From positions 1 through 58,754 of the forward strand of contig CAKUDT010000001.1 of the NCBI GenBank assembly GCA_934645125.1: a DNA stretch of 58,754 nucleotides, in the 5' to 3' direction. Below, in pieces: positions 1 to 58,754 of this stretch. Numbering within the stretch: position 1 is the first letter of the stretch; each line of letters starts with the position of its first letter. Both the position numbers and the translations under genes were made by a program. This DNA is from an uncultured Eggerthellaceae bacterium (GTDB lineage Bacteria; Actinomycetota; Coriobacteriia; Coriobacteriales; Eggerthellaceae). The notes under the pieces are model-generated. The model made no database searches. It was given only the letters and a program-made list of their open reading frames with translations, and was not told where the DNA came from.

Positions 1-455
1 GCACAATAGCGGCTGTGTTCATAAAGCGCCTTTCTCGTTTCGTTTCGTTGCGTTTTGTTGCGTTTCGTTATTGCTTTCATCGGGAGATCCGCATGCCGAA
101 ATCTTCGCCAACAGCCCCGTTACAAGCACCAACGCCCTCCAAACGCGCATTTTCACTCTTCGCAAATATAGCGTTTCGTGTACGCCGCCGCAACAAAAGC
201 AGTAAAAGCGCACGAACGAGTGGCGGCAAAGGACAAGGTTACAGCGCCGCAAGCGCCCTGCGCAATCGCTCCGCGGGACACGAAGTTGTGAGCGCGCAAC
301 GACCGCATGGTTTGCAAATCTCTAACTTCGACACCTCCTAAATTCCTAGAAAAACAGGGTGCTTTTTCACTCTTTGTTGACAATTTAGAAGCCATTGAGG
401 TGCACCTTCTATAATGAACAACTTGCAAAGAGGCAATTCTTGACGGGAGATCCTT

Positions 456-1586
456 TTGAAAAGCTTTGACCTGCTGCTTTCGGCGCCGTATTGCGACGTG
501 AAGACCGTCGGCATTCCACGCGGCTTTCTGTACTATCGCTTTGGCGTGCTTTGGAAGACGTTCTTCGAAGAACTGGGTTGCCACGTGGTGCTCAGCGGCG
601 AAACCGACCGACTCACGCTTAAGCACGGCGACGCTCTTTCGGTTGACGAGTGCTGTCTTGCCTCGAAGATTTTCATGGGCCACGTGGCCAGTCTTAAAGG
701 CCGCTGCGATGCCATATTCGTGCCACGTTACAACCGCTTTGGCCTGTGCAAAAGTTTCTGCACAAAATTCCAAGCCCTTCCCGACCTGGTAGAAAGCGCG
801 TTTAAGAACGCAGAGAACAACGCCGTTCTTCTCGACGACGCACAAGGAGGCGTAGCGAACGCAGCACCCCCAGCAGAGGGCGCCGCAGACGGAGTTGCAA
901 CCAGAACTGCAACCAGCGTCTCGCCCACATCAGCCACCTTCGCCGACCTGCGCATTCTTTCCGCAAACGTGGACGAATACGAAAAAACGCCGGAAAAAGA
1001 AGCGTTCGTCGCCCTAGGCATGAAAATGGGCCACAGCGCCGCGCAAGCAAAGCGCACGTACAACCACGCCCGTAAAGCACAAGATGCCTACGACGCCAAG
1101 CTGCATCAAAAACTCATGGCCGACCTGCGCTCCCCAGAAACCGATTCCACGGGCGCACCTAAACTGAAAATCCTGGTGGCCGCCCACCCTTATGTGGTTC
1201 ACGACCCCTATGTGGGCAAACCGCTCATCGACATGCTTCAGCAAATGGAAGCCATTCCACTGTTCGCCGACCATTACGATCGCGCACGCGCCTTCAAAAC
1301 GTCACGCAGCTTCTCCGACACGCTGCCGTGGCTGATCAATCGCGAGCTCATTGGCGCCATGCTGGACCTGCACGACAAGATTGATGGCATTGTGCTGGTA
1401 AGCGCCTTCCCTTGCGGACCCGACTCCATGACCAGCGACGCCGTAATGCGCTACATCAAAGGACGTCCCATTCTGTCCATCACCATCGACGCGCAAAGCG
1501 GCACAGCCGGCCTGGAAACCCGCGTGGAGAGCTTCGTCGATATCCTTCGCTACCAAAAACAGGGAGGCTACAGCCATGGCGAATAA
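456..1586 (+). CDS. Activase-associated protein (DUF2229-like module of the 2-hydroxyacyl-CoA dehydratase activase family), subunit 1
   Basis: 376-aa ORF with a TTG start 5 nt after GGGAGA. KTVGIPRGFLYYRFGVLWKTFFEELGCHVVLSG and FPCGPDSM resemble the non-ATPase modules usually fused to BcrA/BadF-type activases. Overlaps the next ORF by 11 nt. Confidence 0.55.
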   Translation: MKSFDLLLSAPYCDVKTVGIPRGFLYYRFGVLWKTFFEELGCHVVLSGETDRLTLKHGDALSVDECCLASKIFMGHVASLKGRCDAIFVPRYNRFGLCKSFCTKFQALPDLVESAFKNAENNAVLLDDAQGGVANAAPPAEGAADGVATRTATSVSPTSATFADLRILSANVDEYEKTPEKEAFVALGMKMGHSAAQAKRTYNHARKAQDAYDAKLHQKLMADLRSPETDSTGAPKLKILVAAHPYVVHDPYVGKPLIDMLQQMEAIPLFADHYDRARAFKTSRSFSDTLPWLINRELIGAMLDLHDKIDGIVLVSAFPCGPDSMTSDAVMRYIKGRPILSITIDAQSGTAGLETRVESFVDILRYQKQGGYSHGE

Positions 1587-2802
1587 CCTGGAGAAATTGC
1601 CGGCAAACGCCAGCGAAGCCCTGGACAACCTGAAGCGACACTACAGCGATTTGCGCACGTCAGTAACGAATATCAACAGCCTGCCCGAACCGCTGTATCG
1701 CATGCGCCACTCTGCAAAGCGCGGCAAGGCGAAGTCGGGCGAGCGCCATAAAGTGGCATTCATGCGTTACGGTTACTACGACGTAGCGTTTCGTTTCTTC
1801 GTGGAAGAATGTCTGGGCGCAGAATTCGTTCGACTCCCTGAGCCAACGCGCAAATCGTTGGAGCTGGGCACGCTGAACTCCAACGATTATGTCTGCGCGC
1901 CGTTCAAGCACATTTTGGGCGACTATATTGAAGCGCTGGAACGGGGCGCCGACACGCTCGTGCAGTTTTCGGGGCCATGCCGCCTGCATTATTACGGCGA
2001 GCTGCAAGAATCCATTCTGCGCGACATGGGTTACGAGTTCCAAATGGTTAACTTTGCGGAAGTAGCCGAAACATCCGCCAAGCAAAACATTGAATATTGC
2101 AAGCAGGGAATCAACCCTGACCTGGTGGTTCCCGTTGCCATCCCTAAATTCATGGTGACGCTTGAAATGATTGAGTGTCTGGATCGCTTCAACGATGCCT
2201 ACTTGGAAACCGCCGGTTTCGAAGCGAACCCCGGCGAATGCAAGCGCGTGCGCAAGGCGTACCTGGCCGATATGTACCGCGTGAAGAATCGCACGGAACT
2301 CCACGCCGCCCAAAAGCGTGGCCTGGAGGCGCTTGACGAAGTGCCGAAAAACGTTCCCGTTGACCCCATTCGCGTGGGCCTGGTGGGCGAATACTTCACT
2401 GCCGTTGACCCCTTCAGCAACTTGCATATCGAGGACAAACTGCAGGTCATGGGCGTTTCCATGGCACGCATGATGAACATGACAAACCGCAACTTGCGCT
2501 ACAACGAGAAGAATCTGCGTGCAAGCATCAGCGAATACGCGAAATTCGATATGGGACCCACGTCGTCGCTCACGATTGCCGCCGCAAAACGTTACGCTGA
2601 ACAGGGTTTCGATGGCATTGTCCACATGAAATCAACAGGCTGCACCCCCGAGATTGACGTTATGCCCGCGCTGCAACGCGTGAGCAATGATTACAACGTG
2701 CCCATTTTGTACCTGAGCTACGATTCGCAGACCTCCGACACCGGTCTGGACACACGCCTTGAGGCGTTTTACGACATGATTGCCATGAGAAAAGCACGCT
2801 AG
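1576..2802 (+). CDS. Activase-associated protein (DUF2229-like), subunit 2, paralogous to the previous gene
   Basis: 408-aa ORF with the same layout as the previous gene (VAFMRYGYYDVAFRFFVEECLGAEFVRLPEP, C-terminal STGCTPEIDV). Tightly packed between its neighbours. Confidence 0.55.
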   Translation: MANNLEKLPANASEALDNLKRHYSDLRTSVTNINSLPEPLYRMRHSAKRGKAKSGERHKVAFMRYGYYDVAFRFFVEECLGAEFVRLPEPTRKSLELGTLNSNDYVCAPFKHILGDYIEALERGADTLVQFSGPCRLHYYGELQESILRDMGYEFQMVNFAEVAETSAKQNIEYCKQGINPDLVVPVAIPKFMVTLEMIECLDRFNDAYLETAGFEANPGECKRVRKAYLADMYRVKNRTELHAAQKRGLEALDEVPKNVPVDPIRVGLVGEYFTAVDPFSNLHIEDKLQVMGVSMARMMNMTNRNLRYNEKNLRASISEYAKFDMGPTSSLTIAAAKRYAEQGFDGIVHMKSTGCTPEIDVMPALQRVSNDYNVPILYLSYDSQTSDTGLDTRLEAFYDMIAMRKAR

Positions 2803-2810
2803 GAGAAAGC

Positions 2811-3776
2811 ATGAAGGCATTTTTGGGAATCGATACTGGTTCCATTTCCACTAAGGGCGTTGTTATTGACGAGCAGCGCAACATCATTGCCCGGTCGTAT
2901 CTTTGGACGGAGGGCAACCCCACCGTTGCCGCGCGCAAAGTGGCCGATGAGCTGCATGAACAGCTGCAGGAAGGCGTCTATGACGCGGAAGTTATGGCCG
3001 TGGGCACCACGGGTTCGGCACGTCGCTTGGTCGGCGCCATTCTGGGCGCAACGGTGGTGAAAAACGAGATCACCGCACATGCCGTGGGAACCACGCACCT
3101 GCACCCCGATGTGCGCACCATTCTGGAAATTGGCGGCCAAGATTCAAAGATTATCTGCATCGATGGCGGCATTGCCACCGATTACGCCATGAACACGCTG
3201 TGCGCAGCAGGAACGGGATCATTCCTGTCCAGCCAAGCGCATCGCTTGGGCGTGGCGGTGGAAGAGTTCGGCGACATTGCGCTAACCTCGCAACATCCTG
3301 CCAGCATTGCGGCGCGCTGCACCGTATTCGCAGAAAGCGACCTGGTGCACAAGATCCAAGTGGGCTATCCGCGCGAGGATATTATTGCGGGCCTGTGCAA
3401 GGCCGTTGCAGTAAACTACCTGAACAACGTGGGAAAAGGCAAGAAAATCGCAGCACCCGTAGTGTTTCAAGGCGGCGTGAGCAAAAACGTGGGCGTGGTG
3501 AAGGCGTTCGAAGACGCCCTGGGCATGAACGTTCTTGTTGACCCCGACGGCCACTTGATGGGCGCTTACGGAGCCGCTCTTTTAGCAGCAGACTCCCCCA
3601 CATCGCAATGGAAACCGTTCGACTTCAACATTGACAACATCGAATTTCGCACGCGCGAAGTTATCTGCCAGAAATGCGCAAACCATTGCGAAATTGTGTG
3701 CGTCTATCGCGATGACACGCTTATCGACGCGTGGGGCAACCGTTGCGAAAAAGGCGAGATTCGCGTAAAGAAATAG
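2811..3776 (+). CDS. BadF/BadG/BcrA/BcrD-type ATPase (putative [4Fe-4S] electron-transfer activase)
   Basis: 321 aa with AGGAGA upstream. Actin-fold motifs FLGIDTGSISTKGVVID and IGGQDSK. C-terminal Cys cluster CQKCANHCEIVC...CEKG. Confidence 0.8.
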   Translation: MKAFLGIDTGSISTKGVVIDEQRNIIARSYLWTEGNPTVAARKVADELHEQLQEGVYDAEVMAVGTTGSARRLVGAILGATVVKNEITAHAVGTTHLHPDVRTILEIGGQDSKIICIDGGIATDYAMNTLCAAGTGSFLSSQAHRLGVAVEEFGDIALTSQHPASIAARCTVFAESDLVHKIQVGYPREDIIAGLCKAVAVNYLNNVGKGKKIAAPVVFQGGVSKNVGVVKAFEDALGMNVLVDPDGHLMGAYGAALLAADSPTSQWKPFDFNIDNIEFRTREVICQKCANHCEIVCVYRDDTLIDAWGNRCEKGEIRVKK

Positions 3777-4055
3777 TGGTCAAGACTCCATGCGGGCGTA
3801 CGCGCGCAGGATGCTTGATGACCGCACTGCTCACGCCCACGCCCCGCGGCACAGTCGGCGTCGCCCGCGTATCACGCACCGAGCAGCGTCATCCGCGACA
3901 AACGCGTGTCATCCATGCGATGCCTTCGTGGCAAGCGCGTCCCTTCGCCTGCACTCTTTAACGTTTTTTGCATCGTATTTCACGCCGCGCAGTGCGCCCA
4001 CCGCTTTTCGGGTACAATGCGTGAAGCAACGAGCACAAATCCTGGAAGGAAAACC

Positions 4056-4274
4056 ATGTCTAAACTTGCTGTTTTAAAAGCCATTTTGGCGGAGAACCTG
4101 GATATCGACCCCGAATCCGTGAAAAGCGATTCGACGTTTGAGTCTCTGGGCATCGATTCGCTGGATCTGCTTGAAATTATCACCGAGCTTGAAGATCGCC
4201 TTGACATTGACTTTGGCGAGCCCGAGGGTCTGCAAAACGTTGGCGACCTGGTAAATTACCTGGAAACTCTGTAA
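4056..4274 (+). CDS. acpP: Acyl carrier protein
   Basis: Internal ATG of ORF 3906-4274, preceded by GGAAGGA. 72 aa with the phosphopantetheine attachment context LGIDSLDLLEI. Confidence 0.8.
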   Translation: MSKLAVLKAILAENLDIDPESVKSDSTFESLGIDSLDLLEIITELEDRLDIDFGEPEGLQNVGDLVNYLETL

Positions 4275-4307
4275 GAGCAAAACCACGCAAACAGAAAGAA
4301 GAGAGTA

Positions 4308-4733
4308 ATGAGCAATTCTGGAAAGAAAGTTGCCGTACATTATCGCGGCACGCTTGACGACGGCACCGAGTTCGATTCTTCCTACAGCCGCAATGAGCCG
4401 CTGCGCTTCACCTGCATGGCTGGCATGATGATTCCCGGCTTCGACAAGGCCGTTGAGAACATGGAAGTTGGCGAAACCGTAACGGTTCGTCTTGAGCCCG
4501 AAGATGCTTACGGCATGCCCGACCCTTCGATGGTCATCGAGTTCCCCATCGATCAGGTTCCCAACCCTGAAGAAATGCATGTTGGCGACCAGGTTCTGCT
4601 TCGCGACAACTTTGGCCAGCCCGTTCCAGCACGTATTGCCGAGATCACCGATGCAGCCGTTACCGTTGACTTGAATCACGAAATGGCTGGTAAGGTGCTG
4701 AATTTCGAAATCACGCTGCTAAGCGCTGAGTAA
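4308..4733 (+). CDS. FKBP-type peptidyl-prolyl cis-trans isomerase (SlyD-like, no His-rich tail)
   Basis: 141 aa. VAVHYRGTLDDGTEFDSSY...MMIPGFDKAVENMEVGE is typical of short SlyD/FkpB-type FKBPs. Confidence 0.8.
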   Translation: MSNSGKKVAVHYRGTLDDGTEFDSSYSRNEPLRFTCMAGMMIPGFDKAVENMEVGETVTVRLEPEDAYGMPDPSMVIEFPIDQVPNPEEMHVGDQVLLRDNFGQPVPARIAEITDAAVTVDLNHEMAGKVLNFEITLLSAE

Positions 4734-4818
4734 TTGCGCAACGCGTTGGCATGCTGGTGCATGGCAAGCGCATCATAGCGCAGCGTTGCAAGTGCACTAC
4801 AAAACGCACCGCAAATGC

Positions 4819-4868
4819 GAAGGGCGCGGCTTCCGATTCCGTTCGGTTGCCGTGCCCTTCTTGTTTCT
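4819..4868 (+). terminator. Intrinsic terminator after the FKBP gene
   Basis: GAAGGGCGCGGC ...18 nt... GCCGTGCCCTTC (12 bp including one G-T pair), followed by TTGTTTCTC. Confidence 0.55.
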
Positions 4869-4912
4869 CGCTTTCCCTTTCACGCTTTCCCTTTCGCCTG
4901 AAAGAGTAACGC

Positions 4913-4948
4913 TAAATGTTGACAAAAGGCAGCGATTGTCTACATTTA
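4913..4948. repeat. Degenerate copy of the 33-bp palindromic element (TAAATGTTGACA...TGTCTACATTTA)
   Basis: Shares TGTTGACAAAAGG with the element at 6317 and 37236. Its own 12-nt arms match at 11 of 12 positions. Contains a TTGACA hexamer and lies upstream of the MFS gene. Confidence 0.5.
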
Positions 4949-5068
4949 GTTGCAGACTCGTGGATATAATGCTCAGTTTTCAAAATGGCGCACCGGCAGA
5001 AGCTCATTGCGCTATTTTTAATGTTTCCGCAATCCCACATTGGGCCACTTTGAAGCTTCAGGAGTTAC

Positions 5069-6292
5069 ATGAAGAAATTGAATAGCTGGCTTGTTGCGCC
5101 ACAACCGCGCTTGGGCATATTCGGCCTGTTAATACTGCTGGTTGTTGCTAGCCTGATTACGCCGTTGTCGCTGGATATGTACACGCCGGCGGTGCCGCAC
5201 ATGACCAACCACTTCAACACAAATGCCTCCACCGTGAATTTAACGCTGGTGGGGTACTACCTGTTTTTCTCTGTGGGTCTTCTCATTTTCGGTCCCATCT
5301 CGGACAAGCATGGGCGCCGTCCGATCCTTATGGGAGGAATGGCGGTGTATACGGTGGGCAGCGCGTTATGTGCAATGGCAACATCGATTTGGGCGCTCAT
5401 TGCCTTTCGCGTGGTGGAAGCGCTTGGCGCAGGCGCGGTCAGCGCGGTATCCACGGCGGTGGTGAAAGATGCGTTTTATGCCGAGCGACGCGAAGCCGTG
5501 CTGTCTGTTGTGCAAGTCATGTTCGTAATAGGTCCAGTTCTGGCGCCTGTTGTGGGCGCATTCATCGTGCGCGTTGCCGACTGGCGCGTAACGTTTTGGG
5601 TTCTTGCCGCAGTAGGTGCTCTCTGCTTCGTGCTAACCGTCTTGTTCAAGGAAACGCTGCCAGAAAACGAACGCTACCAGGGCAGCGTGCTGGGCAGCCT
5701 TTGCAATTTGGGCGTGGTGGCAAAAAACAAGGGATTTACCTCGTTTCTGCTGATCGTGGGCACGCTTAACCTGCCGTTTATGGCGTATATCGCCGTGGCG
5801 TCTTATGTGTATATCGACTTTTTCGGATTGGACGAAATGGGCTACAGCCTGTATTTTGCTATTGCTGCGCTCCTCACGGCACTTGGTCCGTTTATCTGGC
5901 TCGTGGCGCAGAAATTCATGGACGCGCGCCGCTTCACGAACATCATTTTGACCATTGCCGGCTTAAGCGGCGTAGCCATGCTTTGCGTGGGGCAGATTTC
6001 TCCCACCCTGTTTTGCATGACGTTCCTGGTGTTTGCCGTAATGCAAGCTTGCGTTCGCCCCTACAGCACGAACATTCTGCTTTCTCAGCAAGACGACGAC
6101 ACCGGAGCCGCTTCGTCGCTTATCAACTTCTTGCACACTGCCCTTGGAAGCTTGGGCATGGTTATCGCAGTGCTGCCCTGGACAAACTACGTAGAAGGCG
6201 TAGGGGTGATTATCGTAGCCTCCATGGTTATAGCCGGCTTAGGCTGGTTTGCGCTGCTGCGGTCAAGCGCGCCGCTCAAGGGCGTGAAGTAA
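5069..6292 (+). CDS. MFS transporter (Bcr/CflA-like drug/H+ antiporter family)
   Basis: 407 aa, about 12 hydrophobic segments, MFS loop motif GPISDKHGRRPIL, AGGAG RBS. Confidence 0.8.
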   Translation: MKKLNSWLVAPQPRLGIFGLLILLVVASLITPLSLDMYTPAVPHMTNHFNTNASTVNLTLVGYYLFFSVGLLIFGPISDKHGRRPILMGGMAVYTVGSALCAMATSIWALIAFRVVEALGAGAVSAVSTAVVKDAFYAERREAVLSVVQVMFVIGPVLAPVVGAFIVRVADWRVTFWVLAAVGALCFVLTVLFKETLPENERYQGSVLGSLCNLGVVAKNKGFTSFLLIVGTLNLPFMAYIAVASYVYIDFFGLDEMGYSLYFAIAALLTALGPFIWLVAQKFMDARRFTNIILTIAGLSGVAMLCVGQISPTLFCMTFLVFAVMQACVRPYSTNILLSQQDDDTGAASSLINFLHTALGSLGMVIAVLPWTNYVEGVGVIIVASMVIAGLGWFALLRSSAPLKGVK

Positions 6293-6316
6293 GGATAAAA
6301 GCGCAGTTCAAACCCC

Positions 6317-6349
6317 ATTTGTTGACAAAAGGTGGGGTAATTTGTCAAC
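6317..6349. repeat. 33-bp palindromic element, intergenic copy
   Basis: ATTTGTTGACAAAAGGTGGGGTAATTTGTCAAC is identical to 37236-37268. Arms are GTTGACAAA/TTTGTCAAC. It sits between convergent genes and could also act as a hairpin terminator. Confidence 0.85.
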
Positions 6350-6369
6350 AACGGAGGTGCTGGTGCAAA

Positions 6370-7302
6370 CTACTTCGACTTGGCGTACACCCTAATGTTC
6401 ACGGTGTTGTAACCAGCGTATTCCAGGCTCAGGTAGTTGCCGTTGCTATCGTACCCATAAAACGTTGTGTCCTGACGGTTGTAATCTTTGTTGAACCCGG
6501 CGGCAATGCATTCGGCGCAATACGCATCAAAATCAGCACGGAACATCTGCGCAATAACAACCGTAAACGAATCCTCTCGGTCGCTTTGAATGGTGCCCAT
6601 CAGCGATGGCGGCTCGGGCAGCAACGCGCCAACGCCCACCTTCGGCCATGAAATCGTTACGGGCACCAGGGGTTCATCGATATGAACTTCCATATACGCG
6701 GGCGTACTGTACTGGTAATAATAAACAGAAACGCGATAGCCATCTTTGTTGTACGCAGTATAGCCCGACGACGACGTTGTTGCATCAACATCGAAACCCG
6801 CCTTCTTCAAACGAGCCGCATAATCTGTCCATTCGCTGCTGGTTTCGCAGGGGATATCGATTTCAAAGAACGATGTTGCGCTATAGATATAGCCTTTTTC
6901 CTGATCAGGCTTCGGAAGCATAGTGGCAAGCCCCGATTCCGGCCACGTGTAAGCGGAGTTCAGACGCTGCTGCTGCTCAGCCTCCCAGCTTTTGTCTTCA
7001 ACCATGTTTGCAATGCAGCCAATAACAGTAAGCAGCACAAATGCGGCAACAATGCCGCAAACAATCTTCTTGGCGCGACTCATGGCCTGGCCAACAGCCT
7101 TATTTCGAGCGCTCTGTTTGCGTTTCAGGGCCGCTTCGGCTGCTTTTTGTGCAGCCGCTTCCTCCTTGGATTCCAAGCGCGAAGCGGTCATTGGGTCAAG
7201 CGCTTCCCTGTTTCCGCAGTACGGGCAAACCAACATAATATGGTCTTCATCCAAGACCATCGTGCCGCCACACTTCGAGCACTCCATATGTTCGCTGCTC
7301 AT
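6370..7302 (-). CDS. Zinc-ribbon membrane protein with two tandem extracellular domains (hypothetical)
   Basis: Start moved to the ATG at 7302, after AAGGAGA. CSKCGG...CPYCGN zinc ribbon, one TM helix, then two similar ~90-aa repeats (W P ... GF..D...GY pattern). Confidence 0.65.
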   Translation of the reverse strand: MSSEHMECSKCGGTMVLDEDHIMLVCPYCGNREALDPMTASRLESKEEAAAQKAAEAALKRKQSARNKAVGQAMSRAKKIVCGIVAAFVLLTVIGCIANMVEDKSWEAEQQQRLNSAYTWPESGLATMLPKPDQEKGYIYSATSFFEIDIPCETSSEWTDYAARLKKAGFDVDATTSSSGYTAYNKDGYRVSVYYYQYSTPAYMEVHIDEPLVPVTISWPKVGVGALLPEPPSLMGTIQSDREDSFTVVIAQMFRADFDAYCAECIAAGFNKDYNRQDTTFYGYDSNGNYLSLEYAGYNTVNIRVYAKSK

Positions 7303-7513
7303 CGGTTCGTTCTCCTTATCTAGCAAAATCCGGCGCACCGCCCGATTCCGCCCATGCTCAACCCGCTCGATAAAAAAGCCCGCAGTCGCAACCACGGGCT
7401 TTTATTTGCTTCGCTTCCGCAGCGCCTTCGCGCTGCAACTGCGTTTCGTTCATGCTCCCTATTGCCGCGAGCGCTTACGCGCAACTCGCTGCAAATCATA
7501 GCAAAGTTTAGTG

Positions 7514-9301
7514 CTACAGAATAGAAAGATTCACTTCTTTCAGCTGACGCGTGGTCACCTGGTTCGGTGCGCCCGTCATCAAGTCCGATGCACTGGACGT
7601 CTTGGGGAAGGCAATAACGTCGCGAATGGAGCTCTTGCCTGCAAGCAGCATGACCAAACGGTCCAGGCCCAGCGCAATGCCACCATGAGGCGGAGCGCCC
7701 AGCTCAAGCGCATGAATCAAGTGGCCGAACTTGATGTCCAAATCTTCCTCGGATACACCGCAGCGACGCAAAACGCGCTTCTGCTCTTCGGCGTTGTGAA
7801 TACGAATCGAGCCGCCACCCAGCTCGTAGCCGTCCATAACAATGTCATAGCTATAAGAACCGCAGGCCAGCGGGTCGGTCTCAATCTTGTCCAGATCTTC
7901 TTCAAGCACATGCGTGAAAGGATGATGCTCAGCGGCGTACTTCTTCTCTTCTTCGTCGTACTTGAACATGGGGAAGTTCACCACCCACAGCAGCGCATGG
8001 CCGTTGCGCTCGATGCCCAAGCGATCAGCCATGGTCAGACGCAGCGCGGAAAGCACGGCGGCAACCGTAGCGGGCTTATCGGCAGCAAACAGCAGCAAGT
8101 CGCCCGGCTGAGCATCCATTGCCTGCTTGATCTGGCCGTATACTTCATCGCCCAAGAACTTGATAATGGGGCTCTTGCCCTTCATCTCGGTATCGGCGTC
8201 GGTAAATGCAATCCACGCCATGCCAGCAGCGCCATTCGCGGCAGCAACTTCGGCAAGCTTCTCAATCTCGCCACGGCTCCAGTTGCCCGCGCCCTTGCAG
8301 TTAATGGCCTTCACAATGCCGCCCGCTTCCACGGTCTTGGCAAAAACGCCGAAACCGCAGCCGCGCACGATGTCGGTCAGATTTACCAGCTCCATGCCAA
8401 AGCGGATGTCGGGGCGATCGCAGCCGAAGCGGTCCATTGCCTCGGACCACTGCATACGCTGCAACGGGAACTCGTGCTCCACGCCAGCGGCGGCAAGCAC
8501 TTCCTTCATAACGTCTTCCATCATGTCGATGACATCTTCGCCTTCAACGAACGACATCTCAATGTCTACCTGGGTAAACTCGGGCTGACGATCGGCGCGC
8601 AGGTCCTCGTCGCGGAAGCAACGGGCAATCTGATAGTAGCGCTCAATGCCAGCAACCATAAGCATTTGCTTGAACTGCTGCGGGCTTTGCGGCAGCGCAT
8701 AAAACTTGCCGGGGTTCGGACGGCTGGGCACAATGTAGTCGCGCGCGCCTTCAGGTGTGCTATTTGCCAGAATGGGCGTTTCGACTTCGACGAAGTCACG
8801 CTCGTTGAGCGCCTTGCGCATGGCCTGAGCCACAACGTGACGCAGCTTGATGGCGGCATACATCTCGGGACGACGCAGGTCCATATAACGCCACTTCATG
8901 CGCGTTTCTTCGGCAACGGCAATGCCGTCTTCAATTTCAAACGGCGGCGTAACGGACTTGTTCAGCATCACAATGGACGAAGCAAGCACTTCAATCTCGC
9001 CCGTAAGCATGTTGGGGTTCACGGCCTCTTCGCCACGAGCGCGTACTTTGCCCGTGATTTTCAGAACGTCTTCGCGGCTCAAGTGCTCGGCGATAGCGAA
9101 CTCATCGGCGGTTACGCAATCGGGGTCAATGATGACCTGGGTATAGCCATCACGATCGCGCAGGTCGCAGAAGATAATGCCGCCGTGGTCGCGCGTATGC
9201 CACGCCCAACCAGTCAGCACAACCTCGCGCCCAATGTCTTCTTTGCGCAGCTCGCCACAAGTGGCGGTGTGCATGCAGTACTCATTTTTGAAATCGGTCA
9301 T
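7514..9301 (-). CDS. aspS: Aspartate--tRNA ligase
   Basis: Start at the ATG at 9301, after AAGGAG. Class II motifs include FYALPQSPQQFKQMLMVAGIERYYQIARCFRDEDLRADRQPEFTQVDIEMSF and GGGSIRIH. Confidence 0.95.
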   Translation of the reverse strand: MTDFKNEYCMHTATCGELRKEDIGREVVLTGWAWHTRDHGGIIFCDLRDRDGYTQVIIDPDCVTADEFAIAEHLSREDVLKITGKVRARGEEAVNPNMLTGEIEVLASSIVMLNKSVTPPFEIEDGIAVAEETRMKWRYMDLRRPEMYAAIKLRHVVAQAMRKALNERDFVEVETPILANSTPEGARDYIVPSRPNPGKFYALPQSPQQFKQMLMVAGIERYYQIARCFRDEDLRADRQPEFTQVDIEMSFVEGEDVIDMMEDVMKEVLAAAGVEHEFPLQRMQWSEAMDRFGCDRPDIRFGMELVNLTDIVRGCGFGVFAKTVEAGGIVKAINCKGAGNWSRGEIEKLAEVAAANGAAGMAWIAFTDADTEMKGKSPIIKFLGDEVYGQIKQAMDAQPGDLLLFAADKPATVAAVLSALRLTMADRLGIERNGHALLWVVNFPMFKYDEEEKKYAAEHHPFTHVLEEDLDKIETDPLACGSYSYDIVMDGYELGGGSIRIHNAEEQKRVLRRCGVSEEDLDIKFGHLIHALELGAPPHGGIALGLDRLVMLLAGKSSIRDVIAFPKTSSASDLMTGAPNQVTTRQLKEVNLSIL

Positions 9302-9512
9302 TCCTGCTCCTTTATAACTGCGAAGCGGCTCGAAAGCCCCTTTATTCAACCCTCTTGCGGATCTACTCCGCGGAAAACGCCTTCATCTTGCACATCCTGC
9401 GCACCTCGGCCGCGTGCGCGACCACTCGTCCGGCCCCGCGTTCAGCCACGAGCAAACGGCAAGCCCAGCCGCAGGCCCAGCCGCAAACCATCAACGAAGG
9501 CAAACGCTTATT

Positions 9513-10823
9513 TTACTCGCTTGCCACGCAAGTTGAAACTGCATCTTCCAATTTGACCAGCTTTTCTTCGTGAGTTGCCATGTTGCGCAACTTCACCTGG
9601 CCCTGTTCCAGCTCATCGGGGCCCAAAATGGCAATGATGCGTGCACCCGTTTTATCTGCCAGCTTGAACTGGCTTTTCAGGCTGCGACCCTGGTGATCCA
9701 TCTCTGCCACTATGCCCGCATCGCGGCATGCCTGCATCAGGCGGAATGCCGCCAAGCGCACGCTTTCGTCAACGCAGGCAATGAACACGTCGCAGCGCGC
9801 GGCCTTCGGGAATTCCTTGCCCGCAGCCTCAAGCGCCAAAACGCAGCGCTCGTAGCCCAGCGCAAAGCCCAAGCCCGGCGTGGGCCTTCCGCCTACTTCT
9901 TCGGCCAGCTTGTCGTAGCGTCCGCCGCCGCCGATGGCATTTTGCGAACCCAGACCGTCATCAACTTGCACCTCAAACACGGTACGCGTGTAATAATCCA
10001 AGCCACGCACGAGCTTTGCGTCTTCCCGGTACGCCACGCCCGCAGCTTCCAGGTACGCTTTCACCTGGTCGTAGTGGGCTTTGCAATCGGGGCACAGATG
10101 ATCGGAGATCTTCGGCGCCGCTTCCATTACCTGCGCGCAACCCGCGTTTTTGCAGTCGAAGGCGCGCAGCGGGTTGATTTCCTTGCGCGTGTTGCACGTT
10201 TCACACAGCTCGTCAGCGTGCTCGTCCATGTAGGCGCGCACGGCATCGCGATACGCCGGACGGCACTTCTCGCAACCCATGGAGTTGATCAGCAGCGTCA
10301 TTTTGTCCGCGGGAATGCCCACTTTCTCGTAGAAACGCATGAGCATGATAATGGCTTCGGCATCGATAGTGGGCTCTTCGGCACCCAAGCACTCAACGCC
10401 TACCTGGTGAAACTGGCGCAGGCGGCCCTTTTGCGGACGCTCGGCGCGAAACATGGGACCCGCGTACATCAGCTTCACGGGAGCTGCACCCTGCGGCACT
10501 AAATCATGCTGCACCACCGCGCGCACCACGCCGGCCGTACCTTCGGGACGCAGCGACAGACGGCTTTTGCTCTTCAGCGACTGTCCGTCCAGCAGCTTCT
10601 TCAAATTCTCACCTGAAAACGTGGCAAACATCTCTTTGGAAACAACGTCGGTCGCTTCGCCAATGCCACGCACGAACAGCTCAGTTTGCTCGATGGTTGG
10701 CACTTCAATGGGCAAGTACCCATACGTGCCGAAAACTTCCCGCGCGCACTGCTGGAAATCCAGCCAGAACAGCTCTTCATCGGGAAGCAGATCTTTTGTG
10801 CCTTCCGGGGCCTGAATAGCCAT
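9513..10823 (-). CDS. hisS: Histidine--tRNA ligase
   Basis: 436 aa. MAIQAPEGTKDLLPDE N-terminus, FRAERPQKGRLRQFHQ motif 2, GGGGRYD motif 3. Confidence 0.95.
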   Translation of the reverse strand: MAIQAPEGTKDLLPDEELFWLDFQQCAREVFGTYGYLPIEVPTIEQTELFVRGIGEATDVVSKEMFATFSGENLKKLLDGQSLKSKSRLSLRPEGTAGVVRAVVQHDLVPQGAAPVKLMYAGPMFRAERPQKGRLRQFHQVGVECLGAEEPTIDAEAIIMLMRFYEKVGIPADKMTLLINSMGCEKCRPAYRDAVRAYMDEHADELCETCNTRKEINPLRAFDCKNAGCAQVMEAAPKISDHLCPDCKAHYDQVKAYLEAAGVAYREDAKLVRGLDYYTRTVFEVQVDDGLGSQNAIGGGGRYDKLAEEVGGRPTPGLGFALGYERCVLALEAAGKEFPKAARCDVFIACVDESVRLAAFRLMQACRDAGIVAEMDHQGRSLKSQFKLADKTGARIIAILGPDELEQGQVKLRNMATHEEKLVKLEDAVSTCVASE

Positions 10824-11065
10824 AACACCCTCTTTGCGATTGATGATTCGGATTCGTCAATGTATCGTAATTCGTAACTTCCCAGTTTACCGCATTGACG
10901 TGGTCGTAGCGGAAAAATCTCGCAGCTTTTGCGTTACTGCACCAGGTAAATCATAAAAATTCCTACCTTTTATACCCCTTAGCGTTACTTTTTACCCAAT
11001 TTTCATAGCCTGTGGGTAGGTATTGTGCTAAAAAAACACCACTTGCGATGAAAGGAGGTGCGCCG

Positions 11066-11692
11066 GTGTCTGGTGAAAGCGACTCAGAAGGCAGTCAAAG
11101 TACAAGCGCAAACAGTTCAACGACCAGCGACAATTGCGATTCAACAACCCGCGATGACAATCGCGCGACCGTGCTCAAAAAACTCATTTTGGCACATGAA
11201 GGTTGGTTCAACGTTTTCCCTGATTACGAATATGCCAACCGTACCTTTCCTGCTTTTGCAGAGTTTCACTCGCATGGAGAGAAGTACGTTCTAACCAAGC
11301 GAGCGAAACTTTGGGAAGTGGATGCTCACGAATATCTCTTCTTTCAGACAACCGAAACGCTTTCTGCAGCAGATGTGGCTGAGTGGATTGACTTCATGAC
11401 CACTCAGGCGCTGAAGAAAGTTGACCCTGTTCCCGACCATATGAGCAGCTATATCTCGCTTGTCATTGTGGCCGATTCGGTGACCGACGATGCGAAAAAG
11501 GCAATTCGCAAAGCCCGTTTCCATAAGGAGTTCAGCTTTGGACTGCGTGGCTGGTCCGATTTGCGCCTGGCTGCGGTGGACTTTTCGTCGCAGTGCGTTC
11601 TCACTAATGCTGCTGGAAAAGAGATGCGAGCGGCGCTTGAAGCGAATGCTGGCATCAAATGCAGCAAGAAAGGTTTGTTCAGAAGGAGGTAA
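11066..11692 (+). CDS. Hypothetical protein (Ser/Thr/Asp-rich N-terminus)
   Basis: ORF 11012-11692. I favour the GTG at 11066, 8 nt after AAGGAGG, but ATG 11048 or GTG 11012 are possible. No recognisable motif. Sits directly upstream of cstA. Confidence 0.5.
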   Translation: MSGESDSEGSQSTSANSSTTSDNCDSTTRDDNRATVLKKLILAHEGWFNVFPDYEYANRTFPAFAEFHSHGEKYVLTKRAKLWEVDAHEYLFFQTTETLSAADVAEWIDFMTTQALKKVDPVPDHMSSYISLVIVADSVTDDAKKAIRKARFHKEFSFGLRGWSDLRLAAVDFSSQCVLTNAAGKEMRAALEANAGIKCSKKGLFRRR

Positions 11693-11699
11693 TTAGTTC

Positions 11700-13445
11700 A
11701 TGAACGCTTTGATCATGCTGGTCATCGCTGCAGTTATCCTGATCATAGGCTATATCTGCTATGGCGGATGGCTGTCCAAACAATGGGGTATCGACAACTC
11801 CATTGAAACCCCTGCCCACGCTCTGGAAGACGGCGTTGATTACGTTCCGGCGCAGCCCTACGTGGTTATCGGCCACCATTTTTCTTCCATTGCCGGAGCT
11901 GGCCCCATTAATGGCCCCATTCAGGCCGCGATTTTTGGCTGGGTTCCCGTTTTGCTGTGGGTTCTTATCGGCGGCATTTTCATTGGCGCCATGCACGACT
12001 TTGGCGCACTGTTTGCCTCGCTGCGTCACAAGGGACAAACGCTTGCCGCCGTTGTTGCAGCTAATATCGACGAATCCGCGAAAAAACTGTTCTGCGTGTT
12101 CTCGTTTTTGACGTTGGTGCTGGTTGTTGCAGCTTTTGCCTCAATCGTGGCGGGTACATTCGCCGATCCCGACGGCACGAATATCGCTAATGCGCGCACG
12201 GCTACCATTTCCGTTCTGTTCATTGCCGTTGCCGTTGTTTGGGGCATTGCGACACGCAGCCGCAATGTACCTGGTCCTGTTATGATTTTGGGTGCGATTG
12301 TTGTTATTGCCGTTATCGTTGCCGTGGGCTACAACTTCCCGTTCCTGGGCGGCATCGACCAGACCACCTGGATGATTGTGGTAGGCATTTACATTTTGAT
12401 TGCTTCGGTAGCTCCGGTATGGATTCTTCTGCAGCCGCGTGACTATTTGTCCAGCTACCTGTTGTACGGCATGATTGTGCTGGCGATCATCGGCATTATT
12501 GGCGCAACTATTTTCGGCAACACGTCTTTTGCGGAAGTGCCCGCCTTCACCGCATTCGACACCACCACGCTCTACCCCGATGCCAAAGTGTTTGGCGGCC
12601 GCGGTTTGCTGTTCCCTGCTCTATTCGTGACCATTGCATGCGGTGCAATTTCCGGCTTCCATTCTTTGGTTTCTTCGGGCACCACGTCCAAGCAGCTGGA
12701 TAAAGAGTCGCAGGCGCAGCCTATCGCTTACGGCGGTATGCTTTTGGAATGCCTGCTGGCCGTTATCTCGCTGTGCGCCGTAGCCTACGTGTGGCAAGGT
12801 GCGGTAAGCGGCACCTACGCCACGCCTACGCAGATTTTCGCAAGCGGTCTTTCGGGTATGATCGGCGTTATCCCTGGTCTGGAAGGTATCGGCGGCCATG
12901 CAGGATCGATTGCGTACTCCCTGCTTATTTTGGCGGTTTCCGCTTTCTGCTTGACTTCTTTGGACACGGCAACCCGCATTGGTCGCATGATGTTCCAGGA
13001 AATGTTCACCACCGACGACGATGAATCCAGCGTTGACAACGAGACCGGCTGGCGCAAAGTGCTGACCAACCCCTACGTGGCAACCATCATCACAGTTGCT
13101 GCGGGCATTGGTCTGGGCATGGGCGGTTACGCCATTATCTGGCCGCTGTTCGGCGCCGCGAACCAGCTGCTTGCCGCCTTGGCGCTGCTGGCCGTTTGCT
13201 CATTCTTGGGCAACATCGGACGCAACAACAAGATGTTCTACATTCCCATGGTGTTCATGCTTATCGTCACGCTCACATCGCTGGCTCTTACCGCTCAGGC
13301 GAAGGTGAGCGCCATCATGACCTCGGGTGTGGCGCTTGCCCCCGTTGTTCAGTTGCTGCTGGCTATTTTGCTGTTTGTCTTGGCCATTGTGCTTGCCGTT
13401 AAAGCCATCAAGCACATTGCAAGCACGGCGAAGGCGCAGAAGTAA
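11700..13445 (+). CDS. cstA: Carbon starvation protein A family transporter (peptide/pyruvate uptake)
   Basis: 581 aa, polytopic. VVIGHHFSSIAGAGPINGPIQAAIFGWVPVLLWVLIGGIFIGAMHDF is the CstA signature region. Confidence 0.9.
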   Translation: MNALIMLVIAAVILIIGYICYGGWLSKQWGIDNSIETPAHALEDGVDYVPAQPYVVIGHHFSSIAGAGPINGPIQAAIFGWVPVLLWVLIGGIFIGAMHDFGALFASLRHKGQTLAAVVAANIDESAKKLFCVFSFLTLVLVVAAFASIVAGTFADPDGTNIANARTATISVLFIAVAVVWGIATRSRNVPGPVMILGAIVVIAVIVAVGYNFPFLGGIDQTTWMIVVGIYILIASVAPVWILLQPRDYLSSYLLYGMIVLAIIGIIGATIFGNTSFAEVPAFTAFDTTTLYPDAKVFGGRGLLFPALFVTIACGAISGFHSLVSSGTTSKQLDKESQAQPIAYGGMLLECLLAVISLCAVAYVWQGAVSGTYATPTQIFASGLSGMIGVIPGLEGIGGHAGSIAYSLLILAVSAFCLTSLDTATRIGRMMFQEMFTTDDDESSVDNETGWRKVLTNPYVATIITVAAGIGLGMGGYAIIWPLFGAANQLLAALALLAVCSFLGNIGRNNKMFYIPMVFMLIVTLTSLALTAQAKVSAIMTSGVALAPVVQLLLAILLFVLAIVLAVKAIKHIASTAKAQK

Positions 13446-13582
13446 CACGCCTGGATGCGCTGCGAAGGCGCTTGCAAGTGCTAGCAGATGTTTGCTTGCG
13501 AATGCTTGCCAGCCTGCAACGAGCGTTTAGTGTGGTGAAGGCGCTGGTAGATGCCGGCGGTTGCTCGTTTGATAGTACGAAA

Positions 13583-13621
13583 GAAGGGGTCCTGCATTTG
13601 CGGGACCCCTTCGTGATTTTT
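13583..13621. terminator. Bidirectional intrinsic terminator between convergent genes
   Basis: GAAGGGGTCC-tgcatttgc-GGGACCCCTTC followed by GTGATTTTT. An A-rich tract lies on the other side. Confidence 0.75.
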
Positions 13622-13747
13622 GGTCAGGCTGCATGAACTCTACTCTGTAGTTGGAGCAGCACCAAAGGCTTACAGCGTTTCGTCGCTTGCACCTTCGCCA
13701 CCTGCACCCGTCTGCAACGTTGGCAGGCGTTTCCGCAGGTCGCTTCG

Positions 13748-14965
13748 CTATTCCTTAGGTTCGTTTCCCGGGTTCGCGGAAGAACCGGCACCGGCCTCGG
13801 ACTCGCCTGCGGCAGAAGCGGGAGCGACAACGGGAGCAGCTGCGGCATCAGCAGCAGGAGCAACTTCGGCCGGAGCGTTCGCCGACGCGTCAGGCACAGC
13901 AGGTGCGGGAGCGGCCACTGGCGCAACAGGTTCGGAGGCGGCGCCCATCGGTACAGCCGCATTGGTGCCAGACGTCGGAGTAATCTCGTCAACGGCAACG
14001 CCAACGACGGGAACGTTAACAGCAACAGGCGCGGGAGCAGCAGCTGCTACAGGAGCCGCAGCAACGGCAGCATCCGCCGCATCCTCGTTCGCCCATTGGG
14101 GTTCGTTGCGATGCACCCAATGACCCACGGCACGCATTGCCCACAACATGCCCAAACCATCAATGAACAGGGCAAGAACGGCGGCAACAATCACCAGGGC
14201 AAACGCGCCGCCCAAGTAGCCAACGCCATACGACGGATACGAATAACCGTGCCCATATCCGTAGCCGTAATCCAAGAAATCGGTATACGCAGCGTATCCG
14301 CTCAACCCCGCAAGGAACACCAGCACAATAACAACAACGACAATAACAACGCCGCAAATCAACTGCGGAACAATGGCTGCCGCAAAAAGACCGCCCAAAT
14401 TCTTTCGATATGCGCGGAACAGCTCCGACAGGTCAAAGGCAGAACCAAGTTTGCCCGTAACACCCGCGCGCATCTTGGCAAGCTCGCAGAATGTCGAAGC
14501 CAAAAGATTGATAGCAACAAGCAGAATCGCACCCAAAATAGGAATGAACGACAGAACGCCAAAGACAATTGTCGCTGCCGCAAGAAGAATATCCAAAAGC
14601 ACAATAATCAGACCAAATACGAACGTCTTCTTGCAAAACGCGCCTGCAGCAAGCGGCTTCGGTTCGCCTTTCGCCGCCTGGGCACCCCACTGAAGACCAT
14701 AACCCACTGCAAAGAAGTTAAGCACGGGAACGCAATTCATAAGCATAAGCGTAAGCACGCGCTTAACCCAGTTCGGCGAGCTTGTAATATCCGACCACGC
14801 CTGGCCAACGCACCCCTTGGGCACAACGTATTCGGTAGGCATGCCAACGGCCGCCCCCGCAGGTCGCGCAGCGCCTGCAACTGCGGGTTTCCTTAACGGA
14901 CATCCGCATTCTACGCAGAACAACGATTCGTCTGCGTTTTTCTTTCCGCAATGAGAACAGTACAT
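13748..14965 (-). CDS. Zinc-ribbon polytopic membrane protein with an Ala/Pro-rich C-terminal tail (hypothetical)
   Basis: 405 aa. MYCSHCGKKNADESLFCVECGCPL zinc ribbon, several TM segments, low-complexity AAPAPVA tail. Confidence 0.65.
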   Translation of the reverse strand: MYCSHCGKKNADESLFCVECGCPLRKPAVAGAARPAGAAVGMPTEYVVPKGCVGQAWSDITSSPNWVKRVLTLMLMNCVPVLNFFAVGYGLQWGAQAAKGEPKPLAAGAFCKKTFVFGLIIVLLDILLAAATIVFGVLSFIPILGAILLVAINLLASTFCELAKMRAGVTGKLGSAFDLSELFRAYRKNLGGLFAAAIVPQLICGVVIVVVVIVLVFLAGLSGYAAYTDFLDYGYGYGHGYSYPSYGVGYLGGAFALVIVAAVLALFIDGLGMLWAMRAVGHWVHRNEPQWANEDAADAAVAAAPVAAAAPAPVAVNVPVVGVAVDEITPTSGTNAAVPMGAASEPVAPVAAPAPAVPDASANAPAEVAPAADAAAAPVVAPASAAGESEAGAGSSANPGNEPKE

Positions 14966-15224
14966 AACGGTCCTTCCTCAACAAAATACCTCATAAAAGA
15001 TACTGCCAGTATACGGCATAACAGCGGAAGCAAAAAGGTGCGCAAGCCGCTGGGTGCACGGCGAGTTTTCCTTGATAGAGCCCACAATCAGAATCCACAC
15101 AACGAAGAACCACACGTAAACCCGCGAAAAAATATCACAAAACGGTTTCCCTTCCTTTTTGCCGCGTCCCCCCATCCGCGCGTTGCGTTACCATGAGCCA
15201 AAACAAAAAATGGAAAGGCCTCGC

Positions 15225-16640
15225 ATGATCCATGCTGAAAACGAAACAGTGCGCTCCTTGCTCTTTCAAGGCAATTTCGGCCTTGAGCGCGAAACCCTGC
15301 GCATCACCGAAGACGGCTTTTTGGCGCAATCTCCCAATCCCTTCCCCAACAACCCCCACGTCGTGCGCGACTTCAGCGAAAACCAGGTGGAAATAAACAC
15401 CGGCATACAGCACTCTCCCGCAAAGGCGCTGGCAGAGCTCGCCCACTACGACAAGATGGTACAGACCAAGCTGGCACAGCAAAACCCCAAGGAAATGCTC
15501 TGGCCGTTTTCAAACCCGCCTTATCTGCGCGACGAAAACGATATTCCTATTGCCCAGTTTTATGGCGAAGAGGCGGGCAAAACCAGCTATCGCGAGTATT
15601 TGTCGAATCAGTACGGACGCTACAAAATGACGTTTAGCGGCATCCATTTCAATTACTCGTTCTGCGATGAGCTGCTGAAACGCGATTTTGAGCTGAGCGA
15701 ATTCGCAGCAGGTAACAAAGACAAAGGCGAAGGCGAAGAACACGGCGAAGACACCAACGCTGGCAGCACGCCCGCCGCCGATGCCAACAACGCTCACGAA
15801 AACGCAGCCTTCACTGCTTACAAAAACGACTTGTACCTTACGCTGGCGCAACGCTGCGTTGCCTACGGATGGGTCATGAGCGCAATCACCGCTGCAAGCC
15901 CCATTATGGATTCATCGTTTGTAGAGCAGGGCAACACGGGCGGCGATCTTTATTTCGGTTTGGGCACTGTTCGTTGCTCTGAACTGGGCTATTGGAATTA
16001 TTTCTCGCCCGTTTTGGATTATTCGTCCCCTGCGGGATACGCCGATAGCATCCAACAATACGTTGACCGTGGCTACATTATGTACCCCAGCGAGCTGTAC
16101 TACCCCATTCGCTTGAAGCCAAGCGGCGCCTACAGCCTGGATTCCCTGCGCGCGGGCAACATCAGCCATATTGAGCTGCGCATGTTCGATTTGAACCCCA
16201 CTGATTCTTTGGGCCTGAACAAGCAAGACGTTCTTTTCTCCCAGCTTCTCTTGATTTGGCTTGCATGCACGCCTGCCCAGCCGTTCACGCGCGCCGATCA
16301 AATTCAGGCAATCCAGAACTTCAAGAACGCCGCGCACTATGATTTGCGCACCGTGAAAATCATTTTCCCCGGCGGACGCACCTGCACGGTAAACGCTGCA
16401 GCACTCGAAGTTCTTGATGCCATGATTGCGTTTTTCTGCAACATTGACGCAGGTCAAGAGGTCTTTGACTGCTTGGCGTTTCAGCGCGGGAAGTTCACCG
16501 ATGCCATCCATGAACGTTATACGCACACCGTGCGTCATGCTTATGGCACCGAGTTTGTGAAAAACGGCCTGAAGCTTGCACAGCTGCGACAGCAAGAGGC
16601 GCTTGCCCGCCCCGACACGTTCGCGAAAGAAGAAGCGTAG
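15225..16640 (+). CDS. gshA: Glutamate--cysteine ligase (GshA-type, stand-alone)
   Basis: ORF 15159-16640. ATG 15225 follows GGAAAGG. FGLERETLRITEDG, ENQVEINTG and IELRMFD resemble gamma-glutamylcysteine synthetase. Contains a low-complexity insert (GNKDKGEGEEHGEDTNAG...). Confidence 0.7.
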   Translation: MIHAENETVRSLLFQGNFGLERETLRITEDGFLAQSPNPFPNNPHVVRDFSENQVEINTGIQHSPAKALAELAHYDKMVQTKLAQQNPKEMLWPFSNPPYLRDENDIPIAQFYGEEAGKTSYREYLSNQYGRYKMTFSGIHFNYSFCDELLKRDFELSEFAAGNKDKGEGEEHGEDTNAGSTPAADANNAHENAAFTAYKNDLYLTLAQRCVAYGWVMSAITAASPIMDSSFVEQGNTGGDLYFGLGTVRCSELGYWNYFSPVLDYSSPAGYADSIQQYVDRGYIMYPSELYYPIRLKPSGAYSLDSLRAGNISHIELRMFDLNPTDSLGLNKQDVLFSQLLLIWLACTPAQPFTRADQIQAIQNFKNAAHYDLRTVKIIFPGGRTCTVNAAALEVLDAMIAFFCNIDAGQEVFDCLAFQRGKFTDAIHERYTHTVRHAYGTEFVKNGLKLAQLRQQEALARPDTFAKEEA

Positions 16641-16711
16641 GCGGCGCATTTGTGCGCTCGTATCTGATGCCACGCAGCGCGGCGCGGCTTTACCGTTCGT
16701 CCCCAGTTCAT

Positions 16712-16746
16712 AAAAAACGCCGACAGCCCCAACGGCTGCCGGCGTT
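16712..16746 (-). terminator. Intrinsic terminator downstream of the surface-protein gene (may also serve gshA)
   Basis: AACGCCGACAGCC-ccaac-GGCTGCCGGCGTT. On the minus strand it is followed by TTTTTT. Confidence 0.6.
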
Positions 16747-16773
16747 TCAGTTCAGACGATCTTAAACTACGTG

Positions 16774-17703
16774 CTATTCTTTCGGGGTCGCCTGCCCGCT
16801 CTGTCCCTCTGCCTGCTTACGACGCTTGTGCACGATAACGCCCGCAACAAGAGCAATAACGGCAACAACCAACGCTCCTATCAGCACATACAGCATCATG
16901 GGCATCTGGTCGTCCGCAGCCTTTCCATCTTTCGAGGCATCAACGGAAGCCTTGTCGCCCGATGCCGAAGCCGAACCCGACGCCAGCTCGCCATTACGCG
17001 TGGCCTCGTACTCGGCTTTTTCCTCGGCGGTCATCTCGTCGGACGTATCAATGCCTTCCAACGTAGAAGGATCGGCTTCGGGGGCTTCCACACCCGCCGT
17101 TGTTCCAACCGACTCGCCCGTAGACGGCTCAACGGGTGCTGCGGCATCCGAAGAAGTTGAAACGGTAATCACGGCATCGTTGCACGTGCACGCGTAACTT
17201 CCCATGCCCGTGGAATTGGAGATATTCACACGGCGGATTTCCATGGAAGTGGAACCTTGTTCGCGCGCAATGAACGTGATATTCATTAAAGGAGTTCCAT
17301 TATCCCAGGTCACACCCTTAAGTGTGGGGGACTTGAAATTCAGCACAGCATCGGTCCAACCGTCACCTGCGTCTTTCGTGTAAACGTCAATGCTGTTGTT
17401 CGTATCCAGCGATGCTACATCAAGCATGCCGGTGTTGTAGCGCACCGTTGCCGACATAGCGTACATGGTGTACTGACTGCTTCCGTTATTTTGCAACTCC
17501 AGCGACACCGTAAACGTATCACCAGGGGCAACAGAGCTCGGGGCGTCTTCGCCCGCCACAACCGACATGGTATACGTAGGGGCATCGGCGTAAGCGCGCT
17601 GCGGGACAATCGCCGCAGTCAAGCCCACTAAAGCAGCAACAAGAACGCATGCAATGCACGCCTTTTTCATCAGATTACTTACGGCAGAAAACGCATTACT
17701 CAT
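16774..17703 (-). CDS. Secreted, C-terminally membrane-anchored surface protein with a cohesin-like beta-sandwich domain
   Basis: Start at the ATG at 17703, after GGGAG. Signal peptide ...AIVPQRAYA. FTVSLELQNNGSSQYTMYAMSATVRYNTGMLDV looks cohesin-like. Acidic/Ser linker, then TM plus KRRK stop-transfer. Confidence 0.6.
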   Translation of the reverse strand: MSNAFSAVSNLMKKACIACVLVAALVGLTAAIVPQRAYADAPTYTMSVVAGEDAPSSVAPGDTFTVSLELQNNGSSQYTMYAMSATVRYNTGMLDVASLDTNNSIDVYTKDAGDGWTDAVLNFKSPTLKGVTWDNGTPLMNITFIAREQGSTSMEIRRVNISNSTGMGSYACTCNDAVITVSTSSDAAAPVEPSTGESVGTTAGVEAPEADPSTLEGIDTSDEMTAEEKAEYEATRNGELASGSASASGDKASVDASKDGKAADDQMPMMLYVLIGALVVAVIALVAGVIVHKRRKQAEGQSGQATPKE

Positions 17704-17976
17704 GGGCACTCCCTTGAAAATCGGTCCGTCGCGCCTGTTAAAATCCTGCGCAAAAACTCCCCCGCGCAAGGCGAACAACGAACGCCAGCGATACAATAAG
17801 CGGGCAATGATGCGCACATATCCCGCAAACAGTAGCGCTATAGTAACGCTAATTGTTCTGTTTTAGGAAAAGAACAATCGCAAATGGATAAAAAGTGACG
17901 TTTGCCACAAATTGTTCAAAATTGCGTGCATCGCAAAGCGCTTGCTGTCACGCCATCACCATCTGAAAGGCACACT

Positions 17977-18672
17977 ATGAAACATTTTTTCGACCAGACA
18001 AACGACATACTTCGTCTTATGGAAGCACGTCATTCTGTACGAAACTGCACACCCGAGGCAATCACAAAACCCCAGTTAGAGAAGTTGCAAGCATGCATTG
18101 ATGCCTGCAACGAAGAAAGCGGTTTGAACATTTTCCTGGTAACGGACGAGCCGAAAGCATTCAGTAATTTTGCAGCCCGTTATGGACATTTCACCGGCGT
18201 GAGCAATTACCTTGTGCTAGCGGGGCCGAATTCCGCCGACCTGGAAGAAAAATGCGGGTATTACGGTGAAGAGCTTGTTCTGCTTGCGCAAGAAATGGGG
18301 CTGAACACCTGCTGGGTTGCCCTGACATTTTCTAAACGCGTGGTGCGCAAAATGATTCCCGAAGGTCAAAAACTCTGCATTGTTATTTCGTTAGGAAAGG
18401 GCGAAACGCCTGGCAAATCACGCAAAACACGCTCCGCGGAAGACCTTTCGAATATATCCGAATCATCACCCACGTGGTTCAAACGCGGCATGAAAGCGGC
18501 CTGCCTTGCACCAACCGCCATCAATCAACAAAGCTTCTACTTCACGCTGGAAGACGACGGGGAAACCGTAAGCGCCGTGTCGAAAGGCGGGCCCTGCTCA
18601 ACAATCGACCTGGGAATCGTCAAACATGATTTCGAGCTTGCCGCCGGTGCGGACAACTTCTCCTGGAAATAA
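17977..18672 (+). CDS. Nitroreductase family protein
   Basis: ATG 17977 after GAAAGG. LMEARHSVRN motif and typical length (231 aa). Confidence 0.7.
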   Translation: MKHFFDQTNDILRLMEARHSVRNCTPEAITKPQLEKLQACIDACNEESGLNIFLVTDEPKAFSNFAARYGHFTGVSNYLVLAGPNSADLEEKCGYYGEELVLLAQEMGLNTCWVALTFSKRVVRKMIPEGQKLCIVISLGKGETPGKSRKTRSAEDLSNISESSPTWFKRGMKAACLAPTAINQQSFYFTLEDDGETVSAVSKGGPCSTIDLGIVKHDFELAAGADNFSWK

Positions 18673-18784
18673 AGTGCAGGGCGCAGGGCGCGCAAGCCGT
18701 GCGGTACGCAAAAGCGCTCAATGTCACACTGGAAGGTTCGCGCAAGTTCTGACCCGCGCGAACCACGCAGGTCGCCTACGCAAA

Positions 18785-18813
18785 AGGGGTCTTTCGCAAA
18801 TCGCGAGAGACCC
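18785..18813 (-). terminator. Possible terminator after the xpaC-like gene
   Basis: GGGGTCTTTCGC-aaatc-GCGAGAGACCCC (one mismatch). On the minus strand it is followed by TTTTG. Confidence 0.45.
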
Positions 18814-18852
18814 CTACCACTTCAAGCAATGCAATTAAACGAAAATTCCCAG

Positions 18853-19392
18853 CTAAGAAAGCCCTTCTCGCTTAAGCGACATCTTCATGGCTTCGATTTC
18901 CACATCCAAATCAAGCGCTTCATCTTTATACATGTTGTCATACATCAAATCGAACGCATGCGCCATATCCTGCATATGTCCCTTGGTCTTCTGCAGAAGA
19001 TCGTCGCCCTCAAGTGTGTTGCTGTTCTCAAGCGCCGAATACTTCTTCAACACAATATCAAGCGTAGGCACGTAATACGCAAAGAACTGATTATTGCGAC
19101 GAATCTCTTCGGGCTGGCTGCGCATAGCATCAATGAGCTTGCCCGCTTTCTCGATAGCCACCGTGGCTTCATTTCTAAGCTGCGCGTCGCGCAATCCATG
19201 AAGCTGCAGGCGCGATTGGCCGAGGCTGCGCTCTGCTTGGCGCAGCTTAGCGTCTTGCTCGGATGTTATGCCGCTCGTAAGCAAGCGCCGCCGCCTTTCG
19301 GCGTTCGACCCCGCACGACCCAACGCAATAGCGCCGGCCGAAAGCCCCGCTATCGCAACAAGCGCCGCAACCAAACTAAGAATCAGCCCCAT
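18853..19392 (-). CDS. XpaC-like protein (5-bromo-4-chloroindolyl phosphate hydrolysis protein family)
   Basis: Start at the ATG at 19392, 5 nt after AGGAG. Two N-terminal TM helices, then a helical domain (NNQFFAYYVPTLDIVLKKY). Lies directly downstream of a TelA-like gene, as in the Bacillus yaaN/xpaC pairing. Confidence 0.55.
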   Translation of the reverse strand: MGLILSLVAALVAIAGLSAGAIALGRAGSNAERRRRLLTSGITSEQDAKLRQAERSLGQSRLQLHGLRDAQLRNEATVAIEKAGKLIDAMRSQPEEIRRNNQFFAYYVPTLDIVLKKYSALENSNTLEGDDLLQKTKGHMQDMAHAFDLMYDNMYKDEALDLDVEIEAMKMSLKREGLS

Positions 19393-19504
19393 GAAAACTC
19401 CTGCTATTCGTTTTCCGTTCAATGCAATCATGGTAAAGAGCCGCCGCCAACACATCGGCCGCGGCTCTTGAACACACTTGCTTTTTTGCTCTTGCTATCA
19501 GGCA

Positions 19505-20668
19505 CTATGCCTTAATCTCAAGAAGCTTTGCGCGTAAGTCGTCTTCGATCTGGCCCAAAGAAGATTCTGCATCGGCGCGCTTCTGACGGCCTTCCGCAGA
19601 GATACGCAGCACTTCTTCAAGCGTTTCGATGAGCTTCTGGTTCGTCTCCTGAATGGTTTCCACCTCAATAATGCTGCGCTCGGATTCCTCGGCAACGGCA
19701 ATGGTGCCCTGCTTCAGCGTTTCAGCGTTCTTCTTCAGAAGCTCGTTGGTCATGTCGGAAACGGCGCGCGTTGCTTCGGTGGCCTGGCGCATGTCTTCCA
19801 CGCCCAGGGCCAGAACCATCTGGTTCTTCCACAGCGGAATGGTGTTCACCAAAGTGGTTTGGATCTTTTCCACCATCACAATGTCGCTGCTCTGAATCAA
19901 GCGAATCTGCGGAGCCATCTGGATGCTAATGGCACGCGTGAGCTCCAAGTCGAAGATCTTCTTCTCAAAGCGGTCAAGCAGGCCCGCGTAATCGTTGGCG
20001 CGCTGGGCGTCTTCCACGGCACCCGTGCGGTCGGCTTCGGCTTTCAACTCAACCAGCTTGCCGGCACGCTCTTCCTCAAGGCGCTTCTTACCAGCCAAAA
20101 TGTAAATAGTGAGCTCTTTGTAGTAATCCAGGTTCGCGTCGTACATGTGATCGAGCAGCACGATGTCCTTGCTCAGCTGATTCTGGTGCGCCTGAAGCTG
20201 GTTGCACACCTTGTCAACGTTTGCCTCTGCCTTGGCGTAATTAGCCTTCATGCGCTCGATGGTTGCCGGCGCCTTCTTGAACAGACCGAAGAAACCGCCT
20301 TTTTCCTCGCCCTTGATGTCAAAACCCTTGAGCTCGGTGACCAGAGTGGAAATCATGCCGCCCACTTCGCCCAAATCCTTGGTCTTGACGTTTTCAAGCG
20401 CGTGATCGGAGAAGTCCGCAATGTTCTTTTGGCTGCTCGAGCCGAATTCGACAATAACGTTGCTGTCGGTCAGGTCAATTTCGGTGGCGCGCTGGTCAAT
20501 GAGCGCCAGCTCTTCGGGGGTAAGCTTGATGTCCGCCAGCGACGTGCCATCGGTGGACTTGACCTGAATAAGCCCCTTGTCAGGCTGCCATTCGGTAATG
20601 GTGCTCTCTACTGCGGGCGCATCTTGAGCAACCTGTGCCTCAACTTCAATAGGGTTTACGGTTTCCAT
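19505..20668 (-). CDS. TelA/YaaN-family toxic anion resistance protein
   Basis: Start at the ATG at 20668, after AAGGAGG. All-helical 387 aa. LLDHMYDANLDYYKELTIYILAGKKRLEE resembles the TelA family. Confidence 0.7.
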   Translation of the reverse strand: METVNPIEVEAQVAQDAPAVESTITEWQPDKGLIQVKSTDGTSLADIKLTPEELALIDQRATEIDLTDSNVIVEFGSSSQKNIADFSDHALENVKTKDLGEVGGMISTLVTELKGFDIKGEEKGGFFGLFKKAPATIERMKANYAKAEANVDKVCNQLQAHQNQLSKDIVLLDHMYDANLDYYKELTIYILAGKKRLEEERAGKLVELKAEADRTGAVEDAQRANDYAGLLDRFEKKIFDLELTRAISIQMAPQIRLIQSSDIVMVEKIQTTLVNTIPLWKNQMVLALGVEDMRQATEATRAVSDMTNELLKKNAETLKQGTIAVAEESERSIIEVETIQETNQKLIETLEEVLRISAEGRQKRADAESSLGQIEDDLRAKLLEIKA

Positions 20669-20916
20669 AAAGCAGCCTCCTTGTTCGATGGGGGAGTAGC
20701 GCACAGACACCATACGCGCAGCGCGCATTTTGACGCCTCCATTATACGCGCGAAAGACGCGATGAAGCACCCGCGGAAACAAACATATAGGCAACATCTT
20801 GCCTTTTCGGCAGAATTCATGCCCTCTCTTTGGGTGGAAGCAAACGGAATGCGAACGAAGCCGTTTTATTCGTTAGATTCTATTCGTAGGTTTCTCTGTT
20901 GACTTTGCTCGTTGGC

Positions 20917-21828
20917 TTATTCATTGGAAAGCGCAACGCACAAAGCATCAAGCAACGTGACCGCATAATGCTGCGCAGCGCGCGCCTCACCTGCATCTTC
21001 CCATGCTTCACCGGGCACCTGAATGGCAATGCGGCGCGGCGAATCGCCCTTTACGGCATTCAGCGCGTTCTCAATACGCAGAGCCAAGCTGCCCTCTTCA
21101 TCGTCCATTTGAACCACGGGAACGGCTTTTTGCTGCGCAGGACGCTCTTCGCCCGGCAAAACAAGATGCACGAAGCACATGTTCTGATCGGGAGCCACCA
21201 ACAGCGAATCAGCGCTTACGATGTGCGAGTTCGGATTCGTTGCCAGCGCAAGATTCGACATGCGGCTTGCCACGCTGCGAGTGAATTTCGAGGTACCGAA
21301 AAGACACAGCGTGTGTTCGCCCAAAACATCGGCTGCGCGAGAAAATCCCAGATGAGCGCCAGGAACCGCCGCAGGCTTACCTTCCCAGGAATGGCGCAGG
21401 TTGCGAATAGCGCGGAAGGTTTGCGCACCTGCAATGCCATCGCCGTACAGCGCCAAGTTCAGCTGGAACTTGCGCAGCGCGGCTTCGGTATACGCGCCAA
21501 AAATGCCATCGTCGTTGCACGCGAAGCCCAACGCGCCCAACGCGCGTTGCAGTTGGCGCACATCGTTGCCATGGAAGAACGGCATGCGCAGATACAGCGT
21601 GCGATCGCCCATGGAATACGATGCATCTACCAGGGCAGACCACGTTTTCTCATCGACCTCACCCGTTGCGGGCAAGCCGTGCGCAAGGCAAAACGAGCTT
21701 ACCGCGGCGGCGGTTTTCTCGCCATAGACGCCATCAACGTCGGCATCGGTCAGAAAACCAGCCAGCACCAAGCGCTGCTGAACATCCTCTACAGCTGCTC
21801 CTGTATGTTGCAAACGAACGGTTTCCAT
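20917..21828 (-). CDS. Cytoplasmic protein with two PG_binding_1 repeats and a C-terminal amidase-like domain (CwlM-like)
   Basis: 303 aa with no signal peptide. Two repeats of the G..V..LQ..L...G......DG.(Y/F)G..T..A...FQ type. The C-terminal ~170 aa are unassigned and may be a degenerate amidase_3 domain. Confidence 0.5.
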   Translation of the reverse strand: METVRLQHTGAAVEDVQQRLVLAGFLTDADVDGVYGEKTAAAVSSFCLAHGLPATGEVDEKTWSALVDASYSMGDRTLYLRMPFFHGNDVRQLQRALGALGFACNDDGIFGAYTEAALRKFQLNLALYGDGIAGAQTFRAIRNLRHSWEGKPAAVPGAHLGFSRAADVLGEHTLCLFGTSKFTRSVASRMSNLALATNPNSHIVSADSLLVAPDQNMCFVHLVLPGEERPAQQKAVPVVQMDDEEGSLALRIENALNAVKGDSPRRIAIQVPGEAWEDAGEARAAQHYAVTLLDALCVALSNE

Positions 21829-21832
21829 AACG

Positions 21833-22891
21833 CTAGTCCAAACGATTCACAAACCAGTCGGCCATGGAAATAAGCAGGTCACGAGCAGGACTAGGATCAA
21901 CCACGCCCAGAAGCCTGTTTTTGGAAATGCTCGTCAAATTCTGTGCATAATTGCGCGCGTACTCAATGCTTCCCGTTTCCTGCATGATCTCCACCGCTTC
22001 GGCAAGAGCATCCGGATCCTTCTCTTTGTTGGACAAGATCTCAACCAGGCGGGCGCGCTGCTGCTCAGTGCCGTGATGCAGCGCATGCACCACAACCAAC
22101 GTGCGCTTTCCTTCGGTGATGTCGCTGCGGAAGTCTTTCTTGGTGGACTCTTCTTCGCCAATAAGGTTCAGCAGGTCATCTTGAATCTGGAAGGCCAAGC
22201 CCGTGTCCAGGCCAAAGTTGCGCAAGCCTTCAATTTGCGCCTCGGTGCCGCCGCCGACAATGGCGCCAACAGCCAGCGGAACCGCACCGCTGTAATGGGC
22301 GGTCTTATGCGTTGCCATAATCAGATAATCTTCGGGCGTAATATCATAGCGAGCGTCGCGCGCCCAGCCGATATCCATTGCCTGACCCTCAATAGTGCGG
22401 CGCGTCATTTCAATGAGCTCGGTCACAACGCGTACTTTCACGGCGTCGTCAAGCGTGGGATCGTTGATTACCGTGCCGTTGACCAGGGAAAGTCCCAAGT
22501 CGCCCATGTTCAGAGCAAGGCCCAGGCCTTCGCTCAAATGCAGGCACGGCTCGCCGCGGCGCAGCTCGGCCTCGTCGGCAATGTCGTCGTGGATCAACGC
22601 AGCGGTGTGAAAGTGCTCGATGGCCGCCGCGGAACTGATAGCCTTATTCATGTCGCCACCAACAACCAGGCAACCCGCCAAAGCAATAAGCGGACGATGA
22701 CGCTTTCCGCCGTTCTTGCTGTACTTCATCAGCGGCCCGTACAGATAACGGTCCATGTCGGGGTGATCGCCGTGGGGAATGTAACGATTCACCAAATCGC
22801 CAATAACGCCCGCGTATTGATCAAGGTACTCCTGAAAATCGGCAGGAGGATTATCGTTCAAAGAAATAAGATCGTTGATATCGGTGCTCAT
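21833..22891 (-). CDS. Polyprenyl diphosphate synthase (trans-isoprenyl, GGPP/long-chain type)
   Basis: 352 aa. First Asp-rich motif LIHDDIADE, second FQIQDDLLN. Confidence 0.85.
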   Translation of the reverse strand: MSTDINDLISLNDNPPADFQEYLDQYAGVIGDLVNRYIPHGDHPDMDRYLYGPLMKYSKNGGKRHRPLIALAGCLVVGGDMNKAISSAAAIEHFHTAALIHDDIADEAELRRGEPCLHLSEGLGLALNMGDLGLSLVNGTVINDPTLDDAVKVRVVTELIEMTRRTIEGQAMDIGWARDARYDITPEDYLIMATHKTAHYSGAVPLAVGAIVGGGTEAQIEGLRNFGLDTGLAFQIQDDLLNLIGEEESTKKDFRSDITEGKRTLVVVHALHHGTEQQRARLVEILSNKEKDPDALAEAVEIMQETGSIEYARNYAQNLTSISKNRLLGVVDPSPARDLLISMADWFVNRLD

Positions 22892-22971
22892 ATTATGCTC
22901 ATCTCGAAAAAGTCGCGACCTACGAAGACTTCATTGCGGGCAAAACAAAAAAGACGAAGAGGAAGTGGGTT

Positions 22972-23004
22972 CCTATTTTCAAACTTGGTAGGAGCGGAGG
23001 GGCT
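22972..23004 (-). repeat. Duplicate of the tRNA-Leu 3' end plus downstream flank (att-like direct repeat)
   Basis: 22985-23004 TGGTAGGAGCGGAGGGGCTC is identical to 23175-23194, which covers CCA, the acceptor 3' strand and the 3' half of the T-arm. The flanking 13 nt are also similar. Confidence 0.8.
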
Positions 23005-23174
23005 CCGGCTTTGCCTTCGGCAAAGGCCGACCCCTCCCTCGCAAGCTCGGTCGGGCGAATTCCTGAAAACGTGCCACTGGCACGTTTTCTTGACGGAATT
23101 CCACCTCATCGGTTCGAGCCCCCGAAGGAAAGCCCTTTCCAATGGTTCCGTTGTCTTCTTTCCAATTTTCAAAC

Positions 23175-23258
<84 letters not shown>

Positions 23259-23422
23259 CACTTACAGCCACAGGGCATTTTATCAAATAAAGTGCGCTTG
23301 TCTCACGCGTTTCTAGAATAGGGAGAAAAGAATGGATTTCGCCGCGGCGCGTACCATTGCAACGGGCTCGTGTGCTATGCTAGTAAAGCTCTTGCATTAC
23401 ACACACCAAAAAACGAAGCAAA

Positions 23423-25015
23423 ATGCAAAAAGGGGCTTTTTCCTTGGCACGACAAGCGAACATTCTGTCTTTTGACGACGTAAAACGGGGCAGCGCACTG
23501 CGCGGCTCTGCTTCTGTGCGCGAAAACGGAAGGGTCGCCTCCCGCGATAATCGCCGGAACAGCCAAAACTATCAGGCCGGACAGAGAAATCGTGCCTACA
23601 GCAGCTCAAGTCAAGCGAGACATTTTGACCGCTGGAGCCAGCAAGGCGGCCAAGAAACCAATTTCGCTTACGAGCCGAATCGCATGCCTTCCGCATCCCT
23701 TTCGGACTATACGTACCCAACGCAAAGCAGCCGCTCTTTTGGCAGCTTTGACGACATCAGCAGCGCAAGCGCTGGCAGAACCATGCGCCCCACCAGCAAA
23801 AACGGCTCCGCCGATTGTAGCCGCAGTTCACGCGGCGAAAACAGCGGGCACGGCGGCGGCATGGGAAGCGCCCACGCTTACCGCAGCACAAGCAGCAGTC
23901 GCAACGAACATGCGCCCCATGAAAACCGCACGTCAGGCAAGCGTACATCGCGTGCAGTGCGCGACAATCGCTTCGCGTTCGACGACTTCGACACGTTCAG
24001 CGACTTCGGCGACTTCGGCGATTTCAGCGACTTTGGCGCGTCTGACACGCGCGACCGTTCGGCACGCGACGTGCGCGCAACACGCATGCAGAGTTCGCCG
24101 CGTTCCGCCATTCTCTCTTACGACGAATTCCTTTCCGAAGAAGAGCAGGCAGACAGCACCGATGCGCAAGACGGCGAAGCTTCGAAGAAAAACAAGACAT
24201 TCCTGCAAAAGCTTTCCGACAAAAAGCAAAAGCGAGCGAAAGAAAAAGCAGGTAGAGCATACGACCGTCAATTTGGCGATGCTTCTTCGACTGCTGCCAC
24301 AAATGCCGGCCCGCGCGCGGCAGTGTACAAGGGAGAAATGGGCCCTTCCCAGCGGCGCGCCCAACGTATGCAGCCTAATGCGTCAAGCCCACGCCAAGGC
24401 GGCTATCGCGCAGCTCACGCAGCGAGCCAGGAAAACGTTGGTATCCTGGGCTGGATTGCAAGCGCCGCAGGTGGCGTAAGCAATGCTGTGACCAGCCGTT
24501 TCTTGAGAGATTCTGCCGCCAAGAAGGCAGGATTGCACGCACAAACAAGCGGTTTCTCCGCGGATGGTAAATCCGGGCGCGCGCAAAAGCAGGGCGCATC
24601 GGGAAATCTGTTCTCAAAAATCACTGGCGCGCTCTTCGGCACGCGTCGTCGCGTAGCAGCGCTTTCCGTTGCGGCATGCCTGGTGATTGCCGGCATGTTC
24701 ATGTACCCGGCGGCGAAGCAGTATTACACCGAAATGCGCCATTTGGATAAGGTGAACGCGGAGTATCAGGCGGTGACCGACCGCAACGCCGATCTTGCCG
24801 CTACGCGCGATTACCTGCAGTCCGAAACTGGCATCGAGGAAATGGCGCATGAAAAGTATGGCTGGGTGAATGAAGGTGAGCATTCTGTTTTGGTCTACGG
24901 CTTGCCCGACGACGGCACCATGGCCGACACGAATCTCTACATCAAGCGAGGGAGCGTATCTGCTCCTGAAACGTGGTATTCCGTGATTCTTGATCCCTTG
25001 TTCGGAGTTGAATAG
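23423..25015 (+). CDS. FtsB/DivIC-family septum formation initiator with a long disordered N-terminal region
   Basis: The C-terminal TM plus coiled coil (YPAAKQYYTEMRHLDKVNAEYQAVTDRNADLAATRDYLQSETGIEEMAHEKYGWV) matches DivIC/FtsB. About 400 aa of low-complexity sequence lie upstream, so the start is uncertain. Confidence 0.7.
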   Translation: MQKGAFSLARQANILSFDDVKRGSALRGSASVRENGRVASRDNRRNSQNYQAGQRNRAYSSSSQARHFDRWSQQGGQETNFAYEPNRMPSASLSDYTYPTQSSRSFGSFDDISSASAGRTMRPTSKNGSADCSRSSRGENSGHGGGMGSAHAYRSTSSSRNEHAPHENRTSGKRTSRAVRDNRFAFDDFDTFSDFGDFGDFSDFGASDTRDRSARDVRATRMQSSPRSAILSYDEFLSEEEQADSTDAQDGEASKKNKTFLQKLSDKKQKRAKEKAGRAYDRQFGDASSTAATNAGPRAAVYKGEMGPSQRRAQRMQPNASSPRQGGYRAAHAASQENVGILGWIASAAGGVSNAVTSRFLRDSAAKKAGLHAQTSGFSADGKSGRAQKQGASGNLFSKITGALFGTRRRVAALSVAACLVIAGMFMYPAAKQYYTEMRHLDKVNAEYQAVTDRNADLAATRDYLQSETGIEEMAHEKYGWVNEGEHSVLVYGLPDDGTMADTNLYIKRGSVSAPETWYSVILDPLFGVE

Positions 25016-25018
25016 CGC

Positions 25019-26134
25019 ATGACCCGCTCCCTGAACAACCCCTGTGACAATACCGATGACCAGGTAAAACCCGCGCGCTATGCCGCAATCGACATTGGAA
25101 CGGTAACGTGCCGTCTTCTTGTTGGGGAAACAGACGGGCGCAGCGTGCGACCCTTGGCAAGGCGCGCCATTATCACAAATCTTGGCGAAGATGTGGATGC
25201 CACCGGTGTTCTTAAACCCGAAGCAATGGAACGCGTCTTTTGCGCCGTGCGCGGGTTTTTGGACATTGTCGCTCATTACGGAAACGCCAATTCAAACGGC
25301 GAATCGTCCGATAGCGTCCATACGGCGGACGAAAATACTGGCGCCGCAGCCGGAAATGCCAGCGCCGCAGGCGTCAACGAAAAAGCAACCGGAGACGGCG
25401 CAAGCAGCATGCGCATCATCGCCATGGCAACGTCCGCTGCCCGCGATGCGCATAACGCCGATGAATTTGCCGCAGGATTAGCGAAGATGGGCGTCACGCT
25501 TTCCGTTATCCCCGGCGAGAAAGAAGCAGCCCTAAGCTTCATGGGTGCTTCGATGGACTTCGCGGGACAACCTATCATTGTGACCGACATCGGCGGCGGA
25601 TCTACGGAGATTATTGCAGGAATCGCAGGTCAAAAGCCTGATTTTGCGCACTCATTCGACATTGGATGCCGCCGTATGACGGAGCGCTCCCTTACGTGCG
25701 ACCCTCTTGACAGCACCCAAGTTCAGGAAAGCCGTCAATGGGTGCGCGATGCCTTTAAACCGTATTTCCAGAACATGAAACAGCAAGGTTTTCACGCGGC
25801 ACATATTGTGTCGGTTGCGGGCACAGCCACAAGCATCGTTTCCATGATAGAACGCATGGAAGTATACGATTCCGAGCGCGTTCATGGTTACACCGTAACA
25901 AAACAACAGCTCGATCAGTTGTTTTCTGAACTATCAGCCAAGACGCTCGACCAAAGAATGCATCGCGTGGGCTTGCAGCCCGAACGCGCGAGCGTCATCA
26001 ACGCCGGACTTATCATCCAGCAGGAAGTTTTGCGCGCTGCCGGCACGAACGCGTTTGTCGCAAGCGAATCGGACATTCTGCAGGGCATTATCCTCACCGC
26101 CGCCCGCGAAGATACTCGCAAAAACGACCAATAA
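25019..26134 (+). CDS. ppx: Ppx/GppA family phosphatase
   Basis: 371 aa. YAAIDIGTVTCRLLVGE and TDIGGGSTEI actin-fold motifs. Its position after ftsB/divIC is typical for Actinobacteria. Confidence 0.8.
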   Translation: MTRSLNNPCDNTDDQVKPARYAAIDIGTVTCRLLVGETDGRSVRPLARRAIITNLGEDVDATGVLKPEAMERVFCAVRGFLDIVAHYGNANSNGESSDSVHTADENTGAAAGNASAAGVNEKATGDGASSMRIIAMATSAARDAHNADEFAAGLAKMGVTLSVIPGEKEAALSFMGASMDFAGQPIIVTDIGGGSTEIIAGIAGQKPDFAHSFDIGCRRMTERSLTCDPLDSTQVQESRQWVRDAFKPYFQNMKQQGFHAAHIVSVAGTATSIVSMIERMEVYDSERVHGYTVTKQQLDQLFSELSAKTLDQRMHRVGLQPERASVINAGLIIQQEVLRAAGTNAFVASESDILQGIILTAAREDTRKNDQ

Positions 26135-26153
26135 GACAGTTCGCCCCACAAAG

Positions 26154-26987
26154 CTACTTTACTGCCGTAATGATCACGCTTCCGCTTAGCGCATCAAGTT
26201 CGGGATTATTCTCCAGCGCCTCAAAGAAAGCCATGCGGTCTTTACGCTGAGCCTTTTCTTGCAGCACGTCAAGCGTGTAAAGCGTTTTTGATTCAATCTC
26301 TACCTGGGAAAACCCCGCATCAAGCAAGTGTTGGCGATACATATCGACAAGCTCAATACCATTCGTGCATCCCGTGATTCGCTCAAGCGGCTGAGCATAT
26401 TTTTCACTCGGAAGCGCACCGTAGAGCACAATATCGCTCACCACAAAACGCCCACCAGGCGCCAAAACGCGATACGCTTCGCTCATAACTTGCTGTTTTT
26501 TCTTGGCAAAGTTAATGACGCAATTCGACAAAACAACATCCACGCAAGCATTAGGAAGAGGAAGCTTCTCAATATTCCCCTGAACGAACTCGATATTATG
26601 CGCGCCAACAGCAGCTGCATTCGCCGACGCAAGCTCAATCATGGCAGGCGTCATGTCCACTCCGTACACATGACCGCCCTCACCCACCAGGCGTGATGCA
26701 ATAATTGCATCAATACCGCCGCCGCTTCCCAAATCAAGCACGCGCTCTCCTGGCTGCAGCAACGCTTTTGCAACAGGGTCTCCGCAGCCGCGACTTGCTG
26801 CCAGAGCAGATTCAGGCAGGTCTGAAAGGGCATCTCGCGCATAAAGAAACGCTGCTTCACCTGCAGAAAGAGCAGGTTCGCAACACGAGGAAGTACCAAG
26901 CGGGGCATCCTTCCCAAAAGTAGCAGCAACCTGCTGAGCAACCTGCGCATAATGTTCCGAAACCGATGATGGCTGCATATTCTCCAT
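26154..26987 (-). CDS. arsM: ArsM-type SAM-dependent (arsenite-like) methyltransferase
   Basis: 277 aa with a GGGAGA RBS. SAM motif VLDLGSGGGID. Four Cys contexts typical of ArsM: SSCCEP, RGCGDP, SNCVINF, ITGCTNG. Confidence 0.7.
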   Translation of the reverse strand: MENMQPSSVSEHYAQVAQQVAATFGKDAPLGTSSCCEPALSAGEAAFLYARDALSDLPESALAASRGCGDPVAKALLQPGERVLDLGSGGGIDAIIASRLVGEGGHVYGVDMTPAMIELASANAAAVGAHNIEFVQGNIEKLPLPNACVDVVLSNCVINFAKKKQQVMSEAYRVLAPGGRFVVSDIVLYGALPSEKYAQPLERITGCTNGIELVDMYRQHLLDAGFSQVEIESKTLYTLDVLQEKAQRKDRMAFFEALENNPELDALSGSVIITAVK

Positions 26988-27017
26988 TGTCTCCCAATCT
27001 GAATCTTCCCGCGTTCG

Positions 27018-29471
27018 CTATTTTTCCTGCTGCCCCAAATCATGAGCAACCGCTAACGCAGCGCAAGCAGCAAGAACATCATCGGGCGTGTTATATACGC
27101 CAAAGCTCACACGAATCGTGCCCGAAAGCCCCATCGATGCTGCAAGCGGGTGCGCGCAATGAGCGCCCGAGCGCACTGCCACGCCCATCTTGCCAAGCAT
27201 GGCACCTGCAGCCGAAGAGTTAACGCCTGCAACGGACATGCTCACCAAGCCCGTCTGCGAATCTTTCGTATCATGATGCCCCCACACGCGAACAAAACCG
27301 AGCTTTTGGCACAAACCCATAAGAAGCTGCGTCAAAATCCTGCTATGCCGCTCAATGCACTCCACGCCCAAAGCATCCAAATACTCCACGGCAGCCGCAA
27401 AACCGAACAGTTGAGACAGCGGCGGCGTGCCCGCCTCGTACTGAATGGCACCTGCTCGCCAATAATAGGAATCCAGGCCAACGTGGCTCACCGTACCGCC
27501 ACCGCCCGCCAGCGGCTCCATTTCCTCCGCTGCATCAGGGGATATCCACAACCCGCCAATACCGTTGGGGCCGTATGCTTTATGCGCAGAAAACGCCACG
27601 AAATCGGCACCGAGCTCCTTCACATCAAGTTTCATATGGGGAAACGACTGCGCCGCATCAAGCACGAACCGCGCGCCCACCTGATGAGCCTCCTGCGCCA
27701 TCTCTTTTACGGGATTCGTAATGCCCAAAACATTGCCAATATGTGCAACGCACACCAACTTGGGCTTTTGCATCAAGAGCTCCCGATATACTTCCAGGTC
27801 AAGCTCGCCATTCGGAAGAACCGGAAGATAGCCGATGCGCACATGCTTGCGATTTGCTAAAAGCATCCACGGCAGCAAATTCGAATGATGTTCGCAGAAA
27901 GGAACAACAATCAAGTCCCCTTCGCTAATGTTTCGATCGCCCCACGCCTGCGCAACCAGATTCAGCGAAGCCGTGGTGTTTGCCGTGAGCACCGTCTGGC
28001 GACGATCGGCATTGATCCACGATTCAAGCACGGCGCGCGCATCGTTCATATGGAACGTTGCTTGCATGGAAAGATCGTACGATCCGCGATATACATTCGC
28101 GTTTTCGCTCTGCTCAAACTCGTGTTCGGCGTGAATTGCCTGGTAACAGCGCTGCGATGTTGCCGCAGTGTCTAGATACGCCAAAGAGTCCCGGCAAGAA
28201 CGCTGCGCGAACAGCGGAAAATCGCTCTTGTTGCGTGCTGCCCATTCTGCCGCCCAGGCAAGATCGGCAGCGAAGTCTTCTCGGTCGCCAGAAGCGCCTT
28301 CGCGCAGAAAGTCATCTTTGCGGGTCCGACCACCTTCGCACGCATCCCCTTCTCTGCACGCTTGACCAGCCAGCTCTTTCGCGAAACCGCGCACCATATT
28401 GGCAGCATTGAGCAAACGCTTATCGGCTTCAGTCAGCGACTCCGTTAACGCCGCACGCTCCTCGTCGCTCTCGCAAAGTTCCTGCTTTCGCGACAATGCG
28501 ACCGCCTCAAGCGCCGAGAGCTGCGCCCCTGCGACGAACTCCGTAAACGGGGCGGGAGTGGGAGAAGAAACATCCAAGCGCTCTTCGCCAAAAACGCTGT
28601 CTCTCACGCGTGCATCAAGGAGCTGCGTCACGGGAAATGCGCAGGGAAAGTCCTCTGGCTTCTGGGAATCTTTACAAGAAACAGCACCCTCATCAGCACT
28701 TTCGCGCTGAGCACGTGCGGTATAACTCCATCCAACGGCACGCAGCTTCTTCAGAAACGCAACGGAAAAAAGGAACGGGTAATGACGCGCCCACGCACTC
28801 CACGAGGTCACTATTTCGGACTCGGGTTCTCGCTTCAAGTCATCGAAAAGCTGCGCAAGGTGGCGTGGCTGAATGCGCGGAGCGCACGCATCAAGCGCCA
28901 GCACCATGCAAGAACCAACCGCCTCCGCCGCATCAAGCAGCGCAGTCAACAGCGATGCATCGAAATCGAATATCTCTACATTCCCTGGCACTTCACGCAG
29001 GGATACAAACTCAGCTGTTATGCCATCTAGCTGGGATAACACTTGTTCTGCGGCATCTTTGACAGTTTGAGAGTGTTCGCCCGACTCAGGAAGAATCACC
29101 GTAACAGAAGGCACACCCATTTTTGCACACAACCGCAAAGGCGCAGCAATAAGCGGTTCGCCGTTTTCTTGCAACTGCAGCGGTCGAATAGTCAGCTCAT
29201 CTTCGTGTGCAGGCTTTGCAACGAAGAATTCCGCGGGATCTTCCGTGGGAATTTTCACCGGCTCAGTGGAGGACGAATTGGCCACAACAACAACGCTCAC
29301 GTCGCATTCGGCGCGCTTTGCACCCAAGACACTTGCTGCATTGGCAACGCTCGCAATGCCCGCAAGGCCCGCTTCTAGCGCCCGCGCATTTGCCTGATCG
29401 GACTCTTCTTCGCTTGGCACAAACGGCTGCGTCTTAAACGAATTCGCATCTATAAACCGTGTTAGCTCCAT
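27018..29471 (-). CDS. Fusion protein: unassigned ~400-aa N-terminal domain plus a SufS/CsdA-type PLP cysteine desulfurase or selenocysteine lyase
   Basis: Start at the ATG at 29471, after GGAAGGA. The C-terminal half has HHSNLLPW, the PLP-lysine context FSAHKAYGP and the active-site loop RSGAHCAHP. The N-terminal half has only a weak MobA-like resemblance (MVLALDACAPRIQPRHLAQLF). Confidence 0.7.
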   Translation of the reverse strand: MELTRFIDANSFKTQPFVPSEEESDQANARALEAGLAGIASVANAASVLGAKRAECDVSVVVVANSSSTEPVKIPTEDPAEFFVAKPAHEDELTIRPLQLQENGEPLIAAPLRLCAKMGVPSVTVILPESGEHSQTVKDAAEQVLSQLDGITAEFVSLREVPGNVEIFDFDASLLTALLDAAEAVGSCMVLALDACAPRIQPRHLAQLFDDLKREPESEIVTSWSAWARHYPFLFSVAFLKKLRAVGWSYTARAQRESADEGAVSCKDSQKPEDFPCAFPVTQLLDARVRDSVFGEERLDVSSPTPAPFTEFVAGAQLSALEAVALSRKQELCESDEERAALTESLTEADKRLLNAANMVRGFAKELAGQACREGDACEGGRTRKDDFLREGASGDREDFAADLAWAAEWAARNKSDFPLFAQRSCRDSLAYLDTAATSQRCYQAIHAEHEFEQSENANVYRGSYDLSMQATFHMNDARAVLESWINADRRQTVLTANTTASLNLVAQAWGDRNISEGDLIVVPFCEHHSNLLPWMLLANRKHVRIGYLPVLPNGELDLEVYRELLMQKPKLVCVAHIGNVLGITNPVKEMAQEAHQVGARFVLDAAQSFPHMKLDVKELGADFVAFSAHKAYGPNGIGGLWISPDAAEEMEPLAGGGGTVSHVGLDSYYWRAGAIQYEAGTPPLSQLFGFAAAVEYLDALGVECIERHSRILTQLLMGLCQKLGFVRVWGHHDTKDSQTGLVSMSVAGVNSSAAGAMLGKMGVAVRSGAHCAHPLAASMGLSGTIRVSFGVYNTPDDVLAACAALAVAHDLGQQEK

Positions 29472-29578
29472 TGTTTTCCTTCCGCCATCCAGGACTTTTG
29501 CATTATCGGGAGCTTCCGTTGGCCCCAACGCCGCCTTCCTGCTGAACCATCTTAAAGCAAATCGCCGAAGCGCTCTCA

Positions 29579-37994: not shown

Positions 37995-38378
37995 CTATTT
38001 GCCCGTCACTTTTTTGATGTAGGTTTTCCAATTCTCGAACGACTCGTCACTAATAGCATGCTCCATCTTGCAAGCCTCGTCCTCGGCGCGCTCAGCTGGA
38101 ATCCCTAAGACTTCCGTCAAGAAAACCGTAAGCAGATGATGGCGCTCGAGCACTGCCTGCCCGTACTCGTAGCCTTCTTCGGTAAGCGTGATATCGCCGT
38201 AAAACGGCTGGTCAAGCATGCCGCGCGTCTTAAGCGTAGCAACCGCCTTATTCACCGATGCCTTAGAAACGTCCAACTCGCGCGCTACGTCAACCGACCG
38301 CACCGCCTGCTCCGTGGTGCCGCCCAGCATAACAATGGCCTCAAGGTAATCCTCAATCGACATGGACATCTTTTCCAT
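37995..38378 (-). CDS. DtxR/MntR-family metal-dependent transcriptional regulator
   Basis: Start at the ATG at 38378, after AGGGGGA. SIEDYLEAIVML..., an HTH segment, then ERHHLLTVFLTEVLG. 127 aa with no SH3-like domain. Confidence 0.8.
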   Translation of the reverse strand: MEKMSMSIEDYLEAIVMLGGTTEQAVRSVDVARELDVSKASVNKAVATLKTRGMLDQPFYGDITLTEEGYEYGQAVLERHHLLTVFLTEVLGIPAERAEDEACKMEHAISDESFENWKTYIKKVTGK

Positions 38379-38531
38379 GAATATTCCCCCTATTGCAACA
38401 CAACCGCCCGCGCCTGCAACGCGTCGTGCGCTACCGGCACAACCACAAACGCCAAAGCGACCCAAATGTTAATCGTTGTGAACATTCTACACCACTTGCG
38501 ACAAGCACGCATGGCTTCATTCGGCCTACCG

Positions 38532-40142
38532 CTAACCCTTTTCCACCAAATCAATCAAATCTTGGTGCGAATGGATATCCAGCTTCGCATATATATGCTT
38601 GACGTGCGCTTTCACCGTGTTGCGCGAAACCACCAGCTGCTCCTGGATATACGTGCGGTCGCGTCCGCGCGCCAACATCTGGAACACCTCAAGCTCGCGC
38701 GGCGTGAGCCCGTACTGGTTGGCAATTGCATGGCAACGTTCGTCGAAGGTGGCTTTCGGCGCGGCGGCTACCGTCGTTTCCACCGGTGTCACGCCATCAA
38801 CAACCTGACGGAAGCTGAAATTCTTCAAACCAATGAGCGCATATCCCACGAATAGCAGAATCAACAACGCCGTGAACAGGCCAAATAACGGAGTTCCCAT
38901 GCCTGCCAGCGTGTTCGCGCCCACGCCAATCGTTGCACCCAACGTGCTCCCCAGACTGCAAACACCACGACCCCACGCGAAAGCCGCTACCGCGCCGCGG
39001 CTGTTGCGCGACGCAACCGCAATAAGCACCAGCCAGCCGACCATGCCAAACAACGTATTGCTCGCCGACAGCAACACCACCGCAGCCGTTTCAGAAGAAG
39101 GCAGATCAATGGTCATGGCAAGAAAGCCTGCTACCACAAACAGAACTGAAATCTGCACGACGAAATCCGTGGGGAAGCGCTTGCCCGACAGCAAAACCCA
39201 AACGGCAACTACTGCGGCGGGCAGGATTACCGTAAACGACGACAAAGGCACGCCCCCTACCTCGCCAAATCGCAACGAGCAGCCAAACGCCACGCTGAAC
39301 AGGAACAAGCATGCAAATAACTTGCTATCCAGCGGCAAAAACGACGAAGGCCGCGTAACGGAAAAATCGTGCGGCGCCTCGCCCTGTTGCGTCTCATGAA
39401 GGACCGGCTGCGCTTCTTTCCACGAAAGCGCCCACGAGGCAAATGGCGCCACCAGGAAAAACAGCATGCCAAACCATACAGGCAGCAGCCACGCGAACGC
39501 CGCTGCAACACACTGCACCACAAACGCAAGCGACACCATCACGCCAGCTTGCAGTGGCGATAAGCGCGATGCCGCAATGCCCACCGTCAAAGTGACCCAC
39601 GCGCGCCCAACGGCCGTTGCGCAGGCAGAAAGAACCAAAAGTGGCAAGCTGCCCAACCCCAAAGACAGCGGCAGCAAGCAACCCACCAGCAGCATAACAA
39701 GTCCGCCAACATTCAACGCATCAACGCGCAAATATGCAGGTCGAAACGTTGCCACCAGGCCAACGGCAATCAAAACCACCGCATTTGCGGTCACCGACAG
39801 GTCGCGCGCAGGGGCAAAAATGCCATCGAAATTCGGAAACACCGACACATTCATGAACGATATAGTGGCAAGAACCAGCGACAACGTAACGAACGAGCGC
39901 CAGAATGCCGGCGTAAACAAATGAGGAGTCGCCGCAGCCGAAGGGTCAGCCGCCACAGAAGGTGCCGAAGTCGGAGCCGCATCAACATCCGGCACCGCAG
40001 ATGCACCGCTGCCGCCGGTCAATGCAGACACGCCGGCGCCACGAGACGCCGCAGGCGATGCCAGGCAAGACCCTTCAGCCGAAGGCGCTTCGCCCGACAG
40101 AATGGCATCCTTTTCGGAGTGCTGCTTGTTTTCGCTTTTCAT
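38532..40142 (-). CDS. Membrane-anchored LuxR-family transcriptional regulator
   Basis: 536 aa, about 10 TM segments. C-terminal HTH LTPRELEVFQMLARGRDRTYIQEQLVVSRNTVKAHVKHIYAKL. Confidence 0.85.
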   Translation of the reverse strand: MKSENKQHSEKDAILSGEAPSAEGSCLASPAASRGAGVSALTGGSGASAVPDVDAAPTSAPSVAADPSAAATPHLFTPAFWRSFVTLSLVLATISFMNVSVFPNFDGIFAPARDLSVTANAVVLIAVGLVATFRPAYLRVDALNVGGLVMLLVGCLLPLSLGLGSLPLLVLSACATAVGRAWVTLTVGIAASRLSPLQAGVMVSLAFVVQCVAAAFAWLLPVWFGMLFFLVAPFASWALSWKEAQPVLHETQQGEAPHDFSVTRPSSFLPLDSKLFACLFLFSVAFGCSLRFGEVGGVPLSSFTVILPAAVVAVWVLLSGKRFPTDFVVQISVLFVVAGFLAMTIDLPSSETAAVVLLSASNTLFGMVGWLVLIAVASRNSRGAVAAFAWGRGVCSLGSTLGATIGVGANTLAGMGTPLFGLFTALLILLFVGYALIGLKNFSFRQVVDGVTPVETTVAAAPKATFDERCHAIANQYGLTPRELEVFQMLARGRDRTYIQEQLVVSRNTVKAHVKHIYAKLDIHSHQDLIDLVEKG

Positions 40143-40243
40143 CGCTTCCCTTCTTCCAGCTGGTATTTCATTATGGCAAAAAAACGGAAGCGAGAATAAT
40201 TCTCACTTCCGCCTGGAGGGGATTTTTTGCAGAGCAGCAGCTC

Positions 40244-41986
40244 TTACGCCTGGCCCGTGGCTGCCAGCATGCCGGCACGTCGGCCTTTCACCATAGTGCG
40301 GCCGCACGCCAAACCCGTGAACAGGTTCGGATAGCTCACGCTAAAGAAGCCGCCCGAGCAGTCGCCGGCCATGTACAGGCCCTCGATCTCGGAGCCGTCG
40401 GCGCGCACCGGGTGCATATTCGTGTTGATGCGCACGCCGTCCAGCGTTGCCAGGAACCACGCGCCCGTGCGGATGCCATAGTACGGCGGAGTCTTCAGCG
40501 GAATCAGACGATACGGCTCTTTGTTATAGTCCTCGTCCTTGCCGGCCTCGGCCATTTCGTTGTAACGATTGAACGTCTCCACGAAATTGTCCACCGGAAT
40601 GTTCAGCTTTTGCGCCAGTTCCTCGGGCGTATCGGCCTGCTGCAGATAACCCTTCTCCAGCAGGGGCTCGAAGAACATCTTGGGCATCAGGCTAATGTCC
40701 ATGTTCGACGCCGCGCCGTTGTCGAACGGGTACAAACGGCAGCAGCCCACTTCGTTCATCTGCTTGACTTGCGCCGCGTAATCGCTGTCGAAGATGTCGC
40801 AGTACGTGTGGCCCGGCTGCATGATGGTGGAATGTAGCATGTAATCGTACGGGCCGGACTCGTTGCAGAAACGCTTGCCGTTAAGGTTGACCTTCATGAA
40901 CGGCTGCTCGCCGAACCACCACCATTGGCCCAAAACGCCGTTTCCAGCCGTCTCGTCAGGCTTAACGCATGCGCGGTTGAACGTGCACGCGCAAGCCAGC
41001 GGGTCCATTTGGCCGCCTACCCACAGCGCAGCCTTAATGCCATCACCCGTGGAGTTGCCACCTACGCCGTTGCGCGAAATGGAAATGCGAATGTCCTGGT
41101 TCCACGGCTGACGAGCCTGCATCATCTCAAGGTTATTGCCGTAACCGCCTGTTGTCAAAATCACGCCCTTGTTGGCGTTGATGCGAACGTAATGGCGATC
41201 CTTCACGTCGCGCGCAATAATGCCGATCACGCGACCACTTTCGTCTTGCTCCAGCTTGATGAGCTCGGTGTTCCAGCGGAATTCCGCGCCCTTTTCTTCG
41301 GCATATTCCTTAAGCGACACACCAAAGTTGAAGTTCTTGTCCTCTTTGCCCAGGTCCGTCTTATTCGGGCTGTGACCCGTAGCCCATGCTTTGTCGCGCG
41401 CGCCCTGACCCTGCGTACCAATGGAGCCTTCGAAGTCCATGCGCAAACGGCCGTCGCGCTCAACAATTTCGGTCAGCCAGTCAATCAAGTCGCCGGACTC
41501 ATTGGCCTACACTTTCACCAGGTCATAATCAACGAAGCCGTTGGCATAGCGAACGATGTCTTCCATGGCTTCCATCTTGTCGATCTTGAACTCGGGGAAT
41601 TGCGCGAACGATGCCTGCTGCAGCTTCGAGTCAATGGCACCAATGTCTTCGCGCGGAGCGGCAACGGCGGAAGTGCGGTCAACGCCCAGAACCTTTGCGC
41701 CGTTCTCAGCTGCGGAAATAATCGCGGGAAGGCCAGCGGTGCGGCAACCCACAACCAGCACTTCGGTGTCAACCGTTTCGGTGATGTCGCGCTCGGCGAT
41801 TTCGGGAGCTTCGCCCAGCCAGCCAGTAGCACTTGCCTGACCTGCGGTTTCGCGAACAGGAACTTCGCTTTCAACAACGCGGTAACCGTTGCCGCAGCCG
41901 CTCAGCGCGCCCATAGCGGCAGCGCTTAAAACCGTAATGCCAGCGCCTTTAAGGAAGGAGCGGCGGTCGAGTCCGTTATTTTTCAT
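40244..41986 (-). pseudogene. Tat-exported FAD-dependent reductase (fumarate reductase/flavocytochrome c flavoprotein family), interrupted by an in-frame TAG
   Basis: ORFs 41507-41986 and 40244-41488 share one reading frame and are separated only by TAG at 41507-41509 (...DYDLVKV*ANESGDLIDWL...). RRSFLKGAG Tat signal, VLVVGCRTAG dinucleotide motif, C-terminal GLYMAGDCSGG. Confidence 0.75.
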
Positions 41987-42625
41987 TCGGGGCCTCCCAT
42001 CCTTCGGGCATGTTCAGGGCGTGGCACTCTTCGCACACCAACACGCTGGTTTCGTGAGCCTTATGGCAATCGCCGCACTCAAGCGCCAATCCTGATGGCT
42101 GCTGTGCGGATTGAATTTCTCGTCGTTGCCCTCAAAACCCCAGGTCTTCGCAACAACTTCGTCCATGTTATGGCAACCGCTCTTAGCGCAGAATTCTTCG
42201 CTTGCGAAATCCTTGCCCGTCGCCAGCTTGGTGCCGTCGGGGATCATTGGGTAATCGTCGGACACCCACTTCATGGCCTCGCCCACCTGCTCGGTCATGA
42301 CCGGCTCGTGGCAGCTCAGGCAGTTTTCGTCCGCTTCGGCGTGCGCCGTAACCAGCATGCCCTTGTCTCCGCTGTAATACGACTCAACGTAAGAATCCAT
42401 GGGGCTGTGGCAAACAGAATTGCAGAAGCCGGACGTCTCGTGCCACACCCAGATGCTAGCACCTGCCACCACAATCACCGCGGCAACCACGCCAGCGACA
42501 ATCCAGCCACGCTTCACTTTGCGCTTCGGTAAGGGTTCGCCGGGCAGAGAATCGCTTTGCGCGCCGCTCGACGCTTGAGCTTCAGCTGCTTCTTGCATTT
42601 CAGCCGCATTTTGCTCTTCAGCCAT
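41976..42625 (-). pseudogene. NapC/NirT/NrfH-like membrane-anchored multihaem cytochrome c with an apparent 1-nt frameshift near the 3' end
   Basis: Start at the ATG at 42625, after GGAAAAGGA. In frame: one TM segment, then CNSVCH, CLSCH and CAKSGCH. After ...NPHSSHQ (about 42083) a 1-nt frame change reads GLALECGDCHKAHETSVLVCEECHALNMPEGWEAPNEK and stops at 41976, overlapping the flavoprotein start. The annotated frame gives a haem-less tail instead. Confidence 0.65.
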
Positions 42626-42917
42626 TTGTTCCTTTTCCTTTCCGATAGGTTTTTCGGGACGGTTGCGCCCCGCATCGTTGACCGCATAATGCACTTCCAT
42701 GCGCGTGCGCGCCTAGTACCCCCATGGGGTAATCTTTCGTTTTTGCAGGTCAGAGCGTTGATGAAAGGTAGGGGTTGATTTTAAGGGCAACACGTCGCGG
42801 AAAGGTTATTTTCGGCAGTTTTTCTTGGATCGAGGACTGCAGAGCCTTGTTCTTTCGCCGACCGCCACCGGCTCAAAACCGATAGAAGCATGAAGGCATG
42901 CAGAGGAGAACGCGGGC

Positions 42918-42972
42918 AAAAACAAAAGCGCGGAAGCTCGGAGAGAGGGATCGAGCTTCCGCTTATTTTTTG
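42918..42972. terminator. Bidirectional intrinsic terminator with no plus-strand gene upstream
   Basis: GCGGAAGCTCG-gagagaggga-CGAGCTTCCGC, flanked by TTATTTTTT on the plus side and by TTTTGTTTTTG on the minus side. Confidence 0.75.
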
Positions 42973-43080
42973 CAGTGGATAAAGAGGAGAGAGAAGAGAG
43001 AGGAGGTTTGCAAAGAGACTCTTTCCACTGCCCCGGTTAGCGTTTTGCCAACTGCTTTGTTTTGTTAACCTTGGTTAACA
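42918..43080 (-). ncRNA. Candidate ~160-nt sRNA or attenuating leader with a CU-rich loop
   Basis: The minus strand runs from promoter 43114-43087, through a palindromic operator at the predicted start, to a hairpin GCAGTGGAAAGAG...CTCTTTATCCACTGC whose loop contains CCTCCTCTCTCTTCTCTCTCCTC, and then the terminator. No ORF of meaningful length. Confidence 0.45.
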
Positions 43081-43081
43081 A
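43062..43081. promoter_or_regulatory. Palindromic operator candidate TTGTTAACC-TT-GGTTAACAA
   Basis: Perfect 9-bp arms, positioned immediately downstream of the candidate -10 on the minus strand. Confidence 0.45.
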
Positions 43082-43086
43082 TGAGC

Positions 43087-43114
43087 ATAATACCGTATTT
43101 AGCGCGATGCGCAA
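43087..43114 (-). promoter_or_regulatory. Candidate sigma70-type promoter (TTGCGC-16 nt-TATTAT)
   Basis: Hexamers read on the minus strand. They point toward the CU-rich hairpin and terminator. Confidence 0.4.
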
Positions 43115-43403
43115 GAGCTTTTTCGAAAAAAGTTATCCTTTCCTTACTTTTTTCATGTGAGCGGCAAGGCGGCCGCGTCCAGCTGCCCGCACGCCAGCAG
43201 CGTCACCTGCGCAAGTCGCCCGCACGCCAGCCGTATCGTTCCCAGTCGCTCGTCTACACGCCAGTCGCACCAGCCGCATCGCCCGCGCATCCCGCCAACC
43301 CCTTCCCTTCGCAAATTTCTTACTCTTTCCCTTTTCGCAACACAGCCCCCACAAAGCGGGCGTAAAATAATCAGCAATAATCGACCACAAGATAGGAGTT
43401 GCC

Positions 43404-43772
43404 ATGGACGATTGCTTGTTCTGCAAACTGATTGCACGCGAAATCCCTACGAACATCGTGTACGAAGACGATGATTTCTTCGCATTCGACGATATTGAGC
43501 CCGAGTGCCCCATTCACACGCTGGTCGTGCCGAAGAAGCACTACACCAACCTGCAAGATAATGTTCCCGAGGAACTTTTGGGCAAACTGTGGAAGGTTGT
43601 ACCCGAAGTCGCAAAGATCAAGGGCGTGGGTGAATCCGGCTACCGTTCCGTTATCAACACCGGTCCCGACTCTGCCGCAACGCAGCCCCACCTGCATGTT
43701 CACATTCTGGGCGGCGTGAAGCTGGGTCGTTTCACATTCGAGGGATCCCAGCGCCTGGAGAACCACGAGTAA
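43404..43772 (+). CDS. HIT-family (histidine triad) nucleotide hydrolase
   Basis: 122 aa with an AGGAG RBS. DCLFCKLIAREIP and the histidine triad HLHVHILGG. Confidence 0.9.
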   Translation: MDDCLFCKLIAREIPTNIVYEDDDFFAFDDIEPECPIHTLVVPKKHYTNLQDNVPEELLGKLWKVVPEVAKIKGVGESGYRSVINTGPDSAATQPHLHVHILGGVKLGRFTFEGSQRLENHE

Positions 43773-43792
43773 CACGCATCACGGCACAAGTT

Positions 43793-43853
43793 GCAGGTGT
43801 TCGTGCTCATCTGAAACGCAAGCGGCGCGCTTCAGATGAGCACGAACACCTGC
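43793..43853. repeat. Perfect 23-bp inverted repeat with a 15-nt GC-rich loop
   Basis: GCAGGTGTTCGTGCTCATCTGAA-acgcaagcggcgcgc-TTCAGATGAGCACGAACACCTGC, 21 nt after the HIT stop. No U-tract on the plus strand. Confidence 0.8.
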
Positions 43854-44142
43854 CTAAAAATCGATAGAAGTTGATAGCTTCTTCTTGCTTCGCGTTCTCG
43901 AACGCTTGGATTTGTCGCTATGCCCCACACCCGCAACAACTTCGATACCAGGCATCCCTATAGTGCTCTTAAATCTATCCAGGTACGCATTTCTTTGCAT
44001 CGGTTTCACAACGGATTCTATTACGCAATATTCAATTTCTTCATTTTTGCGTAATATCAATAATTGCGTCACAGGCGCACAAGGGGAATCATTCAAAACA
44101 GCACGCTGGCATTTGCCGGCAAAACAGCAGAAGGGGGATTCC

Positions 44143-44595
44143 ATGAAACTTGCTACAGCTCTCGCAGAGCGGGCTGACCTGCAAAGACGTATTGCCGAGC
44201 TTTCCAACCGCCTGGCAAACAACGCCAGAGTGCAAGAAGGAGAAGCGCCCGCCGAAGATCCCGTCGACCTTATTCAGGAGCTCAATGATTGCATTGCGCG
44301 CCTGGAAGAACTCATGTCCCGTATCAACATGACCAACAGCCAAACATCCTGCAACGGCGCAACTATCACTCAAATGTTGGCAAAGCGCGATGCTTTGAGC
44401 CTGAAAGTCAAGGTCATGCGCGAATTCCTGGAAGAAGCAAGCCATCTTGTTGACCGCTACTCCCGAAGCGAAATCAAGGTGATCCCAACGGTGAAAGTAC
44501 CCGATTTACGCCGCGAGGTAGACTCTTATGCCAAAGAGCTGCGCGTTTTAGACGAAAAACTTCAGGAACTCAACTGGACCACGGAGCTGCTATAA
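44143..44595 (+). CDS. DIP1984-family protein (septicolysin-like, function unknown)
   Basis: ATG 44143 after AAGGGGG. 150 aa, helical. MKLATALAERADLQRRIAELSNRLANNARVQEGE...RYSRSEIK matches my recollection of this family. Confidence 0.6.
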   Translation: MKLATALAERADLQRRIAELSNRLANNARVQEGEAPAEDPVDLIQELNDCIARLEELMSRINMTNSQTSCNGATITQMLAKRDALSLKVKVMREFLEEASHLVDRYSRSEIKVIPTVKVPDLRREVDSYAKELRVLDEKLQELNWTTELL

Positions 44596-45031
44596 CAGCG
44601 CAAGAGCACAACAAAGGCGATCGGTAGCCCGTCCGGGCGAATGCGATCTCGGCGGCAGAGAAGGGAGCCGCACCACAGTAGCGCCTACCGGGCGGGCGCC
44701 TGGCCCAAAGGCCACGTAACGCAGCAAGCCCAGCAGCGTAACATGCGCACGGTTATTTCGCATGACGCACTACCCAGCATTGACGGACCGGCGAGGGCGG
44801 GATTCGGGGATTTGCCTTTTGTTGCAGAATAAATGAAGAAACCTGCGCCCACCCTTGTCACTCGTGCCCGCCACGCCATCCACACCCATACCTCTTTCCT
44901 TTGCTCGCGTTGCCCTGCGCGCGTCCCTGTCGCCACGCGCGTCTGCACGGGCGACGCCTTCCCTTCCCCACGTGCACTCTTCCCCTCCACCTATGGATGT
45001 TAACGTTATTCAACTTTTTTCATTCCAAGTA

Positions 45032-45060
45032 TTGACGTAGGAGTTCGCCGCCGCTAACAT
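45032..45060 (+). promoter_or_regulatory. Candidate feo promoter (TTGACG-17 nt-TAACAT)
   Basis: Correct spacing, 64 nt upstream of the feoA start. The -10 overlaps the first of two GCTAACA...TTTGTT direct repeats (45053-45069 and 45077-45093). Confidence 0.4.
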
Positions 45061-45123
45061 CTGTTTGTTCACCAAAGCTAACACGCTTTGTTTAGGAGAC
45101 GCAAAAGGGAAACGAGGATCATC

Positions 45124-45333
45124 ATGGTACTGTCAGAGTTGAGAGAAACCGGTAATTACCGCGTGAAGCAGCTCAAAGTAGGTGGCGACCTTGGCCGTCA
45201 TTTGCAGGACATGGGCTTTTTGCCGGGCGAACCCATCACGGTCGTTTCGCATTTCGATGGCAACATCATTGTGAACGTGAAGGGCACCCGCGTGGCGCTT
45301 TCCGAACAAATGGCCAAAAGCATCATGATCTAA
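45124..45333 (+). CDS. feoA: FeoA-family protein
   Basis: 69 aa, SH3-like. YRVKQLKVGGDLGRHLQDMGFLPGEPITVV. Confidence 0.85.
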   Translation: MVLSELRETGNYRVKQLKVGGDLGRHLQDMGFLPGEPITVVSHFDGNIIVNVKGTRVALSEQMAKSIMI

Positions 45334-45485
45334 GATTCGCACCGGACGCATGGAATTGCACCTGACCAGCCCAAATGCGGCTGGTAGGAGGGGTGCGCCC
45401 CTGTGCGTCTAAACGTATCCCACGTATCACCCCAACAACGGCAACTGTTAGCGACCCGTTTTGCACTTATTTGAGAGGAGGCTCC

Positions 45486-45707
45486 ATGAAGACATTGCGC
45501 GATGTTCAAAGTGGCGAAACCGTCAAAGCCGTCAAAATTCACGGCGAAGGCGGCATCAAGCGCCGCATTATGGACATGGGCATCACCAAGGGCTGCACAA
45601 TTTACGTGCGCAAAGTTGCCCCTTTGGGCGATCCCGTTGAAGTGACGGTTCGTGGTTACGAACTGACCCTTCGCAAGGAAGACGCCACTATGGTTGAAGT
45701 CGAGTAG
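45486..45707 (+). CDS. feoA: FeoA-family protein (second copy)
   Basis: 73 aa with a GAGGAGG RBS. VKAVKIHGEGGIKRRIMDMGITKGCTIYV. Confidence 0.85.
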   Translation: MKTLRDVQSGETVKAVKIHGEGGIKRRIMDMGITKGCTIYVRKVAPLGDPVEVTVRGYELTLRKEDATMVEVE

Positions 45708-45732
45708 GCACAGAGCCTTCCCTCTTCATTCT

Positions 45733-45755
45733 TGCCGCAGGAAGCGGCATTTTTT
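45733..45755 (+). terminator. Short hairpin plus T-run between feoA2 and feoB (partial terminator or attenuator)
   Basis: TGCCGC-aggaa-GCGGCA followed by TTTTTT. Confidence 0.4.
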
Positions 45756-45935
45756 AAGAACACGAGTTAACCGCTGCTAACAATCGGTTTGCACAGCGCA
45801 GCAAGCCAGCGCCGCCAAGACGCAATCGGGCAAAACCAAAGCCCAGCCGCACGACCAGGCAAAACGCTGCAAGACGCCGCCAAAGCCCGCTGATTGAAAG
45901 CACTGCCAACTCACCCGCAAACGAAAGGATCGAAC

Positions 45936-48404
45936 ATGAGGTTCGCACTAGCCGGCAATCCCAATTGCGGCAAAACGACTCTCTTCAACGCCCTGACCGG
46001 CTCAAACCAACGCGTTGGCAACTGGCCGGGCGTTACCGTGGAAAAGAAAGAAGGCGCCTGCAAAGCCAACAAGGATTTCCAGATTGTTGACCTTCCGGGC
46101 ATCTATTCTCTTTCTCCCTACACGCTTGAAGAAGTTGTTGCACGTAAATTCATCATCAACGAGCGCCCCGACGCCATTATCAACATCATTGACGGCTCCA
46201 ACCTGGAGCGCAACCTGTACCTGACCACGCAGCTGCTTGACCTGGGACTTCCCGTTTTGGTAGCCATCAACATGATGGACGTTGTACGCAAAAACGGCGA
46301 TATTATCAACATCGATGCCCTGCGCGAGAAGCTGGGCGCGGCCGACGTGGTTGAAATCTCCGCGCTGAAAGGCGAAGGCATTGACGCGCTGGTTGCCGCC
46401 ATGGGCGACCTTGCCTCCAAAGCAGCTCCCGCTGGCATGACGTTTACCCAGGCCATTGAGCCGGCCGTAAAGGAAGTAACCGCTCTGTTGCCCGATTCCA
46501 TTGATCCCGCCGTGCGCCGCTTCTACGCTGTTAAGCTGCTGGAAGGCGACGACAAGATCGGCGAAGGCATTGACGGCATGCCCGACGTATCTGAGCAGCA
46601 AAAAGCCATTGAACTTGCCTGCGATGATACCGCCGAAAGCGCCATCATCAACGAGCGCTACGAATGGATTGGCAACATCATCAACGACGTTGCCACTAAG
46701 GGCGCTGGCAGCAAGAAGGAATCCATTTCCGACAAAATTGACCGCGTAGTCACGAACCGCATTTTGGCGTTGCCCATCTTCGCCGTGGTCATGTTCCTGG
46801 TGTACTACCTGTCCGTTACCACCGTTGGCGGCGTAGCCACCGACTGGGCAAACGATGGCGTGTTCGGCGATGGCTGGTTCCTTGATCCGGCACCCATTGT
46901 TGGCATCGACGGCGCTCAAGCCGACTTTGACGAGGTCAACGACGAGTTTGAAAGTGCCTTGGGCATTGTTGAAACCGGCATTGGCGGCACGTATCAGGAT
47001 TACGACGATGAGTCCGGCGAAGGCGAAATGGTCGAAGTTGACCGCGAGACCTACAACGAAGCCATCGGCGTGCTGCAAGAAGCTGCGGGCGACGATGCCG
47101 AAGCAGCAACCGCCGTCTCCTACCTGGCGAAAAACACCCTGGGCGATGAAGAAAACGAAGCCCGCGCCGAGGCCCTGGAGACCGCAGGTGAGCTGGGTCC
47201 CGACCCCGCTGAATACGGCATTTGGATTCCCGGCATCCCTGCACTGCTGGAAGACCTGACTAGCTCACTTGGTCTTGACGAGGAAAGCTGGCTGCACGGT
47301 CTGATCTTCGACGGCATCGTTGCCGGTCTGGGCGCCATGCTGGGCTTCTTGCCGCAGATGTTCATCCTGTTCTTGCTGCTGTCCTTCCTGGAGCTGTGCG
47401 GCTACACGTCCCGCGTTGCGTTCATTCTGGACCGCATCTTCCGCCGCTTCGGCCTGTCCGGTAAGTCGTTCATTCCGCTGCTCATCAGCTCTGGCTGCGG
47501 CGTTCCGGGCGTTATGGCAAGCCGCACCATTGAGAACTTGAACGACCGTCGCATGACCGTTATGACCGCAACGTTTGTTCCCTGCGGTGCAAAACTCCCG
47601 TTCATCGCGTTGATCGCGGGCGCTGTGTTCGGTGGCGCCTGGTGGGTTGCCCCGTGCGCGTACTTCATGGGCATTGCCTGCGTGTTGCTTTCCGGCATCA
47701 TCCTAAAGAAGTTCAAGGCATTCGCCGGCGAAGCCACCCCGTTCGTTATGGAACTTCCTGCCTACCACCTGCCCTCCTTCGGTAGCGTTATGCGCGCCAC
47801 GGGCGAGCGTTGCATGGCATTCGTCAAGAAGGCCCTTACCGTTCTGTTGCTGGCGACCATCGTCATTTGGTTCCTGAGCACCTACGGCATTGTCGATGGC
47901 GCTTTCGGCGCGGTCGAGGATCAGGCCGACTCCATGCTGGCTGCTATCGGTGGTGCCATCTCGGGCATCTTCGCTCCCCTGGGTTGGGGCACATGGCAAG
48001 CAACCGCAGCGTCTATCGTGGGCATTACCGCAAAGGAAAACATCGTGTCTACGCTGGGCATCCTTTACGCCTGCCCCGAAGGCTGGTATTCAGCAGTTCA
48101 GGCCGCACTGCCTACGGCCGCTGGCTTCAGCTTCCTGGCGTTTAACCTGCTGTGCATCCCCTGCTTCGCAGCTATGAGCGCCATTCTGAAGGAAATGGGC
48201 GGCATCAAATGGGCCGCCGCCGCCTGGGGCTATGAGTGCCTGGTTGCCTACGTAATCGCATTCATTTGCTACCAATTCATTGGTCTGGGAACCGGCGAAT
48301 GCGCGTTTGGCATTGGAACGATTGTTGCCATTGCGCTGGTTGCCGCCATCCTGTACTTGCTGTTCCGTCCGAACAAGTACGCAAAGAAGCAGCTCAACGA
48401 CTAG
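45936..48404 (+). CDS. feoB: Ferrous iron transporter FeoB with a large acidic loop insertion
   Basis: ATG 45936 after AAAGGA. G-domain GNPNCGKTTLFNALTG and DLPG. Polytopic C-terminal domain with LLSFLELCGYTSRVAFILD. Confidence 0.95.
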   Translation: MRFALAGNPNCGKTTLFNALTGSNQRVGNWPGVTVEKKEGACKANKDFQIVDLPGIYSLSPYTLEEVVARKFIINERPDAIINIIDGSNLERNLYLTTQLLDLGLPVLVAINMMDVVRKNGDIINIDALREKLGAADVVEISALKGEGIDALVAAMGDLASKAAPAGMTFTQAIEPAVKEVTALLPDSIDPAVRRFYAVKLLEGDDKIGEGIDGMPDVSEQQKAIELACDDTAESAIINERYEWIGNIINDVATKGAGSKKESISDKIDRVVTNRILALPIFAVVMFLVYYLSVTTVGGVATDWANDGVFGDGWFLDPAPIVGIDGAQADFDEVNDEFESALGIVETGIGGTYQDYDDESGEGEMVEVDRETYNEAIGVLQEAAGDDAEAATAVSYLAKNTLGDEENEARAEALETAGELGPDPAEYGIWIPGIPALLEDLTSSLGLDEESWLHGLIFDGIVAGLGAMLGFLPQMFILFLLLSFLELCGYTSRVAFILDRIFRRFGLSGKSFIPLLISSGCGVPGVMASRTIENLNDRRMTVMTATFVPCGAKLPFIALIAGAVFGGAWWVAPCAYFMGIACVLLSGIILKKFKAFAGEATPFVMELPAYHLPSFGSVMRATGERCMAFVKKALTVLLLATIVIWFLSTYGIVDGAFGAVEDQADSMLAAIGGAISGIFAPLGWGTWQATAASIVGITAKENIVSTLGILYACPEGWYSAVQAALPTAAGFSFLAFNLLCIPCFAAMSAILKEMGGIKWAAAAWGYECLVAYVIAFICYQFIGLGTGECAFGIGTIVAIALVAAILYLLFRPNKYAKKQLND

Positions 48405-48425
48405 TTCGCTGGCTTCACAATAATG

Positions 48426-48464
48426 AAAAGGCTGGGCGGGCGAACACCTTCCCAGCCTTTTTTA
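48426..48464 (+). terminator. Intrinsic terminator after feoB
   Basis: AAAAGGCTGGG-14 nt-CCCAGCCTTTT followed by TTTAG. Confidence 0.75.
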
Positions 48465-48555
48465 GTAAGATGACACGTAAGATGTAATCGAGAAGCTTGA
48501 CACCTTTTCGAACGATTTCGAAGGGACTTTGCAAAAGCCCTTGTCAGGAGCTCAC

Positions 48556-48786
48556 ATGAACTTGGGATCTTGGATAATACTTGCCGTGCTGGTGCTTATT
48601 GTGGCACTGGCTATCCGCAGCATTGTAAACGATCATAAAAGCGGCAAGGGAAGCTGCGGCGGATGCACCGGCTGCTCAGGCGGCGCAAAGCCGGCTTCTT
48701 GTTCTGCCGTTGACGACATGGTGCGCCACATGGAGAAGGAAGCAGAAAAGGCTGCACAAAAACCAGGCGAAGGGAAGCGCGCATGA
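48556..48786 (+). CDS. FeoB-associated Cys-rich small membrane protein
   Basis: ATG 48556 after AGGAG. One TM segment, then GSCGGCTGCSGG. Confidence 0.7.
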   Translation: MNLGSWIILAVLVLIVALAIRSIVNDHKSGKGSCGGCTGCSGGAKPASCSAVDDMVRHMEKEAEKAAQKPGEGKRA

Positions 48787-49037
48787 ACATCACCATTGGC
48801 GTTGACGGCATGATGTGCGGCATGTGCGAAACTCATGTTGCCGGTGCAATACGGCAAGCGTTCCCCGACGCAAAAAAAGTCAATGCTTCCCGCAAGAAAA
48901 AGCAGGTCACTCTGGAGATTGACCGTGAACTAACTGAAGAAGAGGTGCGTGGCGTAATTGAAGCGACCGGATACGATTTCACGGGAATTCGTACCGAGCA
49001 AGCGCCCGAAAAGAAGCGGCGTTTCGGTATTTTTTAG
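48783..49037 (+). CDS. Heavy-metal-associated (HMA) domain protein, CopZ-like
   Basis: 84 aa with the GMMCGMCETHV metal-binding motif. 4-nt overlap with the previous gene. Confidence 0.8.
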   Translation: MNITIGVDGMMCGMCETHVAGAIRQAFPDAKKVNASRKKKQVTLEIDRELTEEEVRGVIEATGYDFTGIRTEQAPEKKRRFGIF

Positions 49038-49072
49038 CACGCTACTGCGAGCGTGACCAGCTCTGCCATGCC

Positions 49073-49738
49073 TTACCACGAGTCCAAATGAGGGTCGCCC
49101 GTCACCAGTTCGCCACGCCCCGCCAACAGTTCGCGCAAGCTTTCCACGACAGGATCGACTTCACCTTCCTTCATGCGGAAGAAAAGCGTCACTTGATCGG
49201 TAAATCCGGTGCTGAGCACTTTCGCAGCAGCCTTCTCAAGCGTATACAGCGCCGTGTCGTACAGCGAATACGGCATGACAACTTGAACATCCACGCAAGA
49301 AATCATCGATACGACCTGGGCATTTTCCAATGCACCTTGTGCCGCCTTCGTATACGCGCGCACGAGCCCGCCTGTTCCCAACAGCGTGCCGCCGAAATAG
49401 CGCGTGACCACTACCACAACATCTTTCAGCTCTGCACCGCGGATGACTTCAAGCACGGGTAGACCAGCGGTTTTCTGCGGCTCACCATCGTCGCTTTGAC
49501 GCTCCACGGGAGCCGCACCTGCATTCGCAGGACCGCTGCACGTCAGAAACGCGAACACGTTGTGGCGCGCACCATGCTCTAACGCACGGACATGTGCCAC
49601 AAACTCACGTGCTTGCTCCTCGTTTTCCACATGACACGCGCGGCCAATGAAGCGCGATTTCTTTTCTTCTGTCTCGAAAACACTCGGTTCATCAGGGGTA
49701 TTAGAAAGCGTCACATACGGCGCAGCCTCAAACAGCAT
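49073..49738 (-). CDS. yigZ: YigZ/IMPACT-family protein
   Basis: 221 aa. KSRFIGRACHV...ARHNVFAF...DDGEPQKTAGLPVLEVI...VVVVTRYFGGTLLGTGGLVRAY. Confidence 0.8.
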   Translation of the reverse strand: MLFEAAPYVTLSNTPDEPSVFETEEKKSRFIGRACHVENEEQAREFVAHVRALEHGARHNVFAFLTCSGPANAGAAPVERQSDDGEPQKTAGLPVLEVIRGAELKDVVVVVTRYFGGTLLGTGGLVRAYTKAAQGALENAQVVSMISCVDVQVVMPYSLYDTALYTLEKAAAKVLSTGFTDQVTLFFRMKEGEVDPVVESLRELLAGRGELVTGDPHLDSW

Positions 49739-49795
49739 GCTTTACTCCCCCAAATTCCAAGAAGCCTTGAACGGAAGCCATCTTATCAGCCGTTT

Positions 49796-50002
49796 CTAGC
49801 GCTCAGAGTCGCCCGCTGTGCGCGGACGAGCGTCTTCCACCGCTTCTTCCAGCAGCATGATCTGTTTTTGCAGCGCGCTTTGCTTGCGGAACTGCATGAG
49901 CATCCACACGCCCAGCACCAGCCACACCAGCGCATAAGCCGCAATAAGATACGGGGCCGATGGAAGAATGGTGGAGTAGATCTCTTGCAACAACGGATTC
50001 AT
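49796..50002 (-). CDS. CcmD-like small membrane protein
   Basis: 68 aa (second ATG, 7 nt after GAAGGGA). PYLIAAYALVWLVLGVWML TM segment, then a charged tail. Lies downstream of ccmC. Confidence 0.55.
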   Translation of the reverse strand: MNPLLQEIYSTILPSAPYLIAAYALVWLVLGVWMLMQFRKQSALQKQIMLLEEAVEDARPRTAGDSER

Positions 50003-50142
50003 AATCATTCCCTTCGTAGAGAAGTTTCGTAAACGGCAATCTCAATATATAAGCAGGTCATAGCGTCTTCTAGCAACCAGCAGCAACCGCCAGCAACTCA
50101 GCAGCTCCAGCAATATCAGCCACAGCGCGACCTGCTAAAACA

Positions 50143-50946
50143 TTAATCGTCCAGCGTGTCCTTCAGCGCGGCAACACGTTCTTCCAAACGTGCATTGCGG
50201 AAGCGCACCCGATACATCCCAAACGCAATCAGCAAAAAGCCAACGGCGCACACCCCTACGGTCAGCGCCATGTCGGGCGTCATGCCGCCCTGACGCAAAA
50301 CCACCGGGTGCAAGCCACTGGGAATAAAGCGCGTCACGAAGAACGTAATAGGCACGTCCAAGAAGCTGATCAGGCCAAATACCGAGGCAAACGTTGCACG
50401 ACGCTCGACATCGTCAATAGCATTGCGCAAAATGAAGTACGCAATGGCAAGAACCGTCAGAATAAGATACGTGGTCAGGCGCGGCTCCCACGTCCACCAC
50501 ACGCCCCACTCGAACACCGTCCACAGCTCGCCGGTGATCATGGTGCAAATAACGAACAGCAGCGCGACTTCCATGCAAAGGCGCGCGCACGTATCAAACC
50601 GCTGTTGACGCGTGGCCAAATAGCGAATGCAGTAATACGCCATGAAAATCATGACCACCATGGACGTAATGGCAACCGGCATATGGAAGTAGAAAATCTT
50701 TTGGCTGAGCAGCAGTTTTGTAGTTACCACTTGATCGCCAATCAGCTCGGCACCGCCCACTGCTGCACCGTTTACCGGCGCTGCGTAAAGAAATGCCAAC
50801 AAGAAACCAATAGCCGAAAGCACGAAACCAGCCACAATAGCAGCCGGCGCCACCTTATCGGGCCATTGTCCCATTTCTGGGATTTTCACCTGCCCTTTTT
50901 CCTTTGACACGAAAGCCTTCCTTTCCTTTGAACGCATCGGGTGCAC
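50143..50946 (-). CDS. ccmC: Haem exporter protein CcmC
   Basis: Trp-rich haem-handling motif WGVWWTWEPRLT and 6 TM segments. The start is uncertain (GTG 50946, ATG 50937 or ATG 50874). Confidence 0.85.
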   Translation of the reverse strand: MHPMRSKERKAFVSKEKGQVKIPEMGQWPDKVAPAAIVAGFVLSAIGFLLAFLYAAPVNGAAVGGAELIGDQVVTTKLLLSQKIFYFHMPVAITSMVVMIFMAYYCIRYLATRQQRFDTCARLCMEVALLFVICTMITGELWTVFEWGVWWTWEPRLTTYLILTVLAIAYFILRNAIDDVERRATFASVFGLISFLDVPITFFVTRFIPSGLHPVVLRQGGMTPDMALTVGVCAVGFLLIAFGMYRVRFRNARLEERVAALKDTLDD

Positions 50947-50954
50947 ACCGAACC

Positions 50955-51731
50955 CTACGCGGAAATCACAAAATCGTACAGAGCCCAGCTCGCCAAGCCC
51001 ATAATCACATCATACGCCGCCGCAATGGCAAGCGAAACGGTAAAGGAATCCATAAAGCCATCGGTACCCACCAGCGCCGCCGTGGTTGCCGTAACGCAGG
51101 CATACAGCAACGGGAAGATGAGCGGAATGAACAGCACCGCAAGCAAAACATCTTTACCACGCGTTGCTGCCGTAATAGTCGAAAGGAGTGTGCCCACTGC
51201 CGACATGCCAATGGTTCCCACTAAAATTGCAACAATGACCAGTCCAAACGATGAGGGGAAGCCATAGTTGCCCATGAAAAAGAAATAGAACAGCGGCACA
51301 GAGATAAGCTCAACCACCAGCATAAACAGGAAATTCGACAACGCCTTCGAAAGAAAAATCACGCCGCGATCTATGGGGACCAGCAAAATGCCTTCCAGCG
51401 CGCCTTGCTCTTTTTCGTACGCGAACGAGCGATTCAGACCCAGCAAACTGGTGAATACGAACAGCGCCCATAAAAGTCCGCCGCTCATCTGCAGCAAATC
51501 AAGCTTGCTGGACGTTTGCCCCAACGCCGCACCGTACACAATAAGCACGAGCAGCGCATAAACGCCCATGCTTGTAATCATTTCTTTCGTGCGGAACTCA
51601 CGACGCATGTCTTTCGCAAACAAGACTTTGAACTGGGAAAACGAAGAAGGTTTCGCAACGTTTGCTCTGCCAGCTTGCATCGTGGGCTCGGCTTCTTTCG
51701 CAACCGCGTTCTTAGTCAAGGAAGCTGCCAT
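50955..51731 (-). CDS. ccmB: Haem exporter permease CcmB
   Basis: 258 aa, polytopic. Its ATG abuts the ccmA stop (TAAATG). Confidence 0.75.
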   Translation of the reverse strand: MAASLTKNAVAKEAEPTMQAGRANVAKPSSFSQFKVLFAKDMRREFRTKEMITSMGVYALLVLIVYGAALGQTSSKLDLLQMSGGLLWALFVFTSLLGLNRSFAYEKEQGALEGILLVPIDRGVIFLSKALSNFLFMLVVELISVPLFYFFFMGNYGFPSSFGLVIVAILVGTIGMSAVGTLLSTITAATRGKDVLLAVLFIPLIFPLLYACVTATTAALVGTDGFMDSFTVSLAIAAAYDVIMGLASWALYDFVISA

Positions 51732-52445
51732 TTACGACACCCCCATTCCCACGGTCTTGCGGTACAGCTGCTCGAATTCCGCCGCATCCAGATTCTCTTT
51801 CGCATCGAACGCAACAACGCGACCCTTCGCCAAAACCAGCGCGTGCGTGCACATCTCAAAGCCCTTGGCAAAGTCGTGGCTCACCATGACAAACGTGCGT
51901 CCCTCGCGCTGCTTTGCAATGAGCTGGTCAAATACTTCGACCGCATGGGGGTCAAGCCCCGAGTACGGCTCGTCAAGAAACACGACTTGCGGATCGTGGA
52001 TAAGCGCGCGAGCGATACTTATGCGCTGCAACATGCCGCGGCTGAACGTGCGCACCGCATCCAGGCGCCTATGCTTCAGCTCAACGGCTTCCAACAACTC
52101 CATCACGCGCGCCTCTGGATTTGACACACCGTAGAGCTGCGCGAAAATCATTAAGTTCTCGTAAGCGGTCAAATCGGGGTACAACATGGGCTGATGACTG
52201 ATAAGCCCCATGCAGGCACGCGCCTGATCAGGCTCTTCTTTCAAGTCAATGCCGCAAATGCTCACGCTGCCCCGAGTGGGACGCGCGCACGTGGTCAAAA
52301 TGCGTAGCAGCGTTGTTTTGCCCGCGCCGTTCGGACCGAATATGGAAAGAAATGCTCCTTGCGGCACCTGGATGGAAACGTTATCGACCGCTTTACGATC
52401 GCCAAACGCTTTCACCAGGCCTTTTGTCTCAATTGCATAGGTCAT
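51732..52445 (-). CDS. ccmA: Haem exporter ATP-binding protein CcmA
   Basis: Start at the ATG at 52445, overlapping the ccmF stop (ATGA). Walker A GPNGAGKTT, Walker B VVFLDEP. Confidence 0.85.
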   Translation of the reverse strand: MTYAIETKGLVKAFGDRKAVDNVSIQVPQGAFLSIFGPNGAGKTTLLRILTTCARPTRGSVSICGIDLKEEPDQARACMGLISHQPMLYPDLTAYENLMIFAQLYGVSNPEARVMELLEAVELKHRRLDAVRTFSRGMLQRISIARALIHDPQVVFLDEPYSGLDPHAVEVFDQLIAKQREGRTFVMVSHDFAKGFEMCTHALVLAKGRVVAFDAKENLDAAEFEQLYRKTVGMGVS

Positions 52446-54745
52446 TTTCGCTCGCCTGCTTCTCCTGCGGCAGTCTGCGTTGCCGTAACAGTTGCCGGAG
52501 CAACAGTCTCGGGCGAAACCGCTGATGCGGGAGTCGCGGCGCCCTCCGCCTCCTGCTCCTTGCGCGAGGTGCGTTTGCCGAAAATGCCCACGAGCATGCC
52601 GGCCATAAGCACGTAGAAGCCGACCCACACGCAGCTGACCAGCGGATTCACGCGCACATCCAGGGAAAGCGCATCATCGCCAGACGACACGCCGCGATAC
52701 ACCACGAACAAATCTTCCGTGGGGAGGCCGATAACACTCGCGTTGAGCTTTTGCTGCTGCGTGGACGCCACCACCTCCACCTGGGGCGATGCATGGCCCA
52801 CGTACGTCTCTTGAAGCATAGTACCATCATCGGCTGCATCGACAGAATACGCATCGAAATCAACTTGGTAAATATAGTTGCCGTTTTCCGCCTGGAAAAT
52901 CTGATTTCCCTGATAACGCAACAGGTAGTCGCCCACCACGTAATCTTGCGCGCATGTGTCGGCCTCTTCATCCCACGCCAAATACCCCGCGTTTTCCGTC
53001 ACGTACATACTGGACCCAATAAGGCCCACCAGGATAATGGCCATGCCCGCATGGCTGATAGCGCCCGACAACGCGCTTGCGCTGCGACGCTGGCGAATGG
53101 CCATGAACAAAGCATTGAAGAAAAGCAGCGCCGCCACTGCGAAACCCACCACGGAAAGACCCTTGTAATACCACGCCGGACCTTGCATCGCAAGTTCCAT
53201 TGCAGCACTTCCACCTGCGGAAATAGTCGCATCGTACGCAGGGCTCAAACGCAGCACGAAATACGCCACCAGCACAATGAACAGCACCAACGCGCACAGG
53301 GCGGGAATACGCGCCTGTTTCGCGAACGTCGTCTTGTTCGCCTTCTGCCACCCCAGCAGCGGGCACACCGTCATCATGGCTAAGAAAATCACACCGACCG
53401 GGCGAGCGATAACGTTGTACGAATCCGTAGAAAGCGACTCCCCGCCAAACGGCAGCCACGACGGCAGCGCGCTGGAAACGGTCATATACGTGATAAGCAG
53501 CGTCATGACCAGCAGAATCACGTCGCTCAAGTAATACATTGCGCCCTTCGACGCCATGCTTTCAAAGTCATCGCGGTCCGTGGTGCCAAACATGGAACGA
53601 CGCACCACTAAAAGGACAATGCCCAGCAGAATGGAAATCACAATAAGTGCGCCGAACAGCACCAGGCTCACCGGATCGCCCTCGAATGCGTGAACAGATT
53701 GTACCAAACCGCTACGGCTGATGAACGTGCCCACAATTACGAACGCGAACGTTAAGCACGCGCACAGAACCGACCAGCCCTTGAACGCGCCGCGCTGGCG
53801 ATACACCGTGAAGCTATGAATGAGCGCAACCGCCATAAGCCAGGAAAGCAAGCTTGCGTTTTCAACGGCATCCCAGCCCCAATAGCCGCCCCAGCCCAGC
53901 ACAACGTACGCCCACAGGGCGCCCAAACCAATGCCAGCCGTCAAAAACAGCCAGCTGACCAGGGCATATCGCGTTGAGCGCTGAACCCATGTTGGAGAGG
54001 CATCGTTCACGATTAGTGCCGAGATAGCATACGCAAAGGGAACAGTAAGGCCCGCGTAACCCACGAACAGCGTGGGCGGATGAATGGCCATGGCCCAATG
54101 CTCAAGAAGCGTGTTCATGCCCAACATCTGGGCGGCTTTCGTAAGCGTTCCCGCTTCGGTAAAATACTTCGCATCGGTGGGCTCAAACGGCATGTTCGCT
54201 TCGCTAAACAGCAAAACGCCCACAAACGCCGCCAAAACAGCCTGCATCACCAGGCACGCAACGTTGTCAAGCTTGCGCGCTTGCCCCATGTCACGCACGG
54301 CAACAATGGCGCCAAAAATTGCGATAAGCCACGCCCAGAACAGCAAACTGCCTTCGCGACCAGCCCAAACGCCCGAAAGCTTATAGAGCCACGCCAACGA
54401 ACCAGCGTTGTTGGAATGGCTGCTCAGCACGTATTGAATGCTGTAGTTGTCGGTCAGAAAGCAATAGCCTAACACCACCACGCACACAGTAAGAGCCACC
54501 GTGGAAACAAGCGCGGCAACGCGGCCCGACCAAGAAAGCGTTTCGGAAAGAGTGCTTTCGCCCGCGGAGCTTGCGTCACCTGCGAATGAAGTACTTGCAG
54601 GGGTCCCATCCGAAGCCAATGCGCCTGCTTGATCAGCGCCTTTCCTGCTCAAAACCTGGCCAATGACCAGGAGAATCACACTTGCTGCTGCACCCACAAA
54701 AGCCACCAGCAGCGTAAACATGCCAATCATCGCGGGAGAAAACAC
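52442..54745 (-). CDS. ccmF: Cytochrome c-type biogenesis protein CcmF (haem lyase component)
   Basis: 767 aa with a GTG start after GAAAGGGGA. Trp-rich motif WGGYWGWDAVENASLLSWL. Confidence 0.9.
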   Translation of the reverse strand: MFSPAMIGMFTLLVAFVGAAASVILLVIGQVLSRKGADQAGALASDGTPASTSFAGDASSAGESTLSETLSWSGRVAALVSTVALTVCVVVLGYCFLTDNYSIQYVLSSHSNNAGSLAWLYKLSGVWAGREGSLLFWAWLIAIFGAIVAVRDMGQARKLDNVACLVMQAVLAAFVGVLLFSEANMPFEPTDAKYFTEAGTLTKAAQMLGMNTLLEHWAMAIHPPTLFVGYAGLTVPFAYAISALIVNDASPTWVQRSTRYALVSWLFLTAGIGLGALWAYVVLGWGGYWGWDAVENASLLSWLMAVALIHSFTVYRQRGAFKGWSVLCACLTFAFVIVGTFISRSGLVQSVHAFEGDPVSLVLFGALIVISILLGIVLLVVRRSMFGTTDRDDFESMASKGAMYYLSDVILLVMTLLITYMTVSSALPSWLPFGGESLSTDSYNVIARPVGVIFLAMMTVCPLLGWQKANKTTFAKQARIPALCALVLFIVLVAYFVLRLSPAYDATISAGGSAAMELAMQGPAWYYKGLSVVGFAVAALLFFNALFMAIRQRRSASALSGAISHAGMAIILVGLIGSSMYVTENAGYLAWDEEADTCAQDYVVGDYLLRYQGNQIFQAENGNYIYQVDFDAYSVDAADDGTMLQETYVGHASPQVEVVASTQQQKLNASVIGLPTEDLFVVYRGVSSGDDALSLDVRVNPLVSCVWVGFYVLMAGMLVGIFGKRTSRKEQEAEGAATPASAVSPETVAPATVTATQTAAGEAGERK

Positions 54746-54890
54746 ACCCGTCCCCTTTCCTATACTATATATAAGCTACAAGCGCGCAACCAAACGCAAC
54801 GCGGCGCACCCTTAGATCGGGTTGCGCCAACACAATGCAGCGCAAAAGCGCATTCCGCCAAAGCAGCATCTTACGCGCTTGCCGCGTACG

Positions 54891-55592
54891 CTACTGCCCC
54901 AGCGCAACATCGGACGCCAAGAACACCCCGCTCAAATCACCCGCAGCACCGCCATCAAGGGCACCCGTTATTACTACGGTTGCGCCATCGGTCACTTGGT
55001 CAGAAAGCGCGCCTTCAAACGAAATGCCCAGCTGAGCGCCACCTTCTTGGCCAGCACCTTCAGCGTCCTCCAGAACAAAACGTACTTTCTCCGTAGCGGT
55101 CGCCAGCGTACCTGCCTTTACCACGCCCACCACTTTCGTGGTTTTGCCCTGCATGGAGTCGCCGTAACCCGCAAGCTGAGAAACGCTCAACGCGTTCGAA
55201 GCGCTTTCGTATTTGCTGGGGCATTGCGTGACCAGATCGGAGCACACAACGGTGCCGCTCGAATCCACGCGCCCCGTGCAGATAGCCTTAATGCCGTTGC
55301 CGAACGTTGCGGAAACGCCCTTGTCGTAGCTCACGTGGACCGTCGCGCCGCCCGCACCGCTTTCGTCTTCGATATCAAACGTCAAAACGCCCTGCGGGTC
55401 AACTTCGTAGGAATTCGCTATGACCAGGCCCGACACCTTCACTTTTTTGTCTGCATAATTATTCGCGGCAAGCTCGGATACGCTCACGACCTTGGCCGAA
55501 GAACCGCCGCCCACCACGGCAAGAAGGACAATGATCACCAATACAATAATGCCGGCAACCACAATCATGCGACGCTTCGTTTTGCTGTTCAC
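54891..55592 (-). CDS. ccmE: Haem chaperone CcmE, CXXXY variant with a duplicated OB-fold domain
   Basis: GTG 55592, 6 nt after AAGGAG. N-terminal TM segment, OB-fold ending in QCPSKY, then a second similar domain lacking the motif. Confidence 0.75.
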   Translation of the reverse strand: MNSKTKRRMIVVAGIIVLVIIVLLAVVGGGSSAKVVSVSELAANNYADKKVKVSGLVIANSYEVDPQGVLTFDIEDESGAGGATVHVSYDKGVSATFGNGIKAICTGRVDSSGTVVCSDLVTQCPSKYESASNALSVSQLAGYGDSMQGKTTKVVGVVKAGTLATATEKVRFVLEDAEGAGQEGGAQLGISFEGALSDQVTDGATVVITGALDGGAAGDLSGVFLASDVALGQ

Positions 55593-55981
55593 GAGCGACT
55601 CCTTCTTCACATTTGAATATGCATAGAAATACAGGATGCATGATAGCGCAAAAGTCAAGCGCGAAAATGGCTCACCTGCACGTTCCCCCCAAAAAACAAC
55701 GCCATAAGGTGCACTTTTTGCCCGAAAAATAAGACATGAGGGTACGGCATTCACGCGAAAACAGGAGCATGATAGGAGCTAGCTTCGTTTGCCTTGTTTG
55801 CCGATGCATGAATAGTGAGCGAAACGAATCAAGAACATCGAAAAAATGCCGGACAATTCTCTTGTCGCGTTTTGGTTCTCGAACAACAGGCAACAAGCCC
55901 GGCAACAACGCAAGGGCAACTGCCGCTGGAGCCTTTCGCGTTCGAGCTGTCGCATCTAACCCGTATTGAAAAGGATGCCCT

Positions 55982-58754: not shown

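Follow-up and report, generated by a model that had tools for sequence, protein, structure and literature searches.

On comparative sequence evidence, the minus-strand stretch described here is genuinely a gene for a small RNA, conserved among gut Eggerthellaceae, and the RNA family to which it belongs is widespread in the Eggerthellaceae and previously uncatalogued. It lies in a 58-kb window (the whole stretch that was analyzed, 58,754 nucleotides of contig CAKUDT010000001.1 from an uncultured Eggerthellaceae bacterium), and a gene for a DtxR-like repressor is its constant partner. The reading we favor, with a probability of roughly 0.55, is that of a metal-repressed (probably Fe2+-repressed), trans-acting small RNA (sRNA) with anti-Shine-Dalgarno (anti-SD) loops.

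Anatomy of the predicted transcription unit

The initial annotation had described a promoter, a palindrome, an interrupted stem with its loop and a GC-rich terminator hairpin in this intergenic region, and we indeed found all of them on the minus strand where it had placed them. The predicted unit and its elements are as follows.

~43081 to 42918, minus strand: sRNA gene, stand-alone, predicted transcript of ~160 nt
43118..43133, minus strand: A/T-rich imperfect palindrome ACTTTTTTCGAAAAAG, UP-element-like, just upstream of the -35 box
43087..43114, minus strand: predicted promoter, with -35 box TTGCGC (43114-43109), 16-nt spacer and -10 box TATTAT (43092-43087)
43081-43062, minus strand: perfect palindrome TTGTTAACC-AA-GGTTAACAA (= TTGTTAACCAAGGTTAACAA), beginning 5 nt downstream of the -10 box, at the predicted +1
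43036..43055, minus strand: small hairpin GUUGGC-AAAAC-GCUAAC (fold prediction)
42972..43031, minus strand: hairpin A, interrupted 13-bp stem GCAGTGGAAAGAG (43031-43019) / CTCTTTATCCACTGC (42986-42972)
43018-42987, minus strand: loop of hairpin A, 32 nt, pyrimidine-rich, containing CCTCCTCTCTCTTCTCTCTCCTC (RNA: ACCUCCUCUCUCUUCUCUCUCCUC)
42963..42971, minus strand: A-rich linker AAAAAAUAA between hairpins A and B
42918..42962, minus strand: hairpin B, the intrinsic terminator, 11-bp GC stem GCGGAAGCTCG (42962-42952) / CGAGCTTCCGC (42940-42930)
Between these stem arms, minus strand: loop of hairpin B, 11 nt, pyrimidine-rich, ATCCCTCTCTC (RNA: AUCCCUCUCUC)
42927-42918, minus strand: terminal run after hairpin B, TTTTGTTTTT (RNA: UUUUGUUUUU)

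The promoter boxes of the window clade (clade 1) contain CTTGC and GGTATTAT, which are invariant in 7 species, and the spacer sequence between them is variable. An A/T tract is kept at the UP-element-like position in all six aligned relatives, and the imperfect palindrome found there in the window may function as a UP-like element. The equivalent promoter in the other clades reads TTGAC(A/G/T)-17/18-TA(A/G)(A/G)(A/C)T and is of a near-consensus type, TTGACA-17/18-TAnACT. The -35 box of the window clade is weak, and a simple sigma-70 scan did not list the sRNA promoter because TTGCGC matches TTGACA at only 3 of 6 positions. The terminator of hairpin B was likewise missing from the output because its loop is longer than 8 nt. 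At the sequence level, the RNA gene of clade 1 thus has a promoter and a terminator to itself and forms a separate transcription unit, from which an RNA ending at that terminator is predicted to be expressed.

The 168-nt RNA folds with a free energy of -55.8 kcal/mol, compared with -33.0 +/- 3.1 kcal/mol for dinucleotide shuffles, none of which reached the same stability in 200 trials (z = -7.45). No chance match to the start-site palindrome occurred in 100 shuffles of the window, and this element, if transcribed, would also form a 5'-terminal hairpin. The small hairpin that follows is restricted to the five closest relatives. It appears to be a reduced form of a 5' domain that is longer in the other clades (GUCAGC...GCUGAC), as suggested by comparison of GCTAAC-CGGGGCAGTGG in the window with GCTGAC-CCGGCGGTG elsewhere.

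Conservation, covariation and distribution

Two covariance models recovered 34 distinct copies of the RNA from Eggerthellaceae genomes and gut metagenomes. Model R1, which was built from the window clade, gave weak matches just upstream of dtxR in a second clade. Model R2, built from this second clade only, was run on 42 loci comprising 296 kb, where its sole hits were the window-clade copies, all 7 of them (26-30 bits, E 0.001-0.007). With R2, the RNA was also found in 28 of 80 metagenomic dtxR loci and, at 69-87 bits, in Eggerthella sp. YY7918 (RNA core at AP012211.1 complement(2393334..2393420)) and in loci assigned to Rubneribacter badeniensis and Paraeggerthella hongkongensis because they encode exactly the DtxR-like proteins that bear the names of these species.

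The family core consists of two hairpins with pyrimidine-rich loops. Across the 34 distinct sequences, 98.4% of the alignment cells are paired as compared with 35-56% when the partners are slid, and it is these slid-partner controls that are the relevant comparison, since the model-based alignments, used instead of MAFFT alone because the latter misaligned hairpin B between clades, lean towards the structure of the model. Compensatory, two-sided changes occur in 19 of the 24 pairs of this set, and 0 of 500 shuffles reached the observed values. The stem of hairpin A contributes 8 of its 12 modelled pairs (99.3% of cells paired in the 34 sequences) and that of hairpin B 11 of 12 across the family. 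About 50 G-U cells in the alignment would be A-C mismatches if read on the opposite strand, which identifies the transcribed strand. The initial annotation had named conservation with covariation, together with a search of Rfam, as one way to check its reading. The former is found in these copies and their stems, and Rfam 15 holds no matching family: only a tRNA was matched in the whole window at gathering thresholds, and permissive scans of the sRNA region and 10 related loci from all clades yielded sub-threshold matches only (ar7, FsrA, ylbH, ar14, RcsR1 and BjrC1505).

Loop composition is conserved as well. In all 18 tabulated genome-derived members, loop A is at least 84% pyrimidine, loops A and B are 71-95% pyrimidine, and loop B stays C/U-rich. 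Runs of 5-9 C occur only in loop B, in clades 2 and 3; the loops in the window mix C and U, and no C run in them exceeds 3. The linker after hairpin A is A-rich (AAA...) in clades 1 and 2 and of a CAGC type in clade 3. The 3' end also differs between clades. In clade 1, a U tract is attached to hairpin B; in most clade-2 members and YY7918, a U-tract terminator follows either hairpin B or a third hairpin. Between the RNA and dtxR of the L118/L130/L136 group or of the GC-rich clade 3, no U-tract terminator was obvious, and the RNA may be co-transcribed with dtxR there.

The RNA is linked to the DtxR-like gene in every clade. In the window lineage, a 4.4-kb block encoding a cytochrome, a reductase and a LuxR-type protein is inserted between the two; outside this insertion-carrying subclade, the dtxR-like gene lies 50-360 nt (mostly < 230 nt) downstream of the RNA on the same strand, and feoAB is usually nearby. 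The sequences upstream of the RNA differ by clade (HIT, thrC or feoB), and the RNA-dtxR pair is constant. In the window, the upstream neighbor is a HIT gene whose strand had been misread initially: it lies at 43404-43772 on the plus strand and is therefore divergent from the sRNA. An RNA was not found at 20 other Eggerthellaceae HIT loci. One close relative, the genome of L002/L110, apparently has no RNA at either its HIT or its dtxR locus, and its HIT protein is 98% identical to that of the window. Taken together, the genomic comparison indicates that the conserved linkage of the RNA is to dtxR and not to HIT. CU-rich runs upstream of HIT in Adlercreutzia were rejected as copies of the RNA, being the reverse complement of a coding KKKEK stretch.

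A shared operator-type motif and the proposed function of the RNA

The linked gene makes the DtxR-like protein a candidate regulator of the RNA. Its position in the window, and those of the ferrous-iron uptake genes and operator-type sites discussed below, are as follows.

37995..38378, minus strand: DtxR/MntR-family two-domain repressor, 127 aa (Pfam Fe_dep_repress and Fe_dep_repr_C)
38467..38484, minus strand: operator-type palindrome TGTTCACAACGATTAACA, overlapping the -10 box TAGAAT of the dtxR-like gene
45032..45083, plus strand: feoA1 promoter, with TTGACG (45032-45037), 17-nt spacer and TAACAT (45055-45060)
45066-45083, plus strand: feoA1 operator-type palindrome TGTTCACCAAAGCTAACA, 5 nt after the -10 box
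45124..48404, plus strand: feoA1 (45124-45333), feoA2 (45375-45707) and feoB (45894-48404), ferrous-iron uptake genes (Pfam FeoA, FeoB)
45765..45782, plus strand: operator-type palindrome AGTTAACCGCTGCTAACA, between feoA2 and feoB

The best NCBIfam match of the 127-aa protein is MntR, below the cut-off. Its ligand positions D10, C103, E106 and H107 correspond to M10, C102, E105 and H106 of IdeR and form a hybrid set, in which Asp10 is of the Mn type and Cys103 of the Fe type, so that these residues do not decide the metal specificity. Among the uptake genes, NCBIfam matched feoA2 only, and feoA1 was recognized from its translation and from tblastn searches with a FeoA query in relatives.

The motif (A/T)GTTA-N8-TAAC(A/T) occurs five times in the window as compared with 0.64 expected, and four of these five matches are at the promoters of the RNA, feoA1, feoB and dtxR. 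In the 16.4-kb locus of YY7918, four matches were found as compared with 0.05 expected, and all of them fall at three places, namely feoA1, the region before feoB and the RNA promoter. The geometry of promoter and operator at feoA1 is that of the RNA promoter, and the identical feoA1 operator-type site is present in L001, L002, L003, L025 and L104; a site comparable to that between feoA2 and feoB lies 100 nt before feoB in YY7918. The two arms of the RNA palindrome change together in L011 and L008. The palindrome over the -10 box of dtxR predicts autoregulation, and this same arrangement directly follows the RNA terminator in L008 and L011. In clades 2 and 3, the motif at the RNA promoter overlaps the -10 box itself, and it was not seen at the dtxR promoters of these two clades.

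The suggestion in the initial annotation that the palindrome is operator-like and might be bound by a DtxR-family dimer therefore gains comparative support, the motif being common to the feoA, feoB and dtxR promoters. On sequence, the RNA has a putative metal-repressor operator at its promoter and start site that is held in common with metal-uptake genes, and feoA1, feoA2 and feoB are predicted to be co-regulated with it. The motif would be bound by the DtxR-like protein; this assignment is not exclusive, because the feo locus of YY7918 is enriched in another palindrome as well, GTTTCACGTGAAAC.

As to function, loop A carries ACCUCCUCUC..., of which the first 7 nt, ACCUCCU, are identical to the anti-SD tail of 16S rRNA. 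A duplex scan of 154 start regions in the 58-kb window gave nothing beyond shuffled controls; the best duplexes, with a doubtful ORF at 44948 and with feoA1 (-24.6 kcal/mol), are not conserved and score no better than shuffles of matched composition. Pairing of loop A or B with the initiation regions of feoA1 or dtxR in 6 genomes was no better than with shuffles (|z| < 2), and extended complementarity of the RNA to the dtxR ribosome-binding site was not found.

We propose the following mechanism. In metal-replete cells, a DtxR-like dimer loaded with the metal (most likely Fe2+ and less likely Mn2+) would occupy the operator and block transcription of the RNA together with that of feoAB. When metal is scarce, the RNA would be made, and its single-stranded pyrimidine loops would bind target mRNAs at their Shine-Dalgarno sequences or at other G/A-rich sites and lower their translation. 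Such a response would be of the iron-sparing type known for IsrR, FsrA, RyhB and MrsI. Action in trans, the metal sensed and the kind of target are all predictions. The stand-alone, regulated sRNA with anti-SD-like pyrimidine loops that the initial annotation preferred is supported by the comparative data, namely the promoter boxes, the covarying stems, the dtxR linkage and the common motif. It is probably the Eggerthellaceae equivalent of the iron-sparing RNAs that other bacteria have, since it is linked to dtxR, has its putative operator in common with feoAB and bears loops complementary to ribosome-binding sites.

The proximity of dtxR raises the alternative, which we regard as rather unlikely, that the RNA works chiefly in cis, as the 5' leader of the dtxR-like mRNA, or combines both functions. 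Transcription would then stop at hairpin B or a following terminator, or read through, and so set the level of the repressor, for example by partial termination or by anti-SD sequences acting on the dtxR ribosome-binding site. The RNA is indeed directly upstream of dtxR at the short same-strand distance given above in every clade except the insertion-carrying subclade of the window, the pair stays together while the upstream sequences differ, and several lineages (L118-type and clade 3) have no obvious U-tract terminator. However, the 4.4-kb insertion separates the RNA from dtxR in the window lineage, and the RNA is still 92-98% identical among five species. Moreover, dtxR has its own extended -10 box (TGGTAGAAT or TGGTACCATGG), conserved in all clades, and its own operator-type site in clade 1, and strong terminators are present in clade 1 and in the majority of clade-2 members. 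When the RNA and the dtxR start were folded together, the CU loops stayed single-stranded in the minimum-free-energy structures and the SD sequence of dtxR paired elsewhere; none of the folds contained a pairing in competition with hairpin B. The loop pairing with the dtxR ribosome-binding site that this version calls upon is, as noted, no better than in shuffles.

Less probable still is a conserved structured RNA without metal control, in which the palindrome would serve only as a 5'-terminal stabilizing hairpin and the RNA would act otherwise, for example as a protein-binding RNA or as a decoy for pyrimidine-binding proteins or 30S subunits. The 5' hairpin of the L118 type has another sequence, CGGGAAACGUUUUCCCG, and the 5' hairpin as such may therefore be the conserved feature; the L011 palindrome contains one U-G pair, which is more in keeping with a stem in RNA than with a palindrome in DNA, and the target searches returned no candidate. 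Against this, the motif recurs close to the promoters of feoA, feoB and dtxR, where it can have no role as the 5' hairpin of the RNA, and in clades 2 and 3 its overlap with the -10 box places it largely upstream of the transcript.

The initial annotation had tied the RNA, in its title, to the downstream reductase operon and had offered as its alternative an attenuating leader of this cytochrome/flavin-reductase operon, a reading we consider very improbable. The RNA terminator does end 218-293 nt before the cytochrome ORF on the same strand. However, the block is missing or truncated in L001, L003 and L104, in which the RNA is intact and 92-98% identical, and it is absent from every other clade examined. 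L001 is 99.8% identical to the window up to base 42918 and lacks 38860-42918, the alignment breaking exactly at the last T of the terminator; L003 and L104 lack 38776-42230. In the window itself, the reductase is interrupted by an in-frame TAG and the 'cytochrome' ORF has a single CxxCH motif, and the cassette looks degenerate, by these signs a decaying insertion. The link to the reductase operon is thus incidental, because the block is inserted, is deleted in relatives that keep the RNA and is absent elsewhere.

The former sRNA RybA of E. coli turned out to encode MntS, and here a 21-codon GTG frame (VERVSLQTSSLFSLLFIHCKK) runs through loop A, the length differences among the window, L011 and L008 in the frame stretch being, by eye, multiples of three; a small protein is nevertheless hardly credible, since L011 and L008 have, again by eye, kept neither the stop codon nor most residues of the frame, the GGGG is just 2 nt away from the GTG, and the main family has no common frame, GTGAAGATTCCTCTCGTCTGA running for 6 codons in clade 2 and staying open in clade 3. 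The remark in the initial annotation that no meaningful ORF is present thus holds in the sense that no ORF is conserved.

Relation to known regulatory RNAs and significance

The closest analog is IsrR of Staphylococcus aureus, which has Fur boxes at its promoter and start site and three C-rich regions that pair with SD sequences, among them the SD regions of mRNAs for iron-containing enzymes (PMC9410917). Like the Eggerthellaceae RNA, IsrR is a stand-alone gene of a Gram-positive host with a metal-repressor operator (putative in our case) in the promoter and start site, several hairpins, C-rich single-stranded loop motifs and a Rho-independent terminator. There is no similarity in sequence or by covariance model, and the two are analogous, not homologous. 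IsrR is repressed by Fur, whereas the Eggerthellaceae RNA is presumed to be under a DtxR-family protein; its loops are CU-rich and anti-SD-like, whereas IsrR has plain C runs; and, unlike IsrR, it is physically linked to its presumed regulator, its function being a prediction.

MrsI (ncRv11846) of Mycobacterium has an IdeR site near its start site and resembles our RNA as an actinobacterial sRNA with a DtxR-family site (putative here) near the start, a hairpin-loop seed and a terminator (PMC6016810). It is likewise an analog and not a homolog: its sequence and its 6-nt loop seed are unrelated, and it is not adjacent to ideR. No Rfam family, including any mycobacterial sRNA model, reached threshold on the Eggerthellaceae RNA. 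FsrA of Bacillus subtilis (RF02273) is, according to the passages of PMC9410917 that concern it, an iron-starvation sRNA whose C-rich motif binds SD sequences. It is Fur-regulated and needs Fbp chaperones, and it too is analogous, not homologous, its covariance model scoring 16.6 bits (E = 1.4) on the window region as compared with a gathering score of 80.

The actinobacterial 6C RNA (RF01066) has two hairpins, C-rich loops that pair with G-rich mRNA sites and no known chaperone (PMC6486639). It has in common with our RNA the Actinomycetota host and the two hairpins, together with the runs of 5-9 C in loop B of clades 2 and 3. It differs in that loop A of our family never has six consecutive C, and its genomic context and operator are unrelated. 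The 6C model gave no match at E <= 10 in the window region or at E <= 5 in 10 loci from all clades, and we rejected the identity on the grounds of this missing match and of the loops, which do not both have at least six consecutive C. The Cuckoo, CcsR, RcsR1 and alpha-r14 sRNAs of Alphaproteobacteria (RF02344, RF02552, RF02342) have repeated hairpins with loops carrying anti-SD-like CCUCCUCCC, and matches of this type were the only weak Rfam matches of note: ar7 (RF02342) at 24.4 bits vs 60, in hairpin B only, and, on other family members, ar14 (RF02344) at 23.3 bits vs 58.8 and RcsR1 (RF02552) at 21 vs 60. This identity was also rejected, as the scores are far below the gathering scores (45-60) and the phylum is different. 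Finally, a 2022 review lists only one sRNA under a DtxR-family regulator, the MntR-controlled RsaC of S. aureus, and gives 'none reported' for sRNAs under DtxR with Fe (PMC9294342).

In the literature that we searched, no regulatory RNA is described for the Eggerthellaceae, and nothing relevant was found on Eggerthella sRNAs or DtxR. The Eggerthellaceae are gut Actinomycetota known for the reductive metabolism of drugs and dietary compounds, and their reductive enzymes depend heavily on Fe-S clusters, flavins and hemes. The RNA family offers a testable handle on metal-dependent post-transcriptional control in these bacteria, as a cultured, completely sequenced strain, Eggerthella sp. YY7918, carries it and it has a defined, predicted promoter and operator and candidate seed loops. 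It also represents a well-covarying new RNA family for Rfam, and it would add a DtxR-family-linked case to the iron-sparing sRNAs, which are so far mostly Fur-controlled.

A wider scheme, which we put forward tentatively as possible though doubtful, is an sRNA-repressor cassette conserved across the Eggerthellaceae that joins a 16S-tail-mimicking RNA to a DtxR-family repressor. The repressor would shut off the RNA and feoAB when iron is available, and the RNA, partly via read-through into or feedback on dtxR, would, under iron shortage, reprogramme the translation of the reductases with Fe-S, flavin or heme cofactors, of which the Eggerthellaceae have a very large number. If this is true, the RNA would be the first riboregulator described in the Coriobacteriia and a stand-alone, Fe-linked sRNA under a DtxR-family protein, the very pairing for which the 2022 review gave no example (PMC9294342).

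Fold, covariation and loops of the RNA element

All parts of the small minus-strand transcription unit described in the initial annotation are present, namely the promoter, the start-site palindrome, the interrupted stem and the GC hairpin with its tail:

43114-43109, minus: -35 box TTGCGC
43092-43087, minus: -10 box TATTAT, 16-nt spacer from the -35 box
43081-43062, minus: perfect palindrome TTGTTAACC-AA-GGTTAACAA, 5 nt past the -10 box
43031-43019 with 42986-42972, minus: hairpin A, an interrupted 13-bp stem with a 32-nt pyrimidine loop inside
42962-42930, minus: hairpin B, an 11-bp GC stem with the pyrimidine-rich loop AUCCCUCUCUC, then TTTTGTTTTT to 42918

The RNA folds much better than its shuffles (z = -7.45), and the palindrome is without chance equivalent in the window. 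A search of Rfam 15 revealed no family for the element, with only weak sub-threshold matches (ar7, 24 bits, on hairpin B; FsrA, 17 bits). The sole match in the window at the gathering threshold is a tRNA gene (23179-23259, minus). The stretch from the RNA promoter to the HIT start (43152-43272) is GC-rich with repeated GCTGGCGTGCGGGC-like units and is not alignable in the related locus L003; Tandem Repeats Finder reported no repeat there, and it looks like a variable spacer.

The closest genomes to this uncultured Eggerthellaceae host are Hadza gut MAGs. We observed copies of the RNA with 92-98% identity in five species and with about 80% in two more. CTTGC and GGTATTAT are invariant across these close copies, with a variable spacer in between. 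The palindrome arms co-vary, the hairpin A stem is preserved via an A-U to G-C exchange, and nearly every pair of hairpin B is altered with the hairpin and its C/U loop preserved. The RNA is also conserved across more distant clades. In the two core helices, 98.4% of cells are paired across 34 distinct sequences, versus 35-56% with the partners slid, a fair comparison because the alignments were fitted to the model; compensatory changes on both sides were found in 19 of 24 pairs, and the transcribed strand is evident from about 50 G-U cells. Pyrimidines dominate loops A and B, those of the two hairpins, in each of the 18 tabulated members that derive from genomes. CACCUCCU is the anti-SD tail of 16S rRNA. 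It is matched by loop A of the window's clade (clade 1), which reads ACCUCCU or CACCUCCU, and by CACCUCCUCUUUU of the GC-rich clade 3, in the single strand immediately before hairpin A, in agreement with the anti-SD-like loop initially proposed.

Linkage to dtxR and fate of the reductase cassette

The surroundings differ from the initial description in that the HIT gene is divergent from the RNA:

43404-43772, plus: HIT gene
43885-44595, plus: DUF6847/DIP1984-family gene flanked by HIT and the feo operon, its position conserved in the closest relatives
Downstream of the RNA, minus: 228-aa cytochrome-like ORF with a single CxxCH; its C-terminus looks frameshifted
Downstream of the RNA, minus: flavin reductase, interrupted by a single in-frame TAG at 41509-41507 (...DYDLVKV*ANESGD...)
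Downstream of the RNA, minus: LuxR-type regulator
38532-42700, minus: 4.4-kb cassette of these last three, between the RNA terminator and the dtxR promoter; partly deleted, differently, in the related loci L001, L003 and L104
37995-38378, minus: DtxR/MntR-family repressor (127 aa), downstream of the RNA

In the two more distant relatives (L008/L083 and L011/L088), a dtxR-like gene lies 50-70 nt past the terminator on the same strand. Loci fetched via the DtxR-like protein gave weak matches to R1, the covariance model of clade 1, directly upstream of dtxR, and these form a second clade. A sequence pattern from clade 2 led to 14 further Eggerthellaceae/Coriobacteriaceae genomes, all 14 with dtxR 150-220 nt downstream; a fifteenth match was rejected as chance. 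R2, a model built solely from clade 2, recovered all seven clade 1 copies (E 0.001-0.007) with no other match in 296 kb, which indicates that the RNAs of the two clades are homologous. Of 80 metagenomic dtxR loci, R2 also found 28 with the RNA upstream of the gene, and it matched Eggerthella sp. YY7918 and loci whose DtxR-like proteins are named for Rubneribacter badeniensis and Paraeggerthella hongkongensis, where the gene order is feoB, small gene, RNA, dtxR, divIC, ppx. Judged by these loci, the constant neighbour of the RNA is dtxR, not the reductase cassette. In the locus L139, a long inverted repeat upstream of the RNA gene (7226-7390; GGAGGGGGGATGCACCGGAGGGGGGCTAATGCATCA ... TGATGCATTAGCCCCCCTCCGGTGCATCCCCCCTCC) encloses TTCACCGCAAAATGA, apparently a duplicated piece of the hairpin A 3' arm and linker.

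We favour a stand-alone sRNA, because U-tract terminators are present in clade 1, most of clade 2 and YY7918, dtxR has its own extended -10 box conserved in all clades, and the window's lineage has retained the RNA although it lies 4.4 kb from dtxR. It is possible that the RNA reads through into dtxR and has a dual role in L118-type and clade 3 lineages, since no obvious terminator is seen there. In the predicted structures the CU loops remain exposed and the dtxR ribosome-binding site is not sequestered.

Identity between L001 and the window is 99.8% from 45480 to 42918 and breaks off precisely at this base, the final T of the terminator; L001 then lacks 38860-42918, and L003 and L104 lack 38776-42230. 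These deletions identify the cytochrome/reductase/LuxR block as an insertion that is decaying and under deletion, with the RNA retained. The same retention rules out the RNA as an attenuating leader of the reductase operon, the alternative reading in the initial annotation. The RNA/HIT/DUF6847/feoA1 block of L001 (window 42918-45480) contrasts in its 99.8% identity with the dtxR side (window 36993-38860; only 88%), suggesting recent recombination or exchange between species. Two CAVDDP01 contigs labelled Hallerella sp. (L002, L110) are probably mis-binned, since their proteins closely resemble the Eggerthellaceae ones of the window (HIT 98%, DtxR-like 90%, FeoA/FeoB close); the feoA operator is present in this genome, and the RNA was found at neither its HIT nor its dtxR locus.

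A shared operator and its candidate regulator

We scanned the window for TGTTA-N8-TAACA with at most one mismatch and found five copies versus 0.64 expected:

RNA start site
feoA1: 5 nt past the -10 box of a well-formed promoter (TTGACG-17-TAACAT), geometry as at the RNA
dtxR: overlapping the -10 box TAGAAT
Between feoA2 and feoB
Within a coding region, probably chance

The feoA1 and dtxR sites are kept in relatives. In clades 2 and 3 the same motif encompasses the RNA -10 box (e.g. AGTTAACCTATACTAACA), with more copies upstream of the -35 box. The start-site palindrome thus reads as an operator type rather than a one-off. The YY7918 locus (16.4 kb) has four copies of the motif versus 0.05 expected, in the feoA1 start region (one), 100 nt before feoB (one) and in the RNA promoter (two); at the sequence level, this independent clade confirms a putative regulator site common to the RNA and feoAB. 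Two weaker operator-like sites, GATGTTAACGTTATTCAACTTT and GGAGTTCGCCGCCGCTAACATC, lie upstream of or overlapping the feoA1 promoter (44996-45061, plus), suggesting up to three tandem sites including the main one.

Given the linkage and the site at its own promoter in clade 1, the adjacent DtxR-like protein is the candidate regulator that would bind the motif. This assignment is not exclusive, as the YY7918 feo cluster holds a second, perfect 14-bp palindrome, GTTTCACGTGAAAC (usually AATGTTTCACGTGAAACATT), five times in intergenic positions (2576, 3342, 3907, 4095 and 6993 of L230). It occurs nowhere else in this 16-kb locus and not in the window. In clade 3 it also turns up some 400 nt ahead of dtxR in metagenome loci (L151 and L163, for example), and it could be either a repeat element or the site of a second regulator. 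In the DtxR-like protein the IdeR Met10 position is occupied by Asp and the Cys102 position by Cys, or by His in a few members, so these residues do not tell which metal is sensed; the feoAB link favours Fe2+.

Predicted action of the RNA

Taken together, a metal-repressed sRNA with exposed anti-SD-like loops is the best-supported prediction. The RNA would act under metal scarcity, its exposed loops pairing with target mRNAs at their ribosome-binding regions. This mode of action would resemble that of IsrR and FsrA, whose C-rich loops or motifs pair with ribosome-binding regions under scarcity (PMC9410917). Neither the start regions scanned in the window nor feoA1 and dtxR, tested as targets, gave pairing better than in shuffled controls. 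Unlike Fur-tied sRNAs, the RNA is probably tied to a DtxR-family regulator, for which the IdeR-linked MrsI is an actinobacterial precedent (PMC6016810). Its functional type would be one already known, and the family is absent from Rfam 15 and from the literature searched. Widespread, well covarying and directly testable in cultured strains, it would be the first riboregulator proposed for Coriobacteriia.
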